This document shows positions 1-64,000 of a DNA stretch of 64,000 nt, in pieces. The DNA lies in assembly GCA_964016885.1 (NCBI GenBank), contig CAXHJY010000688.1, forward strand, positions 34,562 to 98,561. The letters are read 5' to 3'. Under the pieces are notes generated by a model. The model was not told the DNA's origin. It saw only the letters and a program-made list of their open reading frames with translations, and searched no databases. A program made the translations under genes and the position numbers. Each line of letters begins with the position of its first letter. The stretch's first letter is position 1. Origin of the DNA: Eledone cirrhosa (lineage: Eukaryota).

Positions 1-1356
1 GGACAATATATATTAATGGATTCAGCAAATGAAAAATTAAATATATTTCAATGGAAACTTTGTGGAATTTTCTAACAAACAAAAAAAAAATCAAAAGCTT
101 TTCTCCACAACTTTTCTACATGCCACTTGGCAGTAATGAACCCTTTCATCTTGAAGGAAATACACATTTTGTTATGTGAACAAAATTACAGTGAATGTAA
201 ATCAAAATGACTAAATATTGTCTAAGCAAGGAAAAGCAGACATATAACCAATGGTGGTGGTGGTTGAATCAACAAACTTTCCAGCTTCCAAGAGAACAGG
301 ACTGCAACTATTATTTTATCTACTGTTGATACATAAATTTCTAACATTATTTATTAGAACATATCTAAAAACATGTTAATTCAAATGTTTGTCTTTACTA
401 GTGGACAGATCATTATGAAAATTTTCAGTAATCTAAAGCAAAGGCTATGAAATTTTTAATGTGATGCAGTCATAGTTTTGTTTTGTACATATCAAGAATG
501 TTTTATTAATGTGGTTTCATGCAGTACAGGATATTAAGAGTTAGTGAAGGATATATTTAAAAAATTGACATTCTAAATCTATATATAAATTTGAGCAACT
601 TCCATCCATCACACAATGTGTGTGTTTGTGTAAATGTATGTGTGTGTAAAAGGAAGGAAGGGCTGATGAAAAAACTATAGCAAAACAGCTGGGGGGGGGG
701 GGGGGGCGAATGTATGTCTGTGAGTTTGTATTTTTGTGTGTGTCTGTTTGCACTTTTATATTTATATACTCATACACATAAATGTATGCATATGCACATA
801 CACACATACGCGTCAGCGTGTTGAAAAAATCCTAGTTTTTTATATTTCATAATCAGTCAGGTCATTTTCACCAGAAAGAAAAGAGAATATTTATAGGTAA
901 TACTAGTGGTTTTAACAAATTCCACTGTAGTGTCATCTTTTGTAAACAGTTTTCTCTGTATTAATTTACAACTATCTTTATAATCTTATCAGTTGTTGAT
1001 ATAAGTCAACATCCAATCTTTCTATTTTTGAGCTCTCAAAAGTTATCTATACATCAACAACTAACTTACAAAATATACAAGCAGTCAAGAATAACACTGT
1101 GCTGTGTGATAAAAGATAAAAGCTTATATGAGGTGTTGTATCTGTGGATGTCCACACAAAATCAACAAGTTTGTGTAGCAAATATTGATTACTACGTTAT
1201 CCATTGCTCATAGCTACTTAACAAAATCATAATAAAACAATTGTGTGGGCAAGTTGTGTTGACATCTATCTGTGAAAAAGTACCTTGAATTACTGTATAT
1301 ACTAGAATATAAGCCAATATGAATATAAGCCAACTCTACTATTTTATGTTTGAGAA

Positions 1357-1580
1357 TCATCATCATCATCATCATTTAACATCCATTTTCCATGCTAGCA
1401 TGGGTTAGACAGGCTGTCCCATTTGAGTGAAGTTGGGTCAGGTGACCATGTCTTACTCATATAGAACTATTTCTGGCTAGGTTTCTATGGCTGGATACCA
1501 TTCCTAGCGCCAACCACTTTACAATGTGGACTGGGTGCTTTTTGTCATGACACCTACACATCTACTTCACAGTGTGGACT
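1357..1580 (-). mobile_element. RTE-related 3' end / short non-autonomous element with (GAT)n tail
   Basis: (CAT)n on + followed by TTTAACATCCATTTTCCATGCTAGCATGGGTT, matching the RTE 3' ends at 11460-11511 and 55000-55190. Similar copies at ~17360-17515, 21585-21840, 25230-25385, 41225-41380 and 44061-44430. Confidence 0.7.
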
Positions 1581-4455
1581 TTTGGCTGAGGATGTTGTCA
1601 CCAATTTAGCGGAGAAGTATTTAGAGAGTTGTAATGTTGCCACGAGGAACCATCTTTGGTAGAAAGATATGATAGGAATATCGACCACGACTTTAGCATG
1701 TTTTACATTATTTATTAACAAAGGTTGAGCTGGCATGCCAAGAGAAATAAAACAAACGAATTAAGATTTCAGAAAGACACGGGCTACTGGCTGTTTGAGT
1801 GTTGCCAGGCCGTGGTTAAATTGTTGTGCTACATATAATGTTGGTTAACTTGTATGGTTGAAGTTACACATAAAAATGAGGTTACAAAAGGGAATGTGCC
1901 ATTGCGCCGGAAAGCCGGCAGGCTAAGGTGCAAAATCTCACCGTCACATGTACGTGTTGCTGGTTCGAAGTTTCTGGTGCGAGAGAGAGAGAGAGAGAGA
2001 GAGTCTTCAAATCTTCGCGGGTAATTTCTCTCTCAGAACGCGTAGGGATACATCCTCTTCTCCTGGCGCTGATTGGCTGTGCTGAGCCAAATCACGCACA
2101 GAGAATGTATGTGAGCCCGCGAATGTAGGTCACTACATCACCTCCGAGCAGATTTTTAGCCGAAAATCGTTAACGATGAAGCCAAGGACCCAGATTATTG
2201 AATCAGCAAGAACAAATGCTGAAAGAGCACATCAGTGAAAAAATAATTGAGCAGAAAGATGCATGCAAGAAAAAAAATGAGGCACTACGGGCCGTGTTGA
2301 GCCGCTGTCAAATGACTAGCTGTTTTGTAGTTTATACGTGACCACCAAAGGTCTACCAGAAAACAGATAAAGTCTGACATGGGCGAAGTTGCTGTTCTTG
2401 CATTAAATGTTAATGGTAAGTGTTGTACCAGTAGCTGTGGACGAAGCTATTATGGTAGTTTACCAGTGCTGGCAAGAAGATGATGGGTAGGCGAGAAAAT
2501 GTTGGCCTCCCAGATGTATTGCCGAATGTGCCAGGAAAAAATGGCTGGTTGCTTTGATAAGAAAAAAGCAAGCTGAATCTGTAGGTGGGTTGCAGTCCCA
2601 CAATTCGGGCGAATCCACAGAAGTGGTGGAAATGCTGACAAGTCCAGTTCTATTTGTTGTTTTCCCGGTGAGTTGGGTAAAATAACAAGATAGAGGTTGT
2701 TTTTGGACGATGAATGTGCAACGAGATGCGAAACTGTTTGAGTTCAGCTGCAAGTGTCGATAGCATGTTTTGGTACCTCCAGAAGGTGAAAAGGGATCTC
2801 TCAGAATATTACGACGCTTGAAGATCACATACCATAGATAACAACATGTTGGTGTGTGTATATATGCAGGCATGTAATACAGCAAAGAAAATGTGTGCAT
2901 GCGGTCACATATACAATGATAGAGAGAAATGAATTTTCATATAATACAGTTTTAAAAAAATAAATGTCCAAAATAAATGCCTAAAAAAAAAAAAAGAAGA
3001 AAGAATTGTTTCTTTTCTTTTAACAAAAAGTTTGTGTCTTTTTTCTTTGGGAACGCTCTACTAGGGAGCTAGTAGAGTTGTTGTTGTTAAAGCAAAGTCA
3101 CAATGAATCTTCTGTAGAGTAGAAGTCGAGCGTTGAAGAATGCAGAGTCACCAATATGGCCGCCACGTCTGACGCCATAATGGTGAGAAAACTAATGTCT
3201 TAATTTCTCGAGTCCTTGTGGTAACGAGACAGAAGGTAAGGTGGTTGCGTCGGTAAAGTTACAAGCCGTTCCCTGGTGTTGGTTAATAGTTAGCCATGTG
3301 TTGCTGCTGATGAGGGGTACTTGGTGGTAGTCGATTTGAAATTTCCTCGTGGCGTAAAGTTTTTGAAATACTGCTAATTTTTTTTCAAAAAATATTCTAA
3401 AGAAAATTTTAATAATAAAAAAAATTATTTTCAATGAAAATTATTCAGCAAGAAATCCCAAGATGGCCGATCGAAAAATGCGTCTGTGATGAAGAAGCCG
3501 TCATGTGGCACGATGCAGCCAATCAGACGGCTGGGATTGGAGAAGACAAGCTGTACGCGGGAAAACAAAATTTCTGAGTCTCCATTTGTAATTTCAACAG
3601 AACGCCGAAAGCAAAATTCCACATCCAGGGAAATCCTTTTTTTTTTTAATTAATTTTTTTTTTGTGTTGTATTTTTGTGTTCGTCTGTATGCGTGAGTTA
3701 CTAGTGTTACCATGAAAGTTATGACAGAAATATTGTGCAGGCCGCGTGCTTCAACAAATGGAATATTATGAATTTTATGGACTTACGCTAAGTGAGTCTA
3801 GCTACCCGATTCGAACATTCCAAATGTTAAGCCACTCCACATTGCCGTTAAAATGAATGGCGAATTCAAATAGGCTGCGTTTTCATTCTTAATCGTCGAA
3901 GGTCACCAATTTGGCTGAGGATGTTGTCATCAATTTAGCCGAGAAGTATTTAGAGAGTTGTAATGTTGCCACGAGGAACCATCTTTGGTAGAAAGATATG
4001 ATAGGAATATAGACCACAACTTTAGCTTGTTTTTACATTATTTATTAACAAAGGTTGAGCTGGCATGCCAAGAGAAATAAAAACGAATTAAGATTTCAGA
4101 AAGACACGGGCTACTGGCTGTTTGAGTGTTGCCAGGCCGTGGTTAAATTGTTGTGCTACATATAATGTTGGTTAACTTGTATGGTTGAAGTTACACATAA
4201 AAATGAGGTTACGAAAGGGAATGTGCCATTGCGCCGGAAAGCCGGCAGGCTAAGGTGCAAAATCTCACCGTCACATGTACGTGCTGCTGGTTCGAAGTTT
4301 CTGGTGCGAGAGAGAGAGAGTCTTCAAATCTTTGCGGGTAATTTCTCTCTCAGAACGCGTAGGGATACATCCTCTTCTCCTGGCGCTGATTGGCTGAGCT
4401 GAGCCAAATCACGCACAGAGAATGTATGTGAGCCCGCGGAATGTAGGTCACTACA
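1581..4455 (-). mobile_element. Internally deleted non-autonomous LTR retrotransposon, probably Ty3/Gypsy
   Basis: Near-identical ~550 bp direct repeats 1581-2137 and 3910-4455, starting TGTAGTG on minus. 4-bp TSD GACT (1577-1580, 4456-4459). PBS-like TGGTGACCTTCGACG (tRNA-Trp-like) next to the 5' LTR and purine-rich GGAGGTGA before the 3' LTR. Decayed gag-like traces (PPF..DSPELW, CYRH). Confidence 0.85.
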
Positions 4456-5075
4456 GACTGGGCAAACCAATATAAATATAAGCCAACCCCACTATTTTAT
4501 GTCTGAGAAATGAGCAAAAATACAAACCTTATTTTTGTAAAATTTGAAGTTGGTGAAAATCATCAAAATATTGACCCTGTATATAAGCCGACCCCCCCCC
4601 CTTTTCTACCATCAAGTTTTTGGTCACATATTCCTTGCTATATATTTGAGTAAATACAGTATTTAACCCTTTTGATACTAATGAGAACCATATATTAAGT
4701 TACTATCTTAGTAAAGAAAATTTATAATTTTTGCAGATATCTCCAAATTCTTCATTAATTAATTGAAACAGTGTCTTTCATTAGAAATGTGGTTATGAAA
4801 GGGTTAATTAATTTCATTTATCACTAACGTCTTTGAATAAGGCAGGAACATAATTATGTGTATCATCATCATCATCATCATCATCACTGTTTAACGTCCA
4901 TTTTTTTCCTCCTACCATCAATTCTTTTGGTCACATATTCCTTATATTCAAGTAAATATGGCAGTAGTTGAAAGTACATAAGTTTAGATTGGCTGAAGAG
5001 ATGAGCCAGAGAAACATTACATAGGAAATTGATGTGGTGTTACTTAAAAGTAACACCACATCAATTTAAAAGTAT

Positions 5076-5534
5076 ACAGCCGTACCTGTATAGAGACAGC
5101 CGTACTTGTATAGAGACAGCCGTACTTGTATAGAGACAGCCGTACTTGTATAGAGACAGCCGTACTTGTATAGAGACAGCCGTACTTGTATAGAGACAGC
5201 CGTACCTGTATAGAGACAGCCGTACTTGTATAGAGACAGCCGTACCTGTATAGAGACAGCCGTACTTGTATAGAGACAGCCGTACCTGTATAGAGACAGC
5301 CGTACCTGTATAGAGACAGCCGTACTTGTATAGAGACAGCCGTACTTGTATAGAGACAGCCGTACTTGTATAGAGACAGCCGTACCTGTATAGAGACAGC
5401 CGTACCTGTATAGAGACAGCCGTACCTGTATAGAGACAGCCATACCTGTATAGAGACAGCCGTACCTGTATAGAGACAGCCGTACCTGTATAGAGACAGC
5501 CGTACCTGTATAGAGACAGCCGTACCTGTATAGA
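5076..5534. repeat. 20-bp minisatellite, ~23 copies (TAGAGACAGCCGTACYTGTA)
   Basis: Directly visible. Variation is essentially one C/T position plus one G>A. Confidence 0.97.
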
Positions 5535-6892
5535 TAGGGGGCCTACTAAAGCTCATCCAATGATATAGCAGCATCTAAAAAATTTTACATTTTTAACAGT
5601 AAAAAATAAGCAACTGAAGTAATAAGTTCTTGTCTTTTTATGTACGAGGGTGGGCTGAAATGTTCATATGCAGCCTATGAAGGATTGATGCTAGAGCTGT
5701 GAAATCTTGCATGCATTAATTTCAACTTTTCTTATTAATAATTGTATTGTGTCTTCCCAGGGTCTACATATGATAGCATAATAGGATATTTCAAACATTA
5801 ACTATAATAATATGCTGTTTGCATATATCTATATATATAAAGGGAAGATGGACATTGTTTAGTGTACCGAACTTGCCTGCTACACCGTTCATCCAATTTT
5901 CATGAAACCTCACACATATAAAACTCAACGCGTAGAGTGGAATAGGCTACTTGAAATTTTCGAAAAATCGATAATCGGGCCCTATGACAGAATGTTTTTC
6001 GATTCCAATGAAATTTTATGTGAATTCGAACACAAGAACTCTTAGTTTACATCTGGCGCAATAAAAATAAATTTCATATGCCCATATAAGGACGTGCGTT
6101 ATTGATTGGACGGCCAGCTGCATGTCTTCCCAGCTGTCTCAGTAAACGACCGACCATTAAAGAGTTTCTTTTCATATTCCACCTTATTCAAGTGGAAATA
6201 CAGTATTATCCCTATCTGAAAAGGGAACCAAATTTAATGGTGTCTTTTGTGAACCTAAAAGCTGTGAGTAAATTTTCAGTCTTAAATAATCATGCTTTTT
6301 GAAAAAAAAATTACTAAATAATACGTTGACCAAGTTGTGTTGTACACATACAATACAAGTAAAAAAATTTACGTTGTATCAATGTTTTCCTTTTTTAAAC
6401 AAAAGATTCTAAAAAATTACTTAATTTATAATACAGTCTTTTGCACAGGAAGTGAGTAACTTTTCGGGTGTTTAAACGTAAGTTCACCAGGGTTTGTGTC
6501 TTCATTATTAGCCCACCTCTAATGGCATTTTTTGTTCTGCTTACGACTAAATGTTATGAGCGTATTTGCAATTAATTGCGCACACGTGCACACCTGCATG
6601 CAGATAGACACTGACAGCCAATAAAAAATCGATAACTTGCTTATTAAGATATCGGTCAAAAAGAGAGATTGAATGTACTTTAGAACATTTTTTGAATATA
6701 TTGTTCTTTTTGGCATGATATGTCAGAAATATAGCTACTATACACTTTGGTTATTTTTTGTAACTAAAAAACGGTTCCTTTTGGGTGGATACTTAACGAG
6801 AAAAATCCTAGGGTTTTGGACAAGTTTGTTTCAGGCGCTGTATAGACGCCTATTTTGTCACACCTTGGTCATGAATTCGTATTCTTTTCCAA

Positions 6893-7150
6893 TAGATATT
6901 TTCCGCTCTATAAGGCTCACCAGGATATAAGGCGTATCATTTAAAATCAGGTCCGCGCAACAGCGTGTAAGGCCAACCAGAAAATGCTACCTTCTTTACT
7001 TTTAGTCTAGATCTATTACTTCTGTTAGAGCCGTGATTGATTACCATTGTATTATTTATACATAAGGCTCACCGGAGTATAAAGCGCAGAGCTGTTTTTT
7101 GATTAAATTTAATTATTTTAAGTGCAATTTATAGACGGGAAAATTCGGTA
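6893..7150. mobile_element. Degenerate pogo-like MITE inside the Helitron
   Basis: Ends ATATTTTCCGCTCTATAAGGCTCAC and TTTATAGACGGGAAAATTCGGTA are imperfect inverted repeats; internal ATAAGGCTCACC repeats. Confidence 0.5.
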
Positions 7151-7272
7151 AGTTATTGTAATCATATTTCCAAACCTTCCCATTCACCAGTAACCATGCT
7201 AACGAATCTGGTGTCATCTCTCTCTGTATTTAATCACCTCTCTCTAACCTAACAGCTTCGTTACACGTCGTT

Positions 7273-7804
7273 ATGCCCACACGGAAACATTCAAGACTTA
7301 CCTCCAAAAAAGGTACAGCTATTGCTTTGAGACAACGAATTAGGCGTTCTCAGGTATGAGTTCATTCACAATTGATTAATCCTTTATGCAATATTCTCCC
7401 TTAATGTTAGCAAGTACTGCGTTTATCCTAACTGTCACCACTTTTAAGCAACTACAACATTCTAATCGTAGTTATATTAAATTTATTGTCTTACCTTGAT
7501 TCCCTTTTGTTCATGTTAGACTTTTCTCATTTACTATTGACACTGCCATTGGCTTAGCTAACCAGTAGAATTAATTAATTTTCTCTAGGAAACACCTGCT
7601 GAGCGCGAATCTCGACTCGCTGATAGACGTCTTTCCCGGCTGGTTGAGTCACCAACATCACGTACGACAAGGCTTGCTGATGTTCGCCTTCATCGCCAAC
7701 AAGCGCTGACGGAGGAATCACCAACATCCCGTCAGACGAGGCTTGAGGCTGTGGCAAAGGGCAATAACCCTAGATACAATTTTGATCAACTTTTTTTCAC
7801 CTAA
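7273..7804 (+). pseudogene. Spliced N-terminal remnant of a Helitron Rep/Hel-like ORF (exons 7273-7353, 7589-7804)
   Basis: MPTRKHSRLTSKKGTAIALRQRIRRSQ|GTATGA...TTTTCTCTAG|ETPAERESRLADRRLSRLVESPTSRTTRLADVR...ESPTSRQTRL. Phase-0 GT-AG intron. E[ST]PxxRxxRL repeats resemble Rep/Hel N-termini (from recall). Confidence 0.62.
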
Positions 7805-8347
7805 AGCAAATTTACCGGGACAGGTTTTTAGCTACTCAAATCTACTTCAGAGATCACGCATTGATGTAAAAAAATCAATAAAACTGAAGCGGGGCTCGAC
7901 TTTGCGCAAAAAAACAAGGCAAAGTTACACATAGGAAAACTTTTTACAGGAACATCCTATATTCTTGAAAACTGTCACAAAAGACTCGCCATTATGCCGC
8001 GGTTAAGATAAAGGCCCTTTTAATTCTTCTTCTGCACATGTGAGCGCAAAAATTGTAAAAAAAAAAAAACCCTGAAAGTAATCGACATTTTCACCCTGCT
8101 TTAAATTAACTGAACATTCAATATCAAGCGATTTTGACTTCCGTCAGTCGTGCAGAGAACAATTTCAACGATACACTGTAACTACAATTAATAAATTACA
8201 CACCTGTGTCTACTAACCTATTTTTTTCCATTGAAGTTCGAAGTTTTGAACCTGTGATGTGCGGGAAGTAACTTTCACATATTCTAACAGACCAAAGGTC
8301 GACTTACACCCGGGCAACGCCGGGTACTTCTGCTAGTATATATATAT

Positions 8348-8540
8348 AACGAAGGAAATGTGGTAAGGAACCAGATGGACCATAACGCACGAAAGTACTC
8401 AATACTTAAGGTAGTAGAGTGGATAATAGGAACAAGTATGACCCCGACGGCAGAGCTCAAGCCGTTTCGACGGCTAATTCTGCGTCCAGAATTAGCCGTC
8501 GAAATGGCTTGAGCTCTGCCATCGGGGTCATACTTGTTCC

Positions 8541-8543
<3 letters not shown>
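8348..8543 (-). mobile_element. Short palindromic PLE-end insertion, family A (3' half of an HHR)
   Basis: Inverted arms 8426-8482 / 8487-8543, each reading stem II-GAAA-YGGC..GCCR-UC-GGGG. Flanked by (TA)n. Same family at 12968-13113 and 15299-15430; relative at 15825-15930. Confidence 0.8.
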
Positions 8544-8571
<28 letters not shown>

Positions 8572-8591
8572 ATCAACATAAGATGATTATT

Positions 8592-8647
8592 TCATTTACC
8601 AGTGGTTTCTTGAAAGCAAATAAATCTGCTTTCAGTCGTCAGAATGA
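8592..8647 (-). ncRNA. Type I hammerhead ribozyme (inverted copy)
   Basis: Reverse complement of 8716-8771 with one substitution. Confidence 0.83.
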
Positions 8648-8715
8648 AAAAATCCTGGTGTTTTTCAAATCCTAGGTTTTTCAAATCCACATTCAATAAA
8701 AACACCAGGATTTTT

Positions 8716-8771
8716 TCATTCTGACGAGTGAAAGCAGATTTATTTGCTTTCAAGAAACCACTGGTAAATGA
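8716..8771 (+). ncRNA. Type I hammerhead ribozyme
   Basis: TCATT-CTGACGA-gTGAAAGCA..TGCTTTCAa-GAAA-CCAcTGG-TA-AATGA: intact core and three stems. Confidence 0.85.
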
Positions 8772-8898
8772 CATAATCATCATATGTTGTTTATTACATA
8801 AATAAGCTCTGTAACCTACATAGAGCACTCTTTTTTCCTGGACCTTTCCGACGGAATTACTTCATTTATATATAAATATATATATATGTATATATATA

Positions 8899-10375
8899 TA
8901 AGTATAAAAGAGAAAACACAGGTAAGCATTAAGAGAAGGATTTTATCCAGGTATTTACGACCATTTCATTGGTAAGTGCAACCTTATATTGCTATACTGC
9001 AAATAGCAGCCACTCAATTATAATTGTTGTTCACAGTCCAAATTTTCAAAATAGTGAGTAAGTTACTCTTGAAATAATTCTTAATATATAGAGAAAAACA
9101 TTTATTTGGAATTGTATTTACTAGTATAGAGAGAGAGGAATCAGAAGGTGAGGGGACAAACGGAATAGTATAGAGAGAGGAAGGGGGAGAGTTAGGAAGT
9201 AGAGTGACAAACTGAGATGGAGGGAGGGGTAGAGGTGGAAGGATTCCTTGATCAGTTTTGATATTCAGACTTCATGTCTTGGAATGTAGTGAGTTAAAGA
9301 GAATTAAATTGATCGTAGTGGGAGGGATGGATAGAGAGAGAGAGAGAGAGGGGAGATATAAAGAGATAAATATATATATAAAGATAAAGATAATAATGAC
9401 AAAAATAAAAGCAAAGAAGGGGGGAGAAAGAAGAAAAGATAGCCAAGAAGGGGAGGGAAGGAAGGAAGAAAACGAAGAAATAGAAGAGGAATGAAAGAGA
9501 AGGGGGGGATATAGGTATTGGTTTTTGTGGGTAATTAAATAGGCTTAGATACAACAAGAGGGTATAAAGTCTAAGTATATGCAGTTTGTCAGTTGGTAGT
9601 AAGAGGTTAAGGGGTTAAGGGTTCGATTTGCACTTGTAATGCGAAAACTTCTCTTTGAGTCTATGGTTACAATAAATTGATCTTTCGATTTTATTGTTGA
9701 GTAACTTATTCTTCAAACTCAAGATGTGGAACAGCTCAAGGTCACATAATCGACAGCTTCTCATACCACTCCGATATGGGTGCGCGTGTTCGATAATTTT
9801 TTCCACTTCAGGGTGTATTGATGGTTACTTTCCCTCAGTTGCCAGGTCTTGTTTGCAAGGGTAGTTACCTAACGATGCTGGGAATGTTTCATTGCGTAAC
9901 GGTGTGTATACCAACAAGCTTTAAATGTATTCCCAGTCGCTCCGATGTAATACCATTTCTGGTTGTCTGATTCCACTGCGCATTGGTAAACCAGGTTAGA
10001 GACTGCATACATTCATTTTGTAATGGACAGGTTTCAGGTAGGTGGTAGTTACAATTCTCTATATATTAAGAATTATTTCAAGAGTAACTTACTCACTATT
10101 TTGAAAATTTGGACTGTGAACAACAATTATAATTGAGTGGCTGCTATTTGCAGTATAGCAATATAAGGTTGCACTTACCAATGAAACGGTCGTAAATACC
10201 TGGATAAAATCCTTCTCTTAATGCTTACCTGTGTTTTCTCTTTTATACTTTAAGATTGAACGGAATTCTTACAAATTTGTGGAGTTACCCCTAACCGTAC
10301 GTTGAAACCATCCATGAAACTGGCTTTCTTAACCACGAACTGGATCACAAAAAGCAATTTTCTGCTTCCCTAACT
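8899..10375 (-). mobile_element. 5'-truncated Naiad-type PLE (GIY-YIG remnant 9615-10045) with inverted 3'-end copy
   Basis: Minus strand CPLQNEC..NLVYQC..YYIGATGNTFK..H..TLA..WQL..WK..A.PY..CRLCDLE..LLN..CNH, with a stop and frameshifts. Inverted repeats 8900-9094 / 10057-10250; tail to 10375; degenerate HHR 10097-10198; (TA)n flanks. Confidence 0.85.
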
Positions 10376-10390
10376 ATATATATATATATA

Positions 10391-11511
10391 AAGTGAGAGT
10401 AGGAATGGAGTTTAGTGAGGAATTCCAGATACAAGTTGGAGTACATAAGGGTTCGGTCCTCAGCATGCTCTTGTTCATTATAGTCCTCCAAGCCATAACA
10501 GAGGAGTTTAAGACCATGGGAACTTCTCTATGCTGACGATCTGATACTTATAGCAGAATCGGTAGAGGAGCTAGAGAATAAATTCTGGCTATGGAAACAG
10601 CAGTTGGAATCAAGAGGACTGAGCGTGAACCTAGCTAAGATTAAAGTGTTTATAAGTAGAAAAGAGGACAAAACTCTGATTCCATCAGGGAAATGGTCAT
10701 GTTCGATATGTAGGAAAGGAGTTGGCATAAATTCTATAAAATGTACACAATGCAGATCTTGGGTACAAAAGGGATGTAGTGGGATAGCAGGCAAACTAAC
10801 AGGTAGGGAAAACTACATATGCAGTAGATGTACAGGGAAATTTGACAGTAGAAGTCGCAGTGATAGACACATTTTTCAAATGCAGGTAGGATCTATAGAG
10901 GTGGTTGATAGCTTCCGATACCTAGGTGATCAGATTAACAACGGAGGAGGGTGCTCCGAGGCCATAGTATCTAGAATAAGGACAGGTTGGAAGAAGTTTA
11001 GGGAGCTGCTTCCTCTGTTGACAAAGAAGGGTATCTCCCTGCGAATGAAAGGCCGGTTATATGATGCTGATGTGCGATGCTGCATAGTAGTGAGATATGG
11101 GCAACAACTCCAGAGGATATGCGACAGCTGGAGAGAAATGAGGCAAGCATGCTCCGTTGGATGTGCAATGTCAATGTGCATGAATGGCCAAGCATAGATG
11201 AGTTGAGAGAGAAGCTGTGTATATGAGGGATAAGTTGTAGTGTGCTGGAGAGAAGGCTGAGATGGTATGGACATGTGATGCGCATGGAGGATGACCGCTG
11301 GGTAAAGAAATGCCAAGAAATCCCAGTAGAAGGAAGATGCCGTAGAGGAAGACCACGAAAAACATGGGTGGAGGTGGTGAGAGCTGATCTCAGATTGCTT
11401 AATCTCACGGAGGAGATGACGAATGACCGTGACAAGTGGAGAGATGCTGTGTTGAATAGGACCTGTCCCACCCATGCAAGCAGGGAAAAGCAGACGTAAA
11501 ATGATGATGAT
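10391..11511 (+). mobile_element. 5'-truncated degenerate RTE-clade LINE (RT C-terminal part)
   Basis: [34 protein letters not shown] and RGRPRKTW across frameshifts; (GAT)n tail. Confidence 0.92.
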
Positions 11512-12945
11512 ACATCTCGACTCCTCAGTATTTTCATTGCTCTAACATCACGCCGACTGAGCTCTTCGCAACCTTCGGCGTCGCGATGACTGTCATCAAA
11601 CCCGCTGACAAAGGTGGCGCTGTGGTGGTTTGGAGCGCTGACCTCTATATGGCTGAGGCTCTCCGTAAGCTTCACAATATCCTTTTTTACCGCCCTTTAT
11701 CCTCTGACCCCACTCCTGGCTACCAACAACTCGTGTCCTCCACCATCCACGAGCTCATCTCCTCCTCTCACCTACCCCCCACAGCCACCAACCTTATTGT
11801 ACACCCCCCTCCCACACCCACCATCTACTTCCTTCCCAAAATACACAAACAAAATAATCCCGGCCGTGCTATCGTTTTGCTTGCAACTGCCCCACTGAGA
11901 TAATTTTTGAATATTTAGACACCATCCTCGCCCCGTTGGTCGTCATCGCCCCTCCCACATCCACGATACAAATCATGCCCTTAAACTTTTCAACTCTTTC
12001 TCCTTCCCTCCTAGTCCCTCCCGCCTTCTCTTTACCCTGGACATCACTTCTCTCTATACCGTCATCATAAGGGATGACGGCCTCCGCGTTCTCCAACATT
12101 TTTTAGATTTACGCCCTACCCCTTACCCCAGCACTACCACTCTTCTCCGTCTGGCTGAGCTTGTTCTCAGCCTTAATGGATTTTCTTTTTCGGGTGAATT
12201 TTATCAACAGGTCTCTGGGGTAGCAATGGAAACCAGAATGGGTCCAAACTATGCCAACTTCTTTGTTGGCTACGTCGAAGCCCAGATCTTTTCCCAGTAT
12301 GCTGGACCGACTCCTGAGCTATACGGTCGTTATATCGACGACTGTATCAGCGCCACCTCTCTATCACGAGAACAGCTCAACTATTTTTTTGTCCAATGTT
12401 CTTTTGTCCAATCTTTCCATCCTGCTCTCAATTTACCACCTCCGTCTCCGATTCTTCTGTCGCTTTTCTAGATATCTCTATCTATTAATCACTCTCACCA
12501 CACCCTCTACTTCCATCTTCATTAAACCAAACAGGCTCCCAATCTTACGGCAACTTCAACTCCTCCCATCCAATCCACACCAAACACTCCATACCCTATT
12601 TCCAATTCCTCCGTCTTCGTCAACTCTGTAACAAGTGGAGAGATGCTGAGTAGGACCCGTCCAACCCTTGCAAGCAGGGAAAAGCGGACATAAAATGATG
12701 ATGATGATGATGATTCCCTTCGCATGGCTTCCTGCTTCATCCAGCGTGGATATTTTTATCTAAAGACATTTTTCACAATTCCATCCCGCCCATCCCCTCA
12801 ATCTATCTTATTTCTCATTCTTTCTTCTGATGAAGGACTAGCGTCCGAAACGTTAAGACCTTCTTCCTGCTATATCAAGCATTAACCTAATATATCCCTT
12901 CCATATACTGTACCGATTGTATTGTTATTTCTGTTTACCTTTTAC
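11512..12945 (+). mobile_element. Degenerate PLE RT fragment (DKG/YIDD type) with 3' HHR; interrupted by an RTE 3' end at ~12629-12713
   Basis: IKPADKGGAVVVW, IYFLPKIHK..PGR, LDITSLYT, GVAMETRMGPNYANFF, RYIDD and SSHP..IPYSQFLRLR with frameshifts. Confidence 0.88.
12823..12858 (+). ncRNA. Minimal type I hammerhead ribozyme
   Basis: TCTT-CTGATGA-aGGACtagcGTCC-GAAA-CG-TT-AAGA, the classic PLE minimal HHR. Confidence 0.85.
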
Positions 12946-12967
12946 ATATATATATATATATATATAA

Positions 12968-13113
12968 AATGAAGGAGTTGTGGTAAGGAACCAGATGGAC
13001 CACAACGCACCAGAGTACTCAATACTTAGGGTAGTAGAGTGGGTAATAGGAAAATGTATGACCCCGATGGCAGAGCTCAAGCCGTTTTTCCGTCGGGGTC
13101 ATACATTTTCCTA
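12968..13113 (-). mobile_element. Family A PLE-end insertion, second copy, partly palindromic
   Basis: Similar to 8348-8470. Inverted arm CGTCGGGGTCATACATTTTCCTA joins (TA)n. Confidence 0.78.
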
Positions 13114-13203
13114 TATATATTATATATATATATATATATATAGATACATATGCATATATATATACTTACACGGAGAGAGAGAGAGATACATATACATATA
13201 TCC

Positions 13204-13408
13204 GTATGTAGATGACAGGTGAGAGAAAAGAGTACTCAATGCCAAAGTAGAGTTTATATATTAAATTGCTATGTAGTGAGCCATCTTATTCTGGAGTTTC
13301 ACCTGCATACACACAAGATCATCAAACAAGACCGTCTTGTCTGATGATCCTGTGTGTATGTAGGTGATACTCCAGAGTAAGAAGTTACACTACTTAGCCA
13401 TAATATAT
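13204..13408 (-). mobile_element. Diverged palindromic PLE-end insertion, family C, with two decayed HHRs
   Basis: Arms centred near 13332. Plus arm CTGATGA-tCCTG..TAGGt-GATA-CTCcaGAG-TA; minus arm TTGATGA...GAAA-CTCcaGAA-TA. Confidence 0.7.
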
Positions 13409-14074
13409 ACATATATATACACACAAGTCTGTAACTCTTTAAAATTTACACACACGCACATATATATATACACAATGCATTTCCTATTTCAGTCATGTTG
13501 CTACAATAAGAAGTTCACTTTTCAACCACAAGGACCTAGGTCCTAACCCTACATTTGTCCAAATAAACTTATTTCTAGAAAGTTACTTGTATATTTAATC
13601 TTGTGTATCATTTGTCCATATTTTCTAAGCATTTATGTAATTATATCCTAGGAATAGATTATTAAAGTATCATCTTTATTTTAAATCATTTCCATGTGTC
13701 AAGAATTAACAAACTATGGGGTTTCTTTTATGCAAACCATAAAAATACAAATTTCCCAATTTGTATGATTGTTCATATATTCAGTAATCCTGGTATATAT
13801 GGCATACCAATCCTGCACTCTAAAATCTAAATACATTTGGTGCTCTTGCTACTAGTATTATAATAATTTCATTTGAGTAGGCATCAAACATTTTTGTAGT
13901 AGAGGCATAGTCAATTGAATAGATTTGGTATAATACTGGTATTCTATCAATTGCAGGGTAGGGTTGAAAGGTAAAATTAAGCCTGTAGAATGTGAATTCA
14001 GAATGATAAAATTAAATAATCTATGTCATCACTTCAGCACTTCTATTAATTCACAACCCTGATAAAGATTTCAC

Positions 14075-14235
14075 ACTGGTTGCTGTTGAGACCTCAGGCA
14101 TCTTCAGACCCCACACTGCCAAACTCCTCAGTAAAATCAGATCGTCAGCAGCCCATCTGAGGAAGGAACCCCACGAGGTGGAGTGGCTGTTGCAACAAGT
14201 ATCGCTGGCCATTGTCTGCAGAACACTGTCCAAAC
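14075..14235 (+). mobile_element. C-terminal fragment of a CRE-like (restriction-like endonuclease) non-LTR element
   Basis: VAVETSGIFRPHTAKLLSKI...KEPHEVEWLLQQVSLAI resembles AVETxG..WLxQRLS of CRE elements (from recall). Related pieces at ~35922-35997 (+) and 38760-38965 (-). Confidence 0.6.
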
Positions 14236-15051
14236 ACTGCCCAACCTCAGGCATAAAGACTATCACCTCCTCTTCCCTTTCTTTCCTGGCCTCATAGTCC
14301 TTGATTTTTCCCTCCTTTTCCTTTCATGGCATTTATAGCCCTTTCTCCTACTTTCCTATACAGTCAGATTTGCCCTTCTTTATCCCCCACCCACCCCACC
14401 CATCCCACCCTGCTGTTTGTTGCTTGGTTATGTTTTTATCCCATTTTTTCTTTCATATATTTCCATCAATATTTGTAATGTTATTTATAGAATTTTGAAT
14501 TAAAAAAAAAGTTACATAAACACATAAGTTAAAGAGTTAAACTAAACAATTCTATTTCTGTCCAGTTTAAAATATATTTTTATACACCCGATTATGTATA
14601 ATAATAAGCCTCCTTCTTATTGTGTAGCTAACAAGTTACATTCTTTCATAGCTCTTCTCAGAAGTTATAGCACAAAGCATGTCATCTCTTAATAACTATT
14701 CTCAGAAGTTACATCAAAAAAACATGTTATCTCTAAATGACACCAATAACCTGTCGAATTTAATTCATTCAAATGACCTTGGTAAATCTAACTTGAAACC
14801 CTGTTAAAATGTAAACAAGAACAAACTATTCTTGGTGTGAATGTACCATCATGAATTTGGTAAAAAAAAAAATTGTGAAAAAAGGTGGTCTACTTTGATA
14901 GTAAATTAGAGTAAATAGTAGAAGAGAGCAACTTGATAACTTGATTCTTGGTGGTGGCCAAACACTAACTGCAACTCAATTATACTATTTAGACATTTCT
15001 ATATTTCTAATGACCTCATATCTTTGATGTTTGTACACTAGACAATTCTTA

Positions 15052-15245
15052 GGTGGTGGTGGATTGGCAGTATCAGTAGAGATTCGGACTCCATGCCTTC
15101 CAGCATAGTTACGTCTCTTTACGATCTGAGTTCAAATCCCGCCGAGGTTGACTTTGCCTTTCCTCCTTACGGGGTCGATAAAATAAAGTACCAGTAATGC
15201 ACTGGGTTATTGCTGGCCTTGTGCCTAATGTAGAAACAATTATTA
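15052..15245 (+). mobile_element. tRNA-derived SINE
   Basis: A-box-like GGATTGGCAGTATCAGTAGA, B box GAGTTCAAATCCC, and central GCCTTTCCTCCTTACGGGGTCGATAAAATAAAGTACCAG. Many copies in the window. Confidence 0.8.
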
Positions 15246-15298
15246 TCCAATCTTCAAATGTCCTATTTTAACACACAAACATGTATATATATATATAT

Positions 15299-15430
15299 AA
15301 AGGAATTGTGGTAAGGAACCAGATGGACCATAACGCACCAGAAATACTCAATACTTAGGGTAGTAGAGTGGGAAATAGTAAAAAGTATGACCCCGACGGC
15401 AGAGCTCAAGCCGTTTCGACGGCTATTTCT
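15299..15430 (-). mobile_element. Family A PLE-end insertion, third copy, truncated in HHR stem II
   Basis: Matches 8352-8481; starts at (TA)n. Confidence 0.75.
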
Positions 15431-15578
15431 TGGTGGCCCTTGAAATATGTATAATGAAATAAATATGGTTTTATAAATATAGTTTCAATTTGTTAATATA
15501 TTGTATATTTACTCCAATAATTTGTTGAGTGGTTTATATCAGTTATAAAAATATTTTGCTTGTTGTATCCCAACAAAT

Positions 15579-15610
<32 letters not shown>

Positions 15611-15615
<5 letters not shown>

Positions 15616-15792
15616 GCTTCTACAGGACTAGAACTGTTTCATTCGTGAGAAATCATCAGGAAGCTCCTGATGATTTCTCACAAATGAAACAGTTCTAGTC
15701 CTGTAGAAGCTCTTCTATATTAAAACTTTTATACTCTGCTATGTATTGAGTACCTTACTTACTGTGGTTACCTCCGATTCAACCCGGAACAA

Positions 15793-15795
<3 letters not shown>
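15611..15795 (+). mobile_element. Short palindromic PLE-end insertion, family D, with back-to-back HHRs
   Basis: Arms 15612-15660 / 15666-15714 around AAGCT, a tail to 15795, and (TA)n on both sides. Confidence 0.82.
15615..15665 (-). ncRNA. Type I hammerhead ribozyme
   Basis: AGCTTC-CTGATGA-tttctcacgaat-GAAA-CAGttctagtcCTG-TA-GAAGCT; 6-bp stem I. A mirror copy lies on + at 15662-15711. Confidence 0.82.
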
Positions 15796-15824
<29 letters not shown>

Positions 15825-15829
<5 letters not shown>

Positions 15830-15928
15830 AAAGAGTCAGGACCCCAACAGCTGAGCTCTGGCTGTTTCGACAGCTAGATTCGAACGTTATGTTATGGTCC
15901 ACATGGTATCTTACCACACCTTTTTTGT

Positions 15929-15930
<2 letters not shown>
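15825..15930. mobile_element. Family-A-related PLE-end insertion (inverted HHR 3' half fused to tail)
   Basis: Minus strand GAAA-CAGC..GCTG-TT-GGGG. Plus strand GTTATGGTCCACATGGTATCTTACCACA is similar to the family A tail. (TA)n on both sides. Confidence 0.65.
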
Positions 15931-15960
<30 letters not shown>

Positions 15961-16042
15961 TACACTGGCGGCAGCACCACTCATGTCTAAGTTTGGGTTT
16001 GGTTTTTCAGGCACCTTCACGATGCTTCAACCTGAAGCTGAC

Positions 16043-16288
16043 ATGGACTGGGTGCCTTTTTTGTCATGTCACCAGCACAATCACCTTACAGTATGGACTG
16101 GGTGCCTTTTTTGTCATGTCACCAGCACAATCACCTTACAGTATGGACTGGGTGCTTTTTGTCATGTCACCAGCACAATCACCTTACAGTATGGACTGGG
16201 TGCTTTTTGTCATGTCACCAGCACAATCACCTTACAGTATGGACTGGGTGCTTTTTATCATGTCCCCAGCTCAACCACCTTACAGCCG
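16043..16288. repeat. 48-50 bp minisatellite, 5 copies, derived from an RTE 3'-UTR motif
   Basis: Unit GGACTGGGTGCCTTTTTTGTCATGTCACCAGCACAATCACCTTACAGTAT; compare 1515-1555 and 42375-42480. Confidence 0.9.
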
Positions 16289-17531
16289 AATGTAGCAAAT
16301 AAACTATTTATTGAATCAATATAAAAGAATTAACAAAATTCTCATTTTTCGATAATCGTGAATAGTGATATTTTTTCTCCAAACCAATGACAAGCAGATG
16401 TTTTGATGAAAAAAGCCTTATTCCAGTGAAACATGTCAACAATTAGTTTCTTACCTGCTTCATAAGGTCTATAAGTACATTGTGCCATTTAACAATATAA
16501 CCCCCATGTCAATAATATTTAGAAAATATGTATAGCCAAAATTATGTCAATATAACCATCGTCATAATATTACAAATAAAAGAGAAAAAAGAAAAAGAAA
16601 AGGAAAGAGGAAAAAAAAAACACACACACAACTAGGACCACATGCAACAAAAAGCAGGCGAAAGGGGTGGACAAACAAAGCGCTACCCGAACAAAAGATA
16701 ACGAATTCCATTGACTCTTTAGAAAATGAGAACTCACTGCCAAACCTCAAAAGCTCAATCACAAATGTTTTTAGGTTGGGCTATCTCTGCATATCTTTCT
16801 TTTATTTGTAAGGTTGAAAATATAAAAATAGATGCTTAGACCTTTATTTTGTTTTAGCTATAACTATAAAAACCATGCTGTAGCACTGCATAAGGTTAAT
16901 CTATAAACAAAACTAATTTTTCATTTTTTTTTTTTTTTTTGTTATTGAATTGATACATATTTACTGGTGGATGGAGTACACAAGGCGAACCCTTCTATAA
17001 TTAAAAGTATTCCAACCATGACTAACTCTTTCTATATCTAGGAAGATATTATCCACTATAACCTATATTTAAGAGTATAAAGAAGAGAAAAGTTGGCTGT
17101 TATTTCCAGTAGGTCAAGCAACCATATAAACGCTTCCTCATTGATTCATTCTAGGAGTATTGAAAGGACACGTGTGTTGTAGTTTGGTAGCAAAAAGGTA
17201 ATCCTAATAACTTCCTGAAACAGCTGTTTCTATGATATCCAGCCCAAAACTGTGGCTACGCTTGACATCCAGTACCAGGCTCCAAAACTATGGTTCCACT
17301 GTGAGACGGGTTCAGCATGGCCAACTGGCCTGTCCCCACTCATAATGGCGCTATCCAGTTCCACAGTGTAAATGTGATGGGTGTTAGGAAGAAAGGGCAT
17401 CCAGCTGTAAAATACTAGCCAACTCTGGCCAAACTTGCCTCCCAGCCAGGACAACCCGTCTGACCCATACAAGCATGGAAAAATGGATACTAAACAGAGA
17501 TGATGATGATGATTTTATATATATATATATA

Positions 17532-18550
17532 TTTCGTTTCTGAATTTGTTTAGCAAGATTCTTTATCTGAAAACGTGTGTTGAAACCGATATTGTTATAC
17601 TTTGGGAGGGTCATGTTGCCAATAAGAAACACACGCACCAGTTGCTTTCACTTCAATTTATTATAAATTAAATTTATAAATTTAGGAATTTATAAATTTC
17701 CGCTTGGTTGGGTGGTTCCACAACCAGACGATTGTTCATATATTGTCAGTTCTTTCGTCACACATTCTGTGACCTCTTCAGTGACTGGGGATTCTTTTCT
17801 TTGTTTTTGTGCCTCTCCTTTGTTCTGTTCTACGCCATCTTGTTTTTGTGTGTGTTGTGTGCTTAGTTTGCACATGTGTTACATCCGGGTGTCTGTGTGT
17901 GTTTATATTTGTTTATTTATTTGTTTATTTACATGTTACTGGTTGGTTGTTTGTTCTATGTGCGTGTGTGTTTTCATTTTGTCCTTAATTTTAAGTTGTG
18001 ATGTTGCTGTTCCACTCATGTTTTCTATTTAATTTTGGTTGTAATTCATTTATGTTTATTGCCTCTGTGATTTGTCTAAACATTGCGTCACAGAGGCAAT
18101 AAACATAAATGAACTCCAACCAAAATTAAATAGAAAGCATGAATGGAATAGCAACATCACAACTTACAATTAAGGACAAAATGAAAACACACACGCACAT
18201 AGAACAAACAACCAACCAGTAACATGTAAATAAACAAATAAATAAACAAATATAAACACACACAGACACCCGGATGTAACACATGTGCAAACTAAACACA
18301 AAATCAAGATGGCGTAGAACAGAACAAAGGAGAGGCACAAAAACAAAGAAAAGAATCCCCAGTCACTGAAGAGGTCACAGAATGTGTGACGAAAGAACTG
18401 ACAATATATGAACAATCGTCTGGTTGTGGAACCACCCAGCCAACTGGAAATTTATAAATTCCTAAATTTATAAATTTAATTTATAATAAATTGAAGTGAA
18501 AGCAACTGGTGCATGTGTTTCTTATTGGCAACATGACCCTCCCAAAGTAT

Positions 18551-18558
<8 letters not shown>
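17532..18558. mobile_element. ~1 kb palindromic PLE-end-like insertion, family E
   Basis: Inverted arms 17589-18070 / 18088-18558, a one-sided tail 17532-17588, (TA)n on both sides, and an HHR-like core in each arm. Confidence 0.8.
18362..18402 (+). ncRNA. Hammerhead-like motif lacking the UH cleavage dinucleotide
   Basis: GTCA-CTGAAGA-gGTCACAgaatgTGTGAC-GAAA-GAAC-TGAC; identical in the mirror arm (~17745-17785). Confidence 0.55.
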
Positions 18559-18587
<29 letters not shown>

Positions 18588-20979
18588 TTTTGTCATAATT
18601 TCATGTAAGAACATTTAAGTTATGTTCCAAACAGCAGCTTAATAATTAGAAAGTTAGTTGTATTACTTAATCCTTCCAAATTCTTGGTTATTTACAAAAT
18701 TATTTGAAAATCATACGCAGTGTTTTCCATTAAAAGTATGTTAGTAAAAGAGTTAAACATATTTTGATTTTTTTTTTTAAATAAAAAAAACATCTACCAA
18801 TTCATGTGTTTATCTCGTGCCATTAACCCTTTCATTACCATATTTCTAATGACAATGCCAATGGTTTTCAAATAATTTTCAAAATAAATCTGGAATTTTG
18901 GGGAATTTAGTAATATAATTAACTTTCCCTTTCGATGAAGAGTGGCATTTTATTACAGGTAATTCAACCTGTAAGCTACCAAAGTACTACACAATTATAC
19001 AATGATTCTGATCTCTACACAAATCAGCTGTATTTTTCTCCATCTCACTATTTACAACTTGGAAAATGGGAAAAATTAAATATCTTTGTCAGAACAATAC
19101 CAGTGCTAGGATATAGATGATCAAATATTCAGCTTACAGGCCAACATCCTAATTCAAATATATTATAAAAACAAAATTAATGAAAACAAAAGAGGAAGCA
19201 TTAAAGAAAAGCAGATCTAGCTGTATAATAAAGGAAAGGACTATAAATGCCATAAATGAGAAGAAAGGGAGAAAAGATTATCAGGCAACGGAAGAAAGAG
19301 AAGGGGAAAGGGTGAGACTTTCAACTAGTTCAATATTTATTTCATCTCGACCAAACCGAATGAGATTATCTGCTAAGCTGGATAGAGACTTAACAATTTC
19401 AATACAATATTTCTAATGGCATACACTGTATTTTTAATAATTAATAAAGAATTTGATGGGATTTACTAAAGTTATTTAATATTAAGACAATATTTGTAAC
19501 ATAACGAAAGATTTTAATGAAAAAAATAATGTTGGAAGGTTTCAATTTAAATAGGAACTTTTTTTTTAATGGTTGGTTTTGTTTCACAGAAGCTGAGCCA
19601 GTTTTAGCTAAGAAGGTATCAAAAAGTTTTTAAGATGGTAAATATACTGATCTGAGACAATATAGATGAGTAAGAAAAACAATAATTATGAGGGAGGAAC
19701 CAAGAAGTCTTAGACTTTCAAAGAAGTAGAATTAAGAAAACTAATTATTTTGTTTTTCTGAAAGGCAATATAAATGAAGTATGTTTTCAAGATATACACT
19801 ATCTCCATTATAGTAAGATGTTTATACAATACCATAGTGTGCTGCATTAACATTTTCAAGGAACCATATCCATGTGTTAGGTTAATTCTCAACATCTTGT
19901 AATGATTTTAAACAGAAAATGCCTAAAAACAAGTTTGTTCATTCAAATGTTTATACTATCATTATTAGTAAGCAGATGGTCATCAAAATTTGCAGCTTTA
20001 GAGAAAAGACTTTAATTCTTTAATATGATGCAGTCAAAGTGCTGGCATGTACTTTTTTTTTTTAATGTCTTGCTAATGCGGTTTCGTGCGGTACAGGATA
20101 TTAAGAGTTAAATACTAATTAATATACATTTTTAACATTTACAAGTTATAATTGTTTGACATTCTGAATTGAACCTGGTTGTCCTTCAAAAGGGCACTTA
20201 TTAGTCTTCCTTTAATATGAGGATATGGTTACATCTAATTCTTAGCCGAAAATCAGGATTAAACATAATGTATGTAGATTACTGAGGTTAGACTACTCAT
20301 AAGCGGTTAAATCCTATGTTATAATACAGACAGGAAGGGCAAACAAAACATTCAGTTTATTAAGTTTGTGATTTTGTCATCAAGTATTTGAATGAAACAC
20401 ATTTTAAAAGTTAAAAAATATTTTATATATATATATACTTTTTTTTAATCATTTTTTTCTTAAAAACAAAAAACCATGACTGAATTCATATCTAACAAAA
20501 GTTTAGATTTTAACTGTCTTTGATTATCTCTCTAAAACCTCTATTTTAACATGCTATTATTATATGTACAGATACTCTGTCTCCTTATCCATAGATATCT
20601 TCTCAAACTGTTTTTTTTTTTTCTAATCCCTGTTCTGTGTGAATCTTTTTTAAAAGTGGCAGGCTTGTATAGTCTTTAACCCACATGGATCCCACAAGTT
20701 GTTTTATACCAATAAACACAATACAGTCCAAATGAGCAGCAAAGTATACCAAGTTTTATCCACCTTATTGCACAGATCAGATGCATAGACATTATACAGC
20801 AAACAATACATGTGTTCATGATAAGACACATGAGATTGATCGCTGGACATTACTTGAAAGGACAAAGTAAGAAACAGCAGCATCTTAGAGAAAGTTTAGC
20901 TTTCTATTGAAGAAATATTGCTACAGTAATTCTACTACCTGCTTAGAAGTGTCCAAAGAATAAAGAAATCTCAAATACA

Positions 20980-21202
20980 CCCTCTAGCATTTAAACCGGC
21001 CGTAACCAGCCAAAAGTCTCTCACCTCTTTCTGTTCAAACCAGCTGTAACTGGTCGCTCATACCTACATTAAGGTATTGTTCTCAAAATAAATAACATCA
21101 AAATCTCATAGATTCATTATTTTATGTGAGATAATTATGTGAGGTAAAGCCTTTACCATGAAAATACAATAATATATATAGAGTAATGTAAATGCTAAAG
21201 GG
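20980..21202. mobile_element. piggyBac-type MITE
   Basis: TIR CCCTYTAGCATTTA; same family as 30013-30232 and 30994-31210. Confidence 0.7.
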
Positions 21203-21399
21203 TTAGGACAAATACTCTAATCACAACTAGTGGCATGGGATATGAGGATAGATTACAACTGAAATATAAGAATATCATTAAAAAATACAAGGAGATTAAA
21301 TATTGATGTCTACAGCAACACAAGACAGAAACCTGTCGCACGAGCAATTCATTTTATATATGAAACAGTCATCGTTGATATTAATGAGCAGCCAATGAT

Positions 21400-21446
<47 letters not shown>

Positions 21447-21912
21447 CATGAAGTACAAGTCAACAGGTTAGAATTTACTTCGTTTATTCATAATCGCTGT
21501 TATATATATTTTAGTGATAACTTATGCAACAATTATGACCTCATCAAATAGCTAAAAGTGGAGTGCTCTATCCTGCATACATTGTTTTAACATCCATTTT
21601 TCCCTGCAAGCAACGGTTGGACCTGACTACATAGACCTAGTCAGTACTGAAGCAATGGCTACTGATCTCCCAGACAAGCCAGGAATCTGTCACAGCACTT
21701 ATGTATGGTCTCACATTCTACCAGATGCACAAGAGAGGTTATCACATCTTTGACACAACCAAGGGTCCTCCCAAACCTTTGTTTGGCAAGCTTTCTACAG
21801 CTGGATGACCTTCCTATCACCAACTACTTTAGTGTATACTGAGTGTGTTTATTGTGTGTGTGTGTGTTTATTGTGTGCGTGTGTGTGTGTGTGTGGTGTG
21901 GTGTGTATGTAT

Positions 21913-22097
21913 GTGGATTGGCAGTATAGGTAGAGAGTCGGGCGCCATGCTTTCCAGCATAGTTACGTCCCTTTACGATCTGAGTTCAAATCCCACCGAG
22001 GTTAACTTTGGCTTTCATCCTTACGGGGTCGATAAAATAAAGTACCAGTAATGTACTGGATATTTGCTGGCCTTGTGCCAAATGTAGAAACAATTAT
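21913..22097 (+). mobile_element. tRNA-derived SINE (same family as 15052-15245)
   Basis: Colinear similarity including the B box and central domain. Confidence 0.8.
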
Positions 22098-22968
22098 TTT
22101 CCATCTATTTTTCTGTGCTGGGTTTGACAAGTCAGTCATTCAAAGTTACTGCCTTCCTAAATGGATCAAGACCACATCTTCCATTTTTTTTTTTTTTTTT
22201 TTTTTTGCAATGATTGAATGCCCTTCACTTTACAAAGTGTGCTGGATGCATTTCTCTTTTTTTTTTTTTGTAGCACCAAAACTAGAGAGGTTATCATACC
22301 TCTAGCAATACTAGAGTCCTCCTTACACTATGCTCTCTCTACATTTGTTTGCCAACAGCTTTCTGTACTAGCTTGGCTTGTTATTGTCAAATCAGTTCTT
22401 ATTCAGATTTAATATCCTCCTAGATGGATCAAGGAACCACATTTTATTTGTATATTCCAATTTTTTTGGTGTGGTTTCTACAGTAATTTATCATTACACA
22501 AGTGTTGAGGTTGTCAACAAGACTAAAGACTCCTCACTATCCTATAGTATCTCAGTTAAATCAAACATTTTATAGAATTTATTGGGTGCATTTTATTATG
22601 ATGCCATTACGAGAGAGTCCTCTCCATTCAATATCATCTCTTATTTTTCAAGGCAAATATGCCCAAGAGTTTAATTTGAATACGGGAATAGTGGCAGAGA
22701 GAGAGATAGAGAATTCAGGGAGAGAGAGGGGTGTTCAAGGAGAGAGAGAGGAGGGGGATTCAAGGAGAGAGTATGAATATGACCATGAAAAAGAAAAAAG
22801 TGAAAGGATAGCATAGAAGTGAGAGGAGGAGGAAGGAGAATGATAGCTACATGTTGGTTGTTGGTAGAAGGGTGGTTGAGCCAATGAGTGTGTGATAGTA
22901 AGAGAGAGCTGGTGGTGAATAGCAACTAAGAAATATGATGGTGAGACTAGTGGATAACATCTAAAACA

Positions 22969-24304
22969 ATTGTTATATTTGGGGAGGGTCGTGTTATAAT
23001 ATTGCCAGAAAAATATTGTAAAACACACTCAGTTTGGTTTGGTTTGGGTTTCGCTCCAGTACAGGAATACAATGGAAAGAAACAGAAACATCACTGATGA
23101 TGTGACAGTTATGTGATGAAAGAACTCCGAGAAACTATATTAATATTTATAAATTTAACTGTTGGTCAATCAATGATAAATATTGATTACCAGCTGAATT
23201 AATTATATAAATATATATTAAAAAAATATATATATATATAAAAATATATATAAAAAAATATATATATAAAGGGCAGTGCCCCAACATGGCCTCAGCCAGA
23301 TGGCTGGAACAGGTAAAAGAGTATATATAGTTATACATACATACATGGTGGCTGCCAACTCGTTTTCGAGTACGGCCACTACTTTATATACATGTAGGAG
23401 AACCCCTACCGATGCGCTGAACGAGTGTGACTTTTTAGTCCAGCCAGCGACTTGAAAACTCTGGTACAAACACTACACTTGTGACAATTATTGACACATA
23501 GTGCTTTGCCTTTGGTACCATGTGACGACAAGTGCAGAGAGATCTCCAGATATAAAGCAATGCCTGTGCCGTGAAGCTTTTATAGTGAGCAAAGGCACTG
23601 CACAAAGCCAGTCCCACTCTCTTAACCAAGATGATATTTACCAAAAAGAAGAACAAGTCAACATCACTGGATACCATCAGGGTTGCAGGTTTTATATCAG
23701 AGTTTTCTTTCTCCTAGAATTCTGCTCTGACAAAGGCTAAGGGGTCATCTCTCCCAGTGATTTTGGATGGCCATTGACTCTTAAGAGCTCCTTTGACAGG
23801 TTTTGTTTTTGGTCCTGCAGGATGTCCAAAGTCACCCTCCTCACCAAGAAACCTTGGTGGGGTTGCCAGTTTAGTCGCCAACGACCCGACCATGAGACAG
23901 GTTGTACTGGGATACATGTAACCAGTTGCACTAACTTGTGACCTGACATACATACATACATACATACGTACATATATATATATATATAAATAAAAACACA
24001 GCCAACTGTATACAGTAAACTAAATGTGTGCACTCTGAACAGTTGATTGCAGCTGCATAACTGCAATTTGCCAGATTCATTGAATGAGCTAGACGCTGGC
24101 CGAGGGATGCTGAATTTATACCAGCAATCTTCGTTACTTTTGTTATATATATATATACTGTAGCGAAAACCAACCGAAACCAAACAGTGAGTGTGTTTTA
24201 CTATATTTTTCTGGCAATATTATAACAATATGACCCTCCCCAAATATAACAATATCAGTTTCAACTCACAATTTCATATGAAAAACCTTGCAAAACAAAT
24301 ACAT
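22969..24304. mobile_element. Old family-E-related inverted PLE-end insertion, interrupted by later inserts
   Basis: 22969-23060 is an inverted match to 24157-24255 and resembles 17589-17640. CTGATGA...GAAAGAACTC at 23094-23127. Confidence 0.55.
23344..23946 (-). mobile_element. Bipartite non-autonomous RTE derivative (5' UTR-like + 3' end, (ATGT)n tail)
   Basis: Close copy at 61308-61900. Minus strand CTAGGAGAAAGAAAACTCTGA resembles an RTE 5' UTR (from recall). 3' GCTGGACTAAAAAGTCACACTCG is similar to the BovB-like end at 59270-59295. Confidence 0.7.
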
Positions 24305-25669
24305 CGCCCTCACAGCTAAAACAGTGGAACAGTGGAAGTGTGGATATGAGAGTAACATGGCATGCTGGTTGTAGGCAAGAGATTGAGCAATAGGGGTGCA
24401 TATCATGGTGTTAGGATAATAGTGATGGCAACAGAGAAGTGCAATGATAAGTTGTAAATGACAGACTAAGTCACATGGTGATGAAAATGATGGTTATGTC
24501 ATTGGTATTGTGTAGAGAGATGGGAAGATGGATAAATGTCAATGAGTCACAATACATATAAACACACATACATGCATAAGATACATACATACATAAGATG
24601 CATATATACATACATACAATACACATGCATACATACATAAGGTGCACACACACATACCTAAGATACATATATACATACGCTACGTAACATACAAACATAA
24701 GATACACACATACCTAAGATACATACATACACACACACATACTCAAGATTCATATATAAAATACATACATAAGAGACATACACACACCAGATACACACAT
24801 ACAAGATACACACCAACACACAAGACACACAAACAATATACACACACACACAAGACACACACAAGACACACAAGACACACACAAGACACACACACTTTTA
24901 CTTGCTAAATGTAAAAATGCAGTAAATATTACACAATATATTATTCAGGTACTATCAAAATCAAAAGGTAGTATACCATGTACACTAGAATATATACTGA
25001 TATGAATATAAGCCAACCCCTCTATGTTATGGCTGAGAAATGGGCAAAAATCAAAACCCTATTTACATACAATTTGAAGTTGGTGAAAATTGTTAAAATG
25101 GTTATGTAGGTGACCTGAGGTCGTTGACATGTTGGCCTTGCTTCCAGGACAACCCCAGGCCATATGCATTCACACTGCCTATCTTGAGTGAGGTCATAAT
25201 CTATTAAGAGGAGAAAGATAAAATAGCACCCAGTACACACAGTAAATATGGTTGGCATTAGGTAGTGTATCTAGTCATAGAAACCATGCTAGAAACAGTT
25301 ATGTATGAGCAAGATATGGTCATCTGATCTGGTTTGTCTCACAGCAGGACAACTCCTCTAACACATGCTATCATGATGATGATTGACCACCAAATATAAG
25401 CTGAACCCACCAACCATCGATGTTTTGGTTACACATTCCTCCGTTTATATTTGAGTATATACAAAAAGTTTGATATTTTTGTAAAAGCACTAGACCTTAC
25501 AGAAGCTGTGATACTAATGCCTTTCCAATGGACACAAGTAATGAGAAATGAAAATGTTTGAACCAAGAATCAACACTAGCTTCATGATTGATTTTACTTT
25601 GACTTTATAACATTTATTTGTCACAATACATTATCATACAATATATTGATTTCCAACAAGGGGTGAAAA

Positions 25670-25995
25670 AGGGTAAAGGGTAAAGACCCCCTTTGGTCAC
25701 GAATGACCATGGGATTTGTCAAGGCACAAGTCCGGGCAACAAGTGTTTGTTGAAGACTAGCAATCACCCATACATACCAGCCTCCCTCTCCATGCCACCA
25801 ATGTGGTCCAAGGTTAAGGCAATGGCCGATACAGCTTGGCACCAGCGACATCACAGCACGTTTCTACAGCTGAATAAACTGGAGCAACTTAAAATAAAGA
25901 GACTTACTCAAGGACACAACACACAGCCAGGTCTGGGAATAAAACTCACAACCTCATGATTATAAGCCCAACTCTCTAACCACTAAGCTATACAC
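25670..25995 (-). mobile_element. Second tRNA-derived SINE family
   Basis: Minus strand TAGCTTAGTGGTTAGAG (A box) ... GTGAGTTTTATTCCC (B-box-like), followed by GTTGTGTCCTTGAGTAAG. Confidence 0.65.
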
Positions 25996-26711
25996 TTTCA
26001 GGGAGGAGGGGTGGGGGGTATAATCAATTAATTTGAACCCAGTATGACTGGTACTTTGTTGGATTTTTTTTACTTCAGAATGCAAAGATCTGTAGCAAAA
26101 CATCACAGGGTATTTTACCTGATGTGCTATTAATTCTGTCATCTCAATACCTTTATAATATATTGCCAAATATTTCAGACTAACAAATGTTTTACTCTTA
26201 AACATCAACAAGAATATACCATTTCTTGATATGTAAACCCAGAAAACCTAATTGGTTGTCAGCTTCCTCACTTCTCAACATTTGTTTTAAGAAACAATTT
26301 GGATTTTTAAAAAAATAAACATAGAATGTTAAGTTACTTTATATATATATATATATATATATATGAGATAATAAGATAAGTTCAAAGAATCATTAGATAA
26401 AATATATACAGTATTTCCTCTCCCAATCAGTATAAATCAACTACACAAAAAAATCATTTAAACGAGGCTATAAGTTTAAAATGTACTTATGAAGAAATAA
26501 TAGACAAATGATATAGCTTCTTTTCCGTGACTTACAGCTACAAAATATTTACCTAATATTCCTACTAGCCTGTAGAAATTGACTAGTTGCCAAAAACATA
26601 TATATGTATCTATGAATTTATATATACCCTTTAAATTTAATATATACCCATGCTAGCGTGTAAGATGGACGTTAAATGATGATGATGATATATATATATA
26701 TATATATATAT

Positions 26712-28030
26712 CAGCAAAACTATATGGAGGAGAAGGCAATACATTTAAAAACAAGATTTACTTCTTACACAGTGTTTCATCTAAAGTACCATTACAGGTC
26801 TATATATATGCATATCCATATATATTATTATAAAGCTCATGCACTTCAGAATCTTCAGAGAAGAAATTTTATTGTCTTTAATGATGTTGCTGGAGGAAAG
26901 TCCAATCTGTATAACAGCAAAACGAATTTATCATTTAATGGTATAATTAATCCTTCAGATGAATGCTTAGAGACAAATATACATCGGCGTTCATACCTTG
27001 ATCTGTAATACGTTTAAACGGAGAACAAACTTATTTATCTAAAATGGAGGCTATAAAGGGGCATAATTATCTAAGTGCAATAACTGTGGTATATTTAAAA
27101 AAAAATTAATTATAACTTGCCAAAGTTAAGTGACATTGAGAGTAGATGTTAGGTGGTGTGTTGGGGGCCAAGGTGGTGTGTTGGGGGCCAAGGGGGCCAA
27201 GGTCTTTAATTAAGTCATCAATTATAAGCTGCAGTGGTCTAGCATTTATTAAGGTGGGGAAGAGGGAAAGGAGAAAAATACTTTTTAAAAAAAATTTTAG
27301 ATATCCTAACTACTCTATAGAAAATAGCTAATAGGGTTGAGGGAGGAAATTGAGGCTGAACATTTTAGATGGCTATATGAGATCATAGGCTCTGTTAGAG
27401 AAACAGTAGGGAAGCCTGTGTGAGCAATTGATTACTGCTTCGGCTCTACTGTTAATAAGTGTAGGTGCGGAGCTTGTCATATAATATGCCCCATCAGACA
27501 CAAATTACATTTCTTCTTAAAGTTATAAGAGGCTGCCCTCTCTATTATACTCCATTGGGTTGTGTAACTAGTGTTGGAATCTATTAATTGAGTAATATAG
27601 TTTGTGAGAGAAGTTGAGAACTTGAGTTTTCTATTTTTAAACGAATGGAGATGAGATCTAAATCCAGTTTTGAATTCATTAGAGGTAGCTCCTATGGACG
27701 ATTTAATATTATTATCTGTAGTGACTGTGCACTAATAGATTACATTACTAACTAGGCAATGACCCTGAAGTGGACAGTTTCTAGGGGTACTATAATTACA
27801 GTTCTTGTGGTTATTTTTTACTATTGTATTCTGTCAATCATTTAAGCTATGGTTATTTACATCAAATCACGTGCTAGTATTATGCATGTTAGCGTTATAA
27901 TCATTGCCACAATGGCCACCATCATAACCATCACTAATAGTAAAGGAATCAATATTACTATTATCATTAATACCGCCATAATAATTACTATTAATTACAA
28001 TAACTATTACAATACCATTATTACAATAAC
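26712..28030 (-). mobile_element. 5'-truncated degenerate Naiad-type PLE (GIY-YIG remnant ~27390-27800)
   Basis: NCPLQGHCLVSNVIY*C..SIGATSNEFK..HLHSF..TSL..WSIIERAASY..CNLCL..LINSRAE..CSH. HHR near the 3' end; (TA)n on both sides. Confidence 0.82.
26761..26864 (-). ncRNA. Type I hammerhead ribozyme with enlarged stem II
   Basis: CTTCT-CTGAAGA-tTCTGAAGTGC...GTACTTTAGAt-GAAA-CACtGTG-TA-AGAAG. Confidence 0.75.
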
Positions 28031-28098
28031 TATATATATATATAAGTATAATAAAATAACAGGAGGCTGGAGTTGTGTAAATCCTTGAAAGGTTTATT

Positions 28099-28156
28099 AT
28101 ACTATGATCATTTCAATGACCGGGTTCCGTATGAATCCGGTGATATCATCAGGTAT
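28099..28156 (-). ncRNA. Type I hammerhead ribozyme (inverted copy)
   Basis: Mirror of 28322-28379, with ACCGG/CCGGT pairing in stem II. Confidence 0.85.
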
Positions 28157-28321
28157 TCGAAATATAATAAATGCATGTAACAGATAAAATCCATGGGGCT
28201 GAAAATCATAGACTCGAGGACCGCTGGCTAAAGTGGAAGATGCTAGATGGTCGGTTGTCCTCAAGTCTATGATTTTCAGCCCCATGGATTTTATCTGTTA
28301 CATGCATTTATTATATTTCGA

Positions 28322-28379
28322 ATACCTGATGATATCACCAGATTCATACGGAACCCGGTCATTGAAATGATCATAGTAT
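28322..28379 (+). ncRNA. Type I hammerhead ribozyme
   Basis: ATAC-CTGATGA-stem II-GAAA-TGATCA-TA-GTAT; palindromic stem III. Confidence 0.85.
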
Positions 28380-28570
28380 AATAAACCTTTCAAGGATTTA
28401 CACAAGTCCAGCCTCCTGTTATTTTATTATAATATTTATCTCCGTACTCGCACCACCAACTACACAAACGAAGACGGTTGAGCTGCTTTACGTTGAGTAC
28501 TCCCCATATTATTACATCAAGATTGACCATACGGAATGACCAGCTCTATCCAGTGGTGAACCTTCAAACC

Positions 28571-28611
<41 letters not shown>

Positions 28612-28619
28612 CTAAATTA

Positions 28620-28942
28620 ACTCCGAGATCAGAGTCACTCCAGGTAGAGCCACTACTATGAATAGAGAGATCACAGCTTCCGCTACTATGGGCATGTGGT
28701 TAGAATGTCTCAGGAAAGAATCGTTGAACAGATTTTTCAAGAAAAACCAAACCAACCGGCAGGAGACCCAGGAGTAGCCCCTCAGCAAGATGGTTGGATA
28801 ACATCTATGAGCTTGGCTGGTCTCACTTATGGAACAAGCTAGATCAGTTGGAGATGGTTGCTTCTGACAGGACCCACCGGAACGAGTATTTGAAGACTGC
28901 CACCACAACCCTCTCAGGAATAAGTGGGCTAAGAAGAAGAAG
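28620..28942 (+). mobile_element. Degenerate LINE 3' end (RTE-like) with (AAG)n tail
   Basis: RRPR.RP..RWLDNI motif; similar copies at ~33390-33600 and 40570-40790. Confidence 0.6.
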
Positions 28943-29329
28943 ACTAAATTCGCAAAAGGATTAGTATAATCTATCATTTAAAAATTCATATATAATAATG
29001 AATATTCATATATAATAATGAATATTCTTGAAGTTCATCTAATCCATGAAGTCTGTAATACAATGATCTAAATAATCTAACTATCAACTGTAAGAAGTAT
29101 GTATTTTACCAAAGATTTTAAATACTTTCTAATTTTGAAGTAACACATGTTTGTTCTCAAATGTTGCAACTGGCACAGTTTAGACCAATAAATTATTCTC
29201 TCTTGTTACTTTGCTTCTGGTTATCGTTTCTTACTATTTAGGGATTCTGATTTAAATACTGTATATACTCGAATATAAGCTGACCCCTATTTTATATCTG
29301 AGAAATGGGCAAAAATCTAAACCCCGTTT

Positions 29330-29670
29330 ATAAACTGGAGAGAAAGGCAGAGCTTGGACAAGCTGAGAGAAATGCTGGGTTTAAGAGGAATCTGTAGTGG
29401 TGTACAGGAGAGAATACTCAGTTAGTATGGGCATGTGATGCGTATGGATGATGAACAATGGGTGAAGAAGTGCCAGGAAATGCCAGTGGAAAGAAGCTGC
29501 AGTAGAGGTAGACCAAGAATGACCTGCGCAGGGTTGGTGAGAGCTGACCTCAAATCACTGAGACTGAGAGGAGATGACAAAGGAACATGACAAGTGGACA
29601 GATGCAGAGAAGGACCAATCCAACCTATGCAAGCTCAGAAAAATGGACATAAAAACGATGATGATGATGA
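29330..29670 (+). mobile_element. Degenerate RTE 3' fragment
   Basis: YGHVMRMDDEQWVKKCQEMPVE..RGRPR and (GAT)n tail; similar pieces at ~33860-34105 and 36570-37225. Confidence 0.75.
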
Positions 29671-30012
29671 GCCAGCTAATCAACATATTTTACGGGGTCG
29701 ATAAAATAAAAAAAACCAGTAACGCACCAGTGGCCTTGTACCTAAATCAGAAACCATTATCATTTAGCAGAATAGAGTTATGGCCTTTCTCAGTTCAAAT
29801 CCTGCCAAAGTTAGCTTTGCCTTTCATCCTTATGGAGTTGATAAAATAAAGTACCAGTAACACCCTGGGGTTGATTTAATAGATCTTCCCCTCCCCAAAA
29901 ATTGTTGGCCTTGTGCCTAAGTCAGAAACCATTATTTAGCTGAATCAATGCATTCATCCACAAATTCCGCTCATAAATTTAATTTTATATTCAAGTGTAC
30001 AAATAGATTTAA

Positions 30013-30232
30013 TCCTTTAGCATTTACATTACTCTATATATACTATTGTATTTGTGTGGCAAAGGCTTTAATCTTACATAATTATCTCACATGATATCGA
30101 ATCTGAGATTTTGATGTTATTTATTTTGAGAACAATACCTTAAGATTAGTATGAGCTGCCAGTTACGGCTGGTTTGAATAGAAGGAGATGAGAGAATTCT
30201 GGCCAGATACAGCCGGTTTAAATGCTAAAAGG
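30013..30232. mobile_element. piggyBac-type MITE
   Basis: TTAA flanks and TIR (C)CCTTTAGCATTTA; opposite orientation to 30994-31210. Confidence 0.75.
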
Positions 30233-30993
30233 TTAAAATTCCATCGATCACCTGAGATTCACATAGCGCAATCAAAGCATGGCCAATGGAGACTAAAATA
30301 GAAAGTTACAATCTTTTTTTATAAAAGCTAATTAAGAGAACATTTCAGAATTCCAGTTTATACTTTTTATCAAAATACTTTTTACCCCTCTTGCGTGCAC
30401 GCACACATGCATGCATACACTCACACACACTTCTTTCATGTTAGTAAGAATGGGACGGAATTATTCCTATCAGAATGTTTCCAAGCATTCCATTACATTT
30501 TACAAATATGATGTTCATAATAATTACATAATGAACATCCAGATTATATGAGATCAGTCTTTATCCTACACAGTCGGTATATGTCCATAAAATCCTGCTT
30601 CTGTGTCTTCAAGTTTAGTTAAGATAGTTAAATATAAAGATAAAGTAAAATACTTAACTTACACAATAACATTACAAGATGCAATGAGCCATATTAATGC
30701 TCTCTAGATGAATTAACATGAAAAACTTCAATGAAAACTGAAAACATTTCTTATCTGACATTTGTTTAAAATAATTTTTCAGAAAAACTATTTAACTCAT
30801 AACATCCTGTACAGAATGAAGTCGCATTAGTAAGGCATTCTTGAAAAGTATCAAATACACTATTTCAATTAGTTAAGGAAGAATTTTGAGGGATTTACTA
30901 AAATGTTCAATCGTTTCATTACTAATTAACTTAATGTAAGGTTCTTATATAAGATTATGTTGGAAGATTATAATTTAAATTCAAAACCTTTAA

Positions 30994-31210
30994 CCCTTTA
31001 GCATTTAAACCAGCCATATCCGACCAGAATTCTCTCACCTCTTTCTGTTCAAACCAGCGATAACTGGCCACACATACTGACATTACGGTATTGTTCTCAA
31101 GATAAATAATAAAATCTCATAGATTCCATATTATGTGAAATAATTATGTGTGGTAAAGCCTTACCATGAAAATATAATAGTAAATATAGAGTAATGTAAA
31201 TGCTAAAGGG
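30994..31210. mobile_element. piggyBac-type MITE
   Basis: TTAA|CCCTTTAGCATTTA ... TAAATGCTAAAGGG|TTAA: perfect TIR and TTAA TSD. Confidence 0.85.
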
Positions 31211-34200
31211 TTAAAATGGGTGGCTTTATTTCATAGAATCAGAGTCAGTTTTTTTATATTTTTTATATTTTCTGCTAAATCATTACAAGCAACATGCTCC
31301 ACTCTTTGCAAGGAAGGGAGGGGGGGGGTACTTTATTCTTTACTATTTCATAACAAAAACATTAACAATAAAATTCAACAGTAGAATCATACTTATTATA
31401 TTTAGTATTTACGTTTTAGTTATGAAGATAGATGATAAAAAATCATAGAATTTAAATCCCAAACATAGCATGGAAAAATGGATGTTAAATGGTGATGATA
31501 TTTCAATCTAAAGTGATTTTGAGTTAATATAAAAAAATAAAAGCAAAATGTTTAACCAAAAGAAATGTTGAATTTAGCATTTTTCTTATTTCTTTTATAA
31601 GTAATTAAATATTTTTCTTTCAATTCATTTGTTTTTCCTTTTTATTTATTATTTATTTTTTCCCTTTTCTATTTTTGTATTTCAGCTTTTTATTTTCTCT
31701 TCTAGAAGAAATGTCAACAGATAATGAATTTAATAACAGAAGCAGTGAAATGCTTCCCCTCGGTTAATAATAAGGACATACAAGAGATAATAACTTTGAA
31801 ATGTAAAGTAAAATCACTACAATGGGTCAAGATAATATGTTGCATGTTGTGTCTCAAGAATCCTAATTATCAAAAAGTTTAAATGTTGCGTTGTTATTTG
31901 GAAAACCATTTCATTCATGAGTCACAATGATGCTTATGCAATAGATAAGGAAAATAAACAGGTTGTTGCTTCAGTATTAAGTAGATCAAAAGATGAGACA
32001 AATAGTTTGGGAGGGGGCAATTTTCTTTTCATTCTTTTGGTTAACAAAACTAAAAAATGAAATAGAATCTATCTGTAATTTCTAAAGGTATCATGAACCC
32101 TTCAGCTTTAATGTTTTTATAACACTTCAGATTCACTTCATCAGCACCTGCATAAAAATATAGCTCTCACCCTCTATCTATCCCCTAGCCAATCACCTAG
32201 CCATTTGTCTATTCCCTAGCCTAGCCATTAGCCTATCAATTGGTCTATCCATTGGTCTACATCTCAAGAAAATCTTCATTTACATACACAACATTGAATG
32301 TCATTTAGAAATAGACAAATTAGAACATGTTCAAGGTTACTATTATGTAGAACAAGCTGAGCCTGTGGAAATTCCATGGTTGTTGACAACTAAGACACAG
32401 TAATTACTCTGACATATATTTGTTGAAATAATTTATCACCTCTGGCTGAATAGATGAGAAGAAAAATGAATTACTTTATTTTGCCTCAACACCTAATAAT
32501 TGATATCTAATTTAAGCCCAAGGCCAACAAATTTAGAGGAGGGAAATATAAATCAACCCTGTGATTGTTACTTTATGATATCAACCCCAGAAGGATGAAA
32601 GGCAAAGTTGACCTGAGTAAAATTTTAACTCAATTGTAAAGAGTCAGAATAGATACCTCAATGGCACTTTAATCAACGCTTTACCAATTCTGCCAATCGA
32701 CCACCCTTCAACATTTGATAACAATCATTACACAATTATATCAGGTAAATATTATACCAATGTATCATTATCAAAAATTATATCAATGTAATACTTCTTT
32801 TAGTGTTACTTGTGCTTTGTTTTCTTTGATTATTACTGGTACTTTATTTTATTGACCTTGTAAGGATGAAAGGCAAAGCTAACCATTGGTGGGACTTGAA
32901 CTCAGTGTAAAGAGATGGAACTATAGGCCACAAAGTATGGTGTCTGACGATCTACTGATATTGCCAATCCACTGCCCTTAACATTAACTGAATATTAAGA
33001 AAATTAGTTACATTACAAAAATCTTCCAAATTCATAGTTATATTCAAAATGATTTTGAAAGTTAAAGTTTAAATCCCACCGATGTTAGCTTTGTGGGGTC
33101 GATAAAATAAAGTACCAGAAATGCACTGGGGTCAATTTAATCAACTTTCCCTTTCCTTCAAATTGCTGGCCTTGTGCCAAAAGTAGAAACAATACTAAGT
33201 TAATGTTTCAAATAAACTTAAAATTTCTTACTTAAAATTATGATGGAAGGTTTTTAGATAAATATAAAAATCTTATAGTAAACAGTTTTGTATTGTAAAA
33301 ACTGGGGTAGTTTCAGGCAGTTTGGTATCAAAAGGGTTAAATGAATGTATATGAAGACAAGGATATAAAAAAATACTGATAACTGCATGTCAGGATGGTT
33401 TAGACATGAAATTCAACAGGGAGATTTTTTTGGTAAAACCCTGAGCAAGATGGTTAGATAAGATGCATGAGCTCAGCTGGTCTCACTTGGGTATCCAGCC
33501 AGATCAATTGGAAACGGATGCTTCTGACAGGACCTGCTGGAGGGCATGCTTGAGGACACTACCTCCACAACCCACCCAGGAATAATTGGGCAAAGAAGAA
33601 TTAAAACAAAATGTAAGTTTGGTGCTTATAACATAATGAAGCAGCTCTATATCTGTATAAAAGATGCAGATGTCATTTCTCTGATGAAAATAGTTATCTA
33701 TAAAGCATGTAGCTCGTATTAAGGTATTCTTTAGATTGATGTGCAACATTGAAGTAAAAATATCTAAAAAACAGCTGAAATCATAGAAATGAAAGGTAGT
33801 TGGAAAATATATAACTTGCTATATACTGTTCTGCAAAGGGATCTGAAGCAATGTGCAAGAGAGAAGACTGCATTGGTACAGACATGGCTGATGATTGCTG
33901 GATGAAAAAGTGCCCAGAAATACCAGTGGAAGAAAGCTGTGATAGAAATATACCAAGGATGATCTGGGCAGAGGAAGTGAGAACTGATCTCAAGTTGCTG
34001 AGACTCAGAGGAGATGATGAAAGAATGCAGCATGTGGAGAGATGCTGAAAGGGACCCATCCAACCCATGCAAGCATAAAAAAATGGACGTAAAAATAATG
34101 ATGATAAGAACAGACAAGAAGCCAGTAGAAAAAGTCATTAATATGTCAACAATATTCTGAGATGTTTTTAATAGAATTTGTAGTGTTTTTTTTAAACTAG

Positions 34201-35057
34201 TATACAGTAAATAAAGGTAGATTAAAAGATCCACTAGGTAAGGCCTGTGACTTACAATGGAATTAATCTAAGACAGAGCTAGCTGGAGAGAAAATATTGC
34301 AAATTCAAACCAATTTAAAATCTTAGAAATGAACATAAGACTATGATAAAATGACACGATGTTAAGAATAGATGATTAAGAAATAAGATGGTTATCAGAC
34401 AAAGCAAATCAAGATTCTCACGACTCAGTATTATAGTACGATTTTGGCTGACAGCATATATTTGAATATATTTCATGTCTCCATATAGAAATTCTTATAT
34501 TCATCTGTATTCTTTTTTGTTTTCTTGTCTACTGAATTTTATGGTAAAGTGCATTGATAACAAAGTTTTTGATTTCAAAAGAAATAGATATTTGAGTTAG
34601 CATTCAGTTTAATGTACTCTCTCACAAACAAAAATGTTGGCATTATCTATAGAAATAATGGGATTCCCAACACTTAGCTAACACTATCTTCTCTATTTCA
34701 ACATAATAGTTTGATACATACAACTAGCCATTATATAATATTCCTGATTTTCATAGTGCAACAAAGTACCAGCTTGAATATTGCTGTAAACCAGATGTTG
34801 TTGTTTACAGTAGGGACTTGGCATTTCAGACAAGATGTCAAGCTAAACAGATAATAGCAAACAATATGGCTTCATCCTTAGCATCCCAGTGAGAGATTTC
34901 AGTAGAGAGGAGAAGTGGGGAAGCTGTTGTGACACATAATGTTCAAAAACTCTTGACACATGCTGTTTATGAGTCCTTAATAAACATTTACTTTTTCTTT
35001 TCCTTTTCATCAAAATATAAGTTGAAGATGTTAAAAAGTATAGTGTAAGCAGCTTAC

Positions 35058-35263
35058 TTCCTGATGTCGGACGACCTACTCACCGAGTTCCAACAGGATC
35101 AGTCGAGCAACAAAATAGTCCCTTTGCATAACTCAACATGGAATACTGTTAATTGTGCAAGGTTAGCAGTCTTAGAACCACCAGCCTCATCTCCAATATC
35201 AACAATATTTAAAGTAAATCAGACAAGATATATTCCCTCTGTTTAAAAAGCCAGATAGACAAG
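35058..35263 (-). other. Candidate non-coding / 5'-UTR exon of a host gene
   Basis: Minus strand TTTTCCTAG acceptor and GAA|GTAAG donor; unique-looking, CpG-containing sequence; stops in all three frames. Confidence 0.35.
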
Positions 35264-35731
35264 CTAGGAAAATTATAGCACCCACTCCCACATCCACCTA
35301 AAAAATGTAGACATTTGAGGATCATTTTTTTTTTCTTTTCATATAAATACCAAAAGAATTAGAGCTTCATTTTTAGTCCATCTGTATATATCAAATGAAT
35401 TTAGGATATTTGGGGGTTACATGCTTTCCATCAAAAGCCATCTTCTAAGATGAAAGAAGTAAAATATCTAGATATCACAAACATGTCTTACTCTTGAGTC
35501 TTAATTTCTTTAATCAAAACAATACTACATAACTATTATAATCATTGACCCAGTTGTTGATGAGTAAAAATGTTGAGAACATTTGATACACATATTTGTT
35601 AGTTGGAAACGATGTATCTAACAGAGAAAACATCTGTTTTCCAATTTTATGAAATAAATATCATATAAATTGAATTTTTCTATCAACTAGGTGTCAGGTT
35701 TGTCTTGTAAAATCCCAGGGAATTACAAGGC

Positions 35732-35885
35732 TGGTGCAGAATGCTAGTTTTATAATATGCAGACAAATGGTGCTTAATGCTAGTTTTAAGGTTACATGTA
35801 GATAAATGGTGCAGAATGTCAGTTTTAAGGCTACATGTAGACAAATGGTGCTTAATGTCAGTTTTAAGGGTACATGTAGACAAAA
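35732..35885. repeat. ~39-bp degenerate tandem repeat, ~4 copies
   Basis: Unit AGACAAATGGTGCTTAATGTCAGTTTTAAGGCTACATGT. Confidence 0.8.
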
Positions 35886-37399
35886 GATAATCATTAATGA
35901 ATGTTAACTAAGAAGAAAGAATGTCCTTGGTCCCCACAGCTGATTTCCTCTATAAAGTTGGAAAAACGGTGGCTCACTTGAGGAAGGAACCTCATGGGAT
36001 TTCAGTGTCTATCTCTGATAATCCAGCAACTTTTTCCTTTTTCCATAACCGTAATGACTTCTTTAACCATATAACTGTCAACTTCAATAGCTGGTCCCTC
36101 TGTTGGGTTTACTGGGAGCAGTCCATCTTCTCACTAATTCTCCACATACAGCAACCACTCATGCTAACATTCCCAAGCCTCTTTCTTCTGTGCATTGGTG
36201 CAGCTAAGTGCACTAGTGTTATTCTGATTCCCCAACATCTTGATTCCCACTTTACAATGTGAAGCACCTCACATCTCTGATCATCATGCCACAGAATATT
36301 GTTAAACCTCTGGCTTTCAGTTTCTCTCCATGCTATGAAAACTTGCCATCTAGCCCCTTTTCTAGCTCCATTCTTCCAGTCTTACTATGCTAGTCTCTTA
36401 GCTTTTATATTTCCACCTACAGTACTATACTACAACCAAGTCTGAAGAGGTTAATCTGATTGTATCCTTGATCCAACTAGATCAGTAATCTTCAACAGGT
36501 TATCACGTAGAATCTTCAAGTTGTCAGCAATATCATAGACATTACATAAAACATGAAATTCTAGATATGTAAAAACAGAATTAACAGGCTTCAGTATAAA
36601 CTTAGCAAAGGTGAAAGTCTTACTTACTAAGTAGGAAAGCAGACAAGATCATGCTATCATATTGGAAATGGCCAAGTGCAATTTGCAGGTGGGTGATTTG
36701 AAAACATAGTAGTCAGAAAAGGGTAGAAAAAATTCAGGGAACTATTTCTTCTGCTGGTAACAAAAGGATTCTTTTTCTATATAAAGGGTAGATTATCTGA
36801 TATCTGCTTCATAGTGGGATGTTGCATGGGAGTTGTTGGGTGCAGAAGATTGCACAATGATTAAAAAGAAATGAGGCTATTATGCTCTACTGGATGAGTA
36901 ATTTTAGTGTGCAAAAATGACAATGTACAAATGAGTTTAAGGAAAAACTGGGCATTAGAGGAATCAGATGTAGTGAGTAAAAGATAAGACTGTACTCGAA
37001 CATATGTGATGTGTATGGATAATGATTGTAAGGTGAAAAAGCCAGGAGCTCCAAGTAAACAGTAGCTACAGTAGAGAAATACCAAGGAAAAAATTTGGTA
37101 CAAGTGGTGAAGTTGTTCTCAGAACACTGAGTCTCATGGAGAAAGTGACAAAGGAACAACACTGTGCTGGAGAAGTCTCATCCAACCCATGCAAGCATGG
37201 ACAAGTTGACATAAATGGTGATGAACTTTCATCATCACCATTATTAATAACATTTCTAAAAATTTCTTTTTCAGTTTAATTTGTATATAAAGTTTCACAC
37301 AAACAACTAATTACTTCCAATTTTATGGAACAAATATCATATAAATTGAATTATTCTATCAATTGGGTGTCAGTTACATTTCAATTAGTTGGTGAGTAT

Positions 37400-37588
37400 T
37401 TGCAAGGAATTAGAGTGGGTATTATTGTAGGGAATTAGAGAGAGGGTACTATTGCAAGGAATTAGAGAGAGGGTACTATGTGGAAAGAATTAGAGAGGGT
37501 ACTATGTGGAAATAATTAGAGAGGGTACTATGTGGAAAGAATTAGAGAGAGGGTACTATTGCAGGGAATTAGAGAGAGTGTGTACTAT
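37400..37588. repeat. ~26-29 bp tandem repeat, ~7 copies
   Basis: Unit GAATTAGAGAGAGGGTACTATTGCAAG / ...TATGTGGAAA. Confidence 0.85.
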
Positions 37589-38759
37589 TTAAAAATGAAA
37601 AATGCTTTTCTAAATATTTTTATTTTGTTTTTGTCAAAACTAAGAAATATGAGAAATCTATCTTGTAAAATAATTTCATTTGAATTAAATTTTATTTTAC
37701 TCACAAGACCAAGACAAACTGACGAGGCATAGAAATAAATGAATAAATAAAATGTGGACGAGTAATTGATATATCTTTTACAAAAGTCTTGAATCAGGAA
37801 TTTAAATTGAAATATTTCCAAAAAGACAGTTTATTTAGGAGTGTGTGTATGTTGTAGAGGGAGGGAAGCTCTTCTACACTAACCAAATATGATACATTGA
37901 TGAGACAATTTCCGTTCTCTGTCAGTACTTGAATAACGAAAAGAAACTGGTCATGCCTGGACAAAGTACACATGTTTTAATTAATCACAGATAGAAAACA
38001 TTTCAGCTGCATATTTGGTGATAATTTGGCACACAGGCTAAGAGGGCCAAACAAGATATTTTGAAATAAAATATTTTGCTGTGTCATGGCTTCAACTTAG
38101 CTTTCATATTTTAGCAGTATAGAAATATATATGGATATATATACAATATGTTTATGCATAATAGTCATAAATCTCACTATGGGTATTTTAAGTTATGATC
38201 ATGTCATAGCTATATCAGTAACCATGTGAGATTGCTAATACTAGTATTTCAGGACCTTTATCTATCTTCAGTAATGTTCATTCATTAGGTACTAAGGAAA
38301 AATAAGCTGATAGCTTATAGATTTTTGCCAAAAAACCTGGAGGGGAAATGGGTTCCACCCGGTTTTAAAAATGCCTTAGAAACGCTGTATGTCACTATGG
38401 CACCCCTTAGACTGCCTCAGGAGTTACAGTATCATGCATACGTTTACGGAGATGTTCATTAGTGTATAGTGCAGGCTTAATAGGCTGGTATTAATAAGCA
38501 GTAGCTCTAACACAGTGTGATTCAAAATGAAGATGAATATGGAAGCATATATGCTATGTTTAAGCCTGGTTTATTATTGATCCATATATTATTAATTTTG
38601 ACTAATATCCATTTTAAAAGATACCCATTTTACTATTAATGTGGTGCGTTAAATAAATATATACATATACATCAGGTCTGAACACAATGGAACCAGACTC
38701 CCATTGTCACTATACTGTCTCCGCCTCTCTCACTCTCCCCATCTCTCACTATTATAAGC

Positions 38760-38965
38760 AAATGGGGGCCCACGTGCTGGCTTCCCCACGGCCCCGGCAG
38801 ACAAAATAGAGATGGCGTTTCCCCGGAGGATGGTGAGGGAGACGTGCTGAAGAGCCATTCTGGTTTACAGAGCTCACACTTGCAGGTAGCGAACTCTGTG
38901 CTGATGGTGGTGAGTAGGGAGGTGGTCCTAGGGCCAAGGACACCAGAAGTCTCCACTGCTACGGG
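38760..38965 (-). mobile_element. CRE-like non-LTR C-terminal fragment
   Basis: VAVETSGVLGPRTTSLL..I..EWLF..SL..LRGNAISIL with a frameshift. Confidence 0.6.
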
Positions 38966-39409
38966 CTGATGCTATTCAGAGTCCAGTTATGTCTCACAAC
39001 TTTCCTTTATATATACGGCTGTTACGTGTAACCAAACATACTCCTACACTGATGACACTACCACCCACGTTTCCTGAACACTGCCAACACTATCCCCAAA
39101 ACTAACCGTTTTTGTTTTTAGAGTCAGAAAATAGTTGAACTGCAATCAATTGCTGACTCTCTATAAACACATTTTGAAACTAACTGTCTAAAACCACTCT
39201 TGGTTCTACAATGTAAAACATTTGTTTTTAAGTGATTATCTTCATAAAAATCCTTCCATCATAATTTCATGTAAGACCCTTTGTCAAGTTATGTTCCAAA
39301 CATCAGCTTACTAATGAAAAAATTAATTATATTATTAAATCCTTCCAAATTCTTGACAATTTTCAAAGTTATTTGAATGTAGAATCAGTGATTTGCATTA
39401 GAAATATAA

Positions 39410-39598
39410 TAATTGTTTCTACTTTAGGCACAAGGCCAGCAATTACCCAGTGCATTACTGGTACCTTATTTTATCGACCCCGTAAGGATGAAAAGCAAAG
39501 TCAACCTCGGCGGGATTTGAACTCAGATCGTAAAGGGACGTAACTATGCTGGAAAGCATGGCGTCCGACCCTCTACCGATACTGCCAATCCACCGCCA
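39410..39598 (-). mobile_element. tRNA-derived SINE (same family as 15052-15245)
   Basis: Reverse-complement match. Further partial copies at ~29690-29935, 32500-33195 and 39945-40520. Confidence 0.8.
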
Positions 39599-41865
39599 AA
39601 TCACCATCCATCCATTAGAAATATAATAATGAAATGATTATTCTGTGACAGAGCTGTTGGTAGTGCTGCTGCTGCTGCTACACACACACACACACACACA
39701 CACACATATTTTAGACTGTAAAAAAAAGAAAGAGAAAAGTCTATTTGGCTGATTGCCAAAATCTTACACCTATCTATATGATTTAACCACCATCTGCCAG
39801 ACATACTATTCCTGCCCTCTGCCTCCATCACATCTACTACAATGGATTCTGTTCCTATGACCTAGTAAGCTATAAGCTATATACCAAGCCCAACCAATAT
39901 ACCCAGCTAGCTTTTTCTGGTCATCCCTAGTGTGTCTCACTGCATCTTAAGGATGAAAGGCAAAGTTAACCTCGGCGGGATTTGAACTCAGAATGGCAAG
40001 GGCCGCATCTCTATGCATCAAAGCATGACATCCGACCCTCTACCGATACTGCCAACCCACCGTTGATGGACATCTGCTCTGGCTTGGCTCACATCGCGAC
40101 AACTTGTCTAACCCATGCTTGCATGGGAAAATGGACGTTAAATGAGGATGATGAACATAAAAGCAAAACTAGAATGGAAAGAACAGGGTAGTAAATTGAC
40201 TCCGATGTTAACCAGTACTTGATTTTATCAACCTTAGAAAGATTTGAACTTAGAATGTAAACTAAACAACACATGGTATCATGGTTGATTCTTTAACGAT
40301 TCTGCCATTCAACTAAATAATGGTTTCTGATTTAGACACAAGGCCAACAATTTTGGAGAGGCCAAAGTCAATTAAATCGACCCCAGCACATTATTTTATC
40401 AACCCTGTAAGGATGAGAGGCAAAGCTAACATTGGTGGGATTTGAACTCAGAACATAAAGGGCCATAACTTTATGCCATGAAGCATGTTGACCTATGCTC
40501 TATTGATTCTGTCAATCAACTAAATAATGAAAAATGTTTTTATAATATCAACCTCAAGAAAATGAAAGAAACGCTGAACAGATTTTACAGACAAAAATCA
40601 ACCAGCAGGAGACCCAGGGGTAGACCCCAAGGAAGATGGTTGGATAACATCCATGTGCTTGGAGAGTCTCATTTGGGAACCTAGCTGGAGATGGTTGCTT
40701 CTGACAGGACCAGCTGGAAGGTGTTTGAGGACTCTGCCCCTACAATCCTCTCAGGAATAAGTGGGAGCAGAAGGAGGAGAAGAAAGAGGAGGAGGAAAAT
40801 GAAAGTGTAACAACAAGATTTAACTTGATTTAGCAAAAAATATCTAAAAGTGGGTTTGTTAAGTCAAATGTTTATAGTATCTTTACTAGTGGAAATTTGT
40901 ACTAAACTAAAGACTTCAATTTTTAATGTGATGCAGTTATAGTGTTTTGTACTTTTCAAGAATGGTTTGCTAATGTGGTTTCATGCAGTACAGGATGTTA
41001 ATAGATAAAGAGAAAGTGAGAGGGTTGAAACTAAAGCATTTAGTTTGGCAGTACTATTTCTGTAAACTTGCGACCCTACCATGATAAATAATATAACTAC
41101 TAATGAACCAATGAGGGAGCCTCTACATGGTTGCTCAACCTGCTAGATATAGCAGCTAAATCTCCCTCAAATTCCAGTATCATCTCAATAAAAAAAAAAA
41201 CATTGACTAATGTAAACCAGAATATTTCATCATCATCATTTAACGTCTATTTTCCATGCTAGCATGGGTGAGACAGATTGTCCCGTTTGAGCCAAGTCGA
41301 GTCAGGTGAGCGTGTCTTGCTCATACATAACTATTTCTGGCTAGGTTTCTACAGCTGGATGGCTTTTCTAGCAAACTGGGTGCTTTCTAAAAATAAAAGA
41401 TTGGCTGGTCACAGATGTAATCATTTTAATCATAGGTTTGTTCAATCAGGGCTGACTTGGAGCTAAATAACAATAACAACAATATTAATATAACTAATAA
41501 TAATTTTATTAGGGCTCAGGAATGGGAACAGCAACACTTCTGTGCAGCCCTTTATGAAAGTGGAGCCTTTGGGTTTCTGCCATTGACAGTAGAATGATAT
41601 TCAAATTACTTATTTTACTTGGAGTAGCAATTTAACCACACTAGAAATGATGAAATAAGTCTACCAAAATTCCTTCCAAGACTAATGATGATAAGAGAGA
41701 GAGAGGGAGAGAGATGATTATATTTCAATATGGTTAATTTCAAATAGTTTGTGCTATCACAAGCAGAGATTGCGTATGCATTCAGGATTATTGTAAATGT
41801 ATATTTATACATACCTATATACATATAAAGACACATATACATAGCCTTAGCCATAGAAAGAAGTT

Positions 41866-42179
41866 TGTACATACAAATATATATACATATACATACATAC
41901 ATATATATATATACATATACATACCTACATATATACATATACATATACATACCTACATATATACATACATATACATACACATACATACATACATATATAA
42001 ACATACATATATACACATACATATATACATACATATACATACATATATACATACATATACACATACATATACACATACATATACATACATACATATACAC
42101 ATACATATATATACATATATATATACATACATATATATATATATACATACATATATATATACATACATATATATATACA

Positions 42180-42214
<35 letters not shown>
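41866..42214. repeat. Compound (TA)n/(TACA)n microsatellite
   Basis: Directly visible. Confidence 0.97.
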
Positions 42215-42216
<2 letters not shown>

Positions 42217-43414
42217 CATCATCATCATCATCATCATCACCGTTTTACGTCCGTTCTTCCACGCTAGCATGGGTTAGACGGGTTGTCCTGTTGTGGGCAG
42301 TGTCTGGTCGGCTGACCATTCCTTGCTCATACAGGAACTGATCTGGCTTGATTTCTACAGCTGGATGCCCTTCCTAACACCAACCTCATTTACAGTGAGT
42401 GCTGGGTGCTTTTTCGTGGCGCCTACACGTCCACTTTACAGTGTGGGCTGGGTGCTTTTTTGCCGTGGCACCTCCACGACCACCTTGCGGTGGGGGGGGG
42501 GCATATTGTTTATATGCTTCAGCATGTACCCATGGGAGGTCGGGTACCCTGTATTACTGCGTGACGCCAGAAGTCACGGTCGTGTGTCATTGACTTTGAG
42601 AGGTGTAGTTGGGTAAGGTCGGCTTTTATCACCTCATCCCAAGTCATCTTGGGTCTCCCCACTCCGCGGTTTCCATCAACTTCTAGTGCTCTGCACCTTT
42701 TTATGCAGCTGTCATCCTTCATACGCATCACATGTCCATACCAGCGTAACCGCCTCTCCTGCACACAGCATTTGATTCCTCTTATGCTCAGTCTCTCTCT
42801 CAATTCCTTTATGCTTTGTCGTTCACGTATATTACTGTTACACATCCATCGGAGCATGCAGGCTTCGTTTCTCTCTAATCTACGTAAGTCTTCCACCTTC
42901 AGCGCCCAGGTCTCACTACCATGCAACATCGCTGTTCGGATACACGCATCATACAGTCTGCCTTTCATTCTGAGGGAGAAGCCTTTTGCAGCTAGCAGTG
43001 GTAGTAGTTCCCTAAACTTCTTCCATCCCGTTCTTACCCTAGTTATTGTACTTTCTGAGCACCCACCTCCGTTGCTAATTCGGTCACCTAGGTAGCAGAA
43101 GCTGTCTACTGTTTCTACAGGGCCCTCCCAGAGATTGGTGGTACTTGTTTCCTGTGGCTGTTTGCTTGCTGTTTCAGCACAGCTGCTGCATGTGAATCCT
43201 ACATTCTTAATTAAGCTTCCTGAGATCCCGCTACATCTCTTGTGTACCCATTGTTTGCATTTGGGGCAGAGAATGGAGTTCCTACCTACACCTTTCCTAC
43301 ATACTGAGCAAGGCCATTTCCCTGAGGGGATCTGGGTTCTGTTTTCTCGTCTACTTATAAGGACCTTAGTCTTTGTCATGTTGACTTTGAGGCCCTTTCT
43401 CTCTAGTCCCTGCT
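42215..43414 (-). mobile_element. 5'-truncated young RTE LINE (open frame to stop at 42519)
   Basis: [13 protein letters not shown]-like Cys cluster, [21 protein letters not shown] and [12 protein letters not shown]; (GAT)n tail; near-identical to 53992-55190. Confidence 0.95.
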
Positions 43415-44060
43415 ATATGTATACATATACATATATACATATACATATATATACATACATATATATATATACATACATACATATATATACATACATACAT
43501 ATATATACATATACATACATATATATATATACATATACATACATATATATATATACATATACATACATATATATACATACATACATATATATACATATAC
43601 ATACATATATATATATACATATACATACATATATATATATACATATACATACATATATATATATACATACATATATATATATACATACATATATATATAT
43701 ATACATATACATACATATATATATATACATATACATACATATATATATATACATATACATACATATACATACATATATATATATACATATACATACATAT
43801 ACATACATATATATATATACATATACATACATATATATATATATATACATACATATATATATATACATACATATATATATATACATACATATATATATAT
43901 ACATATACATACACATATATATATACATATACACATATACATACACATATATATATACATACATATATATATATACATATACATACATATATATATATAT
44001 ACATATACATATATATATATACATATACATACATATATATATATATACATATACATACAC
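43415..44060. repeat. Compound (TA)n/(TACA)n microsatellite
   Basis: Directly visible. Confidence 0.97.
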
Positions 44061-44430
44061 ATGAGATCGTGTAGGTGTCACGACAAAAAAACACACAGTC
44101 CACGCTGTAAATGTGGCCGTGTAGGCAACACGGTAAAAACCTCCCAGCCCCACACTGTAAATGTGGTTGGTGTTAGGAAGGGCATCCAGCTGTACAAAAC
44201 CCGCCAGACAGTCCACGCTGTAATGTGGGCGTGTAGGCAACACGGTAAAAACCTCCCAGCCCCACACTGTAAATGTGGTTGGTGTTAGGAAGGGCATCCA
44301 ACTGTAGAAAACCTGCCAGACAGTCCTATGCGAGCAAGACAACCACTCTTGCCTCAAGTGGGAAAACCCCCGTCCAAACCCATGCAAGCGTGGAACACGG
44401 ACGCTAAACCTGATGATGATGATGATGATA
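44061..44430 (+). mobile_element. RTE-related 3' UTR fragment with an internal ~115-bp tandem duplication
   Basis: GGTTGGTGTTAGGAAGGGCATCCA occurs twice; AAACCCATGCAAGCGTGGAA; (GAT)n tail. Confidence 0.75.
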
Positions 44431-44525
44431 TACATACATATATATATATACATATACATATATACATATATATATATATACATATATACATATATACATA
44501 TATATATACATATATACATATATAC

Positions 44526-44572
<47 letters not shown>

Positions 44573-44575
44573 TAT

Positions 44576-44620
<45 letters not shown>

Positions 44621-44661
44621 TATATAATATAAGATCAAAAGATGGTTAAAGGAGTTCCATA

Positions 44662-44732
44662 TATTTTATTATGCGCATTTCAAAAACAAACATCATCATG
44701 CAATAATATTTGTGTTTTCATCAGATAAAATA
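44662..44732 (-). ncRNA. Type I hammerhead ribozyme (inverted pLTR copy)
   Basis: Reverse complement of 48724-48794. Confidence 0.85.
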
Positions 44733-45576
44733 GGAGAACATGATATGAAGGCTAAAAAACACTTGTGGATAGTGCAGTTTTAAATCAACATATGAAAAGT
44801 GGTTTTAGATTGATGTGTGATATTGGGAAAAATATTTTATTTAGAGAGGGGGGGGGGGGGGAGGATGAAAAGGGAAGGAGATGAGAGGGAGAGATGGGTG
44901 ATAGAGAGAAAGAGATAGTTTTTATAACTGAGAGGAGATATATTTTTTACATAGAGAGGTTGAAAACCGTTGGAAGATACTGTATAAATTAAAAATTTTG
45001 AAAATTAACGAAGGGAGGATATGTGCGAGGAAAAAATATTTTATTTAGGGAGGGGGGTGGAAAGGATGAAAAAAAAGGGGGAGGAGATGAGAGTGAAGGT
45101 GGAGAGGGAGAGATGGGTGATAGAGAGAAAGAGATAGTTTTTATAACTGAGAAAAAGATATATTGTTTTAATATAGAGAGGTTGGGAACCGTTGGAAGAT
45201 AATGTATAAATTAAAGGAATTTGAAAATTAACGAAGGGAAATTATGTATGAAGATAGAGAGAAAAAAATAATGATTGTGGGTGAATATTCTAACGTCAAA
45301 AAAAGAAATGTATGTATTGTGGCAATTTCAAAATTAGCGAAGAGAAAAATTGTTAAGGTTTGTGTGTAGAAGGATTTGAGAAAAATAATGTGAAGTTAAA
45401 GTTTGTATATTGATTGAATTGATAATATGTGCGAATAAAGAGTTAATATGTATTAATAATGAGTTCGTTGATGGGGAGAAAAAAATAATAATAAATTAAG
45501 GATGAAATTGAGATTAAAAAGATTTATGATAGAGAGAAAAGAATAGAGAGAAAAGAATAGAGGAAGAATTAACTAA

Positions 45577-47721
45577 AATAATAAAAAAAATCTTAAATTC
45601 AAGAGATACCCTTACAAAGGACAAGAGCACCTTGTAAATCTCAAGAAGACAATCTCTAACCTAAATTCCTCAAAAAATGTTTTAGTCCACTCTGACAAAA
45701 CCAATAACCTATATGGTATTTCCAAGGATAATTATAACAACCTTATCCTAAAGGAACTTAGGAAAAAGTATCGTAAAACCAACCATGAAAATTTAGAATG
45801 CATAAACCTTGAAGCCTATGAGATTATGTCAACACTTGGCATTGAAAAAAAGACCGAACCATTCCTCCCAAGAACTCCGAGGATAAATCTCAAGGATCAC
45901 AAAAACAATTTTCGCACTGAACTACCTGTTAGATTAATCGCCCCCTCTAAATCTGATCTGGGGGTTGTTAGTAAAGCCATCTTGGATAGGATTATCCCAC
46001 AGGTTAGTTCTTATTGCTCTTCTTTGAACCTAAATTTATGGTTTGGTACTTCTGAAGTGATTGGCTGGTTCAACAAATTGGATAATAAAAACAAACTAAA
46101 ATTTATTCAATTTGATATTGCCAGCTACTATTCCTCCATTTCGCCTTCACTTCTCAATAATGCTCTATCTTTCGCACTTAAATATTCTGACATCACCACA
46201 GATGAACTTCACATCATCCTCACCGCACGTAAAACCATCCTAGAGTCCAACAACGAATATTGGACCAGAACCGATACCTCTAACAACTTCGACATCACAA
46301 TGGGAGCATCCGATTCATCCCAATTGACTGATTTAATTGGTATCTTCATTTTGAACTCTTTGAGTCGGAAAATTCCTCAACTTCGCGGTGGAATTTATCG
46401 TGACGATGGGCTCTTAACTATCCTAAATTGCAATATAGTTAAACTTAATATTATTAAGAACAATATACATAATCTCTTTAACCAACATAACCTAAAAATT
46501 GAATTTGATAATAGTATCAAACTAGCTAATTTCTTGGATGTATCTCTTAATCTTGACACTGGCCTATATTACCCTTACCATAAAAACAATGAGAACCTTA
46601 ATTATGTTAACTTTAAATCTAACCATCCTACCAATATCAAGAATGCTATAGTTAATAATATTGGAAATAGAATATCTAACATATCTTCTAATAAAAACAT
46701 CTTTGATGCTAACGCCAATTACTATAATAACGCACTTTCTAAAGCCAGCTATCCAGATAAAATCAAATATAATAAAGAAACAAATTCTAGAAAAACTTAC
46801 AGTAGAATAATTAATCATAACCATTCCAATAATTTTAATAAAAGACCTAGATACAAAAACATAATCTGGTATAATGCTCCTTTCTCCATCTCTATTAATA
46901 ACAATATTCCTAAATTATTTTTTAGTGCCTTAAATAAATGCTTCCCTCCCTCACATATCTATAGTAAAATATTTAACAAACACACCATCAAATTTTCGTA
47001 TTCTACATCCTCCAATATTTCCAACATCATCTCTAAACACAACAACAAAATATTAAATACTAAATCTCTTCCTTCCAATATTGAATTTCATAATAACAGT
47101 AATAGTACTCCCGACGTCATTGTAAACCCTAGGCTAACTTCTGTAAACCCAAATACAACGTCAAACACAACTTCGCTAAATGTTCATAATCCAACTCTAA
47201 ATCAAGAAACTATTATTCCTATCGCAAACAACTTCTCCAATCCAATTCCTTCTATAGATAACACTAGATCACTCATTAATAATCTCTCTAATTGCAACTG
47301 CCGCATTAAAAATAAATGTCCTCTCAACAACCATTGCCTCGATAAAAACTTAATTTATGAATGTAAAATTATAACTAGCACCAATTCCTTCACCTATTTT
47401 GGCTCCACTTCCACCTCTTTTAAAGCTCGTCTCTATAATCATCATTCATCTTTCAAATACAAACTTAAAAGAACTAACACTGCTCTCTCAGAACTCATAT
47501 GGTCCTTAAAAGACAAAAACATTAAATATACCATCTTTTGGAAGAAGATTTCTTCTGCATCCTCATACTTGAACAGCTCTCTATCGAAAATCTGTAATCT
47601 CTGCCTAAATGAAAAATTTACCATTATCTCTAACCTAGATTCTATAATAAATAGACGCTCAGATTTGTTTTCTATCTGCCTGCATAAATTCCATAGAACT
47701 TTTCACAAAGTATACAGTTAA
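45577..47721 (+). CDS. PLE reverse transcriptase + C-terminal GIY-YIG endonuclease (N-truncated; first ATG 45826)
   Basis: Frame open from 45577: SDKTNNLY, RLIAPSKSDLG, FDIASYYSSI, FDITMG, GIYRDDGL, FLDV, SNHP, IIWYNAPF, KIFNKHTIKFSYS, CNC..CPL..C, LIY..YFGST, FKAR..H, CNLCLNEK, IN.RSDL..CLH. Naiad assignment is from recalled motifs. Confidence 0.93.
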   Translation, partial: NNKKNLKFKRYPYKGQEHLVNLKKTISNLNSSKNVLVHSDKTNNLYGISKDNYNNLILKELRKKYRKTNHENLECINLEAYEIMSTLGIEKKTEPFLPRTPRINLKDHKNNFRTELPVRLIAPSKSDLGVVSKAILDRIIPQVSSYCSSLNLNLWFGTSEVIGWFNKLDNKNKLKFIQFDIASYYSSISPSLLNNALSFALKYSDITTDELHIILTARKTILESNNEYWTRTDTSNNFDITMGASDSSQLTDLIGIFILNSLSRKIPQLRGGIYRDDGLLTILNCNIVKLNIIKNNIHNLFNQHNLKIEFDNSIKLANFLDVSLNLDTGLYYPYHKNNENLNYVNFKSNHPTNIKNAIVNNIGNRISNISSNKNIFDANANYYNNALSKASYPDKIKYNKETNSRKTYSRIINHNHSNNFNKRPRYKNIIWYNAPFSISINNNIPKLFFSALNKCFPPSHIYSKIFNKHTIKFSYSTSSNISNIISKHNNKILNTKSLPSNIEFHNNSNSTPDVIVNPRLTSVNPNTTSNTTSLNVHNPTLNQETIIPIANNFSNPIPSIDNTRSLINNLSNCNCRIKNKCPLNNHCLDKNLIYECKIITSTNSFTYFGSTSTSFKARLYNHHSSFKYKLKRTNTALSELIWSLKDKNIKYTIFWKKISSASSYLNSSLSKICNLCLNEKFTIISNLDSIINRRSDLFSICLHKFHRTFHKVYS

Positions 47722-48723
47722 TATTCAATTCTTTATCAATTTAGAATCTTTTCTCAAAGGCACATATACATACACCTCTTTAAAATATACCCATCTACCT
47801 TACTTTAAAGGGCATTATACACTCTATAATACTCGTTTACTCATTACCCTCATTCTACCTTCTTGTAAAATCATAACATTTGTTTTTGTCATTTGAATAT
47901 TCATCCGCAATCATTATTATTTTTTCTCTCTATCATAAATCTTTTTAATCTCAATTTCATCCTTAATTTATTATTATTTTTTTCTCCCCATCAACGAACT
48001 CATTATTAATACATATTAACTCTTTATTCGCACATATTATCAATTCAATCAATATACAAACTTTAACTTCACATTATTTTTCTCAAATCCTTCTACACAC
48101 AAACCTTAACAATTTTTCTCTTCGCTAATTTTGAAATTGCCACAATACATACATTTCTTTTTTTGACGTTAGAATATTCACCCACAATTATTATTTTTTT
48201 CTCTATCTTCATACATAATTTCCCTTCGTTAATTTTCAAATTCCTTTAATTTATACATTATCTTCCAACGGTTCCCAACCTCTCTATATTAAAACAATAT
48301 ATCTTTTTCTCAGTTATAAAAACTATCTCTTTCTCTCTATCACCCATCTCTCCCTCTCCACCTTCACTCTCATCTCCTCCCCCTTTTTTTTCATCCTTTC
48401 CACCCCCCTCCCTAAATAAAATATTTTTTCCTCGCACATATCCTCCCTTCGTTAATTTTCAAAATTTTTAATTTATACAGTATCTTCCAACGGTTTTCAG
48501 CCTCTCTATGTAAAAAATATATCTCCTCTCAGTTATAAAAGCTATCTCTTTCTCTCTATCACCCATCTCTCCCTCTCATCTCCTTCCCTTTTCATCCTCC
48601 CCCCCCCCCCCTCTCTAAATAAAATATTTTTCCCAATATCACACATCAATCTAAAACCACTTTTCATATATTGATTTAAAACTGCACTATCCACAAGTGT
48701 TTTTTAGCCTTCATATCATGTTC

Positions 48724-48794
48724 TATTTTATCTGATGAAAACACAAATATTATTGCATGATGATGTTTGTTTTTGAAATGCGCATAATAAAATA
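48724..48794 (+). ncRNA. Type I hammerhead ribozyme in the PLE 3' pLTR
   Basis: TATTTTAT-CTGATGA-long stem II-GAAA-TGCGCA-TA-ATAAAATA; 8-bp stem I and palindromic stem III. Confidence 0.88.
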
Positions 48795-48917
48795 TATGGA
48801 ACTCCTTTAACCATCTTTTGATCTTATATTATGCATACTCCAGTCCCACAAACTGTAGAGTGCTTCTTATCCGATATCTGCATTGCTTTATTGTACTACA
48901 ATAAAACTCAACTCCTA

Positions 48918-52060
<3,143 letters not shown>

Positions 52061-53477
52061 ATAACTTTGAATAACTTTGAAATGTTTTGGCCAGTATTGG
52101 CCCAGGCCATGTCTAACTTAATAGCACCACCTGGTGAAGTCTTTCAATTCAGGATTTGGGCACCATGGCCCATTCGAGAAGAGAATTACTGTTTGCGGAG
52201 ACATATCCGGGTGTGGGTGGTTTGTCCGGGATTACTTGGAGGAATTTGTCCAAAGACTTCTTGAATTTTGTGTGGTCAGTTTCTGTTTTGACGTGTCCTG
52301 GTGTGATGTTGAAGAGAGCAGGGCCGATTGAGGTGAAATAATTGTGCCGTATTGTTGTTATGAGTTGCGATTTAGATTTTTGAATGGGACGGATAGCACG
52401 GGGCCCAAGCCTCATTTGGGCAGTGATGATGGAATATTTTCCACATCATGCAGATAATATAACGCTCACGGCGTTTGGAGTGAGTAAAGTTTCAGGTTTT
52501 CTAATCAACCCCAGTAGTCAAGGTCTGACATGCCATCTATCTTTTTCGTGATTGCCCTTTGAGGAGCTTCAAGTTTCATGATACTTTGTTTCGTGTGGGG
52601 AGACCACAGTGCACAACAGTATTCAAGGTGTGGTCGGGCAAAAGTAGAGAAGAGAAGGATAATGGTGCGGGAATCTCTCGACTGGAAGGTTCTGAGGATC
52701 CAGGAACACATTCTGCGGGCCATGTCAACTTTGCTGCTTATATGCGTGGTCCAGCTTATGTTGCTGTCCACGGTTACTCCCAAGTCTCTGATGTTGTTAG
52801 ATGCCACGAGAGTTTCCCCGGAGGGAAGGGAGTACGGGAGTTTCAGAGCATCCTCTTTTCCAAAGTGGATCAGTTCGAATTTGTCTTCGTTCAGTAACAT
52901 GTTGTTCTTTTCTGCCCATTGGGTAACAGCCAGTAGGTCTGACTGAAGGCTTATCCGGTCATCCACGCCATTGATGACCTTTTGGAGCTTGGAATCATCA
53001 GCGAAAATTTTAATGTTGCTGTGTTTGATGATGTCAGTGATGTCATTAATATAGATGATGAAGAGAAGTGGGCCCAACACAGTGCCTTGTGGGACCCCAC
53101 TACTGACTTTGGCTGGGCTTGATTTGACTCCCTCAACTACAACATGTTGGGTTCTGTTTGACAGGAAGCTCTTGATCCACTGCAGCAGCTTTCCAGTGAC
53201 ACCAATATTGGACAGCTTTCTCAGTAGAATGTTATGATCAACCCTGTCAAAGGCCTTGCTGAAATCAAGGTAGATAACATCAGTGTTGGAACCCTCTCCC
53301 AAGGCTCTCAAAATGTCATCAAAGTGATGCAGTAGCTGCGTCAGGCAATCCCTTCCATTACGGAATCCATGCTGGTTGGAGTTCAGCATATTGTTACTCT
53401 CAAGGAAGTGGGTCATTCACGATCTCACCACTCTCTCAAATATCTTAATGATATGAGAGGTGAGTGAGATTGGACGG

Positions 53478-53479
<2 letters not shown>
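52061..53479 (-). mobile_element. 5'-truncated CR1-group LINE (RT domain, frameshifted)
   Basis: [51 protein letters not shown] and RDLGV; short tandem 3' tail (TTCAAAGTTA)2. Confidence 0.92.
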
Positions 53480-53541
<62 letters not shown>

Positions 53542-53673
53542 TATATACATATATATATACATATATATATACATATATATATACATATATATACATATAT
53601 ATATACATATATGTATATATATATACATATATACATATATATGTATATATGTATATGTATATATATATACATA

Positions 53674-64000: not shown

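Follow-up and report, generated by a model that had tools for sequence, protein, structure and literature searches.

Insertions of Penelope-like retrotransposons (PLEs) in Eledone cirrhosa nearly always end at two sites, S1 and S2, each lying a few nucleotides upstream of a hairpin (H1 and H2, respectively). The two sites, the two hairpins, the pairing of one S1 end with one S2 end and the independent lengths of the two arms can be read directly from the sequence, and they suggest that each hairpin of the 5′ leader probably holds a reverse transcriptase (RT) that starts inside one shared RNA, from either nicked (TA)n strand, leaving insertions that end 3–9 nt upstream.

Our window, a 64,000-nt stretch of contig CAXHJY010000688.1, contains one ORF-bearing insertion of family A (44624–48917), with the following parts.

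44438–44623, no strand: left (TA)n/(TACA)n target tract, read from the sequence.
44624–45545, minus: inverted arm of 922 nt, duplicating 47918–48832 with 98.8% identity to the right arm; its outer end is S1 and abuts (TA)n.
45546–45590, no strand: inversion junction, consisting of a 14-nt repeat of the arm's inner end and ~30 nt of filler, followed by ORF sequence (delimited by eye against the full-length copy L271).
45577–47721, plus: 5′-truncated open frame, 714 aa stop to stop, with RT, CxCx5C linker and C-terminal GIY-YIG endonuclease (EN) without CCHH.
48726–48792, plus: hammerhead-like motif of minimal type I form; the core is at 48732, stem III is palindromic and the cut is predicted after 48786.
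48825–48832, plus: site S1, an AT patch and the end point of tail-less arms, 4–7 nt 5′ of H1 in this copy.
48837–48861, plus: hairpin H1, with a basal stem of 4 bp, a 3′ bulge of 2 nt and an upper stem of 4 bp.
48833–48917, plus: 85-nt tail terminating at S2.
48918–52057, no strand: right (TA)n/(TACA)n target tract, read from the sequence.

In the full-length copies of family A (L271 and L292), H2 starts 4–8 nt past S2, and the ATG lies 80 nt past S2; for the insertion at 44624–48917, both H2 and the ATG fall outside the window.

By its motifs and domain order, this element is a Hydra-clade PLE. Its single ORF, which was aligned to two intact families and resembles Hydra proteins, combines an RT with a C-terminal GIY-YIG EN, and the element shares with the Hydra clade of EN+ PLEs (Craig et al. 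2021, PMC8557442) the change of DKG to DKT, the CxCx5C linker, the absence of CCHH, the CxxC and CxH around E and N, a hammerhead-like motif in the pLTR (here read by eye, below the Rfam threshold), (TA)n on both flanks and inverted pLTRs with a tail. Of the N-terminal RWK motif, RW is present in L271 and the third residue is not K. Hydra elements are generally <3 kb, whereas a long 3′UTR brings the family A unit to ~3.5 kb or more (L271), and tails here are mostly 55–145 nt, compared to the 30–40 bp described for PLEs (PMC8557442). The open frame matched no Pfam family at E ≤ 0.001, an Rfam scan at the gathering threshold returned no match, and scans of metagenomes found no relative. A Neptune placement, first suggested by the linker, was dropped against the published Hydra definition (PMC8557442): the element has no CX2-5CxxC linker together with CCHH within GIY-YIG, as in Neptune and Nematis, and its EN is C-terminal, unlike the N-terminal EN of Naiad and Chlamys. 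Another family in the same genome (L065) carries a Neptune-type linker plus the two cysteines.

The window holds several further insertions, mostly short palindromes.

8348–8542, minus: leader-only palindrome of family B, H1 at 8397–8420, S1 at 8426 (H2 visible in L307).
8567–8866, plus: family C palindrome, H1 at 8806–8826.
12966–13114, minus: second family B palindrome, S1 identical to that of the first copy.
13200–13415, minus: family D palindrome, old, H1 at 13234–13253.
15609–15795, plus: family E palindrome, H1 at 15733–15751.
15826–15927, no strand: B-related insertion with non-overlapping arms and no hairpin, made up of an inverted S1 arm and only the final ~40 nt of the tail.
28047–28575, plus: family F palindrome, H1 at 28439–28498 with a long loop (H2 visible in L231).

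The initial annotation had claimed that, in six hairpin-bearing families, the shorter inverted arm always stops just before the hairpin and joins (TA)n there. Within the window this holds at all six places, where the symmetry ends before the hairpin and the other arm enters (TA)n, with gaps of 4 nt (48832/48837), 5–6 nt (8426/8420), 9 nt (8796/8806), ~2 nt (13256/13253), 12 nt (15720/15733) and 7 nt (28431/28439), the weakest case being 13256/13253, an old copy with arms ~83% identical. The three shared ..CCTA|TATA ends were likewise found, at 8542, 13114 and 15826. Two further elements, at 8900–10374 and 17533–18556, have the layout of the six families and no canonical H1, and the six families are therefore a selected set; the former, a Hydra-type element, has only a degenerate hairpin ~14 nt away.

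Genome-wide, we counted 467 arms of the six families, leaving out arms ending >60 nt upstream of H1. (TA)n was joined by 398 of them, and 388 of these 398 ended at one of the two sites (184 at S1, 204 at S2), with 6 ends upstream and 4 within the tail, although each reference contains 13–96 TA dinucleotides and just 5–9 fall within the two windows. Arms met incidentally in loci not fetched for the family in question, with the full reference permitted, gave 54 ends at S1, 58 at S2 and 5 'upstream', the last being an artefact of a family C reference that extended into the flanking TA tract. In the five families with both hairpins known, 291/300 TA-joined ends lay −6 to +20 nt upstream of H1 or H2, and the junction interval overlapped the 3–9 nt before the hairpin in 134/147 cases at S1 and 121/144 at S2, with distances peaking at 5–8 nt and 6 nt, respectively. 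TA microhomology of ≥2 nt was present at 110/147 S1 and 120/144 S2 junctions, in line with the annealing at an AU-rich patch proposed in the initial annotation. Families A, C and E each use two registers, at distances of up to 12–17 nt; in A and E the choice of register tracks the longest TA run. End positioning is a 3–9 nt window with a selectable TA register, not an exact ruler, and the distribution of ends is bimodal, with peaks at S1 and S2.

H1 is a conserved hairpin of the form RCTC-stem-bulge-GAGY, starting 4–9 nt 3′ of S1 in the six families. H2 is of the same type and lies 3–9 nt past S2, so that the tail corresponds to the H1–H2 spacing, and since H2 is outside the inserted DNA, the signal must sit on the template. 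It is visible only in copies reading through into the 5′UTR, and was seen in 9 of the 10 families with such copies: found in A first, it was then predicted and recovered in B, F, G, H, c3, c11, c14 and L024, and was unclear in c15. Families C, D and E yielded no read-through copy, and cluster c3 has H2 with no clear H1. The spacing of the two hairpins varies over 78–144 nt. S1 stays fixed relative to H1 despite a ribozyme-to-hairpin distance that varies over 66–113 nt, which supports the proposal that an end is measured from the hairpin; that proposal had confined the rule to one end, having missed H2, whereas both ends precede hairpins.

The motif, whose strict form is expected by chance in a given 10-nt window at 0.26%, was called in 12 of 19 multi-copy clusters, a 13th being added from a read-through copy; not every family has it. 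Its stems covary (outer pair A-T in 11 and G-C in 11; first upper pair C-G in 12 and T-A in 9), and upper-stem pairs formed in 64/78 cases versus 38 in shuffled sequences. These are anchored counts, used because MAFFT alignments did not follow the hairpin structure; the rows were chosen by eye, with 1 of 26 mis-anchored, which makes the invariant core of the hairpin circular as evidence. Predicted stability is weak (0 to −12 kcal/mol), and the opposite strand folds about equally well, so that folding energy does not distinguish the sense strand from its complement. The same motif occurs in Hydra consensus sequences from coral and sea cucumber. In the consensus files of Naiad/Chlamys the full motif was found by eye at one non-coding place only, among 27 occurrences of six 8-mers, a count that includes Hydra hits and misses some hidden by line breaks. 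The two-site layout recurs in a Neptune-type family, where the hairpin is a different one; of 30 loci, 29 matched the search pattern, and none of these gave a read-through copy of that family. A '30-nt tail' of cluster 4 was artefactual and was traced to a TA run inside the loop of H1. The main text of PMC8557442 contains neither 'hairpin' nor 'stem-loop' and ascribes the tail to EN cleavage; its consensus file contains the hairpin, unremarked. We found no description of the duplicated hairpin in the literature searched.

Among 183 head-to-head pairs, 162 combined S1 with S2, 3 were S1+S1, 9 were S2+S2 and 9 had an end elsewhere, so that the 'always' of the initial annotation does not survive. 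S1+S2 pairs thus make up 162 of the 174 with both ends at a site, where about half would be expected if two complexes chose freely. Both arms carry the same subfamily alleles at a frequency of 0.86–0.98, versus 0.46–0.50 between insertions (four families), and the S2 arm extends past S1 and through H1 in 150/162 pairs. Two cross-family S2+S2 joins suggest that two RNAs may sometimes be used. While 86 of the 162 pairs are symmetric, the S1 arm reaches further upstream in 56 (44 with overlapping arms, 12 with non-overlapping arms) and less far in only 20 (p = 4e-5), contrary to its description as the shorter arm. The 44 overlapping asymmetric pairs are no older than the symmetric ones (arm identity 0.979 vs 0.975). 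S1-arm sequence is missing from the tail arm in the 56 pairs, which were therefore not made by fold-back, and this supports the earlier suggestion that both target strands prime cDNA. By its sequence, the B-related insertion at 15826–15927 cannot have arisen by fold-back either.

In full-length copies, both sites are located in the 5′UTR upstream of the ATG, and are thus internal to the RNA rather than the RNA 3′ segments they had been thought to be, as judged from genomic ends and read-through 5′UTRs at the DNA level. Common inner ends, at −171 in A, about −73 in B and −230 in F, fit transcription start or palindrome-driven joining alike. Two fixed internal sites with the tail as their interval match PAc, a Poseidon PLE (Frangieh et al. 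2024, PMC11167929), in which both target strands are nicked and extended in vitro from two internal sites flanking the tail; two-site internal initiation on both strands is thus already known. The PAc system also shares AT-rich targets and a stem-loop at the start. The Eledone families differ in having TA microhomology and sites in the 5′UTR that precede two sequence-conserved hairpins by 3–9 nt, and the parts of the PAc account consulted assign no hairpin to each site and draw no link from the two sites to inverted arms.

These observations are consistent with a mechanism in which the GIY-YIG domain would nick both strands of (TA)n, and each target 3′ end would pair with the U/A patch immediately 5′ of a hairpin. 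Both cDNAs would then extend toward the 5′ end of the RNA, with the one primed at S2 crossing the tail and H1, and their 3′ ends would be joined head to head, often with filler. A start in the leader would give a short palindrome and, on a tandem transcript, a start in the downstream pLTR would give an ORF-bearing copy.

Identical DNA ends and spacing are predicted if the hairpins instead direct RNA cutting or 3′-end formation just upstream, followed by ordinary end-primed TPRT from those RNA ends. We regard this as unlikely: two separately ended RNAs would not yield S1+S2 in 162/174 pairs, cutting a shared RNA at S1 would halt the S2 cDNA, which nevertheless passes S1 in nearly all pairs, and in PAc, template 3′ extensions left the main product unchanged (PMC11167929). 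A reading in which the hairpins serve as DNA marks and the EN makes staggered cuts at S1 and S2 to resolve a DNA intermediate is quite unlikely, even though PMC8557442 words the tail as arising from EN-mediated resolution. Staggered cutting would naturally leave an S1 end together with an S2 end, either strand can form the hairpins, and the Penelope EN is reported, by way of a citing paper, to need the tail for recognition; yet the stem halves are spaced 7–67 nt apart, unlike a double-stranded site, sense-strand upper stems contain G-T 10 times versus A-C 4 times (a weak bias), and this reading does not account for a head-to-head inversion whose inner ends are independent and which contains filler.

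Self-priming has been proposed for rotifer PLEs (PMC3846280), and S2 might accordingly be the sole priming site, with a cDNA that folds back at a palindrome, copies itself, stops at H1 and joins (TA)n by microhomology. The symmetric pairs, which often have a short palindrome or stem at their centre, fit this equally well, as do the shared alleles and the TA microhomology at S1. Still, we consider it very unlikely, given the 56 pairs with S1-arm sequence not found in the tail arm; later deletion should not bias 56 to 20, the 44 overlapping pairs are not older, and S2 having its own hairpin at an equal distance finds no account. Hardly tenable and largely refuted is a role of the hairpins elsewhere (translation, export), with ends just following the best TA microhomology. 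Both sites are AT patches, and in A and E the register goes with the longest TA run, but ends fall where only 3–6 of the 34–48 TA dinucleotides per reference lie, 3–13 nt before a hairpin (five families), and family c13, with a GC-rich patch, ends at its single TA, 4–6 nt before H1.

Hairpin-positioned priming from both strands resembles L1 twin or dual priming (PMC2837659), in which both target strands prime, the 5′ part is inverted and the junction contains filler. In L1 this happens only occasionally, from an internal site that varies, and the parts do not overlap, whereas in the Eledone families it is the usual outcome, with both sites fixed and internal and the arms mostly overlapping. 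In telomerase and DRT10, too, an RNA stem beside the template fixes the working place of a related RT (10.1101/2025.10.16.682844), and PLE RTs share a clade with those RTs in the published tree. Those stems are 5′ of the template and determine where copying stops, while the PLE hairpins are 3′ of the copied region and would determine where it starts, in agreement with S2 cDNA crossing H1; Hydra PLEs show no repeat addition, and the likeness drawn here between the stems is one of position.

To address the origin of PLE inverted repeats with a one-sided tail, PMC8557442 asks for an in vitro system, and PMC11167929 shows two start sites and not what sets them. The two hairpins are a concrete candidate cis signal, and some of the families that carry them have intact, nearly identical ORFs by the dozen. 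Families G and H encode intact proteins of 781 and 738 aa, respectively. It is an evenly balanced possibility that Hydra-clade PLEs use obligate, structure-positioned twin priming, in which a duplicated, putative RT-binding hairpin (in at least three animal lineages) would load two RT active sites on one RNA, both starting ~6 nt upstream, with the tail equal to the hairpin spacing and two ~20-nt hairpins acting as a portable signal that fixes both insertion ends. Hairpin-set priming would account for the lopsided PLE tail, and starts in the leader would explain the abundance of short leader palindromes in the Eledone genome, which are easily mistaken for MITEs. If the hairpins do position the RT, the sister group of telomerase would have a start signal made of RNA structure.

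The main element fits the definition of the Hydra clade of Penelope-like elements given by Craig et al. 2021 (PMC8557442), to which we provisionally assign it by its match to their description; a 3′UTR/pseudo-LTR and an 85-nt tail complete the following layout:

44624-48917: element between two (TA)n tracts
within 44624-48917: inverted arm of 922 nt
45577-47721: 5′-truncated open frame

Such elements are abundant in the 3.0-Gb E. cirrhosa assembly. Within the 3′UTR, 48213-48634 holds two tandem copies of ~220 nt each, about 80% alike and present in both arms. In the RT-to-linker interval, 47060-47290 encodes a ~75-aa Asn/Thr/Ser-rich stretch, absent from family H in our alignment, that resembles the N-rich inserts of rotifer Penelopes (PMC3846280). 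A hammerhead-like core lies upstream of the symmetry end in all six hairpin-bearing window families (A-F), none of the six cores reaching the Rfam threshold.

The initial annotation held that the inverted arm stops 2-12 nt before a hairpin and joins (TA)n, marking a positioned priming site; all six of its window coordinates were confirmed. We sampled 30 loci per query plus 600 kb from evenly spaced positions, with queries for A, C, D, E and F taken upstream of the symmetry end. Excluding arms ending >60 nt upstream, (TA)n was joined by 398 of 467 arms, 184 at S1 (-20 to +2 from the hairpin H1), 204 at S2, the tail end, and 10 elsewhere. Among arms from loci fetched for other purposes, counted without the 60-nt limit, 112 of 117 ended at S1 or S2; the other five ends proved to be a reference artefact.

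A de novo scan grouped 241 distinct palindromes flanked by TA into 51 clusters. The hairpin was called in 16 of the 42 tail-bearing and 12 of the 19 multi-copy clusters, at a distance that peaked at 5-7 nt across 121 copies. Clusters without a called hairpin include one Neptune-type family and two window elements, 8900-10374 and 17533-18556. The Neptune-type family (L065:4991-7476 and L381-L410) has the same two-site layout, with another small hairpin, likewise starting ACTC, 5-9 nt past S1; cluster 12 has a similar one. Features of the two window elements and of one further fragment are:

8900-10374: Hydra-type element; the long arm is the S1 arm, hairpin degenerate, ~14 nt from S1
9794-10062, minus strand: broken EN of that element
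17533-18556: family c3 palindrome, S1 fixed, H1 not clear
L063:4338-4364: canonical H2 (second hairpin) after the tail in a c3 copy
27495-27815, minus strand: broken Hydra-type endonuclease fragment adjoining the family F palindrome

S1 and S2 are internal positions, the order in the full-length copy L271 being hammerhead, S1, H1, S2, 80 nt, ATG. In this copy the S1 arm measures ~4 kb vs ~520 nt for the tail arm, so that ending at S1 is not, as had been proposed, a rule for the shorter arm. Directly past S2, L271 carries a second motif of like form, H2, which is cleaner in L292. From these two copies we predicted H2 in other families before examining their read-through copies, which extend past S2 into the 5′UTR, and H2 was found in nine of ten families with such copies, A included:

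H2 present: F (L231), L024, G (L146, L323), B (L307), H (L351)
H2 present: c3 (L063), c11 (L142), c14 (L006)
H2 ambiguous: c15 (L119)

A search for read-through copies of C, D and E found none. Families A, B, F, G and H together contribute 300 (TA)n-joined ends, with 46 further ends in other sequence and 34 read-throughs; the 300 divide into 147 before H1, 144 before H2 and 9 elsewhere. The junction interval overlaps 3-9 nt upstream of the hairpin in 134/147 (H1) and 121/144 (H2), some intervals being blurred by the use of one reference per family. H1 and H2 are spaced 78-144 nt apart in these five families; by eye, S2 lies 3-9 nt from H2 in c3 and c11, and is not fixed for c14 and L024. The observation is real and stronger than initially stated. 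The ends are fixed at two positions, both preceding a hairpin of similar form by 3-9 nt, and H2 lies outside the insert.

In the sampled sequence the strict motif begins at 275 of 1,077,045 positions, a frequency of 0.26% for a window of 10 nt. Across 26 hand-picked rows, one mis-anchored row kept, the CTC/GAG core does not vary, which reflects how the rows were chosen, and the outer and upper stem pairs show compensatory changes; upper pairs form in 64 of 78 cases vs 38 in shuffles (shuffle maximum 54). Inspecting the six new Hydra consensus sequences in the Craig et al. supplement by eye, we found the motif clear in Hydra-2_Amil, Hydra-2_Ajap and Hydra-1_Ajap, the last with two copies before the ATG and a consensus ending at an AT patch; Hydra-1_Crog has a variant at both ends, Hydra-1_Amil a weak motif, and in Hydra-1_Obim none was recognised. 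The Naiad part of that supplement contains one consensus with the full hairpin motif, non-coding and downstream of a hammerhead-like core.

Each insertion has one end of each kind, with independent arm lengths. Among 183 head-to-head pairs from seven families, 162 are S1+S2, 9 S2+S2 and 3 S1+S1, and in the remaining 9 an end lies at neither site (a count from fewer loci gave 129/138 S1+S2). We propose that both strands of (TA)n would be nicked and the target 3′ ends would pair with the U/A patch, each hairpin holding one RT, after which the second RT would displace the first cDNA and the two cDNA ends would be joined. Junction TA microhomology is mostly 2-4 nt. The S1+S2 pairs comprise 86 symmetric copies, 44 in which the S1 arm reaches further upstream, 12 without overlap (15826-15927 in the window being one) and 20 in which the tail arm reaches further. 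The symmetric half does not separate this mechanism from RNA cleavage guided by the hairpins, from resolution of a DNA intermediate by the endonuclease or from fold-back of cDNA. Fold-back, however, cannot yield S1-arm sequence beyond the tail arm, because S2-primed cDNA never copied it. Secondary deletion may have occurred, but would not be expected to produce a 56-to-20 bias towards one side; in an age comparison covering only the 44 overlapping S1-longer copies, these were as young as symmetric ones.

Arms within one insertion carry common subfamily alleles, L090 excepted. A single RNA would account for this, as would a pair of RNAs from the same locus or conversion between the arms; the strict pairing of S1 with S2 is most compatible with a single RNA. 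Cross-family joins, 2 among 180 pairs and both S2+S2, suggest either that two RNAs were used at a single target or that a nested insertion was accompanied by a deletion:

window 15298-15582: family B tail arm head-to-head with family H tail arm
L055: family E with family B

The 5′ truncations of 30 ORF-bearing family A copies (L277-L306) concentrate at S1 in 6 copies (-7 to -22) and, in 4 copies, immediately past the ribozyme's predicted cleavage point (-40 to -52), a pattern hinting that cut RNA is sometimes used as template. Inner ends of both arms cluster family-specifically, at -171 (A), about -73 (B) and -230 (F) (48662-48671, 8478-8490 and ~28210 in the window), at points that resemble putative initiator motifs yet likewise form short palindromes or stems. 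In two very young Hydra families (L321-L380), with ORFs of 781 and 738 aa, dozens of the ORFs are intact and nearly identical, and some copies lie in tandem at 4011-bp spacing (L359-L361). A 1.2-kb inverted pair (42218-43414 and 53992-55190) shares 99% identity across a separation of 10.6 kb and ends in (GAT)n; it belongs to another retroelement family, of which short copies are numerous in the window.

The core of the initial inference, both-strand priming from two starts, is already published for another clade, since Frangieh et al. 2024 (PMC11167929) show extension on both strands and two internal starts that bound the tail in an AC-rich stem-loop. Craig et al. describe the tail, inversions and (TA)n bias, their main text lacking the terms 'hairpin' and 'stem-loop'; PMC3846280 presents a self-priming model, and the main text of the Li et al. 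2026 preprint gave zero matches for hairpin, stem or tail. The literature searched, which included PMC13282606, the DRT10 preprint and PMC2837659 and excluded Arkhipova 2006, the Penelope EN study and Cervera and de la Pena 2014, yielded no description of a duplicated hairpin. What appears to be new is a candidate positioning signal, the hairpins, at both ends, in a known clade with a known kind of initiation.
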